A DNA stretch of 64,000 bases from Octopus vulgaris (taxonomy: Eukaryota), in assembly GCA_951406725.2 (NCBI GenBank), contig OX597818.1, positions 54,002,001 to 54,066,000 of the forward strand. The letters are read 5' to 3'. The stretch's first letter is position 1; each line of letters starts with the position of its first letter. This document shows, piece after piece, positions 1 through 64,000 of the stretch. The position numbers were made by a program, and so were the translations under genes. The notes under the pieces were generated by a model. That model had not been told where the DNA came from, made no database searches, and worked only from the letters and a program-made list of their open reading frames with translations.

Positions 1-374
1 CTGACGCAGGCAGTTTGTTCCATGCTTCAGCAACTCTGAGCGTGAAAAAATGTTTCTGAAAGTCATGGGAGCTGTGTTGTTTTCTGACTTTGTAGGCATG
101 TCCACGTGTGTTAGACACATGGAGATCAAAAAGGTGTTCAGTGTTGTCCTCACATTTCTTTTTGCTGTTATACCTGACTCATTTGACACCAGAGAATTGT
201 AATGCTATCAGGGCCAGAGCCATGCTACTCAACCTCCTAAATTCTTTTGGATATTTAACCACCTGAGACTACTTTTGGTTTTATGATACAAACCCCTTCT
301 TTTTAAGTGATTTAAATTAACAGCCTTCCATCAAAATAAAATTCTGCATCATTTTAAAATTTAATTGAAACAAA

Positions 375-539
375 GGCGCAGGAGTGGCTCTGTGGTAAGT
401 AGCTTGCTTACGAACCACATGGTTCCGGGTTCAGTCCCACTGCGTGGCACCTTGGGCAAGTGTCTTCTACTATAGCCTCGGGTTGACCAAAGCCTTGTGA
501 GTGGATTTGGCAGACGGAAACTGAAAGAAGCCCATCGTA

Positions 540-589
<50 letters not shown>

Positions 590-953
590 ACTTGCTTACG
601 AACTACATGGTCCCTGGTTCAGTCCCACTGCGTGGCACCTTGGGCAAGTGTCTTCTACTATAGCCTCAGGTTGACCAAACCCTTGTGAGTGGATTTGGTA
701 GACGGAAACTAAAAGAAGCCTGTCGTATATATGTATATATATGTGTGTGTGTGTCTGTGTTTGTCCCCCCACCAACATCACTTGACAACCGATGCTGGTG
801 TGCTTACGTCCCCGTAACTTAGCGGTTCGGCAAAAGGGACCGATAGAATAAGTACAAGGCTGCCAAAGAATAAGTCCTGGGGGTCGATTTGCTCAACTAA
901 AGGCGGTGCTCCAGCATGGCCACAGTCAGATGACTAAAACAAATAAAAAGAGT
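375..953 (+). mobile_element. tRNA-derived SINE family A (5' half + second copy)
   Basis: A/B-box-like head (TGTGGTAAG..GGTTCAGTCCC), CCTTGGGCAAGTG, internal (TA)n(TG)n and AAGTAAAAGA tail. Other copies at ~4055, 6535(-), 28359, 33665, 34188(-), 41052, 43192(-), 45051, 45600(-), 47172(-), 62352 and 62776(-). Confidence 0.85.
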
Positions 954-1116
954 AATTATTCACTGGGCGTGCCAATCAAAAAGGTGTGGGTTGTCTATCT
1001 CTATGCTAAACAATGCTTGGCTGATGATATATAATAGGAACGAAACAATCAGAGTTGTCCAACACACCACCAAATATCAAGTCATTGCTCTCTGCATTCT
1101 GTAATTCATTTGATTT

Positions 1117-1741
1117 ATAATAATAATAATAATGAAATTATTGTATACAGTGCTCAGGTGCACCACAACTTGTCAGAAAGTGCATATAAAGTACATGCAG
1201 TAATGTAAAAATGTCTGGAAAGCGAACAATGCATGAGTCAGATACATGCTTGTGTGTGTATGGAGGGCAGAAAATCAGGTGTAGTGTTGGCGAATCTCAG
1301 AAAGCATGGAAGTTTTGAAGGATGCAATGCTCCGACAACTAACAACTGATGCTGGCAGTTTGTTCCATGCTTCAGCAACTCTTAGCATGAAAAAAATGTT
1401 TCCTAAAGTCATGGGAGCTGTGCTGTTTTCTGACTTTGTAAATATGTCCACGGGTGTTAGACAGGTGGAGTTTGAAAAGGTGCTCAGAGTTATTGTTAGT
1501 ACGATGGTTGATAATTTTATGGGTGTCTGCCAAGTCAGCTGCCAGACGTCGGAGTTTCAATGTGTCCATGCCCAGGGAAGTAAGGCGTTCAGGATATGGC
1601 AAATGCCTGATGGAGGGTATTCTTTTGGTTGCACGTCGCTGAACAGCTTCCAGACGATTGATATCCTGGGCAAGATAGGGGTTCCAGACCGGTGATGCAA
1701 ATTCCAGATGAGGTCTTACCATAGCTATATAAAGCCGCAGG
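1117..1741 (-). mobile_element. CR1 LINE 3' fragment (same family as 49567-51840)
   Basis: ORF MVRPHLEFASPVWNPYLAQDINRLEAVQRRATK... is near-identical to the 51260-51840 region. A more diverged related fragment lies at 1-150. Confidence 0.92.
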
Positions 1742-2869
1742 GGTTGTCTCCCCTATCTTTCTTGATTATTTATTCCGGCAGATTTTTTTCTGATTGCTGA
1801 GGGTTTGGTTTTAAAAATAAATAGACTACTTAATTATTTATTTTAGGCAAAATTATGCCGCTGGCGGTTGAGTTATGGCTTAAAAGTTTGTAATGAACCA
1901 TAAGAAGTACATATATGACCGAAACAATGATTACTTTCGGTAAATTTTTATTATTATACCCAAGGTGTATCTACTAATGTTTGGACGAGCTTCAAATGGG
2001 AGAAGGAAAACATAGTTGTTAATGACAATTAAACTAACTAGTCAAAAATACCCATTAAAATATAAGCTAATAAATTATAGAAATATCCCAAATGAAAATT
2101 ACTTTATTTTATTACCCTAAAAAATTTAGAATGGTAAACTTTTAAAATCTCTGTGGATCGTACACGTGGTTGGATAATTTCCCTCTTGGTTGTCGTTTAA
2201 TCCCGATTAAGCAAATTTATAAAGTATAGACGTTCCAGCCATGACTAAGCCGTTTCGAGCTGGCAGAATCGTTAGCACGCCGGGCGAAATGCGTAGCCGT
2301 GTTTCGTCTGCTGTTACGTTCTGAGTTCAAATTCCGCCGAGGTCGACTTTGCCTTTCATCCTTTCGGGGTCGATTAAATAAGTATCGGTTACGCACTGGG
2401 GTCGATATAATCGACTTAATCCGTTTGTCTGTCTTCTCTGTGTTTAGCCCCTTGTGGGTAGTAAAGAAGTAGGTATTTCGTCTGTCTTTACGTTCGACTT
2501 TGCCTTTCATCCTTTCGGGTCGATAAATTAAATACCAGTTGAGTACTAGGGTCGATGTCATCGATTTGCCCCTTTTCCCAAAATTTCAGGCCTTGCGCCT
2601 AGTGAAGAAAATATTATCCAATGTATTCTTCTAAGAGAGTTGTGTGTAGCGGTTTGAAAGACTTCGTAGAGGGAGACCCCTGATTTGTCTGATGATGATG
2701 ATGATGATGGTTGCGATATTGCTAGGCATTCCGACCGTGGCTATGACGTCGAGGAACAGTGTAGCCAGGATATTATATTATAGAATGTATCTTTTTACTT
2801 TAAAAAAGATATGAGATTTGATTGATTTTTTTTCTAGCAAGTCGAGAGAATTTGTGGAGGCTTCATTTC

Positions 2870-3597
2870 TTATTTCTTTATTGCCCACAAAGGGCTAAAC
2901 ATAGAGGGGACAAACAAAGGGATTAAGCCGATTAGATAGATCCCAGTGTGTAACTGGTACTTAATTTATCGACCCCGAAAGAATGAAAGACAAAGTCGAC
3001 CTCGGCGGAATTTGAACTCAGAACGTAACGGCAGACGAAATACCTATTTCTTTACTACCCACAAGGGGCTAAACACAGAGAGGAGAAACAAGGAAACGGA
3101 TTAAGTCGATTACATCGACCCCAGTGCGTAACTGGTACTTATTTAATCGACCCCGAAAGGATGAAAGGCAAAATCAACCTCGGTGGAATTTGAACTCAGA
3201 ACATAGCGGCAGACGAAATACCTATTTCTTTACTACTCACAAGGGGCCACACACAGAGGGGACAAACAAGGACAGACAAACGGATTAAGTCGATTACATC
3301 GACACCAGTGCGTAACTAGTACTTAATTTATCGACCCCGAAAGGATGAAAGGCAAAGTCAACCTCGGTGGAATTTGAACTCAGAACGTAACGACAGACGA
3401 AACACCAATTTCTTTACTACCCACAAGGGGCTAAACACAGAGGGAACAAACAAGAACAGACAAACGGATTAAGTCGATTATATAAGGATGAAAGGCAAAG
3501 TCAACCTCGGTGGAATTTGAACTCAGAACGTAACGGCAGGCGAAATACGGCTCCGCATTTCGCCCGGCGTGCTAACAATTCTGCCAGCTCGCCGCCA
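2870..3597 (-). mobile_element. tRNA-derived SINE family B (Meta-domain-like), head-to-tail multimer
   Basis: Core GACTTTGCCTTTCATCCTTTCGGGGTCGATAAA..AGTACC resembles the MetaSINE/Sauria central domain; four units. Other copies at ~2257, 12437(-), 18178(-), 19328(-), 22817, 33206(-), 47644 and 63718(-). Confidence 0.8.
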
Positions 3598-3933
3598 TTG
3601 GAGGTTTCATTTCTTTGATGATGATGAGTATCAAGTGACCGTGCTTCTTCTGTTGATACTATATGGCGATTATGATGCTAATGATAATTATGCTGACAAT
3701 AATGTTGATGATGGTGGTGGTGGTGGTGGTGGTGGTGGTGGTAACAACTGCGACGAAGTCACTATGCTGAACTCGTGACATTTACACGAAAATCTAAATT
3801 CAATGACATCGAATTCAGTGAAATATATCAGAGAAATTTTTTTCTTTTTTTTAGGTTTTAGTTTTGTTTCTGATACTCATACAAGAGTTAGTCAGTCGGG
3901 TGAGAGGGAAATATAGATAGACGAGAGCAAGGT

Positions 3934-4485
3934 GGCAATCTTACGGTTCTAGTATACTTTTCCGTCGATTTCCGTAAAAAAAACTTTTATTTTTTTACAT
4001 ATGGGCTTGCGGGAACTTTTGAAGTAATGAGAGCGAAAGAGACTAAGAGAAAGCGAGTGGCTGTGTGGTAAGTAGCTTGCCTACCAACCACATGGTTCTG
4101 GGTTCAGTCCCACTGCGTGGCATCTTGGGCAGGTGTCTTCTGCTATAGCTTTGGGCCGACCAATGCCTTGTGAGTGGATTTGGTAGACGGAAACTGAAAG
4201 AAACCTGTCGTATATATGTGTATGTATATGTTTGTGTGTCTGTGTTTGTCCCCCTAGCATTGCTTGACAACCGATGCTGGTGTGTTTACGTCCCTGTCGC
4301 TTAGCGGTTCAGCAAAAGAGACTGATAGAATAAGTACTGGGCTTACAAAGAATAAGTCCCGGGGTCGATTTTCTCGACTAAAGGCGGTGCTCCAGCATGG
4401 CCGCAGTCAAATGACTGAAACAAGTAAAAGAGATTGTATGACAAGGGAAGTACTTTTGAAGTTACTGCGCATGGAAGCATTGATG

Positions 4486-4521
<36 letters not shown>

Positions 4522-5246
4522 ATGGGGTGTGGGAGACAGACAGTATGTTGTGTAAGTGAAGTGCTTCTGTTAGTGTGTGTGAAGAGACAGAGAGAGTAAT
4601 GTGTGAAAGAGAGAGATAACTGAAATTTTTTACTCGGTTTTTGTAGTGCGTGCGTGTGTATGCATGTATGTGTATATGTATGTATGCATGTATGTGTGTA
4701 TGTATCTATGTATGTATGCGTGTGTGTATGTATGTGTGTGTGTATGTATGTATTTCCATTCAGTCAACCTCATTATTTTCTACATAGCAGACCGTTACAT
4801 AAACAGGCAAAGGTACATACATACACACCCACACATACATACACACACACACACACATACACACACACACATACATAGATACATACACACACACATACAT
4901 GCATACACATGCACGCACTACAAAAACCGAGTAAAAAATTTCAGCTATCTCTCTCTTTCACCCATTACTCTCTCTGTCTCTTCACACACACTAACAGAAG
5001 CACTTCACTTACACAACATACTTTCTGTCTCCCACACCCCATCAAACACACACACACACATACACACATGTACATCAATGCTTCCTATGCGCGGTAACTT
5101 CAAAAGAACTTCCCTCGTCATACAATCGCTTTCTCTTAGTCTCTTTCGCTCTCATTACTTCAAAAGTTCCCGCAAGCCCATATGTAAAAAAATAAAAGTT
5201 TTTTACGGAAATCGACGGAAAAGTATACTAGAACCGTAAGATTGCC
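3934..5246. repeat. long fold-back element; left arm interrupted by SINE A (4055-4433)
   Basis: Ends GGCAATCTTACGGTTCTAGTATAC / GTATACTAGAACCGTAAGATTGCC. The arms stay reverse-complementary up to the central (TG)n/(CA)n tracts, with a ~60-bp spacer. Confidence 0.9.
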
Positions 5247-5624
5247 GAGAACTTTATTGAGGCTCTGATGAAACTGTAAGTTGTTACTCAGGTACTCAAT
5301 TGTGAGTCCATCACATCCTACAGTGGAACAGCTGTAAGCTAATGAAGTTCATAAGATAATCGTTTTTCCTTTTGTCATCTCTTCTGTTTGTGTGTGTGTG
5401 AGATTGTTTAGTTTTATGTCAAAGATTTCTTACTAATAGAGAAAGAGCCGGTTTCTAACCTAGATTCAAGGCTCCATCATTGGAATTTCAACATCAAACA
5501 ACAGAGTATTTTTGTTTGTCCTTATTCAGTTTATTTCAAGATTTCTTGCCAATAGAAAAAGAACTGGTGTCTAACCTAGATCCAAGGCTCCTTTATTGGA
5601 ATTTCAACAACAACATACAGATTT

Positions 5625-6086
5625 GTATGTTTTATGTATGTATTCTCACGCATATAGCTGCATATCTAGACATGTATTATGCATGTATGTACCGATTTGA
5701 ATATTTGATGTATGTATTCTCATGCATATAGTTGCATATCTAGACATGCTCATATATATTTAAATGATAAACTTCTGGAAAGTTTTACAGATGTTTACAG
5801 TTCCAGTGATGGATTGGATCTGTAGTCTTCGAATTAGCTTTCTCCTTTCAGGTTTTGAGATGCCTAATTTCTCAAGATTGGTATTTAGGCAGTGTGTTAC
5901 AAATCCCAGGGTCCCAATAATTATAGGTATAAACCTGAACTTGTAATCTGGATAGACTAACTGCAAATTTCTCGATAGTTCAGCATAGGTGTTCTCTTTT
6001 TCACTGATCTTCAGCTTCGTGTTAACAACCTCTGGGCAGCTAATTTCCACAACTGTATACAGTTTCTCTTCTCTATCGCAAATCAT
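5625..6086 (-). mobile_element. 3' fragment of an RLE-type (R4/Dong-like) non-LTR retrotransposon
   Basis: DREEKLYTVVEISCP..EKENTYAEL..IPIIIGTLG matches the restriction-like endonuclease C-terminus (E.SCP..K..KY..L..PIIIG.LG). Confidence 0.75.
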
Positions 6087-7280
6087 TAGTGTGTGTGTTC
6101 ACAAATATGCACCTAAAAGGGAGACCAGACAGAAGAGAGAAAGACGAAGAAGTGAGAAAGATTCTTCAAAAACTTATCAAAGAATGCAGAGAATGGTCTT
6201 GCGCCAGGTTACCACTGAATGAACTGACCAATGATAAATGACGTTCCATCCACGAACACCCCATTTATTTTTAAATGTAGAATATCTAGCACTATATTAT
6301 TTAACGTGTCCCTCTGATTTTAAGGGTGCAGGTTGTGATTTCGCAACTATTTCTAGCAGGTTGAACGGCTACGTAGACTAATTCGATAGTTGTTAAAAAT
6401 GTGTTATTTAACCCCAGGTCAGCCCTTATCAAGCAGAACTATGATGCGAGGCATTTCAGCAACAATCATCATGATTTTGTGCGTGAATGTGCGCGCGCGA
6501 GACTGTGTGTGTGTATCAGCGACGACATTTCTGCTCTTTTGCTCTTTTACTTGTTTCAGTCATTTGACTGCGGCCATGCTGGAGCACCGCCTTTAATCGA
6601 GCAACTCGACCCCGGGACTTATTCTTTTGTAAGCCCAGTACTTATTCTATCGGTCCCTTTTGCAGAACCGCTAAGTAACGGGGACATAAACACACCAGCA
6701 TCGGTTGTCAAGCAATGCTAGAGAGACAAACACAGACATACAAATGCATACACACATACATACATATATATAGATATATACGACAGGCTTCTTTCAGTTT
6801 CCGTCTACCAAATCCACTCACAAGGCATTGGTCGGCACGAGGCAATAGTAGAAGACACTTGCCCAAGATGCCACGCAGTGGGACTGAACCCGTAACCACG
6901 TGGTTGGTAAACAAGCTACTTACCACGCAGCCACTCCTGCATCATCGTTTTTCAAAAATTTTATGTCAGACGGTAGGTTGTAATTGGTGAGGGTTTGGCT
7001 ACTAGTTTTAGCACATCGGACAACAACGTGGAGTCTCCCACTTCTTGGTGTTATGTAGAGATAGCATGGTGTCGTTGTTTAGCATCAGACCAATCCTAAT
7101 CGAAAAGACACATGACCAGAATGCTTTATAAGGATGTTAATTATTCGAACTCCAGTACTGGTCCTTTAATTTATTGAACCCTGTAAACGAATATGACCGC
7201 AGTGAGATTTGAACGCAGGTGGAATTTGGAAGATTTCGTCACTATGTCTAGTAGACCCAGCAACCACGCATAGGCTTCTG

Positions 7281-10200
7281 GCTCGTAGTAATAGCATAAA
7301 ATGTTTGGAAGATTTGGTTGCTATGTCTAGCAGACTGAACGGCTACTAAAGAGGTTTCCTCGTTGGCTCGTAGTACTAGCATAAAATGTTTGGAAGATTT
7401 GGCTGCTATGTCTAGCAGACTGAACGGCTACTAAAGTGGTTCACTCGTTGGCTCGTAGTAATAGCATAAAATGTTTGGAAGATTTGGTTGCTATGTCTAG
7501 CAGACTGAACGGCTACTAAAGAGGTTTCCTCGTTGGCTCGTAGTAAGAGCATAAAATGTTTGGAAGATTTGGTTGCTATGTCTAGCAGACTGAACGGCTA
7601 CTAAAGAGGTTTCCTCGTTGGCACGTAGTAATAGCATAAAATGTTTGGAAGATTTGGTTGCTATGTCTAGCAGACTGAACGGCTACTAAAGAGGTTTCCT
7701 CGTTGGCTCGTAGTAATAGCATAAAATGTTTGGAAGATTTGGTTGCTATGTCTAGCAGAGTGAACGGCTACTAAAGAGGTTTCCTCGTTGGCTCGTAGTA
7801 ATAGCATAAAATGTTTGGAAGATTTGGTTGTTATGTCTAGCAGACTGAACGGCTATTAAAGTGGTTTCTTCGTTGGCTCGTAGTAATAGCATAAAATGTT
7901 TGGAAGATTTGGTTGCTATGTCTAGCAGACTGAACGGCTACTAAAGAGGTTTCCTCGTTGGCTCGTAGTATTAGCATAAAATGTTTGGAAGATTTGGTTG
8001 CTATGTCTAGCAGACTGAACGGCTACTAAAGAGGTTTTCTCGTTGGCTCGTAGTAATAGCATAAAATGTTTGGAAGATTTGGTTGCTATGTCTAGCAGAC
8101 TGAACGGCTACTAAAGAGGTTTTCTCGTTGGCTCGTAGTAATAGCATAAAATGTTTGGAAGATTTGGTTGCTATGTCTAGCAGACTGAACCGCTACTAAA
8201 GAGGTTTCCTCGTTGGCTCATAGTAATAGCATAAAATGTTTTGAAGATTTGGTTGCTATGTCTAGCAGACTGAACGGCTACTAAAGAGGTTTCCTCATTG
8301 GCTCGTAGTAATAGCATAAAATGTTTGGAAGATTTGGTTGCTATGTCTAGCAGACTGAACGGCTACTAAAGAGGTTTTCTCGTTGGCTCGTAGTAATAGC
8401 ATAAAATGTTTGGAAGATTTGGTTGCTATGTCTAGCAGACTGAACGGCTACTAAAGAGGTTTCCTCGTTGGCTCGTAGTAATAGCATAAAATGTTTGGAA
8501 GATTTGGTTGCTATGTCTAGCAGACTGAACCGCTACTAAAGAGGTTTCCTCGTTGGCTCGTACTAATAGCATAAAATGTTTGGAAGATTTGGTTGCTATG
8601 TCTAGCAGACTGAACGGCTACTAAAGAGGTTTCCTCGTTGGCTCGTAGTAATAGCATAAAATGTTTGGAAGATTTGGTTGCTATATCTAGCAGACTGAAC
8701 GGCTACTAAAGAGGTTTCCTCGTTGGCTCGTAGTAATAGCATAAAATGTTTGGAAGATTTGGTTGCTATGTCTAGCAGACTGAACGGCTACTAAAGAGGT
8801 TTCCTCTTTGGCTCGTAGTAATAGCATAAAATGTTTGGAAGATTTGGTTGCTATGTCTAGCAGACTGAACCGCTACTAAAGAGGTTTCCTCGTTGGCTCG
8901 TAGTAATAGCACAAAATGTTTGGAAGATTTGGTTGCTATGTCTAGTAGACTGAAAGGCAACTAAAGAGGTTTCCTCGTTGGCTCGTAGTAATAGCATAAA
9001 ATGTTTGGAAGATTTGGTTGCTATGTCTAGCAGACTGAACGGCTACTAAAGAGGTTTCCTCGTTGGCTCGTAGTAATAGCATAAAATGTTTGGAAGATTT
9101 GGTTGCTATGTCTAGCAGACTGGACGGCTACTAAAGAGGTTTCCTCGTTGGCTCGTAGTAATAGCATAAAATGTTTGGAAGATTTCGTTGCTATGTCTAG
9201 CAGACTGAACGGCTACTAAAGAGGTCTCCTCGTTGGCTCGTAGTAATAGCATAAAATGTTTGGAAGATTTGGCTGCTATGTCTAGCAGACTGGACGGCTA
9301 CTAAAGAGGTTTCCTCGTTGGCTCGTAGTAATAGCGATAAATGTTTGGAAGATTTGGTTGCTATGTCTAACAGACTGAACGGCTACTAAAGAGGTTTCCT
9401 CGTTGGCTCGTAGTAATAGCATAAAATGTTTGGAAGAATAGGTTGCTATGTCTAGCAGACTGAACGGCTACTAAAGAGGTTTCCTCGTTGGCTCGTAGTA
9501 ATAGCATAAAATGTTTGGAAGATTTGGTTGCTATGTCTAGCAGACTGAACGGCTACTAAAGAGGTTTCCTCGTTGGCTCGTAGTAATAGCATAAAATGTT
9601 TGGAAGATTTGGTTGCTATGTCTAGCAGACTGAACCGCTACTAAAGAGGTTTCCTCGTTGACTCGTAGTAATAGCATAAAATGTTTGGAAGATTTGGTTG
9701 CTATGTCTAGCAGACTGAACCGCTACTAAAGAGGTTTCCTCGTTGGCTCGTAGTAATAGCATAAAATGTTTTGAAGATTTGGTTGCTATGTCTAGCAGAC
9801 TGAACGGCTATTAAAGAGGTTTCCTCATTGGCTCGTAGTAATAGCATAAAATGTTTGGAAGATTTGGTTGCTATGTCTAGCAGACTGAACGGCTACTAAA
9901 GAGGTTTCCTCGTTGGCTCGTAGTAATAGCATAAAATGTTTGGAAGATTTGGTTGCTATGTCTAGCAGACTGAACCGCTACTAAAGAGGTTTCCTCGTTG
10001 GCTCGTAGTAATAGCATAAAATGTTTGGAAGATTTGGTTGCTATGTCTAGCAGACTGAACGGCTACTAAAGAGGTTTCCTCGTTGGCTCGTAGTAATAGC
10101 ATAAAATGTTTGGTAGATTTGGTTGCTATGTCTAGCAGACTAACCGGCTTTTAAAGAGTTTTCCTTGTTGGCTCGTAGTAATAGCATAAAATGTTTGGAA

Positions 10201-11024
10201 GATTTGGTTGCTATGTCTAGCAGACTGAACCGCTACTAAAGAGGTTTCCTCGTTGGCTCGTAGTAATAGCATAAAATGTTTGGAAGATTTGGTTGCTATG
10301 TCTAGCAGACTGAACGGCTACTAAAGAGGTTTCCTCGTTGGCTCGTAGTACTAGCATAAAATGTTTGGAATTTTTGGTTGCTATGTCTAGCAGACTGAAC
10401 GGCTACTAAAGAGGTTGCCTCGTTGGCTCGTAGTAATAGCATAAAATGTTTGGAAGATTTGGTTGCTATGTCTAACAGACTGAATGACTACTAAAGAGGT
10501 TTCCTCATTGGCTCGTAGTAATAGCATAAAATGTTTGGAAGATTTGGTTGCTATGTCTAGCAGACTGAACGGCTACTAAAGAGGTTTCCTCGTTGGCTCG
10601 TAGTAATAGCATAAAATGTTTGGAAGAATAGGTTGCTATGTCTAGCAGACTGAACGTCTACTAAAGAGGTTTCCTCGTTGGCTCGTAGTAATAGCATAAA
10701 ATGTTTGGAAGATTTGGTTGCTATGTCTAGCAGACTGAACGTCTACTAAAGAGGTTTCCTCGTTGGCTCGTAGTATTAGCATAAAATGTTTGGAAGATTT
10801 GGTTGCTATGTCTAGCAGACTGAACGGCTACTAAAGAGGTTTCCTCGTTGGCTCGTAGTAATAGCATAAAATGTTTGGAAGATTTGGTTGCTATGTCTAG
10901 CAGACTGAACGGCTACTAAAGAGGTTTCCTCGTTGGCTCGTAGTAATAGCATAAAATGTTTGGAAGATTTGGCTGCTATGTCAAGCAGAGTGAGCGGCTT
11001 TCAAGAGGTTTTCTTGTTGGCTCG
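7281..11024. repeat. 85-bp tandem satellite, 44 units (plus a degenerate unit from ~7220)
   Basis: Unit GCTCGTAGTAATAGCATAAAATGTTTGGAAGATTTGGTTGCTATGTCTAGCAGACTGAACGGCTACTAAAGAGGTTTCCTCGTTG starts at 7281, 7366, 7451 ... 11020. The 85-bp register holds across the interior. Confidence 0.98.
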
Positions 11025-12061
11025 AAATAAAACGAAACGAAATGGTGCCGTCATGCAGGAAGAGAATGTTATCTTTTCTGCTGCTTTCTAACACTTTTGG
11101 TTGAGGAATCTATTCCTCCTTATCCTCTCTTTCTTCCACTGTGTTAAAAAAAAGAAAGAGATAGCTACAGAAACTGTCATTGCAATACACCCTGGTACAA
11201 ATAACCTACTAGTCCGTCGGTCTACCAGGATTTGTTTCGTTTCGTCTCTTTTGAATGAGGGTGTGCCCTGTTTTTGTTGTATGTAAAAGCATGCGCCGTG
11301 AATGAATCCAAGCGTGTAGCGTGTCGTTGACCTGAAGCCTTGTGCTCCGTGTTGTATTTGCTTTAGCCCTCGTCATCGTCATTATTATTAACTCCAAATC
11401 GACCTTGGTCGAGCAGATATATAATCAACGACATTCAAACCATGGCCATCCCGTCTTTTTAGGGACATCATCTCACGTGTCCGTTGCTCTTTGATTTCCC
11501 AACACGGCAGGGTATGGTTTAAGAGATATTTAACTGCTATTTCTAGCAGGTAGAACGATCCCTTTGACTCTTTCAAGGTCTATACTGTCATTTTTGTAAT
11601 ATCTATCTTTGTAGCTCATCCTTCAGTTCCTATATTTATCTCTCTTTCTCCTTGTCTCTCTCACTATTTCTTTCTTACTCCTAATCTCTCTCGCTCTTTC
11701 CCACCTTCTTGTGTCCCTCGACGTCTCCGTCTCCTATTGTTTATATGTCTATTCATTTCTCTCCTTTCTGTTTCCTGTATGTAATTAATAACCGTGACAC
11801 TCCGGACCGGCATGTACATTAACTCGGAGAAATTACCGCATGAAATAACAAAAATAACAAACCCAGACTCGACATAAAACAGCCAAGGACAAAAATCTCG
11901 TCTAATACAAAGAAAATGTGAATGAAAAGAAAAGAGATTGTTAGTAAACTAAACCTCCCATCGGTCTCGAAATACACAAAACAGCTCCCACTATTCATAT
12001 TTTACACAAAGAAGTTACATAAAAAAGATTTAAAGATCGTATATAAGGTGATCAGTCTAGA

Positions 12062-12210
12062 ATGTTAGTACAATTGCGGAGATTTCGTTCATTGAGAATG
12101 TTGAAGTCTTTTTTACTTCAGTCGCGTGTCGGCCAATGTCTTGTAATTTTTGGATTTGCACTTTTGTTGTACCTGTACTGGGCCTCTAAGTTCAAGTCAC
12201 TTGATAACAG
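12062..12210 (+). CDS. GH35 beta-galactosidase-1-like (GLB1L2/3-type) gene, exon 1 (N-terminal signal anchor)
   Basis: ATG at 12062 (second in-frame ATG at 12098). Encodes MLVQLRRFRSLRMLKSFLLQSRVGQCLVIFGFALLLYLYWASKFKSLDN(R). Strong donor AG|GTAAGT at 12210/12211. Phase 2 joins exon 2 in frame (AG+A=Arg). The link across a 23.9-kb intron is inferred from phase and protein logic. Confidence 0.72.
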
Positions 12211-12219
12211 GTAAGTGAA

Positions 12220-12258
<39 letters not shown>

Positions 12259-13697
12259 ATTGTCCATACCAAATATATTGATAATTATTATTATTTCGGC
12301 ATATTTACATATAACTCAATGGATCCATTGCTTCTGATTTTTGCTGTTGATACTGTTTATGTTTCCTACGGATACGGGTTTACAGCAGTTACCGATCTTT
12401 TTCCAAAAGCACATGAATATACATACATACATACATATTTCTTTACTACCCACAAGGGGCTAAACACAGGGGGGACAAACAAGGACAGACATAGGTATTA
12501 AGTCGATTACATCAACCCCAGTCCGTAACTGGTACTTAATTTATCGACCCCGAAAGGAATATATATATATATATTAATAATAATGGTAAGACTACAAAAG
12601 AATGAAAGAGACCTCGATATTGTGTAAATAGAGGAATTTATCTGTAATGCGTACATGCATGTATTTATGCATACCTGCGTGTATGCGAGATATATGCACG
12701 GTAAGGTAGGGGTTATGTACGTGATATGATATATTTAAGGTGACTAATAGCGTCGGATGGATTGCTTTGCAGTAGTCGTTCCTCTCGCGCTCCGAGTTCA
12801 AATCACGCTAAAATCAGCTTAGCCTTTCATCCTTTTTGGGGGGGGGGGGTCAATAAATACAGGGGTCGATTCTTCTCTTTCTGCACTTCTTTTTTTTTTT
12901 CTGTCAGTTTGTCATTCTCTCTTCTGCAAGATAATCTGTTAGGGTTAATTTTGGAGAAGGATAGGCTCCACCCTATGATTCCGTCTAGGGTTAATAATCG
13001 AATTAAGGCCAACTGCTAGCGTCAAGAGCAGTCCAACAATGGTGACCCTCTCTACTGTATCACTGTATAGCAAACTAGCTACGAATTAAGACAAAATGTG
13101 CTGAATATAAAATAGTGAATTAAAATTCAATTTTGTTTCAGGCCGTACAACCATATTTGATTATATGTCGTTTATTTTTAAAATTGTATTTATTTAGAAC
13201 TAGTTCTAATATCTACTCTTATCAGTTTAACTATAAGCTGTATATACAAATTATTTGCTTGTAACCAGGTCAAATTTAAAAATTATTTTGTACACATTTT
13301 GCAAAGCCCTTGATTAGCTTCTTTTGCACCAGGGTAAATCCCTACTGGGGGTGGAAAAATAAAATCAAAATGCAACAACAAAAACTGTGGTATTTTCCTT
13401 GGTACCTTATTTTAATGAATGTTTAATCAGAACATTTTATATACATCATCATCATCGTCATCATCAGCTTCTTCTTCTTCTTTGTTAGTATAGGGTGGTT
13501 GTTTTGACAGGATCCTATGGATCGGAGGAATGTGTCATGCTTCAGTGTTTACCTTGACATGGTTTCTAAAGCTGTGGATATCCTTCTTAATGCCAACCAC
13601 TTTACAGAAAGTACTGGGTGCATTTTTATGGCATCAGCAATAGTGAGGCCACCCTGTAACTTGCACGAATATATATTTTAGATATTATATTTTAGAC

Positions 13698-14857
13698 ATC
13701 ATCATCATCATCATTTCACTTCCGTTTTCCATGCTGGCATGCGTTAGACGGTTTGACTGAAAACTGGCAAGCCAGGGAGCTTCACTAGGTTCTGATCTGA
13801 TTTTGCAAGGTTTCTACAGCTGGATGCCCTTCCTAACGCCAACCACTCCAAGTATGTAGTGGGTGTTTTTTTTTTACGTGCCACCAGCATGGGTGCCATT
13901 GACCTGACGCCGACACCATCCATGACCACAGTCTCACTTAGCTTGACCGGTCTACACAACATGGTATATTGCCGAAGGTCTTCGTCACTTGTCACTGCTT
14001 CCATGAGGTCTGACACTCTAACTGTGCTTTTTACATGTGCAGGTGCCAGTCAGACAGCACTGGCATCAGCCACAGCCATAGTTTCACTCAGCTCAACTGG
14101 TTCTTTTAACAGGCCAGTTATGCGACACTGGCATTGGCCACGACTACGCTCTCACTTGGTTTGATGGGTCTTCTGAAGCACAGCATACCACCAAGGGTCT
14201 TGACCACTTGTCATTGCCTCTGTGATGCCTAACATTTGGAGATCGGGCTTCACCACGTCGTCCCATGTCCTCCTGGGTCTACCTCTTCCACAGGCTCCCT
14301 CTACCATTAGAGTGTGACACTTCTTCGCACAGCTGTCCTCAGCGATATGCATCACATGGCCATACCAGCTCAGTCATCTCTCTTGTACACCACATCTGAT
14401 GCCTCTTATGCCCAACTTTTCTCTCAAGATGCTTACACTCGGTCGTGCATGCACACTGATATTTCACATCAAGCGAAGCATACTAGCTTCATTTCTTACA
14501 CGTCTATGCATGTCCTCAGCAGTCACAGCCCATGTTTCACTGCTGTGTAGCATGGCTGTTTGCACACCGGCATCATACAGTCTGCTTTTCAATCTGAGCA
14601 AGAGGCCCTTTCTTACCAGCAGAGGTAGGAGCTCTCTGAACTTTGCCCAGCCTATTTGTATTCTTGCAGCTATGCTCTCAGAGCATCCACCCTTGCTACT
14701 GATCTGGTCACCTAGATAACAGAAGCTATCAACTACATCTAGTTTCCCCACCTGGCATTTGATGAAATCTGTTTTCTCTACATTTTTAGTGTTAATTGTA
14801 CTTATACAGCTTCCACACACAAACACTCTTTTCCCTGATAACCTTCCTCCCTCATAA
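13698..14857 (-). mobile_element. RTE-clade LINE 3' portion (RT C-terminus + 3'UTR + (GAT)n tail)
   Basis: VDSFCYLG..ARIQIGWAKFREL..RLYDAGVQTAMLHSSETW..GRGRPRRTW, then 3'UTR repeats and (GAT)n. This identifies the abundant GGAAGGGCATCCAGCTGTAGAAAC/(GAT)n repeat as an RTE 3' end. Confidence 0.88.
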
Positions 14858-14877
14858 CCTGACATGCAGATTATATA

Positions 14878-15187
14878 TTTTGTTGTTTGTTCCTTCTTGA
14901 GCCATGCCTGGCTCATAAGGGCCAGTTTCCTGGTTTCCTTAGCGTATAGGTTCCCCAACTGGACGGGACGTCGGTCCGTCGCAGGTGAGCTGCAAGATGC
15001 AGGAGGAAAGAGTGAGAGAAAGTTGTGGCGAAAGAGTCAGCAGAAGTTCGCCATTACCTTCTGCTGGAGCTGCATGGAGCTTAGGTGTATCGCTCATAAA
15101 CACACACATCGCCCGGTCTGAGATTCGAACCCGCGATCCCTCAACCACGAGTCTGGTGCTCTAACCACTAGGCCATGTGCCTCCACA
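14878..15187 (-). mobile_element. tRNA-derived SINE family C (V-domain-like)
   Basis: Head GGAGGCACATGGCCTAGTGGTTAG..GGTTCGAATC, core CTGCGACGGACCGACGTCCCGTCCAG resembling the V-SINE domain, (ACA)n tail. Relatives at 40364-40572(-) and 57685-57978(-). Confidence 0.7.
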
Positions 15188-15475
15188 GATTATATATACT
15201 ATACACATATACATAATATGCTACACTCTTACTGGTTTGAATTGGTTGAGAAAATACATTTGTTGATGTTACTGCAGGGCCAGATTTAGACCTAGTGAGG
15301 CCTTGGGAGCAATAAGTTTCGGGGGGGCCCCTGTGAGTTTGCATATGTAATTTTCAACTGTTTAGATATCTACAGTCAATCATATCACAGTGCATTTAAA
15401 AACTAATAAGCAAATTTAGCAGCCACAGCCAAAATATCAAAGACTGTATCACACAAGTTGCAACATGAAATATAA

Positions 15476-16385
15476 GGTCATAGAGGTTGTCAGGGTTTGC
15501 GATAGAGTGCTTAAGCTCAGGTTGGTCCTACAGAGTGGCACAGCTATGATTATCTCCGCCTATGCCCCACAAGCGGGACTACCAAATGATCAGAAGGACC
15601 ACTTTTATGATACCCTTCTACAGGCTACATCAAAGACTAGTGGCAAGGACCTCATCTTTGTGGGTGGAAACTTTAATGGGCATGTTGGGCGGGAATCGGG
15701 GTATCTTCACTGGGGTACACGGTGGCCATGGTATTGGTACCAGAAATGATGAGGGAACTAGACTACTGGAATTCTGTGATGCATGTAACCTTTTAATCTG
15801 CAACACTAACTTCAAGAAGCCTGACTGCCACCTTATAACCTATCAGTCAGGAGACTCCGCTAGCCAAATAGACTTCATCCTCACCAGACAGCAGGATGCA
15901 GGGTCGCTCTTGAATACAAAGAGCCTCCCGGATGAAGAATGTATCCCTCAGCATAGACTAATCATCAGTGACTTTAAGCTTGAGGCCAGAAGGACTCCAA
16001 GAAACAAACCAATCCAGAAAAGAAGGATTTGGAAGCTAAAGAACCCTTCACATGGTCAGAGATTTAGGGACATCCTCATCAATAAATTTGATGAGAGGGA
16101 GGAGGAGCTTCAGACGTCGGACATAGAAGGTAGCTGGGAATTCCTACAGGACAGCTTGCTGAGTGCCACAGACCGAGTCTGTGGATGGTGCGAAGTCCCT
16201 TCCAGACCTAGAGTTACGTGGTGGTGGAATAGTGCAGTAGACAAAGCCATTAGTACAAAGAGACGGGCCTGGAAAGCCTGGAGGGATGGGGGTAGCAGGG
16301 AACTGTACCAGGTAGCCAAAAGGGAGGCTGGGCGGCAGGTATACATAGCCAAAGATGTAGCAGAAAAGAAGAAGTTTGCCAATGT
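15476..16385 (+). mobile_element. RTE-clade LINE fragment (APE endonuclease and linker)
   Basis: IISAYAPQ, GNFNGHVG, NDEGTRLLEFC, NTNFKK, ITYQSG..SQIDFIL and QHRLI motifs, with a frameshift. Confidence 0.9.
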
Positions 16386-16838
16386 TTTGTTTTCATAAGT
16401 TCTGGATTAAAATCTTCCACCAAACCTTAGTCACAATTTATGTTCCTGACACTAGCTGAATGATAACTAAGTTATTTTACTAAATTCTTTGTCATATTTA
16501 AAGTAATTGAAAGAAACACAGAGCATCTCAAAATAAATACAGTAACAAAAGGGATAAATCAAGGGACCTCAAACAGTTTGAAGTGGCACCAAAACTTAAA
16601 AGGGCCTCAATTAATTCAGAGTGACTTAAATTTAATGACTTTTTTTAATCTACCAGGGTCTGATAAATGAAAAGGGGGCTCAAAAATTTTAAAAGGACTG
16701 TGAAACATTTGAGATCTTTATTCCTAAATACTTTGAATTATGTTGTATTATGAACACAATATTGCTGAAATAAATCATGGAAGAATTATAATTACTCAAA
16801 TGATGTGATACAGTTTTTATTACTGCAGTTTATGAAAA

Positions 16839-17238
16839 TCTTTATATATAAAAGTGAAGTTGTGTGTCTGTCTCCTACGATTTAGATTCCTAACTACTCC
16901 CACATTTTGCGGTGCAGTTTAACCAAAGCCGGGTATCTTATAGTCGTGATTCATATCGAGCCCTTCTGGGTATTAGCGCACGTCTACGATGAGTCTACGA
17001 TTTAAAAAAAAAATTTACCATCATTTTTTTTCCATTTTAATGCATTTTTTCGCTATTATATAAGAGAAGTAACTCTCTAAAAATGTCTACGATGAGTCAA
17101 CGATTTAAAAAAAAATTTACCATCATTTTTTTTCTATTTTTAATGCATTTTTTGCTATTTTTTTGTCTATAACTCTCTAAAAATGCTTATATAGTTATTT
17201 CCCTTACAAACCCGAGCAACGCCGGGTGATGCTGCTAG
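16839..17238 (+). mobile_element. non-autonomous Helitron (~400 bp)
   Basis: 5' TC, 3' CTAG, subterminal hairpin CCCGAGCAACGCCGGG. Inserted between A and T with no TSD; the empty site is at 37481/37482. Confidence 0.9.
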
Positions 17239-17423
17239 TAAAACATAAATTTAAAAATGGCACTTTTATTTTCCATTGAAATTTATTACATTACTGACCA
17301 TTTATTGTTGATTTTGTTATACAATTGCTGCTACAGCCCTACCAGTAATGTTTCATTACCTCTGTTTCCATTTAGCATAATCCAGTGTCTCTGAAGAATT
17401 ATTTTCTTACTGGATGAGGACAT

Positions 17424-17735
17424 TATCATCATCATTGTTCGACCATGGTTGAGACAATGGAATTTACTATGCTACGCCAGACTTCACGGTCCATCATAGC
17501 ATTACGGAGGTCCCGTTGCTGGATGCCTGTATCCCTGGAGATTACATCAGGGTAGGAGAGTGTACGCCCTCTGGTATCGCAAGTAGATGGCTTCCAGAGG
17601 AGAAGAGCAGAAATTGCCTTGTTTTCAGCTCTACAACAATGTCCAGCAAACTGGACTCTCCTACCTTTCACAAGAGATGATACAGGTGATAATTTCCCAT
17701 ATATTTGTACTTTGGTTAGATGAGGACAACTGCAT
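17424..17735 (-). mobile_element. RTE-like LINE 3' fragment (third family)
   Basis: ..RRVQFAGHC..LLLWKP..RGR..MMDREVWR.. C-terminal pattern and (GAT)n tail. Confidence 0.65.
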
Positions 17736-19098
17736 GAAGATGACCTGATCTTTAATTGTGTGAGTAACATATGAACGAAGTAGACCCAAGAAGATGTGGA
17801 ACAAAGTGGTGAGAAAGGATCTTCAGATGCTGGGCCTCACTGAGGAGAGCACATGGGACTGAGACTTCTGGTGATTTGCTGTGCTTGAGAAGATACATCA
17901 AGCTAAGTAAAATCATGGCCATCCATACATATAGGCATGTCTCTGTGTCAGCCAAAAAGCCCTTGTCCTGTGGGCTTGTGGGTGATAGTGTCATATAAAA
18001 ACAACTGTGCTGGTGCCATGTTAAAAGCACACTTGTTGGTGCCACGTAAGACACACCTGTGCCAGTACCACAAAGAAAAAATACCCATTTGGGGCTGCAT
18101 AGAAAGCTCTCATACTGGTGCCATGTAAAAAGCACCTGTATCAGTTTCACATATAAAGCGCTAGCTAGTGGGGGGGAGTCGATTCGATTGACCCCAGTAC
18201 ACAGCTGGTACTTAATTTATCAACCCCGAAAAGATGAAAGGCAAAGTCGACCTCAGCGGAATTTGAACTCAGAATGTAAAGACAAACAAAATACCGCTAA
18301 GCATTTCGCCTGGCGTGCTAATGTTTCTCATTTCTTTATTGCCCACAAGGGGCTAATCATAGAGGGGACAAACAAGGACAGACAAAGGGATTAAGTCAAT
18401 TGCATCGACCCCATTGTGTAACTGGTACTTTATTTATCGACCCCGAAAGGATGAAAGGCAAAGTCAACCTCGGTGGAAATTGAACTCAGAATGTAATGGC
18501 AGATGAAGCACCGCTAGGCATTTCATCCGGTGTGCTAACGTTTCTGCCAGCTTGCCGCCTTTGTAAAAAGCACACTCCTCTTCTTCTTCCTCTCTTCCTC
18601 CCCTTCTTCTTCTTCTTCCTCATCTCCTCCTCTTCCTCCTCCTCCTCTCCTCTTCCCTACCCCCTCCTCTTCCTCCTCCCCCTCCCCCTCATCATCGTCA
18701 CCATCACCATCGTTTACCTTTGGCTTTCCATGTTGGCATGGACCGGATGGTTTCACAGGATCGAGCAAGCCACATGGTTGTATTATTGAGCTTCGGCATG
18801 GTTTCTACAGCTGGATGCCCTTCCTAATGCCAACCACTTCACAGTGCATGCTAAGTGCTGTTTTGGGGGCTATCGGCACCAGTGAGGTCACCAAGCAACA
18901 TTCAAGACAGGAAAAGAACAAGAAAGAACAACAATTTTATTTTAATGTATAAGAAATTATTTTACGGTGACACGTAAGAAGCACCATCTGAACGTGGCCG
19001 ATGCCAGTGCCACCTGACTGGCTCCCTGGCATTAGGAAGGGCATCCAGCTGTAGAAACATTGCCAGATCGGATTGGAGCCTGGTGCAGCCTCCTGGTT

Positions 19099-19298
19099 CA
19101 TAAAGGAGGACCTCTCCGAACTATCAGGGCCGCAGGTGGTCGGTCTGCGTAGATGGAACCACGAATGGCTTGCTATCTCCAGTGACCTCGCATGGGACCG
19201 TCGAGCGTAGGCCGCCATGGTTCTTGATACCGTTAGGACCGGAGAAGAATCTGGCTCAACCCACACTGGGTGAATGCCATCACGAGTACAAGTAAGTA
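19099..19298 (+). mobile_element. short 3' end of a second RTE-like LINE with a 12-bp TSD
   Basis: AGCCTCCTGGTT at 19087-19098 and 19299-19310. Insert encodes ..WLAISSDLAWDRR.. and ends in an (AGTA)n tail. Confidence 0.75.
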
Positions 19299-20084
19299 AG
19301 CCTCCTGGTTTGCCAGTCCCCAGTCAAACCTATTTCTTTACTACCCACAAGGGGCTAAACACAGAGAGGACAAACAGATTAAGTCGATTATATCGACCCC
19401 AGCGCGTAACTGGTACTTAATTTATCGACCCCGAAAGGATGAAAGGCAAAGTCGACCTCGGCGGAATTCGAACTCAGAACGTAACGACAGACGAAATACC
19501 GCTAAGTATTTCGCCCTGCGTGCTAACGATTCTGCCAGCTCACCGCCTTCATTTCAACCATCACCATCACAACTCCCATACCATCACCATCACCATCACC
19601 ACTGTCTCTCACATTCCTTACTATCACCGTCATGCTTGACTGCCTCAGCTGCCACAACAACCACCATCAGCACTTTTACCTCAGCCCCTATCACAACTAC
19701 ACCTCATACTATTACCCTCACCCCATTACCATCTCAACTGTCAATCTGCTACTACCCTCTCCATGCCTACTATTACTCACACCCCAGCAAGAAGAGTAGA
19801 AATGCCATTGAATAGTGAGAGAGAGAGTCAAAGTGTGTTACTACACTTTGACCCCTCGAAATGTGACACACTGACACACAGAAATTCGTTTTGGCATGGT
19901 ACATAAAAAGCACCCACTACACTCTCGGAATGGTTGGTGTTAGGAAGGGCATCCAGCTGTAGAAACTCTGCCAGATCAAACTGGGCCTGGCACAGCCTTC
20001 TGGCTTCCCAGACCCCAGTTGAATCGTCCAACCCATGCTAGCATGGAAAACGGACTTTAAACGATGATGATGATTATTATTATT

Positions 20085-20639
20085 GAGTGAAAGACCAGTG
20101 CATGCCATCAATGTGACACTGGGGTAAAATATACGAAGCCCAGTATACCAATCATGACTACCCGTCTGATAAGGGTACACCAGGCACATGCATCACAACC
20201 ATATATGCGTGACATGGTGATCTCATATCAAAATAAACAGCACATGACCTTGCAGGTGGGGCCCAGTTAGAATTTTCTTCTGGTCGAGTAGCCCATCTCA
20301 CTTAAAAGGTCCCTCAATAAGGTTTATTTAAGGATGTTGAACGAACCACCCATGTTTCCAAAGGTGAATTATTCAAACCCCAAAGAATCCCTCTCAACAC
20401 ATGGCTATGATGCTCCCCAACTATTTCTGCTCATGATCAGAGATGCACATATCATCAGCCACTAAGGGACATGCTCAACTGGTTAAGGTCAAACAACTGA
20501 CAAGCAAATCTGTGGTATTGAGCAGAATATTTGCTGTAGCCCATCTCTTTATACCAAGACAAAACAATGTACATGATAACACTTCCAATCAGTTAAGATC
20601 AGAAGCCATGAGAGCCACTGCCTGGTACTGCATCAGGGC

Positions 20640-20640
<1 letters not shown>
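20085..20640. mobile_element. unclassified ~550-bp repeat embedded in (ATT)n; second copy 22242-22785
   Basis: Both copies run (ATT)n|GAGTGA ... CATCAGGGCA|TTT(ATT)n with identical ends. Confidence 0.75.
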
Positions 20641-20702
<62 letters not shown>

Positions 20703-20930
20703 GTATATATATATATATATATATACTTTATAATTAGGGTTCAGCAAAAGATTTGCTTTACCACATACCGAAGTTTAGAAATAGCAGCCAAAGAACCTTA
20801 GCTATTTCCTCTACTTTAAAAAGAGACTCCTGGAAAAAACAAAGTACTCAAAAACAATCTGGTGAAATTATTGATTACTAGTTAATTAATTAATTTTACC
20901 CTTTGTTGTTATTGATATATATGATATATA

Positions 20931-21498
20931 TTGAGGGAACCTGTGGAAGTGGTAGACACACTAAAACCTGGGACGAGGTGGTGAAGCACGACCTTCGCTC
21001 TTTAGGTCTCACCTAGGAAATGACCAGAGACCGAGACCTTTGGAAATATGCTGTGCATGAGAAGACCCGGCAGGACAAGTGAGGCCATAACCTGTGGCCT
21101 CTACCTGGGACGGAGTCAGTCCACCTGTGCATACCTTCCTTCTTGGGACACATAACTCTACTTGTGAAGACCTGTTGAGGCAAGTGAAAATCAAAATCAA
21201 AATCGTATTCGATCAACATCAATGGAATTTGTAGTTGTGAGACCAGTGCCGGTGGCACGTAAGAGAACCATCCAAACGTGGCTGTAGCCAGCGCCACATC
21301 GACTGGCCTCCGTGCCGGTGGCACGTAAAAAGCACCCACTACACTCACGGAGTGGTTGGCGTTAGGAAGGGCATCCAGCTGTAGAAACACTGCCAGATCT
21401 GACTGGCCTGGTGCAGCCTTCGGGCTTCCCAGACCCCAGTTGAACCGTCCAACCCATGCTAGCATGGAAAGCGGATGTTAAACGATGATGATGATGAT
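20931..21498 (+). mobile_element. RTE LINE 3' end (ORF tail + 3'UTR)
   Basis: EGTCGSGRHTKTWDEVVKHDL.. followed by the family 3'UTR and (GAT)n. Shorter copies at ~19890, 31797(-), 32168, 37940, 39074, 44174(-), 47292, 52905, 53585, 55385, 56570, 58240, 59740, 60752, 60960 and 61478(-). Confidence 0.85.
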
Positions 21499-21517
21499 AT
21501 ATATATATATATATATA

Positions 21518-21749
21518 GCAAGGAAAAATTGTAAAAAAGGCAGAATGTTAAATTGAAAGAAAATTTTAATGAAAATGGGTGTATGGAAAAGTTTTTGAAA
21601 AATTGATAAAATATATTGAATTATATATTATATTTGAATTAATATATATTTATATATTTTATCAATTTTTCAAAAACTTTTCCATACACCCATTTTCATT
21701 AAAATTTTCTTTCAATTTAACATTCTGCCTTTTTTACAATTTTTCCTTG

Positions 21750-21750
<1 letters not shown>
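21518..21750. repeat. near-perfect ~100-bp-arm palindrome inside (TA)n
   Basis: GCAAGGAAAAATTG...TTGATAAAATATA / TATATTTTATCAA...CAATTTTTCCTTGC. Confidence 0.92.
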
Positions 21751-21783
<33 letters not shown>

Positions 21784-23229
21784 GACGGGCCTGTATTATC
21801 TCATCCCCATTAAGATATGATTTATTACAATTTAATTCTGAATGTTTTCATTCACATATTTCTAAATTGTGTTTAACTCTTATTTTCTGTTATTTTCTTT
21901 ATTGCTGCTGAGATGTACAAATGAGGTCAGGAATCAGGGTCATTCTATTCTCTTTCCGTATGAAAGAAAATGATTTGAGTCCACAGCCTGCAGCTGTTAT
22001 GAGTTACCTTTTGTCTGCTGTCCTATATGCTTTTTTTTGCACGTGAGAAGACAAGTTCTGCGGTGACAGTTACATAAAGTTGGCAAGTACTAGTTGTATG
22101 TAAGTCACATGAAAACTAGGTTAAGCAAAAATGGTAGATGTATTCTTAATAGTTAATTATACACCTTAAGGTTTTTAAGTGATTATTATTGTTGTTGTTG
22201 GCGTTGTTGTTGGCGTTGGTATCATCATCATTATTATTATTGAGTGAGACAGCAGTGCATGCCACCAAAGTGACACTGGGGTAAAATATACAAAGCCCAA
22301 TATGTGACTACCAATCTGATAGGAGTACGCCGGGCACATGCATCACAACCATATGTGCATGACATGGTGATCTCATATCAAGATAAACAGCACATGACCT
22401 TGCAGGTGGGGCCCAGTTAGAATTTTCTTCAGGTCGAGTAACCCATCACGCTCAAAAGGTCCCTGAATAAGGGTTGTTTAAGGATGTAAAACGAAACACC
22501 CATGTTTCCAGAAGTGAATTATTCAAACCCCAAAGAAGTCAACACATGGCTATGATGCTCTTCCACTACTTCTGCTCGTGATCAGAAATGCACATATCGT
22601 CAGCCACTAAGGGACATGCTCAACTGGTTAAGGTCAAACAACTTACAAGCAAATCTGTGGTAATTGAGCAGAATATTTGCTGTAGCCCATCTTTTATACC
22701 AAGACAAAACAATGTACATGATAACACTTCCAATCAGTTAAGATCAGAAGCCATGAGAGCCACTGCCTGGTACTGCATCAGGGCATTTATTATTATTATT
22801 ATTATTGTTATTACTAAGGTGGCATGCTGGCAGAATCGTTGGCATGCCAGGTGAAATGCTTAGTGGTATTTCGACTGTCTTTATGTTGAGTTCAAATTCA
22901 GCCGAGGTTGACTTTGCCTTTCTTCCTTTCAGGGTCGATAAATTAAATACCAGTTGCGTCCTGGGGTTGATATAATCGACTGCCTGCCCTTCCTCCCAAA
23001 ATTTCAGGCTTTGTGCCTATAGTAGAAAGGATTATTATTTTGAAGGGTTCTAGGTGGAAGTTTCTTTTTTCTGAGATTGACAACCGACAGGACATTTACC
23101 CTGTTGCCCAAGGTGGATGAGGTGGCCATGTCCACTTAGGTATTTTTTTTTTTTTTAATTGTTTCACATATTTTGACAATCCATCACCATAATTCTTTTC
23201 CTCTTCTGCCTCCTCTTCATTATCACCTC

Positions 23230-23759
23230 AACTCCCACCACCGTCACTACAATGATGATGATGATGATGATGACATTGCGGTTCAGTGCCATCATCAAAG
23301 TCATCGTCAGCATCATCATCATCAACATCATCATTGCCATCATCATCACTGTCATCTTCCTTTTCATCATTGTCGTCATCATCATCATCAGCAGCAGCAT
23401 CATCATCATCATCACCATCATCATCATCAATATCATCAGCATCGTCCTGATCCTCATCATCATCATCACCATCATCATTGTCATCATTATCATCGTTATC
23501 ATCATCCTCATCATTGTCATCATCATCATTAGCAGCAGCGTTGTCGTCATCATCATCATCATCATCGTCATGATCCTCAGCATCATCATCATCACCATCA
23601 TCATTGTCATCGTTATAATCATCCTCATCATTGTCATCATCATTGCTATCGTTATCATCATCCTCATCATTGTCATCATCATCATCACCATCATCATCGT
23701 CATCATTATCATCGTTATCATCATCCTCATCATTGTCATCATCATTATCATCGTCATTG

Positions 23760-23790
<31 letters not shown>
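23230..23790. repeat. degenerate (CAT)n microsatellite
   Basis: Trinucleotide tract generating poly-M/H/D/I/S pseudo-ORFs. Confidence 0.97.
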
Positions 23791-23912
23791 CATTCTTCTC
23801 CATGGGTGTGGTGCTCTTCAACTCCCACGAAATGTGCATTCTGGAAAAGACTGCATATCTTTTCTCTCTTACTAGAATGTTCTGTGGTGTCAGGATATGC
23901 TGGAGAGATTTT

Positions 23913-24394
23913 GAAGTTGAAGAAGCTGCTACTACTACTACTACTATTACTACAACTACTACTACTACTTCGTCTTCTCTTTTCTCTTCTTTTTTTCCCC
24001 TTCATCTTTTCCTCCTTTTCCTTCTCTTCTCTGTCTGCTCAGAGTCTTCTTCTTCTCCTCCTTTTTCTTCTTCTTCTCCTCCTCCTTCTCCCTTCTTCTT
24101 CTTCTTCTTCTTCTTCTCCATCTACTTCTACTTCTTCTTCTCCTCCTCCTTCTTCCCTTCTTCTTCTTCTTCTACTTCTTCTTCTCCTCCTTCTTTTTCT
24201 TCTTCTTCTTCTTCTTCTTCTTCTTCTTCTTCTTCTTCGCCTTCTTCTTCTACTACTACTCCTTCTTCTTCTTTTAGAAGAAGAAGAAGAAGAAGAAGGT
24301 GTAGGAGAAGAAGAAAAAGGAGAAGACTCTGAGCAGACAGAGAAGAGAAGAAAATGGAGGAAAAGATGAAGGGGGAAAAACGAAGAGAGAAGAC

Positions 24395-24425
<31 letters not shown>

Positions 24426-24625
24426 CAGCAGCTTCTTCAACTTCTTTTTCTTCTTCTTCTTCTTCTTCTTTTTCTTCTTTTTCTACTTCTTCTTCTTCTT
24501 TTTCTCCTCCTCCTTCTTCTTCTTCTTCTTCTTCTTCTTCTTCTTCTTCTTCTTCTCTTCCTTCTTTCCCTTCTTCTTCTTCTTCTTCTTCTTCTTCTTC
24601 TCTCCCTTCCCCTCCTCCTTCTTCA
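23913..24625. repeat. (CTT)n/(CTA)n low-complexity region containing an inverted repeat (23913-24065 vs ~24275-24444)
   Basis: The unique piece CTCTTCTCTGTCTGCTCAGAGTCTTC recurs as GAAGACTCTGAGCAGACAGAGAAGAG. Confidence 0.9.
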
Positions 24626-24838
24626 CTGTATTAAATACAAAGCCTGCATTGTCCAAATTATTCCAGTGCCAAACCTTCAAGAGGAGAAGGCAGAGTGCGG
24701 AGAGTGAAATACAGCTGAAGTTAGGTGGAGGCTTCAGGGTTCACAATTATAATTCTTTATCAATAGGCGTCAGTATGACTGTGTGGTAAGTAACTTGCTT
24801 ATGAACCACATGGATCCAGGTTCAGTCCCACTGACAAA

Positions 24839-25230
24839 TCTTTATATATAAAAGAGAGGTTGTGTGCTGTCTGTCTCCTACGATTTAGATTCCTAACTAC
24901 TCCCACATTTTGTGGTGCAGTGTAACCAAAACCGGGTATCTTATAGTCGTGATTCATATCAAGCCCTTCTGGGTATTAGCGCGCGTCTATGATGAGTCTA
25001 CGATTTTAAAAATAATTTACCATCATTTTTTCCCATTTTAATGCATATTTTTTGAAAGGGAAGTAACTCTCTAAAAATGTCTACGATGAGTCAACGATTT
25101 AAAAAAAAATTACCATCATATTTTTTCCATTTTTTATGCATTTTTTTACTATTTTTTGGCTATAATTCTCTAAAAATGCTGTATAGTTATTTCCCTTACA
25201 AATCCGAGCAACGCCGGGCGATACTGCTAG
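24839..25230 (+). mobile_element. non-autonomous Helitron, same family
   Basis: A|TC...CCGAGCAACGCCGGG..CTAG|T; homologous to 16839-17238. Confidence 0.88.
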
Positions 25231-26190
25231 TGCTACGTAAATATAAAGACAGTAACACAAAAGCGGTGGTTCATGATTCACATTCTCTGATAATAGCAGA
25301 GAAAAATTATAGTCAAATCGAAGGAGAAGCTCCAGCGATTATTTTCACGGGTTTTTACATTGTAGAAGCTTTCATCTACAGACTCATCATCATCCGTTAT
25401 CAATATTTGGGTCAAAGAAAGGAATCCCTACCCATACAGCTAATAGGCTACAATGCTGGAGTAAGGTATTATTAGGATTTCAAGATGGAGTATATACCAT
25501 CCAAGAAATTAGGCCATGCTGATTGTCTATGAAGACTGATTTTTAAAAATGCTGAATGACTGGAAGACGCCGTGATTGCTGCTTTGCGAGTAGAATATGA
25601 AGTTTAAAATGCTTTGTGTAATGTTATACATGAACTGCCAGTTATTTTACAAGACATGTAATTAAAATCGGAAAACGATAAATTCCTTTTAAAAAATGAA
25701 AGAAATGCTGACGGCTAAATGAGATAAAAATATGTGCAACACAAATGCAGGCCATTTCTCAATATGTCAATGTGTTGATATATGCACAAAGTGTCGTAGC
25801 GTCAGCCACAATACTGAAGCAATTGTTAAAGGAATTTCATATTGGTCAACCAGGGATTTCGAGAATGAAATCTTTAATGAGACCTTATTGGCCAACAATG
25901 GACTGTGAGACTGAAGAAGCAGTGAAAGCATGCAGAGGATGTCCCTTAGCTGCAAAAGTGCCTATCACAGACTAAATGGCAACCATGGCCGAAAACAGAT
26001 GTTCCATGGGCCACACTGCATGTTCATCATGCAGGTCCACTTAAGGGTTCATACTACCTAGGGCTGGATAGTTTGTATTCAGAGTGGTTACAGATGAGTT
26101 TATAAAATTTTGTAAAATGCTTGTTATCGAACATGTGACCACTCTGCCATATCATCCAAGGTCAAATGGACAAGTGGAGCATTTTATTGA
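25231..26190 (+). mobile_element. inverted duplicate of the Gypsy RNase H-integrase segment
   Basis: 25231-26009 is the reverse complement of 26346-27124, then continues into an integrase core remnant ..HVTTLPYHPRSNGQVEHF. Confidence 0.9.
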
Positions 26191-27545
26191 CAAGAGGACA
26201 GTGTTTGTGTGTTTGTGTGTCTGTTTGTTCCCCCCAACATCGCTTGACAACCAATGCTGGAGTGTTTACGTCCCCATAACTTAGTGGTTCAACCTAAGAG
26301 ACCGATAGAATAGGTACTAGGCTTACAAAGAATAAGTCCTGGGGTCCATGGAACATCTGTTTTCGGCCATGGTTGCCATTTAGTCTGTGATAGGCACTTT
26401 TGCAGCTAAGGGACACCCTCTGCATGCTTTCACTGCTTCTTCAATGTCACGGTCCATTGTTGGCCAATAAGGTCTCATTAAAGATTTCATTCTCAAAATC
26501 CCTGGTTGACCAATATGAAATTCCTTTAACAATTCCTTCAGTATTGTGGCTGACGCTACGACTCTTTCTGCATATATCAACACATTGACATATTGAGAAA
26601 TGGCCTGCATTTGTGTTGCACATATTTTTATCTCATTTAGCCGTCAGCATTTCTTTCATTTTTTAAAAGGAATTTATCATTTTCCGATTTTAATTACATG
26701 TCTTGTAAAATAACTGGCAGTTCATGTATAACATTACACAAAACATTTTAAACTTCATATTCTACTCGCAAAGCAGCAATCACGCTGTCTTCCAGTCGTT
26801 CAGCATTTTTTAAAATCAGTCTTGATAGACAATCAGCATGGCCTAATTTCTTGGATGGTATATACTCCATCTTGAAATCCTAATAACACCTTACTCCAGC
26901 ATTGTAGCCCATTAGCTGTATGGGTAGGGATTCCTTTCTTTGACCCAAATATTGATAACGGATGATGTTCAGTCTGTAGGTGAAAGCTTCTACAATGTAA
27001 AAACCCCTGAAAATAATCGCTAGAGCCTCTCCTTCGATTTGACTATAATTTTTCTCTGCTATTATCAGAGAATGTGAATCATGAACCACAGCTTTCATGT
27101 TACTATCTTTATATTTATGTAGCATTTCTACTCCTATACCGAACTCAGAGGCATCTGAATTTACAACAGTCTCCACTGCAGGATCGAAGTATGCTATCAA
27201 CAAATTAGATATTAATATTTTTTAAATTTTGCCAAATGCCTTTTTGACAATTTTACCGACCATTTCCATCTCACATCTTTTCTCAGCGGAACCCTCACCT
27301 TATGCATATTGGGAGTATAATTTTAGTAATAATTTGCCAGTCCTAAAAATGCTTGTAAGGTTGCTATATTTGTTGGAGGGAGCATATTTTTAATTGCGTC
27401 TGCCCTCAACGGATCTGGTCAACGTCCATTTCTGTCAATGATTTGTCCTAAATATCTAATTTTCAGTTACAAAAATTCACACTTCTTCACTCAAAGTAAA
27501 GCTGTAATCCCTAATTTTTTCGAATACATACTTTACGTGCTCTAC

Positions 27546-27617
27546 GGGGATGTAGCTCAGTGGTAGAGCATTCGCTTTGCATGCGAAAGGCCCCGTGTTC
27601 GATCCCCGGCATCTCCA
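27546..27617 (+). tRNA. tRNA-Ala (anticodon TGC), retroposed copy; functionality unknown
   Basis: 72 nt, GGGGATGTAGCTCAGTGGTAGAGC...TTCGC TT TGC AT GCGAA...GTTCGATCCCCGGCATCTCCA. Acceptor stem GGGGATG/CATCTCC includes the G3:U70 alanine identity pair. One T-stem mismatch; A and B boxes present. Confidence 0.9.
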
Positions 27618-27622
27618 GAATA

Positions 27623-27628
27623 TTTTTT
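27623..27628 (+). terminator. RNA Pol III T6 terminator of the tRNA-Ala trailer
   Basis: TTTTTT beginning 6 nt after the tRNA discriminator base (trailer GAATA-T6). Confidence 0.7.
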
Positions 27629-27906
27629 GGGCCATTGCCAGCCTCATCTGGCCCCCGTACCGGTGGCATGTAAAAAGCACCATCCGATCATGGCTGTTTG
27701 CCAGCCTCGTCTGGCACCCGTGCAGGTGGCACATAAAAAGTACCCACTACACTCTCGGAGTGGTTGGCATTAGGAAGGGCATCCAGCCGTAGAAACACTG
27801 CCAGATCAGACTGGGCCTGGCGCAGCCTTCTGGCTTCCCAGACCCCAGTTGAACCGTCCAACCCATGCCAGCATGGAAAGCGGACGTTAAACGATGATGA
27901 TGATGA
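27629..27906 (+). mobile_element. RTE 3'UTR fragment fused to the tRNA-Ala
   Basis: Same 3'UTR/(GAT)n family; begins directly after the tRNA trailer T-run. Confidence 0.88.
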
Positions 27907-29249
27907 TACATGTTGATCCCTGGATTTGCTTTCAATAAGGATATCATCCAGATATGGAATTGTAGATTCACAGTCTGCTAACATTGCATCCATAATCAGT
28001 TGAAAAATCGCTGGTGCAACATTTAAGCCACATGGTAACCTGTTGTAGTATCTATACAGTCTTTGATGTGTGTTAATTGTTAGGTATTTAGAGCATTCAT
28101 CATCTACTCTAATTTGTAGGTATGTGTCAGAGAGATCCAATTTAGAAAATATCTTGCCACTCTTTTATTTTGCCAAAATATCCTCCGGAGTAAGTAGCAG
28201 ATAGTGGTTCGTTTTAAGACATTCATTTAAACCAGTGGAAAAATCAGAACACACTGATTTTATTATTTGTTTTCTTCACGTACACAGTCTCTCTAACTCA
28301 ATGTTTTTCTGTTCTAACTCTGTGAATGGTACAGCTTTTTTAGTTTAAATATCCGTATAGGTGCAGGAGTGGCTGTGTGGTAAGTAGCTTGCTAACCAAC
28401 CACATGGTTCCAGGTTCAGTCCCACTGCGTGGCACCTTGGGCAAGTGTCTTCTGCTATAGCCCCGGGCCGACCAATGCCTTGTGAGTGGATTTGGTAGAC
28501 GGAAACTGAAAGAAGCCTGTCGTATATATGTATATATAAGTGTGTGTGTGTGTGTATATGTTTGTGTGTCTGTGTTGTCCCCCTAGCTTTGCTTGACAAC
28601 CGATGCTGGTGTGTTTACGTCCCCGTTACTTAGCGGTTCGGCAAAAGAGACCAATAGAATAAGTACTGGGCTTACAAAAGAATAAGTCCCGGGATCGATT
28701 TGCTCGACTAAAGGCGGTGCTCCAGCACGGCCACAGTCAAATGACTGAATCAAGTAAAAGAGTGAAGAGTATAGCATTTTCTTTTATTTGAAACCCCACC
28801 TTTGTTTTGGTGCACAGACTTAATTTATAAGACAGAACTTCTGGAAAAATATTTCTTAATTTTTTCTTTCACTTCATCTGATTTATTTGTACTGGTGGAA
28901 AAAACCATCCACATTTTTACAGAAAAGATTTAGGAATTAATGAGTATAAACTTGTATGGTTGTGCGGCTAATAAGCTTGTTTTTCCACCACATGATTGTG
29001 AGTTCAGTTCCACAGTGCAGAGACTTGGGCAAGTGTCTTCTACACCGATCAGCTCCAGTCTGACTAATACCTGGGTAAGGTAGATGGAAACTGTGCGGAA
29101 GCACGTGTGTGTGTGTTTGTCGTTGTCCCCCACTCACCTCTTGACAATTGGTGATGGTTTGTTTATATCTCGGTAACTTAGCGATTTGGCAAAAGAGAGC
29201 AATACAATATGTACCAGTTATCATTTGGTTTGGGTTTAAAGGTTAAAAG

Positions 29250-30426
29250 TGGACTAAACCTTTCATATCCCAGCAAACAGATAACAACACCTAACATGGG
29301 TGAAAACCTTCTTTAGCCTGAGGTGCCGATGTATCTCCTTTCCATACCCGCTGTCTTTGGTGCTAAAATTTTTATGGAGAACCAGTTTCTCCTCACCAGT
29401 CACTATTTGGTCCAAAAATGGTTTATTCGTGAGAATTGGCAGCAAAGAAGAACAGTCGTTTGCACTCTGCATGCGATTAGATTTGAAAGTTTATGAGAAA
29501 GCCATTGACCCAATTTGCTGACTTTTCCAATGGCACACAGGTATCGATAAATGGCTGAACAACCAAATCTAAGCTTCTCTGCTAGTTCCTCAACAGTTAC
29601 GATGGGATTTTGTTCCACCAGGGTTTTGCAGGAAATCCTTGTTGAGCTCTGCAGATCTTCCAGGATGAGGCTCGTCTTCTGGGCTATAGTTTCTGGTTCG
29701 AAATTTCTGGAACCACTATCAACACTGGCTTATGCTTATTGTCCGATCCCCATATACTGCATTAATATTCCTTGCACTTTCCGTTACGTTGTTTCCTTTC
29801 TTGAACTCATAAAGCAAAATGTGCCGAATATGCTCCTTTGTCATGTCCATTATAGCTTTGAATAAAGCTATATATATATAAAGCTGAAGTTGTCTGTGTA
29901 TGGCAGGTTTGGTAGCCTTCAACTAACACTATCTCCTCCAAGACCCTGCGGCGCAAGTTGACCAAATTTGAGAGTATGATAGAAGAAGGCTTGCTCTTCC
30001 TTCCGTAGAAGAAAAAATTCAAATCGGACTATGTTAACACCAAAAATTATTTACATCAAAAAGGTGCTTTTTTTCTATGAAAATCCCTATTTTTTATGAT
30101 TTTTTGACTGGTGTGTCACCATTTTTCGGTGTATTTCAATCAGAAAAAGGTTCACTCAAAGGGAATAACAAGCTACATAATGCAAAATTTTTACTTTTCA
30201 AAAATTCCAATTGTAAAGGGTCAAAACAAACCCGAGCAATGCCAGGCGATACTGCTAGTAACTGTTAAAATCGAACTGCACTCTTCAAAACTTGCACTAA
30301 GAATAAAGAGAAGGTAAAATTTCTACCTGCTTTTATAGCAAGTTGATACAGGTAGTTTATCCCGCCCCCCTCTGACTTTTTTGTTCATGCAATTGAAAAG
30401 GCCGCATTATTTATGGAATGACCCAA
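29250..30426 (-). mobile_element. degenerate, 3'-truncated mariner with a Helitron in its 5' UTR
   Basis: ATG at 29850: MDMTKEHIRHILLYEFKKGNNVTESARNI.. (mariner HTH), then ..KVSKLGQWLSHKLS.. and ..FLDQIVTGEEK.., with stops and frameshifts. One TIR ends at 30426 followed by TA. Confidence 0.88.
29867..30258 (+). mobile_element. non-autonomous Helitron, related family with a different interior
   Basis: Starts GCTATATATATATAAAGCTGAAGTTGT (GC for TC) and ends CCCGAGCAATGCCAGG..CTAG|T. Splits the mariner 5' UTR at A|T. Confidence 0.75.
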
Positions 30427-31194
30427 TACAAAGAAGACAGTACTACATTATCTAACACGTCCTTTTATTTCTAAGCTGGTAGGTAGGTAGGGTGTGATTG
30501 GAAGGGGATTAGCTGTGCATACAGACACACAGGCACTCCCTTATTGGCTATTAGGATATTTTATGTCAAATTTAGGAGAAAATGTTTTAACTAAATCTTG
30601 TAACAAGATTAAATATTACCCAACACCCTTCTTTCTCTCTGTCTTTCTTTTTCTTTCTTTCATTTGTTTCTCTTTGTCTCACACCCTGTCTGTCTCTCTC
30701 CCTCTCCCTCCCTTTTTTCTATCTTTTCCTCGGACCCCCTTCTCTTCATCCTCTGCTCTCTCCGAATTCCTCACATACCAGCTTGTCTGTCTGTTGTATT
30801 CTTCCTTCAGTAATCTCTGATGACCTTTCTGTCTTTCTTTTAGTTAATCATGACCTTTTAAAGAGACTGATGTGCTTGATAGTCAATATAAACATTTGTA
30901 GGTTGGCTTCTTTAAGAAAATACATGGGTGGGGTGGAATACAAGAGGGTTGTTGGTGGAGCAGGTGGTGGTGGGGGACTTTACCTCAGGTCAACTCTTGA
31001 TGAAAGCATTCCAGCAGTGGTCATTCCATCTATTTTTTCAGATATAGAATATCAGTGTTTCTCAACTTTTTTACCCTTGCGTAACCCTTAAAATAAATTA
31101 CATATCTCAACAAACCCCTGCACACAAAAAATTAGACCTGCAGAGTCAAGTACATCAACATCAAAATAAATATCAAATGGAAATTGTAGTTGTG

Positions 31195-31750
31195 GTAGTG
31201 TACAAAACAAACAGATGTATTAGTATAATGCTCAGGAACAGAAAAAGTCTTTTACGTTTCGAGCCTACGCTCTTCTACAGAAAGGGACACAAAAAACGAG
31301 GAGAGAAAAAAATGTGTGTAGTGGCTATATATATATTTATTATCAAAATCAAAATCACTTACGTGGCCGATGACAGTGCCACCTGATTGGCACTCGTGCC
31401 AGTGGAACATTAAAGGCACATCTGAGCATGATCGTTGCCAGGGCCACGGATTGGCTCCTATGCTGGTGGCACATAAAAAGCCCCATTCAAATGTGATCAT
31501 TGCCAGCGTCGCCTTACCGGCACATGTGCCAGTGGCAGGTGATAAACAATATTCGAGCGTGGTCATTGCTAGTGCTGCCGGACTGGCTCCTATGCAGGTA
31601 GCACGTAAAAAACACCTTTTCAGCGTGGTTGTTGCCAGAACTGCCTGACTGGCCTGTGTTCCTGTCTGAGGAAGAGCATAGGCTCGAAACATTAAAGACT
31701 TTTTCATTTCCCAAGCATTATACGAATACATCTGTTTGTTGTCTACACCT
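31195..31750. mobile_element. inverted pair of Penelope-like ends with minimal hammerhead motifs, interrupted by RTE 3'UTR repeats
   Basis: + 31662-31697: CTGT-CTGAGGA-A-GAGC-ATAG-GCTC-GAAA-CA-TT-AAAG. - 31284-31249: CTTT-CTGTAGA-A-GAGC-GTAG-GCTC-GAAA-CG-TA-AAAG. The arms ~31195-31290 and ~31655-31750 are reverse complements. Confidence 0.6.
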
Positions 31751-31999
31751 CTTGTCTTTGTCTTTTGTTTTTTTGTGAATTCTCCCTACATATAGATCAT
31801 CATCATCATCATCATCATTGTTTAACGTCCGTTCTCCATGCTAGCATGGGTTGGACAGTTCGACCGGGGATCTGGGAAGCCAGAAGGCTGCACCAGGCTC
31901 CAGTCTGATCTGGCAGTGTTTCTACAGCTGGATGCCTTTCCTAACGCCAACCACTCCGAGAGTGTAGTAAAATTATAGGGAGGCTGCCATGACCAGGAT

Positions 32000-32051
<52 letters not shown>

Positions 32052-34975
32052 CTGTTTTCAAACTGAAATTCTTTGGTTTAGATATTTTTTCATGCAAGTG
32101 TAATAACAGAAAATAAAAGATAGAAAAAAAAATAAAACATAAATAATACAAAAATGAAATAAAAACATCATCCGATCGTGGCCGTCCGCCAGCCTCATCT
32201 GGCACCTGTGTCGGTGGCACATAAAAACACCATCCGAGCGTGGCCGTCTGCCAGCCTCGTCTGGCACCTGTGTCGGTGGCACATAAAAACACCATCCGAG
32301 CGTGGCCGTTCGCCAGCCTCGTCTGGCACCTGTGTCGGTGGCACATAAAATCACCCACTACACTCTCGGAGTGGTTGGCGTTAGGAAGGGCATCCAGCTG
32401 TAGAAACACTGCCAGATCTGACTGGCCTGGTGCAGCCTTCGGGCTCCCCAGACCCCAGTTGAACCGTCCAACCCATGCTAGCATGGAAAACGGACGCTAA
32501 ATGATGATGATGATGATGATGATATATATATATAGCTGTTTTCAAACTGAAATTCTTTGGTTTAGATATTTTTTCATGCAAGTGTAATAACAGAAAATAA
32601 AAGATAGAAAAAAAAATAAAACATAAATAATACAAAAATGAAATAAAAACATAATAAAAGAATACAAAAAGTAAACCCAACAGCATGTGTGAAAAAGAAG
32701 AAAAGGGAAAAAGGGAAAAAAGGAAGGAAAGGAACAGTTAGAAGGTGGACAGTTAGAAGGCAAAAAATAGTTGAAAATGGTAGTCATCAAAAAAAGGTTG
32801 TGAGCTCCTGTCAAAGGATGACCTTTGGGAATCTGTTAATTTGAGGTCATTTTATTCATTTTTCACAGTTGGTATGATGTGCCCTTATTTAGTCACACTC
32901 ACACACACACACACATCCACACATCTACACATGCATACATACAAATACACACACCCACCTGCATCTATGTACACACATATACACGTGTCTCCATGTATAT
33001 ACATATGCAAAAATATCCATATGTACACACACATATATATATATATATACACATACTCTCACACACATATATACAGACATATCTACATACATATATATGT
33101 GAGTGTATATATATATATATATATACACATGCATATGTATTCACACATACACACATAAAAGTGTGTACATCCCTATTTTTCTATATAAATATACATACTT
33201 ACATACCTATTTCTTTATTACCCACAAGGGGCTAAACACAGAGGGGACAAACAAGGACAGACATAGGTATTAAGTCGATTACATCGACCCCAGTGCGTAA
33301 CTGGCACTTAATTTATCGACCCCGAAAGGATGAAAGGTAAAGTCGACCTCGGCGGAATTTGAACTCACAGCGTAATGGCAGACGAAATACCGCTAAGCAT
33401 TTCGCCCGGCGCGCTAACGTTTCTGCCAGCTCACCGCCTTAGTGAGCTTACATACTTACATACCTGCACACACATATATACATTTATATACACACCTATA
33501 GATATTTCCACACATATATGCACATGCGTACATGAGATAGCACAAAATGGAGTGCATACTCATATCAGGTGGCTGTAAGAGTCATCAAAAGAGCAGGATT
33601 AGATCTCTTACTCTCAAGGGTCTCAGATGAATTTAGATTCACAGCAAGAAGTGCAAGAGAAAGCAGCAGGAGTGGCTGTGTGGTAAGTAGCTTGCTAACC
33701 AACCACATGGTTCCAGGTTCAGTCCCACTGCGTGGCATCTTGGGCAAGTGTCTTCTGCTATAGCCTCGGGCTGACCAATGCCTTGTGAGTGGATTTGGTA
33801 GACGGAAACTGAAAGAAGCCTGTCGTATATATGTATATATATATATGTGTGTGTGTGCTAAGCATTTCGCCCGGCGTGCTAACGTTTCTGCCAGCTCACC
33901 GCCTTAGTGAGCTTACATACTTACATACCTGCACACACATATATACATTTATATACACACCTATAGATATTTCCACACATATATGCACATGCGTACATGA
34001 GATAGCACAAAATGGAGTGCATACTCATATCAGGTGGCTGTAAGAGTCATCAAAAAAGCAGGATTAGGCTCCAGCATGGCCGCAGTCAAATGACTGAAAC
34101 GAGTAAAAGAGAGAGTGTCAGATTCTCTCAAGCATCGAATGTCAAGTTCTAAGAAAAAAATTTTTTGTGAAGTACAAAATGTGTATACTCTTTTACTTGT
34201 TTCAGTCATTTGACTGCGGCCATGCTGGAGCACCGCCTTTAGTCGAGCAAATCGACCCCGGCACTTATTCTTTGTAAGCCCAGTACTTATTCTATTGGTC
34301 TCTTTTGCCGAACCGCTAAGTGACGGGGTCGTAAACACACCAGCATCGGTTGTCAAGCAATGCTAGGCATTGGTACTCCTGCTGTAAAATCAAATGATGT
34401 TGCCCCAGCATGGTCACAGTTCATGAGCTGAAGCCAGTTCAACTTAATTCATTTCATATATACTTTTCCTTATTCAGGCAGTGTTTGGTTGGTGTCTTTC
34501 TTTGGATTGTTGAGATGGTAGTTCTGGTGGTTCTCCAAAGAGTGGTGGTGGGGGGTCACCACGTCAAAAACAGTAGAAGAGTAGGAGTCGAAACTGGACA
34601 TGGTTCCTCTAAAGGAGCTGTTGAGGTAGCAAACCATATAGCATGGTTGGAATTCCTTCCTTCTGATATAGTTTTCAGATTATGGTAACAAATATTATTG
34701 TCAGAGTTGTAGTGAAGATAACAAGGTGCTATGATGTTAACTTTTTAGAAATGAAACTTAATGATGCTTTTAACCTGAAGAAGACAAAGCTGAATAAAAT
34801 GGCCATATGTGTTTAAAATTATGTAAAACAACATCTTACAAACATGGTGTATCCTGATGAAACTAGTAATTATTGTAAGAGAGTTAATTGTTTATAGCTT
34901 AATCACAGTAGGATTAGAAGCTTAATTTTAAGTCAAAGAGCAATGAATTAGATGTACAGAATATACATATTTAAT

Positions 34976-35768
34976 TGGAATCAGGGGGAGAGGTAGACCC
35001 AGGAAGACATGGGATGAGGTAGTGAAGCATGACCTCAGAGCGTTGGGCCTCACTGAGGCAATGGCGAAGGACCGAGATCTCTGGAGATGTGCTGTGACTG
35101 CAAAGACTCGGGCTGCTTCCTGCACCAGTCCCGCATAGCCCCTGCCCATTCAAAGTACCTTGGATCCCAGAACATCCCGCTGTGCTTGAGGAGACCTGTT
35201 GAGTCAAGTACATGAACATCAAAACAAATATCAATGGAAATAGTAGTTGTGATACCTGTGCCAGTGGCACATAAAAAGCATCATCCAAATGTGGCCGTTG
35301 CCAGCGCCGTCTCGACTGGCTTCTGTGCCAGTGGGACATAAAAAAGCACCATCCAAACGTGGCCGTTGCCAGCGCCGCCTCGACTGGCTTCTGTGCCGGT
35401 GGCACATAAAAAGCACCATCCGAACGTGGCCGATGCCAGCGCCGCCTCGACTGGCTTCTGTGCTGGTGGCACATAAAAAAAACACCATCCAAACGTGGCC
35501 GATGCCAGTGCCGCCTCGGCTGGCTTCTATGCCGGTGGCACGTTAAAAGCACCAACCGATCATGGCCGCTGCCAGCCTCCTCTGGCACCTGTGCTGGTGG
35601 CATGTAAAAAGCACCCACTACACTCACGGAGTGGTTGGCGTTAGGAAGGGCATCCAGCTGTAGAAACACTGCCAGATCAGACTGGAGCCTGGTGCAGCCC
35701 CTGGCTTCCCAGACCCCGGTCGAACCGTCCAACCTGTGCTAGCGCGGGAAATGAACGTTAAACGATGA
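34976..35768 (+). mobile_element. RTE LINE 3' end with ~5 internal ~62-bp tandem units
   Basis: RGRPRKTWDEVVKHDLRALGL.., then repeated GTGGCACATAAAAAGCACCATCC..GCCAGCGCCGCCTCGACTGGC units and the family 3' end. Confidence 0.85.
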
Positions 35769-36110
35769 AAAAAATCTTAAAATATCTGGTCACATATAGC
35801 ACCATTTCATTCTTATTTAAAATCATCAGCATGATATAACTTGAGGCAAATAAATTCGACTAAATTAAACATTTTACAAAGTAAAACATTTTTCCTTATA
35901 CACAAGAATATATCTATATATATTCTTGAAGACATTGATTCTTGTGTTTTTTTTTTTTTAAAAATTTTCTAACACAGAAATATTGGAGCAATGGACCAAG
36001 CCCTGTTCTCTTTTTAGGGGTTAACAAAACATTTACTGCTTCTATAACAAAAAGAAAAAAGTTTATTTTGATAATACTCTATAATGTTTCTCTCTATTTT
36101 CATTTTGCAG

Positions 36111-36299
36111 AAAAATCCAAGGAGAAGCATTATCTGCTCCACCAGCTCAGTCTTTGACTTTTGAAAAGCAGCAGTTCTATTTGAAAGGAAAGAAGATCCG
36201 CATTTTAGCTGGATCTGTCCATTACTTCAGGATTGTTCCACAATATTGGATGCCTGTTTTGAAGAAACTAAAAGCATGTGGCCTGAATACAGTAGTTAC
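36111..36299 (+). CDS. GH35 beta-galactosidase-1-like gene, exon 2
   Basis: Acceptor ttttgcag|, donor |gtgagt. Encodes KIQGEALSAPPAQSLTFEKQQFYLKGKKIRILAGSVHYFRIVPQYWMPVLKKLKACGLNTVVT, matching the GH35 motif G.IHYFR....W...L.K.KA.GLN.V.T. Confidence 0.95.
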
Positions 36300-36418
36300 G
36301 TGAGTTCATTATCACATATTTTACTGAAGTTATCCCGTATGGTGTGTGTGTGGCTATGTTTTGGGATGATGTGTGGCACTGGGGTAAGGTATCTGGTTGT
36401 AGCTTGGTTGTAGAATAA

Positions 36419-36928
36419 GGCGGCGAGCTGGCAGAAACGTTAGAGCGCTGGGTGAAATGTTTAGTGGTATTTCTGAGTTCAAATTCTGCCGAGGTCAACT
36501 TTGCCTTTCATCCTTTCGGGGTCGATTAAATAAGTACCAGTTACACACTGGGGTCGATATAATTGACTTAATCCGTTTGTCTGTCCTTGTTTGTCTTCTC
36601 TGTGTTTAGCCCCTTGTGGGTAGTAAAGAAACAGGTATTTCATCTGCTGCTACGTTCTGAGTTTAACTTCTGCCGAGGTCAACTTTGCCTTTAATCATTT
36701 CGGGGTCGATTAAATAAGTACCAGTTACGCACTGGGGTCGATATAATCGACTTAATCCATTTGTCCTTGTTTGTCCTCTCTGTGTTTAGCCCCTTGTGGG
36801 TAGTAAAGAAACAGGTATTTCATCTGCTGCTACGTTCTGAGTTCAACTTCTGCCAAGGTCAACTTTGCCTTTAATCATTTCGGGGTCAATTAAATAAGTA
36901 CCAGTTACGCACTGGGGTTGATATAATA
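36419..36928 (+). mobile_element. SINE family B multimer (3 units, last partial)
   Basis: Head GGCGGCGAGCTGGCAGAA, then ~180-bp units restarting at GTATTTC. Confidence 0.82.
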
Positions 36929-38996
36929 TACACATACACAGGAGGTGATGCCAAAAAGTTTGTGGCTTTAACCTTTTCGTTACTCACCTGGCTGAAACCG
37001 TCTCTGGCCCTGTAGTACAAATGTCTTGTTTTCATAAGTTTTGAATTAAAATCTTCCACCAAACCTTAGTCACAATTTATGTTCTTAACACCAGCTTAAT
37101 GATAACGAAGTTATCTTACTAAATTCTTTGTTATATCTAAAATAATTAAGAGAAACACAGAACATCTCAAAATAAATACCGTAACGAAAGGGTTAAATCA
37201 AGGGACCTCAAACAGTTTGAAGTGGCACCAAAACTTAAAAGGGCCTCAATAAATTCAGAGTCACTTAAATTTAATGGCTTTTTAATCTACCAGGGCCTGA
37301 TAAATGAAAAGGGGCTCAAAAATTTTAAAAGGACTGTCAAACATTTGAGATCTTTATTCCTAAATACTTTGAATTATGTTGTATTATGAACACAATATTG
37401 CTGAAATAAATCATGGAAGAATTATAATTACTCTAAAATCAAATGATGTGATACAGTTTTTATTACTGCAGTTTATGAAAATAAAACATAAATTTAAAAA
37501 ATGGGATTGCAAAAGGCCTTGTTAGGGACCTATCCTTCTGAGTACTTTGGAAAACTGAAGATTGCTGCAATAAAGGTATGAATCCGAGAGGGGAATATGC
37601 TGAATAAAATCATAATTAATTGATCCTCCTGTATTTTCTTTTACCCAAAGCCAGGAACTTTTCAGTGACCCCTTATGTGGTGGTAAAGTATGTTAATGAG
37701 GACACACCATGTAGTGGGGCAGTGCATTAATGAGGGTAAGTTGATTGGTGTAGGTATGTCTTAGAGAGGGCATGTTGATTGGTCAGGGGCGAATGTTGGT
37801 GGTGTAGTGGTAGAGCACAATGTGTTGTGCTGTATTCCTTGCAGCAATATCTGTGTGTCTGCAGTTGCAGTTAAGGGCTTCGTTCAATAAAAAAAAAAGA
37901 AAGAACAAAAAACAAACAACAAACTACTTTTTTTTAATGACTGGCATCCGTGCTAGCGGGGTGCAAAGAGCACCATATGAAAGTGATCCTTGACAGAGTG
38001 GCTAACCGGCTTCCGTGCCAGTGGCAGGTAAAAGGCACCATTCGAGTGCGATCGTTATCAGTGTCGCCTTACTGGCACTTGAACCCCGTGCAAGTAGGGT
38101 GCCAAGAGCACCATCTGAGCGTGATCATTGCCAGAGCGGCTAACTGACTTCCGTGTCGGTGGCACGTAAAAGGGCACCATTCGAGTGTGATCGTTATCAG
38201 CATTGCCTTACTGGCACCTGTGCTGGTGGCATGTGTAAAAAGATTCAAGCGAGGTCGTTGCCAGTACCGCCTGACTGGCACGTAAAAAGCACCCACTACA
38301 CTCTCGGAGTGGCTGGCATTAGGAAGGACATCCAGCTGTAGAAACTCTGCCAGATCAAGATTGGAGCCTGGTGCAGCCATCTGGTTCGCCAGCTCTCAGT
38401 CAAAATCGTCCAACCCATGCTAGCATGGAAAGCGGACGTTAAACGATGATGATGATGATGATGATGATGATGCATTCTTTTATAATGCCAGAATATGAAA
38501 GTGAGAGGTGTTAAGTCTCTCTTTTGGACTAATCTCATTACAATGACAGGTAAATAAGATTTCCTCATGCAGAAAGATAAATGAAAAAACAGGAAGCAAG
38601 CGAGAGAGAGAGAGAAAGGGAGAAACAAACTTTGTACTGATTTCCATTGATTGACCTTGAGTAAAAATTACTAGTAAAGATTTGTCAATCATTTGGTACA
38701 CCAGTCTTTAAGTGCATTTTTCAAACAGACTGATAAAATAGTAATTAACTGGTCCGCTGGGAACTAGCAATTAGTCAACCAACACTCTGTGTTTTCCTTT
38801 GTCTGTTATGTTACACACATGTGTGTGTGTGTGTGTGTGTGGCATTGAGTTGAGGAATTTGGCTTTGTTTGATAGGCTAGATGCCCTGATAAACAGGACA
38901 GGGTTAAGAACAGAGCCCCAGTGGACACTAACTTGCACTTCATACTCTTTACTGAACTCAATTTCCACTCCTCCCTTTTCTTTAGCATTTCCTTAA

Positions 38997-39704
38997 CCCT
39001 TTCGTTACTGTATTTATTTTGAGATGCTCTGTGTTTCTTTCAGTTAATTTTAAATATAACAAAGAATGAAAAGAATGGAAATAGTAGTTGTGATACCTGT
39101 GCCGGTGGCACATAACAAGCACCATCCGAACGTGGCCGTTGCCAGTGCTGCCTTGACTGGCTTCTGTGCCGGTAGCACATAAAAAGCACCATCCGAATGT
39201 GGCCGATGCCAGCGCCGCCCCGACTGGCTTCTGTGCCAGTGGCACATAAAAAGCACCATCCAAATGTGGCCGTTGCCAGCGCTGCCTTGGCTGGCTTCCG
39301 TGCCGGTGGCACGTTAAAAGCTCCAACCGATCGTGGCCGATGCCGGACCCCCTGGCACCTGTGCAGATGGCACGTAAAAAGCACCCACTTCACTCGCGGA
39401 GTGGTTGGCGTTAGGAAGGGCATCCAGCTGTAGAAACTCTGCCAGATCAGACGGAGCCTGGTGCAGCCCCTGGCTTCCCAGACCCCGGTCGAACCGTCCA
39501 ACCCGTGCTAGCGCAGAAAACAGACGTTAAACGATGATGATGATGATGATGAATTTAGTAAAATATCTTAGTTATCATTAAGTTAGTGTTAGGAACATGA
39601 ATTGTGACTAAGGTTTGGTGGAAGATTTTAATTCAAAACTTATGAAAACAAGACATTTGTACTCAGAGCCAGAGCCGGTTTCAGCCAGGTTGGTAACGAA
39701 AGGG
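38997..39704. mobile_element. piggyBac-type MITE (TTAA TSD) interrupted by an RTE 3' fragment
   Basis: TTAA|CCCTTTCGTTAC ... GTAACGAAAGGG|TTAA. Uninterrupted copies at 36972-37192 and 39933-40133; partial copies at ~16385-16553 and 51840-51869. Confidence 0.85.
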
Positions 39705-40959
39705 TTAAGGGATGCCCTTCCTATCATCAAACACTTTACAATGTGAACTGGGTGCATTTTTTTTTTGTGAAACTAGTACTGTGGAGGTTTTCTTCCCAGA
39801 TGAAAGTGTATATTTTTCACCATGAGAGGTTGTTGAATGTGAAAAATGTATGGAAAGAAAAGGGTCTACCTGATGTTTACCCGAGGGGCCTGCTATTAAG
39901 GTAGATAATTATATAGTCAAAATGTCTCTTATCCCTTTTGTTACCAACTCGGCTGTACAAATGTCTTGTTTTCATAAGTTTTGAAATAAATCTTCCACCA
40001 AACCTTAGTCACCCATTTATGTTCTTAACACTAACTGAATTATAACTAAGTTATTTTGCTAAATTCTTTGTTATATTTAAAATTAATTGAAAGAAACACA
40101 GAGCATCTCAACAGAAATACAGTAACGAAAGGGTTAAGGACATGCTAACAATACACAGAGGTGCAATCAGAAGATTGAGGAGTGGAAACCCTGGATACCC
40201 TTCCAAATGCCAACCACTTTACATAGTGTACTGGGTGCTTTTTATGAAGCACCATCACCAGTGTTTTTTATGTGTCAACATCACTGACAAGGTCAACCTT
40301 AAAACATAAAAAAGGGCAAAATATATACAAAGTGGCCCAAAAGTATGTATACAGTTATCACGTTTCCTGGTTTCTATGGCGTATGTGTTCCCCAGCTGAA
40401 CAGGACGCCAGTCCATTGTAGCGTTACTCATTTTTGCCAGCTGAGTGGACTGGAGCAACGTGAAATGAAGTGTTTTGCTCAAGAACACAACGTGTCTCCC
40501 GGTCCAGGAATCGAAACCACAATCTTACGATCATGATGCTGACACCCTAACCACTAAGCCACGTGCCTCCACATGAAAGCATTATTCTATGTTAATTTAA
40601 TTAATTGTTAGATAGAAATTTATATGTAATAAAATGTTTTAAAAGAAATGTAGAGTGCCCACGTGATAACTGTATACATACTTTTGGGCCACTCCGTATA
40701 TATTTTGCCCTTTTTTATGTTTTAAGGTTGACCTTGTCAGTGATGTTGACACATAAAAAAACACTGGTGATGGTGCTACATAAAAAGCACCCAGTACACT
40801 ATGTAAAGTGGTTGGCATTTGGAAGGGTATCCAGCTGTGGACACCATGCCAGAACAGACAAATGGAGCCTGGTATGGTTCCCAGCCTTGTCAGCTCCAGT
40901 CAAATCATCCAATCCATGCCAGATGTTAAATTATGATGATGATGATGATAACGATGATG

Positions 40960-40993
<34 letters not shown>

Positions 40994-41445
40994 CAGAGGG
41001 AGAGAGAGAGAAAGAAAGAAAGAGGTAAATAAACCAATAAATAGATAGATAGGCACAGGAGTGGCTGTGTGGTAAGTAGCTTGCTAACCAACCACATGGT
41101 TCCGGGTTCAGTCCCACTGCGTGGGATCTTGGGCAAGTGTCTTCTACTATAGCCCCGGGCCGACCAATGCCTTGTGAGTGGATTTGGTAGACGGAAACTG
41201 AAAAAAGGCCGTCGTATATATGTATATATATATAAGTGTGTATGTATATGTTTGTGTGTCTGTGTTTGTCCCCCTAGCATTGCTTGACAACCGATGCTGG
41301 TGTGTTTACGTCCCTTTCACTTAGCGGTTCGGCAAAAGAGACCAATAGAATAAGTACTGGGCTTACAAAGAATAAGTCCCGGGGTCGATTTGCTCGACTA
41401 AAGGCGGTGCTCCAGCATGGCCGCAGTCAAATGACTGAAACAAGT

Positions 41446-41494
<49 letters not shown>

Positions 41495-41864
41495 TTAATC
41501 ATAAGGAAACATTAAAGTGTCTACCTGCTAGAAATGAGAGTTAAACTCCTCATTTGGACCATGAAAACATTAACATTGAAATAACAGAATCAACAGTGGA
41601 TCAAAAAAAAAAAAATCTTCCACAAATTCTTTGGTAGTCCAAATGAGGATTTTAACTCTCATTTCTAGCAGGTAGACACTCTAATGTGTCCTTCTGATAA
41701 ATATAATTTCAACTCTATAGTTATATAATGCTGTTTTAGGCTTGCAACGACCTATATTAAGGTTGCCTTTGTTATCACCTATTTGTATAGCCTTCAATAA
41801 TAATAGCACTATCAATATCTATATAAATATTTGCTTCTGAATAGTTTTGCTGCTGATATATATA

Positions 41865-43162
41865 CACACGAGGGGCGTTCAATAAGTAATGCCCTTGAAC
41901 CACTTCCCATAGCAGTAGAGCAACGAAACTCGGCACAGGTATTAGTCTTTTTCTACATAGGAACCACCCAGAGTTACGCATTTCTCCCATCGTTTGATGC
42001 AGCTCTGGAGACTGTTTTTGTAGAAGACCCCAGCTTGGTCCTCCAACCACGACGTGACTTCAGAAATCAAGGTTGCATCATCTGGGAAACGCTTTCTTTT
42101 CAAAAACAACTTCATGGCTGGGAAGAGGTGAGAATCAGAGGGTGCAAGGTCAGGAGGGTAGGGGGGATGGGGGAGGAGTTCATAGCCGCACGCCTGTGCT
42201 TCTGATCTGGCGACACGCGAGTTGTGGACCGGAGCGTTGTCCTGCAGGAGGAGGATGCCTTTGCTGATCTTGCCCCGCCTCTTGATTTTGATAGCTTCTC
42301 TTAATTTCCTCAAAAGTGAAGCATATAGGCTCCTGTAATTGTGGTACCCTTTGCCAGGAAATCTGTCATCACTACTCTGTCCTGGTCCCAGAAGACTGTG
42401 AGCATGACCTTGCCAGCGGAGGGCTGCACCCTTGCCTTCTTTGGAGGAGGTGAGTCACGGTGCTTCCACTGCATTGACTGGGCTTTGGTCTCTGGATCAT
42501 AGTGATGGACCCAGGTTTCATCCTGTGTAATCAGTCTTTTGAAACATTTTGACTCATCTTCTTGGCACATCTCCAAATTCATCCTCGAGCACTCAACGCG
42601 TTCTTGCTTCTGGAAAGGTGTGAGCAACCTGGGAATCCATCTGGCAGACACCTTTTGCATATGCAAATGGTCATGAATGATAGTTTCCACAGACCCGGTA
42701 CTAATCTTGACCTCATGGGCTATTTGGCGAATAGTTATGCGTCGATCTTCCAAAATGGCAGCCTCAACTTGACAGACAGATGCCTCATCAATGGCAGAAG
42801 CGGGGCGATCAGATCTGGGAGCTGTTTTCACAGAGTTCCAATCATGTTTCAATTCACGATGCCAGCATTTTACAAGGTCATATGATGGGGCATCATCACC
42901 ATAAGTTACTTTCATTTCATCAAAAGTCTCCCGTGATGTGCGTCCTTTCAAATACAAAAACCGGATCACTGCTCGACACTCAACAGGCTCCATTTCACAC
43001 TTGACTCAGTTGAAACACCTGTAAATCAGAAACCACAATTAGTTCAGAGCTGTAATTTGCCACTTACTCTATAGATATAAATAATTGCACATGCAAAATT
43101 TCAGCTAGATGAAACAACTGCAAGTGGGTCAGAGGCATCACTTATTGAACGTCCCTCGTGTG
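41865..43162 (-). mobile_element. full-length mariner (DD34D) transposon, ~1.3 kb
   Basis: TIRs CACACGAGGG(G/A)CGTTCAATAAGT(A/G)ATGCC at both ends, flanked by TA. Transposase motifs WIPRLL, QDETW, QDNA and YPPDLAPSD, with 34 residues between the 2nd and 3rd Asp. Confidence 0.95.
41942..42993 (-). pseudogene. mariner transposase with one 1-bp frameshift near 42325
   Basis: ORFs 42993-42310 and 42313-41942 join as ...GAY(Y)ASLLRKL... if one base is restored, giving ~350 aa. Confidence 0.9.
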
Positions 43163-43363
43163 TATATATATATATATACACACACACACACTCTTTTACT
43201 CTTTTATTTGTTTCAGTCATTTGACTGTGGCCATTCAGGAGCACCACCTTTAGTGGAGCATATAGACCCCAGGACTTATTCTTTGTAAGCCTAGTACTTA
43301 TTCTATCGGTCTCTTTTGCCGAACAGCTAAGTTACGAGGACAAATACAGACACACAAACGTAT

Positions 43364-43408
<45 letters not shown>

Positions 43409-43826
43409 TACGATGGGCTTCTTTCAGTTTCCATCTACCAAATCCACTCACAAGGCTTTGGTCGGCCTGATGCTATAGTAGAAGACACTTGCCCAAGGTG
43501 CCACGCAGTGGGACTGAACCCGGTTGGTAAGCAAGCTGCTTACCACACAGCCACTCCTACGCCGATATATATGTATGTATAGGAGTAATTGTGCTAAGAA
43601 GTGTTTACGTATAATTACAATTTAGGTTAGTTTAGATATGTTTGTCACATATTTCAACTGCTAAAGGCAAATACACTGCAGTTATTGTGGAGAAAAAAAA
43701 AACTCTCTTATGGTAAAAAAGGTGTGAAAACACCCCGTTTATTCAGTGTTGCCCTCTCTCGGTGATCTCCTAATGTATCTAAGAGAGGTAACCCTGAACG
43801 AGCTGATAAAGCTTATATAAATAATA

Positions 43827-44174
<348 letters not shown>

Positions 44175-44698
44175 CATCATCATCATCGTTTAACGTCCGT
44201 TTTCCGCGCTAGCACATGTTGGACGGTTCGACCAGGGTCTGGGAAGCCAGGAGGCTGCACCAGGCTCCAGTCTGATCTGGCAGTGTTTCTACAGCTGGAT
44301 GCCCTTCCCAACGCCAACCACTCCGAGAGTGTAGTGGGTGCTTTTTACGTGCCACCGGCACAGGTGCCAGGGGAGTCTGGTGCTTTTAACGTGCCACCGG
44401 CACGGAAGCCAGTCAAGGCGGCGCTGGCATCGGCCACGTTCGGATGGTGCTTTTTACGTGCCACCGGCACAGGTATCACAACTACTATTTCCATTGATAT
44501 TTATTTCGATGTTCATGTACTTGACTCAATAGGTCTCCTCAAGCACAGCGGGATGTTCTGAAATCCAAGGTACTTCGAATGGGCAGTGGCTATGCAGAAC
44601 TGGTGCAGGAAGCAGCTCGGGTCTTTGCAGTCACAGCATATCTCCAGAGATCTCAGTCCTTCATCATTGCCTCTGTGAGGCCCAACGCCCTGAGGTCA

Positions 44699-44738
<40 letters not shown>

Positions 44739-46759
44739 ATGCATGTATATATATGTATATATATATATTTAATTTTATAACACCAAGTAAGTTAGGGGTT
44801 ATGGATCCAACCCACTAAGGGATAATATTTATCCAATATACTGTTGGTATAGTACCCAAATTCTTAATACATAAATGTTTTTAATTGCAATGCAATTAAC
44901 TTATTTATTGTATTAAACAGGTGAATGTAAAGAAATATTTTACCATTAATTTATGATACAAATAAGAAAATGGAAAAACAATTTAGTTGCCATTTTCTTA
45001 CTTGTATTATATATATGTGTGTGTGTGTGTGTGTAAAAACATACATACATGCATAGGAGTGGCTGTGTGGTAAGTAGCCAGCTTACGAACCACATGGTTC
45101 CGGGTTCAGTCCCACTGCGTGGCACCTTGGGCAAGTGTCTTCTACTATAGCCTCGGGTCGACCAAAGCCTTGTGAGTGGATTTGGTAGATGGAAACTGAA
45201 AGAAGCCCGTCGTATCTATGTATATGTATATATATGTGTGTGTGTGTGTGTGTGTTTGTCCACCCCCAACATCGTTTAACAACCGATGGTGGTGTGTTTA
45301 CGGAACTGAAAGTAGACGGAAACTGAAAGAAGCCTGTCGTATATATATATATATATATGCGTGTGTGTGTTTGTGTTTCTCCCCCCTAGTGTTGCTTGAC
45401 AACCGATGCTGGTGTGTTTACGTCCCCATCACTTAGCGGTTCGGCAAAAAGAGACCGATAGAATAAGTACTAGGCTTACAAAGAATAAGTCGTGGGGTCT
45501 ATTTGCTCGACCAAAGGCGGTGCTCCAGCATGGCCACAGTCACATGACTGAAACGAGTAAAAGAGTATGCATAGATATAAATACATATACACATTATTCT
45601 CTTTACTCTCTTTTACTCTTTTACTTGTTTCAGTCATTTTGACTGCGGCCATGCTGGAGCACCGCCTTTAATCGAGCAACTCGACCCCGGTACTTATTCT
45701 TTTGTAAGCCCAGTACTTATTCTGTCGGTCTCTTTTGCCGAACTGCTAAGTGACGGGGACATAAACACACCAGCATCGGTTGTCAAGCAACACTAGGGGA
45801 AGAAACACAGACACACAAACACACACACGCATATATATATATATATATATATACGACTTCTTTCAGTTTCCGTCTACCAAATCCACTCACAAGGCTTTGG
45901 TCGGTCCGAGGCTATAGCAGAAGACACTTGCCCAAGATGCCACGCAGTGGAACTGAACCCGGAACCATGTGGTTGGTTAGCAAGCTACTTACCACACAGC
46001 CACTTATTATGGAGAATAGGTTAAGTCCACTGCCAAATTAACGTCACTACCAACATCTTTTTCGTCACCATGACTACCACCGCCACCCACCCCCCCTCTT
46101 TCCTTTCGCAACCATCACACCTAGTGTACTACCAAAATGAACCACAAAATATAATACCCTAGAAAATTGTACAAATTATTTAGTTCAGAGTGAAGGAAGT
46201 AGCTCCGGTCGGTCATCGGTACATTTGTAATGACCAGTGCTATCGGACACTGTCATTGTATGCTTGATAACTGGTTACCAAAGAACAAACAAGTGATTAG
46301 TAGGTGAGAGCAGAAACTAAACGAACTCTACTAATTATTATCCGAGAAACCGAAGCAACAGGGTTTTAAAAAGGCAACATGACTGTAACGGACAAATAAG
46401 GACAAAAGGCAATCACATCTTGCGGTCTGTCTGTCAGTCCATCACTTTTGTTATTTGTCTGTGAGTGTAGAGTAGAGTAGAGTAGAGTAGGTGGTGTAAT
46501 TGTCACAGGAAATGGATGAACGTTACATTCTGAAGAGGGAAACGAAAGACACTAAGAGCAACTCAAAGAAATAAAGGAAAAAAAAAAAAAACAAGGTGAA
46601 AATTAAACAATGAAAAAACATGAACGCACAGATAGACACATATATACACAAATATACACACACTCAGAAAACATACTCGTGCACATACAAACACACACAC
46701 ATATACATACACATAAATTTATGAATATACAAATATATCTATACATACTATATATATAA

Positions 46760-46854
46760 GTATCTATCTATCTGTCTGTCTGTCTCTCTGTCTATCTTTC
46801 TGTCTATCTATCTATCTGTCTATCTATCTATCTATCTGTCTGTATATCTATCTA

Positions 46855-46912
<58 letters not shown>

Positions 46913-47006
46913 CGTCCGTCCGTCCGTCCGTCCGTCCGTCCATCCATCCATCCATCCATCCATCCATCTATCTATCTATCTATCTATCTATCTGTATATC
47001 TATCTA

Positions 47007-47052
<46 letters not shown>

Positions 47053-47101
47053 CGTCCGTCCGTCCGTCCGTCCATCCATCCATCCATCCATCCATCCATC
47101 C

Positions 47102-47133
<32 letters not shown>

Positions 47134-47170
47134 GTATATCTATCTATCTAGCTATCCATCCATCTATCTC
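46760..47170. repeat. compound tetranucleotide microsatellite (TCTA/TCTG/TCCG/TCCA)
   Basis: Read directly from the sequence. Confidence 0.95.
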
Positions 47171-47935
47171 TCTCTTTTCTCTTTACTCTTTTACTTGTTT
47201 CAGTCATTTGACTGCGGCCATGCTGGAGCACCGCCTTTAGTCGAGCAAATAGACCCCGGGACTTATTTTTTGTAAGCCCAGTACTTATTCTATCGAGTGT
47301 GATCGCCTTACTAGCACTTGTGCTGGTGGCACGTGAAAAAAACATTCGAGCGAGGTCATTGCCAGTGCCACTGGACTGGCTCCTGTGCCGGTGGCACATA
47401 AAAAGCACCATTTGAGCATTGCCATTACCAGTACCACCAAACTGGCTCCCGTGCCGGTGGAACGTAAAATCACCCACTACATTCTCAGAGTGGTTGGCGT
47501 TAGGAAGGGCATCCAGCAGTAGAAACTCTGCCAGATCAGATTGGAGTCTTGTTCGCCAGACCTCAGTCAAATCGTCCAACCCATGGTAGCATGGAAAGTG
47601 GACGTTAAACGATGATGATGATGATAATATGTAATGTATAATTGCTTAGCAGTATTTCGTCTGCCACTACGTTCTGAGTTCAAATTCCGCCAAGGTCGAC
47701 TTTGCCTTTCATCCTTTCAGGGTCGATTAAATAAGTACCAGTTATGCACTGGGGTCGATATAATTGACTTAATCCGTTTGTCTATCCTTGTTTGTCCTGT
47801 CTGTGTGTAGCCCCTTGTGGGTAGTAAAGAAATAGATAATATGTGATTCATAGCCTGATACATCAGGGGGCTATGTTTATGAGTACTATCAGATTAGTTA
47901 AATCCTTATATAATGAATTGAATTGAAAATTGAAA

Positions 47936-48331
47936 TCTTTATATATAAAAGTGAGGTTGTGTGCTGTCTGTCTCCTCCGATTTAGATTCCTAACTACTCC
48001 CACATTTTGCGGTGCAGTTTAACCAAAAGCGGGTATCTTATAGTCGTGATTCATATCGAGCCCTTCTGGGTATCAGCGCACGTCTACGATGAGTCTACGA
48101 TTTAAAAAAAATTTGCCATCATTTTTTTTCCATTTTAATGCATTTTTTTCGCTATTAAATAAGGGAAGTAACTCTCTAAAATGTCTGATGAGTCAACGAT
48201 TTAAAAAAAATTACCATCATTTTTTTCCATTTTTAATGCATTTTTTTGCTATTTTTTGGTTATAACTCTCTAAAAATGCTTATATAGTTATTTCCCTTAC
48301 AAACCCGAGCCACGCCGGGTGATACTGCTAG
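47936..48331 (+). mobile_element. non-autonomous Helitron, same family
   Basis: A|TC...CCCGAGCCACGCCGGG..CTAG|T. Confidence 0.88.
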
Positions 48332-48709
48332 TTGAATCTAAAAATGAATTGAAAATGCTTTGTGCCCTTCTGATTTCATGTTCTGCTGAGGTCAGCTTTG
48401 CCTTTCATCCTTTCACGGTTGATGAAATAAGCACCAGAAGAACATTGTGGTCAATGCAATTGATTTACCCCCTCTCTTCAAAATTGCTGGCCTTATGCCA
48501 AAATCAGATAGAATTGCTATTATTAATAGAAGAGAAGGAAGCGGACAATCACTAGGAACCTGGGGGAAGAAGGGGGCTGAAGAATGTTGGGATGACTTAA
48601 GAGAAATGGCACAAGATTATCATGTTTGGTGAAAGTTCAAAATCTGATGCATCTCATAGGCATGAGAGGATTAGAGATAAGTATGGCATCTATATTTTCT
48701 ACAATTCTA

Positions 48710-49310
48710 CGGCGGTGAGCTGGCAGAACCGTTAGAACGCCAGGCGAAATGCGTAGCCGTATTTCGTCAGCCGTTACGTTCTGAGTTCAAATTCCGCCGA
48801 GGTCGACTTTGCCTTTCATCCTTTCAGGGTCGATAAATTAAGTACCAGTTAAGTACTGGGGTCGATGTAATTGTCTTAATCCATTTGTCTATCCTTGTTT
48901 GTTCCCTCTATGTTTAGCCCCTTGTGGGTAGTAAAGAAAAAGGTATTTCGTCTGCCGCTACGTTCTGAGTTCAAATTCCGCCGAGGTCGACTTTGCCTTT
49001 CATCCTTTCGGGGTCGATAAATTAAGTACCAGTTAAAGTACTGGGGTCGATGTAATTGTCTTAATCCGTTTGTCTGTCCTTGTTTGTCCCCTCTACGTTT
49101 AGCCCCTTGTGGGTAGTAAAGAAATAGGTATTTCGTTTGCCGTTACGTTCTGAGTTCAAATTCCGCCGAGGTCGACTTTGCCTTTCATTCTTTCGGGGTC
49201 GATAAATTAAGTACCAGTTAAAGTACTGGGGTCGATGTAATTGTCTTAATCCGTTTGTCTGTCCTTGTTTGTCCCCCTCTATGTTTAGCCCCTTGTGGGT
49301 AATAAAGAAA
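48710..49310 (+). mobile_element. SINE family B trimer ending ~70 bp before exon 3
   Basis: Same unit structure as 2870-3597. Confidence 0.82.
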
Positions 49311-49383
49311 CATATATTTTCTACAATTTTGATGTTACCCACAATTTATAAACTAAATGTTTTTTTCCTAATTTTGGTTTCAG

Positions 49384-49452
49384 CTATGTCCCTTGGAATC
49401 TGCACGAACCTTCTCCAAACCACTATGTATTTTACGGAATGTTAGACTTAAT
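49384..49452 (+). CDS. GH35 beta-galactosidase-1-like gene, exon 3
   Basis: tttcag| ... |gtaagt. Encodes YVPWNLHEPSPNHYVFYGMLDL(M), containing the GH35 YVPWN.HEP motif; phase 2-2. Confidence 0.95.
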
Positions 49453-49566
49453 GTAAGTGATGCTTTCATAATTCTTTTATCTTTTACTTGTTTCAGTCAT
49501 TGGACTGTGGTTATGCTGAGGTACTACGTTGGAGGGTTTAGGTGAACAAATCAACCCTGGTTCTCA

Positions 49567-51840
49567 TTTCTTTAAACTTGTCTCTGATTGGTTGTAACAA
49601 AAAACACAACCATCTTCAGATTGCCCGCTTTGACTGGAATAAAGCAAACTGGAGCTCTTATTGTACTGAGCTGCAACACCCGAACTGGCGCGAATTTTAT
49701 GCCTCTGGAGATGTGGACACTATACTCCAGAACATTCTGAATTCAATATGGGCAGCATGTGCAGCATCAGTACCACGCAAGCACAAAAAACCACCCAATA
49801 GTGCAATTTGGGAGACTGCAGCAGTCCGACTTGCCAGGAAAGAACGCTGTAATGCTGAACGGGAATACAAATTGCACAAATCAGAGAGCAACAGGAAAAA
49901 GCGCAATAGGTCAGCCAACCACCTCAAGCAGGTGACAAAAAAGGCAGTGCTTGAATTTGAACAACGCATTGCAGCTAACCCTGACAGCAAAGGGTTCTGG
50001 AAGTATGTGCACTCAAGGCAGAGACCCCACTCTCCTGTTGGTCCCCTTCGCAATCCCCACACAGGACAGATTACTGGCAATCCCGAAGAATGTGCAGAAA
50101 TCATTGCTGGATGCTATGCCGGCATCTTTACTGTCGAAGACCAAAATGTTCCATAATCATCACCACTGACATCGGACTCTATATCTTCTATGCAATTTAC
50201 ACCAGCAATGCTGCAACGCCACCTAAAGAATAAACGCAATTATGCCTCTCCTGGTCTCGATGGTGTTACATACCTACTTCTCAAACGCGGTGGGTACTTT
50301 CTTCTAAGCCAACTTTCTCTATTCTTCCAATTCTGTCTTGGCAATGGTGTTACTCCAGAACAGTGGAAAACTGCCAGTGTCATCCCTCTGTTCAAAAAAG
50401 GCGACCGCACATCGCCTGTCAACTATCGCCCCGTCAGTCTTACCAGCTGCATCGCCAAACTGATGGAATCCTGTATCAGAGAAACCCTCTGGAACTTCTG
50501 GAAGTCTCACAGCCTCATCCAGCCGTCACAATTCGGATTTATTCCTAACTCCAGCTGCTGTAATCAACTCATCGAGTTTCTTGAGGATGTTACCCAAGTC
50601 ACTGATCGCGGATCCTGGGCGGATGTTGTTTACCTGGACTTTGCTAAGGCTTTTAACTCTGTGCCACACAAAAGACTTATGGTGAAGCTTTCTGCGTTGG
50701 GTGTAAGAGACGAACTCTATAACTGGTTAAAGTCCTTTATTTTCGGCCGAAAAGAGGTTGTCACAGTTCTAGGACAGCACTGTTCGCCCTATGAGAAGAC
50801 ATCTGGTGTGCCGCAGGGATCTGTTCTTGGCCCCCTTTTATTTGTTGCATATGTTAATGACCTAGATGCCAACTTAAAGAATGCCACAGTGCTGAAATAT
50901 GCAGATGACATCAAGCTGTACCTCGAAATAAAGAGGTCAAATCCTATACACTATGGATCTCTATTGCAAGCAGACCTGGACACAATGCAGCAGTGGATCA
51001 TGGACTGGCAACTCAAGCTGGCTGTGGACAAATGTACCACCATGCATTTTGGGAGGAGAAACCCAGCGTCCACCTACTCCCTCCACAACACTAGTCTCAA
51101 AAAGTCTTCAAGTGAACGTGACCTGGGTGTTATTGTCGACAGTGATTTGCGTTGGACAAAACATCGCCAAAATTGTCAAGAAGGCTGAGGGTGTCTTGGC
51201 ATCACTCACCAAATCCTTTGTGAGCCGCTCTCCGGCTATCTATCTGCGGCTTTATATAGCTATGGTAAGACCTCACCTGGAATTTGCATCACCGGTCTGG
51301 AACCCCTATCTTGCCCAGGACATCAATCGTCTGGAAGCTGTTCAGCGACGTGCAACCAAAAGAATACCCTCCATCAGGCATTTGCCATATCCTGAACGCC
51401 TTACTTCCCTGGGCATGGACACATTGAAACTCCGACGTCTGGCAGCTGACTTGGCAGACACCCATAAAATTATCAACCATCGTACTAACAATAACTCTGA
51501 GCACCTTTTCAAACTCCACCTGTCTAACACCCGTGGACATATTTACAAAGTAAGAAAACAGCACAGCTCCCATGACTTCAGGAAACATTTTTTCACGCTG
51601 AGAGTTGCTGAAGCGTGGAACAAACTGCTGGCATCGGTTGTTAGTTGTCGGAGCACTGCATCCTTCAAGACTTCCATGCTTCCTGAGATTCGCCAACACT
51701 ACACTTGATTTTCTCCCCTCCATACACACACAAGCATGTTCACTTTCCAGACATTTCTACATTACTGCATGTACTTTATATGCACTTTCTGACAAGTTGT
51801 GGTGCACCTGAGCACTGTATACAATAATTTCATTATTATT
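49567..51840 (+). mobile_element. 5'-truncated CR1-clade LINE with RT domain
   Basis: RT motifs NYRPVSLTS, YLDFAKAFNSVPH, GVPQGSVLGPLLF and KYADD; CR1-type C-terminus VRPHLEFASPVWNPY; (ATT)n tail. One in-frame stop (50154-50156) and one frameshift (~51165). Confidence 0.93.
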
Positions 51841-51969
51841 ATCTCAAAATAAATACAGTAACGAAAGGGTTAAATGACTCTTAAAATGGTGGAGGCAGAG
51901 GCTGCAGTATTTCCTTTTTCCTGTATATTTTCATTGTATTTTTTTTAAGGTATCAAAAATATAAATCAT

Positions 51970-52325
51970 TTTTGGATTTGGTTTGCAAAATTCTTTATAT
52001 GAGTTCGTGTGTTGAAGCATATTCTGTTATGTCTGGGGAGAGTCATTTTCTTTTTGTGCCTTATAATGTAACACACTCACTGGTAAAATTTCCACTTATT
52101 TCTTTTTTTATTTTCCTAAAATTTTCGTTGCGTCTTGCATCCTTTTCAATAGTTTAGACTCTCAAAACTCTGAGTTTGACTCTGAGAGTCAAAACTATTG
52201 AAAAGGTTGCAAGACGCAATGAAAATTTTAGGAAAATAAAAATAAGAAATAAGTGGAAATTTTACCGGTGAGTGTGTTAAATTATAAGGCACAAACAGAA
52301 AATGACTCTCCCCAGACACAACAAA
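51970..52325. mobile_element. fold-back element with U3-A8 hammerhead-like motifs in both arms
   Basis: Arms ~52025-52155 and ~52192-52325 are reverse complements; motif CTA-TTGAAAA-G-GTTGC-AAGAC-GCAA(C/T)-GAAA-AT-TT-TAG. A second copy of the family lies at 59430-59740. Confidence 0.6.
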
Positions 52326-52378
52326 AATTCAAATCATTTTATTAAATAATGTCTCTCTTCTCTTATCTTTTTATGTAG

Positions 52379-52474
52379 GAAATTCCTTATATTTGCTCAC
52401 AGTTTAGATTTGTATGTCATTCTGAGACCAGGACCCTATATCTGCTCTGAATGGGATTTTGGAGGACTCCCCAG
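52379..52474 (+). CDS. GH35 beta-galactosidase-1-like gene, exon 4
   Basis: tgtag| ... |gtaacc. Encodes [31 protein letters not shown](S), the GH35 signature [14 protein letters not shown]. Confidence 0.96.
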
Positions 52475-52572
52475 GTAACCAACTGCTCTTACATTTCTTT
52501 AGAGTTTGTGTTTGATAGAACAACCCTTCGATACAACCCTTTGATGTTTTTGTCTCTTTGTTTACAGGCATG

Positions 52573-52890
52573 GCTTTGAGGTACATGCATGATTAAAGTA
52601 CAAGTATAGTTGTGAGGTACATGAGTGGCTCTGAGGTACATGTATGGCTGTGAGGTACAAGTGTGGCTGTGAGGTACATGTGTCGCTGTGAGGTACACAT
52701 GTAGCTGTGAGGTACACATGTAGCTGTGAGGTACACATGTAGCTGTGAGGTGCACATGTAGCTGTGAGGTGCACATGTGGCTGTGAGGTACACATGTGGA
52801 TGTGGGGTACATGCATGACTGAGGTATAGGTGTGGCTGTGAGCTGCAAGGTACATGCATGGCTGTGAGATGCAGGTGTGGCTGTGAGGGT
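52573..52890. repeat. 19-bp minisatellite (GCTGTGAGGTACACATGTA), ~16 units, ~100 bp after exon 4
   Basis: GCTGTGAGG recurs at 52685, 52704, 52723, 52742 ... Confidence 0.93.
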
Positions 52891-53235
52891 GCAGATAAAC
52901 ATATCCATGCTGGTGGCATGTGAAAAGCACCCAGTATTTTCTGTTAAGTGGTTAGCATTAGGAAGGGCTTTCAGCTGTAGAAACCATGCCCCCAACATTC
53001 AATTGGAGTCTGGACAGCTCTCAGCTGGCCAGCTACATGTCTAACCATCCAACCCATGCCAGCATGGAAAGCAGACGTTAAACAATGATGATGATGATGA
53101 CACTCAGCTATTTCAGATGCCCCACCTCACCTATTAGATCTATTAGATCTCTTGTAATTAAATGTCAAAGATTTCTCTTTCATAATTCCAGTCTGTCATT
53201 AATTTTCATGTTTTTCTTCGTTTTTTTTTCCCCAG

Positions 53236-53341
53236 CTGGCTCCTACGTACCCATGCATCTCTCCGTTCTAATTCAGCACCTTACATGTTTGCAGTTGAGA
53301 GATATTTTGCTAATCTGCTGCCACAAGTTGTTGATTTTCAG
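53236..53341 (+). CDS. GH35 beta-galactosidase-1-like gene, exon 5
   Basis: ccccag| ... |gtaatg. Encodes WLLRTHASLRSNSAPYMFAVERYFANLLPQVVDFQ; phase 2-0. Confidence 0.93.
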
Positions 53342-54168
53342 GTAATGATATTCGCATATCTGTTTCTATTGTGTTGCATTTTTGCTGTGGCCATTTTAGA
53401 GATGGCCACAGCTCGTGAGCTGGAACTAGATAAAATAAAATTAAAAAAATAAAATAAAATATGTAGGTGTAGGCATGACTGTGTGGTAAGGAGCTTATTT
53501 CTCAACAACATGGTTGTGGGTTCAGTCCCATTGCATGGCAGGTTGTTCATTTATACATATACATGCACACACACACACACACAGAGCGCCGCCTTGACTG
53601 GCGTCCGTGCTAGTGACATGTAAAAAGCACCAACCGATCGTGACTGTTTTCCAGCCCCCTCGGGCCCCTGTGCCGGCGGCACGTAAAAAGCATCCACTAC
53701 ACTCACAGAGTGGTTGGCAGGAGGAAGGGCATCCAGCTGTAGAAACACTGCCAGATCAGACTGGAGCCTGGTGCAACCTCCTGGCTTCCCAGACTCCGGT
53801 CGAACCGTCCAACCCATGCTAGCATGGAAAATGGACGTTAAATGATGATATATGTATGTGTGTATATGTATATATAGATATGTATAAATACAGTGTACAT
53901 TTAAACACATAAGAGGTATCCGTTATAGGATTCCTGGCACACTAGAAGGAACAGCCAAAATCCAAACCACTATTAGGGACAAAACATCGAAGGGAATGAA
54001 AATAAAAACATTTACCATCTATCTCCTGCACCATGGTTTCTGACTTTCTACACGCTAGGCCACTGGTAGTAAAAATTCCTAAAATCTTTATTACCCACTG
54101 ATATTATTAATTATATATATATATATATTTTATAAAATAAATAAATGAAGAATGATGAAAACAATACA

Positions 54169-54267
54169 TTCCTTTATTTTCGACATATGTTTCGAAGGCT
54201 GCATATTCCTAATTGTGAAGGAATAAGGAGTACATTATGCCGCTTTCTCATCAGGAAAAACAAGGAA
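54169..54267 (-). ncRNA. type I hammerhead ribozyme motif with intact core (left arm of a fold-back, Penelope-like element end)
   Basis: Minus strand reads TTCCTTGTTTTTC-CTGATGA-GAAAGCGGCATA...TATGCAGCCTTC-GAAAC-ATAT-GTC^GAAAATAAAGGAA. Stem I has 11 bp around a 2x2 internal loop, stem II is long, helix III is palindromic (ACATATGT), and the cleavage triplet is GUC. Confidence 0.75.
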
Positions 54268-54297
54268 TTTATGTCAACATTAAGATTCAGACATAAA

Positions 54298-54396
54298 TTC
54301 CTTGTTTTTCCTGATGAGAAAGCAGCATAATGTACTCCTTATTCCTTCACAATTAGGAATATGCAGCCTTCGAAACATATGCCGAAAATAAAGGAA
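54298..54396 (+). ncRNA. hammerhead motif, right arm, cleavage triplet mutated (GCC)
   Basis: Inverted copy of 54169-54267: CTGATGA at 54311, GAAAC at 54372, then ATAT-GCC instead of GTC. Confidence 0.6.
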
Positions 54397-54981
54397 ATTT
54401 GTTAATTTGTCGTTCAACTCCATTCTTTCATTTATTCATAAATTTTATAAAAATACACACAAATTTCCACACAAAAACATGTAGTTCCTGCCCTAGGCAC
54501 GTAACTTCAACCGTGTTATTTCTGATGTGAATTTGCTACCCAGGTATCGGTTAAACGAATTATCCATAAAAAGATATTTCATTTTTCTACTCAAAAATAT
54601 ATATATATATATGTACTTAATAATATCAAGGTAATAAAGATTTGAATGACCCGTCCTTGTTTTCTTTGTATCGTCTATCTGGATGTTTTGCATTTTGTCC
54701 CATTTTGTATTTTATATGTATATATATATATAAGTTTCAGCAAAATTTAGATTCAGATGAATATGGTACTTAAGTTAAAGGCACCAGAATTTGATATGGT
54801 ATTATCCATATAAATCAAATGGGGTGTCCATTTAATTAAAAAATTCTATATGTGGCTGAAGATTGCTTTACATTTTTAAAACTGATGTAATACTTACATT
54901 GTTTAATAAAATGAAGTAGCATGAAACGATTGTACTACACTACCTTGGATATCCTTGTTGCTTATTTTGATTATATATATG

Positions 54982-55145
<164 letters not shown>

Positions 55146-55213
55146 ACTATTGCCATCACTACCACTCACCATTTCTATGTTCCATTGACCTAAAACTCTG
55201 TCTTATGTTGCAG

Positions 55214-55306
55214 TATTTCTATGGCGGACCCATCATAGCTTTCCAACTAGAGAATGAATTTGGTTCCTTCAGTAATGAGGTGCAACACCTGGAAAACCTA
55301 CGAGAG
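55214..55306 (+). CDS. GH35 beta-galactosidase-1-like gene, exon 6 (acid/base Glu)
   Basis: ttgcag| ... |gtctgt. Encodes YFYGGPIIAFQLENEFGSFSNEVQHLENLRE; the GGPII..Q.ENE motif carries the catalytic acid/base Glu. The donor is weaker but phase-consistent. Confidence 0.93.
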
Positions 55307-56989
55307 GTCTGTCCTTGTTTTATTGTTCTGTCCATCATGGGGAATGTTTAAAATGTATGAAACTTGTAAAGTAAGTCTGAACATGTTGCCCGGTGGCATG
55401 TATAAAAAGATTCGAGCGAGGTCGTTGCCAGTACCGCCTGACTGGCCCCCATGCCAGTGGCACATAAAAGCACCCACTACACTCTCAGAGTGGTTGGTGT
55501 TAGGAAGGGCATCCAGCTGTAGAAACTCTACCAGATCAAGATTGGAGCCTGGTGCAGCCATCTGGTTTGCCAGCCCTCAGTCAAAATCGTCCAACCCATG
55601 CCAGCATGGAAAACAGACGTTAAACGATGATGATGATGATGATGATGTGTTGACATGTTAATCAGACAATAGAAATAGCAGCCAAATCTTGCTCAAAATC
55701 ACACCACATAACTTAAATTCTATAGTTATTATCATCGTTACTATTTAACATCCATTTTCCATGATGGCATGGATTGGATGATTTGACAGGCGCTAGTAAA
55801 TCAGGGAGCTCCACTCTCTCTCTGACGTGGTTTCTCTGGCCAGATGCCCTTCCTAACATTAACCACCAAGTAATTCATGAGATCACCAAGTAATTCACAA
55901 GATAAGACCTTTCAACTGAGGGGCACATAAGTACTGTATTGAGTCCTACGATGCCTTAGGGCTGGTTACCCAGTTTGCCAGGCATATCTGTTCTATTGAC
56001 CAAGGCCTAAATTCCCCATAGGAGGAGGTAGCCACAACAAAACACACACCAGGTATTCCATTCATTTCCCAGCTCAAAAAGGTGAGCCCCACCCTATGCT
56101 TGGGTCAAGGCATAGAACGCGACCCCCAATATCAGCAGCAGGGCTTGACAGTATATGCTGGTTCCGTATTCCATCATCATCACCCTCATTCAGCTTGCTA
56201 GAAATAACAATCAAGTTTTCCTCAAATCAAAAATTGCAATCCAAAATTTGAAAGACTGTATTTGAAAATATGCTCCCTGAAATACAAAAACATGGGATGG
56301 TCATGGCTGGAGAGCCTTTGATATTAGGTCTGCTCGATCAATGCTGATTTGGAGCTAAAACGACCACAACCTTTGGAGACAGGATGTAAATACTATAAGA
56401 CATCACACTGAGTACAGTGCAAGTAGGAAAAGATATTGTTGTAACCCCTAAGATGTAGGGATTACGTGATACTACAATCCCTAGGGTGCACTTTGCTAAA
56501 GCCTCCCAAAAACCAAATTATAATATTAAAGTGAAGGATATATTAAGTCTACAAAAGCGAAATCGAATTGAACCAGCCAGGATCCCTGGTCTGGTGGTAC
56601 GTAAAAAGCACTATCCAACTCGTGGCCGATGCCAGCGCCGCCTCGACTGGCTCCCATGCCGGTGGCACATAAAATACACCAATCCGACCATGGCCGTTGC
56701 CAGCCTCGCCTGGCACCTGTGCAGGTGGCATGTAAAAAGCACCCACTACACTCACGGAGTGGTTGGCGTTTAGGAAGGGCATCCAGCTGTAGAAACATTG
56801 CCAGATAAGACTGGAGCCTGGTGCAGCCTTCTGGCTTCCCAGATCCCCGGTCGAACCGTCCAACCCATGCTAGCATGGAGAACAGACGTTAAACGATGAT
56901 GATGATGAATCTGAGGATAGGTACAGCCCATCTCATAGGCCTTTAATCAATTTTCATTGCCCAGTTTTTCCTACAAGGTAGTGACCAAT

Positions 56990-57335
56990 CACCCGTGGAC
57001 ATGTTTACAAAGTCAGAAAACAGCACAGCTCCCATGACTTTCGGAAACATTTTTTTCATGCTAAGAGTTGCTGAAGCATGGAACGAACTTCCAGCATCAG
57101 TTGTTAGTTGTCGGAGCACTGCATCCTTCAAAACTTCCATGCTTCGTGAGATTCGCCAACACTACACCTGATTTTCTCCCCTCCATACACACACAAGCAT
57201 GTATCTGACTCATACATTGTTTGCTTTCCAGACATTTGTACATTACTGCATGTGCTTTATATGCACTTTTGACAAGTTGTGGTGCACCTGAGCACTGCAT
57301 ACAATAATTTCATTATTATTATTATCATTATTATA
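56990..57335 (+). mobile_element. CR1 LINE 3' fragment
   Basis: Matches 51528-51840 including the (ATT)n tail. Confidence 0.9.
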
Positions 57336-58530
57336 AAAGCCTACAAGGTACTGACCAATCAAAAGCCTACAAGGTAGTGACCAATCAAAAGTGGGTGCTG
57401 CTCTTCCTTTTCTAAGATTGTGGAGCAGACATTTTAACTACAAGGCGTTGCCTGTTCCTGAAAATATCTCTGAAAGTAGGCAGGACATATAATATCACCA
57501 AGTCCTTTGACCGGAGGTTGGAAAACCCTTTATATCATGGCCCCACTTCATGGAGTTGTTGATTACTTATTGATTACTTATTGATAATATGAAGATGTAT
57601 AATGAATAAATTTCTTAATTGTAAGACAACAATCTTTTTGATCTTTTGTGTTATTTTTTTTTTCTATTTTTCACCCTTTTTCAAGCCTATCCAGGCTCAT
57701 GGGCCCGGCTTCCCGGTTTCTGTGGCATATATGTTCCCCCCAACTAGACGGGACGCCAGTCCATCACTGCGTTACCTAAGAAGCAAGAAGAAAGAGTGAG
57801 AGAAAGTTGGGGGCGAAAGAGTACAACAGGGGTCGCCACCACCCCCTGACAGAGCTTCATGGAGCTTTTTAGGTGTTTTCACTCAATAAACACATACAAC
57901 GCCCAGTCTGGGAAATCGAAACTGCGATCCTCCGACCGCAAGTCTGCAGCCCTAACCACTGGGCCATTGCGCCTCCACTTTTTGTGTTTTAATTAGAAAT
58001 ATTTAATGAGCTTAATGAAAATATTTAGCATACATAATTGATAAAGGACAATAAAAATTCAATCATATTAAATTGATATTATTGAAATATCAACCTCTAG
58101 CATAGCTTTAAGCCCCCGCCACCCTACTTCCTAGGGTCATTGTTGACTACCTAATGAACCCCCTTCTCTAGGCTATAACCCTAAATGTGTGTGTTGTTTA
58201 AAGTGCAACAAATAAATGAATTAGTTGGAATTAGAATTGTAGATGCCAGCGCCACCCTGACTGGCTTCCGTGCCGGTGGCACGTTAAAAGCTCCAACCGA
58301 TCGTGGACGCCCTGGCACCTGTGCAGGTGGCACGTAAAAAGCACCCACTACACTCGCGGAGTGGTTGGCGTTAGGAAGGGCATCCAGCCGTAGAAACTCT
58401 GCCAGATCAGACTGGAGCCTGGTGCAGCCCCTGGCTTCCCAGACCCCGGTTGAACCGTCCAACCCGTGCTAGCGCGGAAAACGGACGTTAAACGATGATG
58501 ATGATGATGTGGTGTTTGATTTCTTTTCAG

Positions 58531-58612
58531 CTTTTTATCAAGAATGGTGTCCATGAATTATTGCTAATCTCAGATGGATTGTCAGGAATCATAAGAGCTA
58601 CCATTCCTGGCG
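58531..58612 (+). CDS. GH35 beta-galactosidase-1-like gene, exon 7
   Basis: ttttcag| ... |gtaagt. Encodes LFIKNGVHELLLISDGLSGIIRATIPG (ELL..SD motif); phase 0-1. Confidence 0.92.
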
Positions 58613-58914
58613 GTAAGTGCCATGTCTTTCTATTGGTTGCTTTTGTTTGACAGAAATTCTCTGCTAAGTACATTTCCATATAAATATGAATTAGATTTAT
58701 GATGAAATGACTAAATTCCAATATTTGATCCTGTGGCTGGTATGGCTGTATGGTTCAGAAGTTTACTCCCCAACCACATGATTTCAAGTTCAGTTTCACT
58801 GCATGGTACCTTGGGCAAGTGTCTTCTGCTACGGCTTTGGGGTCATGCAAAGCCTTGTGAATGGATTTGGTAAACTGGAACTGAAAAAAGCCATACCAAC
58901 AATCCAATAATACT

Positions 58915-59237
58915 ATTTCATTATTTATATTATTTACATTCAACACATATTTTTCCTCGTCTTGTTTGTTGTTAACACAACATTTTGGCTGATATACCTC
59001 TCCAGCCTTCATTGGGTGTGTTGGGGGAAATTTCAAACCTGGATTCTCATTCCTAAGGTATATCTTTCGATGTTGTTGTTGTTGGCATCGGCGTTGTTGT
59101 CACTGCTTGGAATCGAACTTGGAATCTTAGGGTTAAGAGCACGAGCTACTAACCCCAAGATTCCGAGTTCGATTCCGAACAGTGACCTAAATACTAATGA
59201 TAATAATAATAATAATAATAACAATAATAATAACAAC

Positions 59238-59268
<31 letters not shown>

Positions 59269-59430
59269 TCGAAAAATATACTTTAGGAATGAGAACCCAG
59301 GTTCGAAATTTCCCCAAGACACCTGAAGAAGGCTGGAGGGTATATCAGCCAAAACGTTGTGTTAACAACAAACAAGATGAGGACAAATATCCGTCAAATG
59401 TAAATAATATAAATAATTCCTCATCTCTTG
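58915..59430. mobile_element. head-to-head inverted element: tRNA-like head + (AAT)n + hammerhead-like 3' part
   Basis: Right arm: GGTTAAGAGC... B-box GAGTTCGATTCC (59165-59176), then (AAT/AAC)n, then GACAC-CTGAAGA-A-GGCTG..CAGCC-AAAA-CG-TT-GTGTT (59318-59363). The left arm 58915-59135 is the diverged reverse complement. Confidence 0.6.
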
Positions 59431-59740
59431 CAATATTCTCTATGTGAGTTCATGTGTTGAAGCATATTCTGTTGTGTCTGGGAAGAGTCATTTTCTTTTT
59501 GTGCCTTATAATTTAACACACTCACTGGTAAAATTTCCACTTATTTCTTATTTTTATTTTCCTAAAATTTCCATTGCGTCTTGTAACCTTTTCAATATTT
59601 TTTTTTCAATAGCCAAGACTATTGAAAAGGTTGCAAGATGCAACGAAAATTTTAGGAAAATAAAAATAAGAAATAAATGGAAATTTTACTGGTGAGTGTG
59701 TTACATTATAAGGCATAAAAAGAAAAGGACTCTCCCCAGA
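59430..59740. mobile_element. second copy of the fold-back family with a U3-A8 hammerhead-like motif
   Basis: Near-identical to 51985-52320. + motif 59619-59655: CTA-TTGAAAA-G-GTTGCA-AGA-TGCAAC-GAAA-AT-TT-TAG. Confidence 0.6.
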
Positions 59741-60438
59741 AAAGCACCATCCAATCGTGGCCGTTGCCAGCCTCACCTGGCCCCCGTGCTGGTGGCACAT
59801 GAAAAGCACCCACTACACTCACGGAGTGGTTGGCGTTAGGAAGGGCATCCAGCCGTAGAAACATTGCCAGATCAGACTGGGCCTTTGCAGCCTTCTGGCT
59901 TCCCAGACCCCAGTTGAACCATCCAACCCATGCTAGCATGGAAAGCAGACGCTAAATGATGATGATGATGATGATATATATATATGTATATGTATATAAA
60001 TTAGAACAAAACCACCTTTTATCAATTCAACAATGAAATAATTAAATATAAGATAAAAACTTATACCAATGTACAAAATAATAAATAAAAAGTATATACC
60101 AATCATATACTTTTTATTTATTATTTTGTACATTACTTAATCATTGGTTTAAGTTTTTATCTTATATTTGATTATTTCATTGTTGAATTGATAAAAGGTG
60201 GTTTTGTTCTAATTTATATACATATATTATATTTTGTGAAATTTGATTTAGTATTACTAAATTAAAATTTTCCCTGTAAGTTTGGAATAATATTCCCTAT
60301 TATTATTATTATTATTATTATTACTATTACTATTACTATTATTATCATTATTATTATTATTATATCTCAACAAATAAACCATAAAAAATAAATGTATTGT
60401 TCTGATTCTCATTTTCCTATTATTTTGTTCTTGAACAG

Positions 60439-60597
60439 TTCTATTGACTGCAAACTTTGGTGGCCACCAGAGAGGCAAAGATATATTCAAAGTCATTACA
60501 GACATAAACCCGGAAAACCCGTTAATGGTCATGGAATTTTGGTCTGGTTGGTTTGACCACTGGGGCAACAAGTATCGAGAGTTAAAACCTCTGGAAA
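60439..60597 (+). CDS. GH35 beta-galactosidase-1-like gene, exon 8 (nucleophile Glu)
   Basis: aacag| ... |gttagt. Encodes (V)LLTANFGGHQRGKDIFKVITDINPENPLMVMEFWSGWFDHWGNKYRELKPLE; the PLMVMEFW.GWFD.WG motif carries the catalytic nucleophile Glu. Confidence 0.95.
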
Positions 60598-61439
60598 GTT
60601 AGTAGCTTTCTGTTTTCTTATTATTATTTTATAAAACATAATATGCTTCCCAACTACATGGTTCCAGGTTCAATCCCACTGCGTGGCACCGTAGGCAAGT
60701 GTCTAGCCTTAGGCTGACCAAAGCATTGTGAGGAGATTTAGAAGACGGAAACTGACTGGCCCTTGTGCTGATGTCACATAAAAGCACCCACTACACATGG
60801 TTGACGTTAGGAAGGGCATCTAGCTGTAGAAACTCTGCCAGATCAGATTGAGCCTGGTGCAACCTCTGGCTCACCAGTCCTCAGTCAAACCGTCCAACCC
60901 ATGCCAGCATGGAAAGCAGATGTTAAATGATGACGATGATGATGATGATAATTTAGAGATATGCTGTGATTTTGAAGACCCGACAAATGAAGTGAGTTCA
61001 TGGCTCGCAGGACGGCCTGCTGTGCTAACCTTGGATCGTAGAGTGACCCGTTGTTCTTGAGGAGACATATTGAGTCAAGTACATCAACATCAAAAAAAAA
61101 TTCAAATGGAAACTGTAGTTATTACACCCGTGCCAGTGATACGTAAAAAGCACCGTCCGAATGTGACAGATGCCAGCGCCGCCTGGCTGGCGTCCGTGTC
61201 AGTGACATGTGAAAGCACCAATCGATTGTGGCCGTTTGCCATCCTCCTCTGGCCCCTGTGCTGGTGGCACGTAAAAAGCACCCACTACACTCATGGAGTT
61301 GTTGGCGTTAGGAAGGGCATCCAGCTGTAGAAACACTGCCAAATCAGACTAGAGCCTGGTGCAGCCTCCATGGCTTACCAGACGCTGGTCGAACCGTCCA
61401 ACTCATGCTAGCATGGAAAACGGACGTTAAATGATGATG

Positions 61440-61480
<41 letters not shown>

Positions 61481-61729
61481 TCATCATCATCATCGTTTAG
61501 CGTCCGCTTTCCATGCTAGCATGGGTTGGACGGTTCAACTGGGGTCTGGGAAGCCAGAAGGCTGCACCAGGCCCAGTCTGATCTGGCAATGTTTCTACGG
61601 CTGGATGCCCTTCCTAACGCCAATCACTCCGTGAGTATAGTGGGTGCTTTTTACGTGCCACCAGCACAGGTGCCAGATGAGTTTGGCAAACGGCCACGAT
61701 CGGATGGTGCTTTTTATGTGCCACCAGCA

Positions 61730-61764
<35 letters not shown>

Positions 61765-62100
61765 CCTGATCAACAGAAAGTAATAATATTCCCAATTGAA
61801 AATAAACACACACATCTACCTACCTGTTTTTGATATTGTATTGAATAGTTCTGTTTTTCTGAGACAAATGGTAGAATGAAAAAAAAAAAGTATTCAGAGT
61901 AAATAATTACAGCTCCATTTAAAAATTAAAAAAGCAAATTCAGAGACTCCTGTAAAATTACTACTCAACTTTGAGGATTGAACTTCATAAAATTATGTAT
62001 ATTTCTTTCCCAAGTGTTTGTTAAGTTTCAACCTTTGCTGTTTCGCACCACAAAATTTCTCTGTTTAAATGGGTTTTATTTCTGTTGTTTTACTTTGTAG

Positions 62101-62241
62101 CATTCAAGAAAACCTTCCAGTTTATTCTAAATCAGAATGCATCATTCAACTTCTACATGTTTATGGGTGGAACAAATTTTGGATTCATGGCTGGAGCGAA
62201 CGGTCAGAAAGAGAAATATGCACCAGATGTCACTAGTTATG
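62101..62241 (+). CDS. GH35 beta-galactosidase-1-like gene, exon 9 (gene continues beyond window)
   Basis: ttgtag| ... |gtaagt. Encodes (T)FKKTFQFILNQNASFNFYMFMGGTNFGFMAGANGQKEKYAPDVTSY, with the N.YMF.GGTNFG and TSY(DY) motifs. Confidence 0.95.
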
Positions 62242-63113
62242 GTAAGTTTAACCCTTCGGGCTTTCAAACCAACTAAATCTGGTTCAGATATTCCACCTGT
62301 TTTATGTTCAAACTTGCTGGGTACAGCCTCTCACACCTACCCTATATTGTCGCGCAGGAGTGGCTGTGTGGTAAGTAGCTTGCTAACCAACCACATGGTT
62401 CCGGGTTCAGTCCCACTGCGTGGCATCTTGGGCAAGTGTCTTCTGCTATAGCCTAGGGCCGGCCAAAGCCTTGTGAGTGGATTTGGTAGACGGAAACTGA
62501 AAGAAGCCTGTCATATATATGTATATATATATAAGTGTGTGTGTATATGTTTGTGTGTCTGTGTTTGTCCTCCTAGCATTGCTTGACAACCGATGCTGGT
62601 GTGTTTACGTCCCCATCACTTAGCGGTTCGGCAAAAGAGACCGATAGAATAAGTACTGGGCTTACAAAGACTACGTCCCGGGGTTGATTTGCTTGACTAA
62701 AGGCGGTGCTCCAGCATGGCCGCAGTCAAATGACTGAAACAAGTAAAAGAGTAAAGAGTATATCAAAATCTTGAACTCTTTTACTTGTTTCAGTGATTTG
62801 GCTGTAGCCATGCTGGAGCACCATATTTAGTCGAGCAAATCGACCCCAGTACTTCTACTTTGTAAGCCTAGTACTTATTCTATTGGTCTTTTTTGCCGAA
62901 CCGCTAAGTTATAGGGACGTAAACACACCAGCATTGGTTGTCAAGCGATGTTTGGGGAGACAAACACATACATATATATACATATATACGACAGGCTTCT
63001 TTCAGTTTCCGTCTACCAAATCCACTCACAAGGCTTTGGTCAGCCCGAGGCTATAGAAGAAGACACTTGCCCAAGGTGCCACGCAGTGGGACTGAACCCG
63101 GAACCATACAGCA

Positions 63114-63147
<34 letters not shown>

Positions 63148-63685
63148 ACGGGCTTCTTTCAGTTTCCGTCTACCAAATCCACTCACAAGGCTTTGGCTGG
63201 CCAGAGGGTATAGTAGAAGACACCTGCCCAAGGTGCCACAGAGTGGGACTGAACCCAGAACCATGTTGTTGGTAAGCAAGCTACTTACCACACAGTTATT
63301 CCTGAAGGTTATAAATAGTGAACTGGTAAGCTGGGGAGCTGCAGAAAGTTCAAATCTGAAGCCATGCCAAATCAGACTTGAACCTGGTGCAGTTTCCTAG
63401 CTTACCAGTTTTTGGTCTGACCGTCCAACCCATGCCAACATGGAAAGCGGACGTTAAAGGTTGATGATGGGTGCAATGGAATTTGTTGAGGCAGAGTTTC
63501 TACAGCCGGATACCCATTCCGTCACTAACTCTCACCTGTTTCCAGGTAAGGTAACTCTACTCCAAGACCAGACATATTTTTGCAGAAGACTGGAAATGCA
63601 GGATGCCACTTGCACAATGTTGACACTAGTTTACAGCTATTATGTGAAAAAGGAGACACAAACACATGCATACACACACACACAG

Positions 63686-63718
<33 letters not shown>

Positions 63719-63798
63719 CCTATTTCTTTACTACCCACAAGGGGACAAAGAAGGACAGACAAACGGATTAAGTAGATTACATCGACCCCAGTGCATAA

Positions 63799-64000
63799 TT
63801 TAGAGAGTTACTTCCCTTATATAATAGCGAAAAAATTGCATTAAAATGGAAAAAAAATGATGGTAAATTTTTTTTTAAATCGTAGACTCATCGTAGACGC
63901 GCGCTAATACCCCGAAGGGCTCGATATGAATCACGACTATAAGATACCCGGTTTTGGTTAAACTGCACCGCAAAATGTGGGAGTAGTTAGGAATCTAAAT
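63799..64000 (-). mobile_element. Helitron family fragment running off the window end
   Basis: Reverse complement of the interior of 16839-17238. Confidence 0.8.

Follow-up and report, generated by a model that had tools for sequence, protein, structure and literature searches.

An autonomous Penelope/Poseidon-type retrotransposon family of Octopus vulgaris with a tRNA-like head and a minimal hammerhead at its 5' end, a candidate for Pol III transcription

The repeat at positions 58915..59430 of the window, i.e. the whole stretch of 64,000 nucleotides of Octopus vulgaris DNA that was analysed, can with somewhat better than even confidence be read as a decayed head-to-head pair of short 5'-end copies of an autonomous Penelope/Poseidon-type retrotransposon with a tRNA-Arg-derived start. 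Judged by their sequence, the tRNA-like head, the linker and the hammerhead of such copies almost certainly constitute the pseudo-LTR, or 5' end, of this autonomous family, because both head and hammerhead adjoin the open reading frame (ORF) in loci retrieved with the ORF as anchor, and because the majority sequence is identical for short copies and for those linked to the ORF. The element is a PLE member that is SINE-like at the level of its short copies, without a separate SINE lineage.

The features of the window copy are listed in Table 1. All motifs that an initial annotation had named for the right arm are found in place, including the tRNA-like head portion GGTTAAGAGC at 59131-59140. 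The truncated inverted copy that it had described, joined head to head via a GGTTA microhomology, is likewise evident: the inverted arms are complementary over 79 nt at 91% and over 60 nt at 88%, and an alignment of the two arms gives 80%. The same GGTTA/TAACC junction is found again in three of 92 other heads (L210, L215 and L226). Two occurrences of the hammerhead 18-mer lie in the window, versus 0.04 expected. RNAfold forms stems I and II of the window motif, at -12 kcal/mol and a z-score of -1.5, a stability that by itself is not significant. Position 59351 of the right-arm hammerhead carries an A where G12 is expected, a case of CpG decay; the annotation had also noted the replacement and its CpG site. 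Because of this replacement the window copy is predicted to be inactive. The left arm stops at the inner of two preferred 3' ends (ORF nt ~129) and the right arm at nt 141, by which the pair fits the two-site pattern of PLEs. No target duplication is visible around the inverted pair.

Table 1. Features of the repeat in the window (positions are those of the window).
Feature	Position	Strand	Remark
tRNA-Arg-like head, +17 onward	59131..59189	+	A box mostly gone in window copy
B box GAGTTCGATTCC	59165-59176	+	matches T-loop of genomic tRNAs
(AAT/AAC)n linker	59190-59267	+	length differs between family copies
Penelope ORF codons 1-47	59289..59429	+	from first ATG of the 835-aa majority frame; N-terminus homologous in P0001
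Minimal type I hammerhead inside ORF	59318..59363	+	cleavage predicted after 59358
Hammerhead motif pieces	59318-22, 59323-29, 59331-35	+	GACAC, CTGAAGA, then A, GGCTG
Hammerhead motif pieces, rest	59346-50, 59359-63	+	CAGCC (pairs with GGCTG), then AAA-CG-TT, GTGTT
Piece of ~30-nt Penelope 'tail' between both preferred 3' ends	59418..59429	+	right arm only
Left arm, inverted 5'-truncated copy	58920..59135	-	head from ~+34, short linker, hammerhead, ORF start
Left-arm hammerhead motif	58974..59020	-	core changed at several positions including G12
5-nt microhomology GGTTA/TAACC	59131..59135	.	joins both arms head to head

Exact 19-mer counts over the 2.8-Gb genome amount to 10,128 for the hammerhead and 5,834 for head positions +30..+48, with 0 for the reversed controls. 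The majority sequence contains the full A box, the B box and G12, as the initial annotation had expected of a consensus. G12 is kept in 37 of 45 readable cores of an unselected sample, which comprises 92 heads in genome order, each required to hold the +30..+48 motif, and in 22 of the 30 best matches. Head and hammerhead also occur together beyond chance nesting, with the hammerhead tail following the head in 77 of the 92 unselected heads and in 26 of the 30 best matches. The family majority hammerhead consists of a CUGANGA...GAAA core, helices I and II, an NUH site and a palindromic remnant of helix III. The core variant U7A (CUGAAGA), which is that of the window copy, is present in 7 of the 45 unselected cores and may be a sub-lineage marker. 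In loci L018, L021, L095, L180 and L221 head and hammerhead are split by (TAA)n-tailed elements inserted in the (AAT)n linker. A free-standing tRNA-(AAT)n SINE was considered as the source and rejected; the tail is missing in 15 of the 92 heads, mostly beside an inverted partner or with an interrupted linker, and no separate family is seen.

The full head aligns best to tRNA-Arg(TCG) and tRNA-Arg(TCT) among the distinct genomic tRNAs fetched, an incomplete set of isoacceptors, and none of 300 shuffles equals this alignment. An nhmmer match of the tRNA-like head has an E-value of 1.5e-4. Although its A and B boxes are complete, the head has neither a tRNA fold nor a tRNA score, and neither in the window nor in family copies is the element called as tRNA or hammerhead by Rfam and ARAGORN. 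By its alignment to the tRNAs of the host genome the head is of tRNA origin, in keeping with the earlier description.

Upstream of the head, many loci run into one common coding sequence. In 23 of 30 loci from an ORF-anchored search the head follows on the same strand within a few hundred bases, while a search anchored in the N-terminus of the ORF finds the hammerhead part directly upstream and in frame in 11 of 30; locus L084 shows the order pseudo-LTR, ORF, pseudo-LTR of a partial tandem. The unit is composed of the tRNA-like head, (AAT)n, ATG, the hammerhead within the first 25 codons, the RT ORF, stop, 29 nt and the next head. The script-built majority sequence has a single ORF of 835 aa, starting 21 nt past the (AAT)n, in a unit of ~2.65 kb (2,654 nt), and the 'tail' of the short copies is equivalent to the first ~130-155 nt of this ORF. 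The comparison with autonomous Penelope pseudo-LTRs of the same genome, which the initial annotation had proposed, thus identifies head and hammerhead as the pseudo-LTR/5' end of that family. Among the loci fetched no copy is intact; identity to the majority sequence has a median of 92.8% and reaches 95.5% at best, and the long copies are ~7% diverged.

A natural open frame of 569 aa in locus L285 ends just before a head and shares 37% identity with Anolis P0034 along all 569 aa, with the likeness spanning the RT and the C-terminal region, through the VY.IP.SCG..Y.G.T motif. The family RT is matched by Pfam RVT_1 with E-values of 1.4e-10 and 1.5e-7. A homologue search with the ORF yields 282 homologues, including Anolis P0034; the closest relative, P0001, is 56% identical to the majority protein and keeps the hammerhead-coding codons in frame at its N-terminus. 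In a quick tree of 19 rows, suited to clade placement only, the family ORF lies apart from the Neptune-type ORFs. The GIY-YIG domain (Pfam PF01541) has no match in L285 or P0034 and matches P0001 only at E 0.23. Several Neptune-type PLE families are also found in the genome: a young one (L271:1145-3487, L272, L281 and more) with many open 781-aa frames and proteins that are 95–98% identical, in which L272 has an extra upstream frame of 333 aa, and two further ones represented by L273/L276 and L275.

The initial annotation had regarded the repeat as a separate non-autonomous element, a view that is not upheld. An independent SINE with a hammerhead tail borrowed from Penelope would have the observed size, tRNA head, discrete 5' end and thousands of copies, but it is most improbable, given that the head belongs to the autonomous unit and the hammerhead leads into the ORF in the anchored loci described above. 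Moreover, the majority sequences of ORF-linked copies (46 heads, 36 tails) and of short copies (130 heads, 101 tails) are the same over 76 + 150 nt, and the heads of both classes are alike in divergence (92.9% versus 93.7%). Comparison of short with ORF-linked heads reveals no lineage specific to the short copies, although those whose boxes are intact could act as sources in their own right.

The 3' ends of the copies cluster at two sites, ORF nt 121–130 and 154–161. They fall inside the ORF start, and a poly(A) or simple-repeat 3' tail as in LINE priming is absent. The copies are dispersed singles and inverted pairs, whereas tandems include the ORF; an inverted neighbour is present for 51 of 81 short copies. 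The arms of 53 out of 72 inverted pairs end one at each site; 5 pairs have both arms at the inner and 0 at the outer site, and 14 have one arm ending elsewhere. Direct repeats of at least 8 nt flank 32 of the 72 pairs, versus a mean of 1.6 in shuffled pairings. Hallmarks of PLEs given in PMC8557442 are an inverted 5'-truncated partner and a 30–40-bp tail on one end. For PAc of Anolis carolinensis, the account in PMC11167929 describes cutting and extension of both target strands, an internal RT start 111–118 nt into the ORF, a tail that corresponds to the stretch between two RT start sites, an ORF overlapping the hammerhead, and insertion without a need for cleavage. Since the pair ends and direct repeats of the octopus family match these descriptions (PMC8557442, PMC11167929), Penelope-type machinery, rather than that of a LINE, is indicated as the mobiliser, in agreement with the annotation. 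At the genomic level, the 72 inverted pairs support the view that both target strands are primed, and at two distinct RNA sites. In addition, the 19 nt preceding the head (L054:1555-1605 (-); family positions -19..+17) resemble a degenerate inverted copy of the head 5' end, which suggests that the fusion of head and ORF end arose by the head-to-head mechanism that also makes inverted pairs.

The 5' ends are clustered as well. For the 92 heads, 64 ends lie at -7..+8, 14 at +11..+30, 3 at -12..-26 and 11 beyond -60, and the cluster holds for heads without an inverted neighbour (21 of 30). Upstream of the head the exact 19-mer counts are 894 at -31..-13 and 497 at about -350, so that the copy number steps down 6.5-fold across ~60 nt, compared with 1.7- and 1.8-fold over longer flanking stretches; short copies outnumber ORF-linked copies ~6.5 to 1. 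The simplest reading of this cluster of DNA ends would be an RNA 5' end ~6 nt before tRNA +1. The genomic copies start 10–14 nt before the A box, these being DNA ends and not RNA ends. Transcription by Pol III starts 10–20 nt upstream of an A box, a range that the copy ends fit. With the boxes and the ends taken together with the T4 counts given below, it is as probable as it is doubtful that Pol III drives the coding unit.

The principal alternative is Pol II transcription of the same autonomous Penelope family, in which case the tRNA-like piece would be a passenger that entered the pseudo-LTR as an old SINE or as a tRNA retrocopy tailed by (AAT)n. This explanation is unlikely, although it deserves more weight than any other alternative considered here. 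The cluster of 5' ends would in that case reflect either a Pol II start close by or a hairpin at which RT stalls and the template pairs: the family ends spread over ~15 nt rather than sharing one base, and a hairpin of -13 kcal covers -19..+17, overlapping +1, so that the cluster could be due to RT stalling or to a start by Pol II. A TATAA at -34..-30, ~30 nt upstream, fits Pol II or Pol III. The combination of a head with (AAT)n does resemble a retrocopy with a simple-repeat tail, and the internal promoter of Drosophila Penelope is described as LINE-like (PMC2377424). Transcription by Pol II is, however, difficult to reconcile with A and B boxes that are perfect although the tRNA fold is lost, and with copy 5' ends at the Pol III start distance. 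The copy number moreover drops eight-fold within ~35 nt, as against two-fold over the next 325 nt, which is much for a modest hairpin.

Further evidence on this point comes from T4 runs. The majority sequence, to which the count refers, has a T content of 21.9% and is free of T4 runs along its 2,654 nt, and natural family copies contain 0.44 per kb (70 natural stretches). Two Neptune-type families of the same genome, at 21–23% T, have 7–9 T4 runs per ORF. Relatives were taken from 80 related loci in metagenome contigs; none of the 50 with a coding match of at least 1.5 kb is T4-free (median 4.8 T4 per kb), unlike the octopus unit as a whole, and this again speaks against Pol II. None of 20 composition-matched relatives is T4-free either (2.4 T4 per kb), and the observed/expected ratio of TTT is below that of the family in only 1 of 80 relatives. 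The absence of T4 is of modest significance in a codon-shuffle test (P=0.03; 0.012–0.024 with control codon usage). On the side of Pol II, some relatives are poor in T4 yet lack the tRNA head (L316 with 1 in 2.3 kb, the close relative L313 with 1 in 1.8 kb, and three short matches with 0), and the region from stop to hammerhead is free of T4 in 4 of 20 relatives. The 80 related loci yielded no tRNA-like segment, ARAGORN having been applied to 60 of them and only 45 extending at least 300 nt past the match. T4 runs common to at least 15% of the copies are absent, but so are C4 runs, which leaves this comparison without power. Other Poseidon-type families could not serve as a control from the same genome, as all 30 loci fetched belonged to the family under study.

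Three RNA runs compared with L285 have equal depth on both strands, and 63–69% of the reads continue into unlike sequence, so that they are uninformative on the element's own transcript; they show no pile-up of starts or ends on L285 and are unable to show one reliably. Contigs of four further runs cover the head and the ORF end, and some of them span the joint. Their loose ends, near +2 and -6, coincide with private changes of L285 and are not base-precise.

Pol III has been argued to limit element length, the elements listed in PMC10886601 being 100–1,263 bp long. This counts against Pol III driving a 2.65-kb unit, the uncapped RNA of which would in addition need to be translated. A mixed mode, in which Pol III makes only short RNAs that are retroposed in trans in a SINE-like manner and the coding RNA comes from Pol II, would agree with the preference of Pol III for short RNAs (PMC10886601) and with the ~6.5 short copies per ORF-linked copy. 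It is nevertheless improbable, and clearly more so than transcription by Pol II throughout, as it leaves the absence of T4 from a 2.5-kb ORF without explanation, and a tandem unit offers no terminator past the priming sites. Short copies carry the U7A core variant more often than ORF-linked ones (25 of 101 versus 2 of 36), as a mixed mode might suggest, but this excess is biased because 30 loci were chosen by their likeness to the window copy, which itself bears U7A; the variant accounts for 7 of 45 in the unselected sample.

With Pol III as the polymerase of the coding unit, the following course of events is proposed. The captured tRNA-Arg-derived segment would act as an internal Pol III promoter of the Penelope unit, with transcription beginning ~6 nt before tRNA +1, and in the absence of a T4 terminator Pol III would cross the 2.65-kb unit and continue into the following one. 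The RT of the element would then prime internally at two sites in the ORF start, as it does in vitro for PAc of the anole. Priming in the first unit would yield a cDNA of ~250–300 nt that reaches the RNA 5' end; an RNA 5' end near the head and internal priming together leave only head, linker and hammerhead, and hence SINE-sized copies. Priming in the second unit would give 5'-truncated copies that contain the ORF. Both target strands would be primed, one per site, and the two cDNAs would join via microhomology into inverted pairs with a tail on one arm. Cutting by the hammerhead would require a dimer or protein, and insertion would not require the hammerhead. The full reading, that of an autonomous coding retrotransposon which captured a tRNA-Arg promoter, lost its T4 runs, has its uncapped RNA translated and by internal priming produces thousands of SINE-like copies, may equally well be right or wrong.

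In many respects the octopus family corresponds to known PLEs. It shares with PAc (PMC11167929) and Drosophila virilis Penelope (PMC2377424), as they are described there, a single RT ORF, the PLE-type C-terminal region and partial tandems, as well as a hammerhead that overlaps the beginning of the ORF, two 3' ends within the ORF that are separated by ~30 nt, and an inverted 5'-truncated partner. Unlike these elements, the octopus unit starts with a tRNA-derived A/B-box segment and is without a T4 run; the mapped promoter of D. virilis Penelope is LINE-like with Inr/DPE rather than of tRNA type (PMC2377424). The ribozyme itself does not differ from the minimal type I hammerheads of metazoan PLEs as outlined in PMC4209133, with a 5-bp helix I, a 6-bp helix II with an unpaired base 5' and a palindromic helix III remnant. 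According to the same source, minimal hammerheads are a known and frequent feature of truncated PLE copies, and opposite-strand hammerhead pairs 100–700 bp apart are truncated PLEs; its main text makes no mention of tRNA or Pol III.

Pol III-type promoter sequence plus a hammerhead is also found in schistosome Sm-alpha/Sj-alpha, but in the review PMC6765202 these are non-coding tandem repeats with canonical hammerheads, whereas the octopus element is coding and has a minimal PLE-type ribozyme. The TRIMp3 elements Cassandra, Helenus and Ajax, as presented in PMC10886601, similarly hold a promoter captured from a small RNA in their terminal repeat, with the boxes kept and the fold lost; they are non-autonomous LTR elements of 311–1,263 bp, unlike the autonomous PLE of ~2.65 kb in octopus. 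Short PLE-related copies that share pseudo-LTR sequence with an autonomous family are reported for animal non-LTR retrozymes (PMC7229834; bioRxiv 10.64898/2026.07.22.740005) and for putatively non-autonomous Chlamys elements (PMC8557442). Retrozymes are characterized there as tandem non-coding repeats of 170–400 nt with canonical hammerheads, while the octopus copies are dispersed singles and inverted pairs and do not qualify as retrozymes. The descriptions consulted for both groups make no mention of a tRNA head.

No Pol III-driven or tRNA-headed autonomous PLE was found in the literature searched, which consisted largely of open-access main texts, and repeat databases may already list the family, perhaps under the SINEs. 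The retroelements for which Pol III promoters have been described, namely SINEs, TRIMp3 and Sm-alpha, are non-coding, and Pol III has been argued to restrict their length. Should the coding unit indeed be driven by Pol III, this would lead from a Penelope element directly to a SINE, and it would imply that translation and retroposition of an uncapped 2.7-kb Pol III RNA are possible in an animal and that an ORF can be shaped by the avoidance of terminators. Whichever polymerase is used, internal priming by Penelope multiplies the 5' end of an autonomous element thousands of times, and repeat pipelines are likely to label the resulting copies as SINEs.

Other features of the window include a tRNA-Ala(TGC) gene at 27546-27617 (+), with a score of 64.4 bits, and, to the right of the element, two MITE-like inverted repeats at 59477-59740 (126 nt at 90%) and 59987-60226 (85 nt at 98%). 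Another abundant repeat has at least five copies in the window, at 56580-56990, 58230-58510, 59740-59970, 60640-60950 and 61100-61720. It contains internal subrepeats of ~63 nt and a (GAT)n tail, one pair of its copies is inverted, and it is presumably a SINE family.
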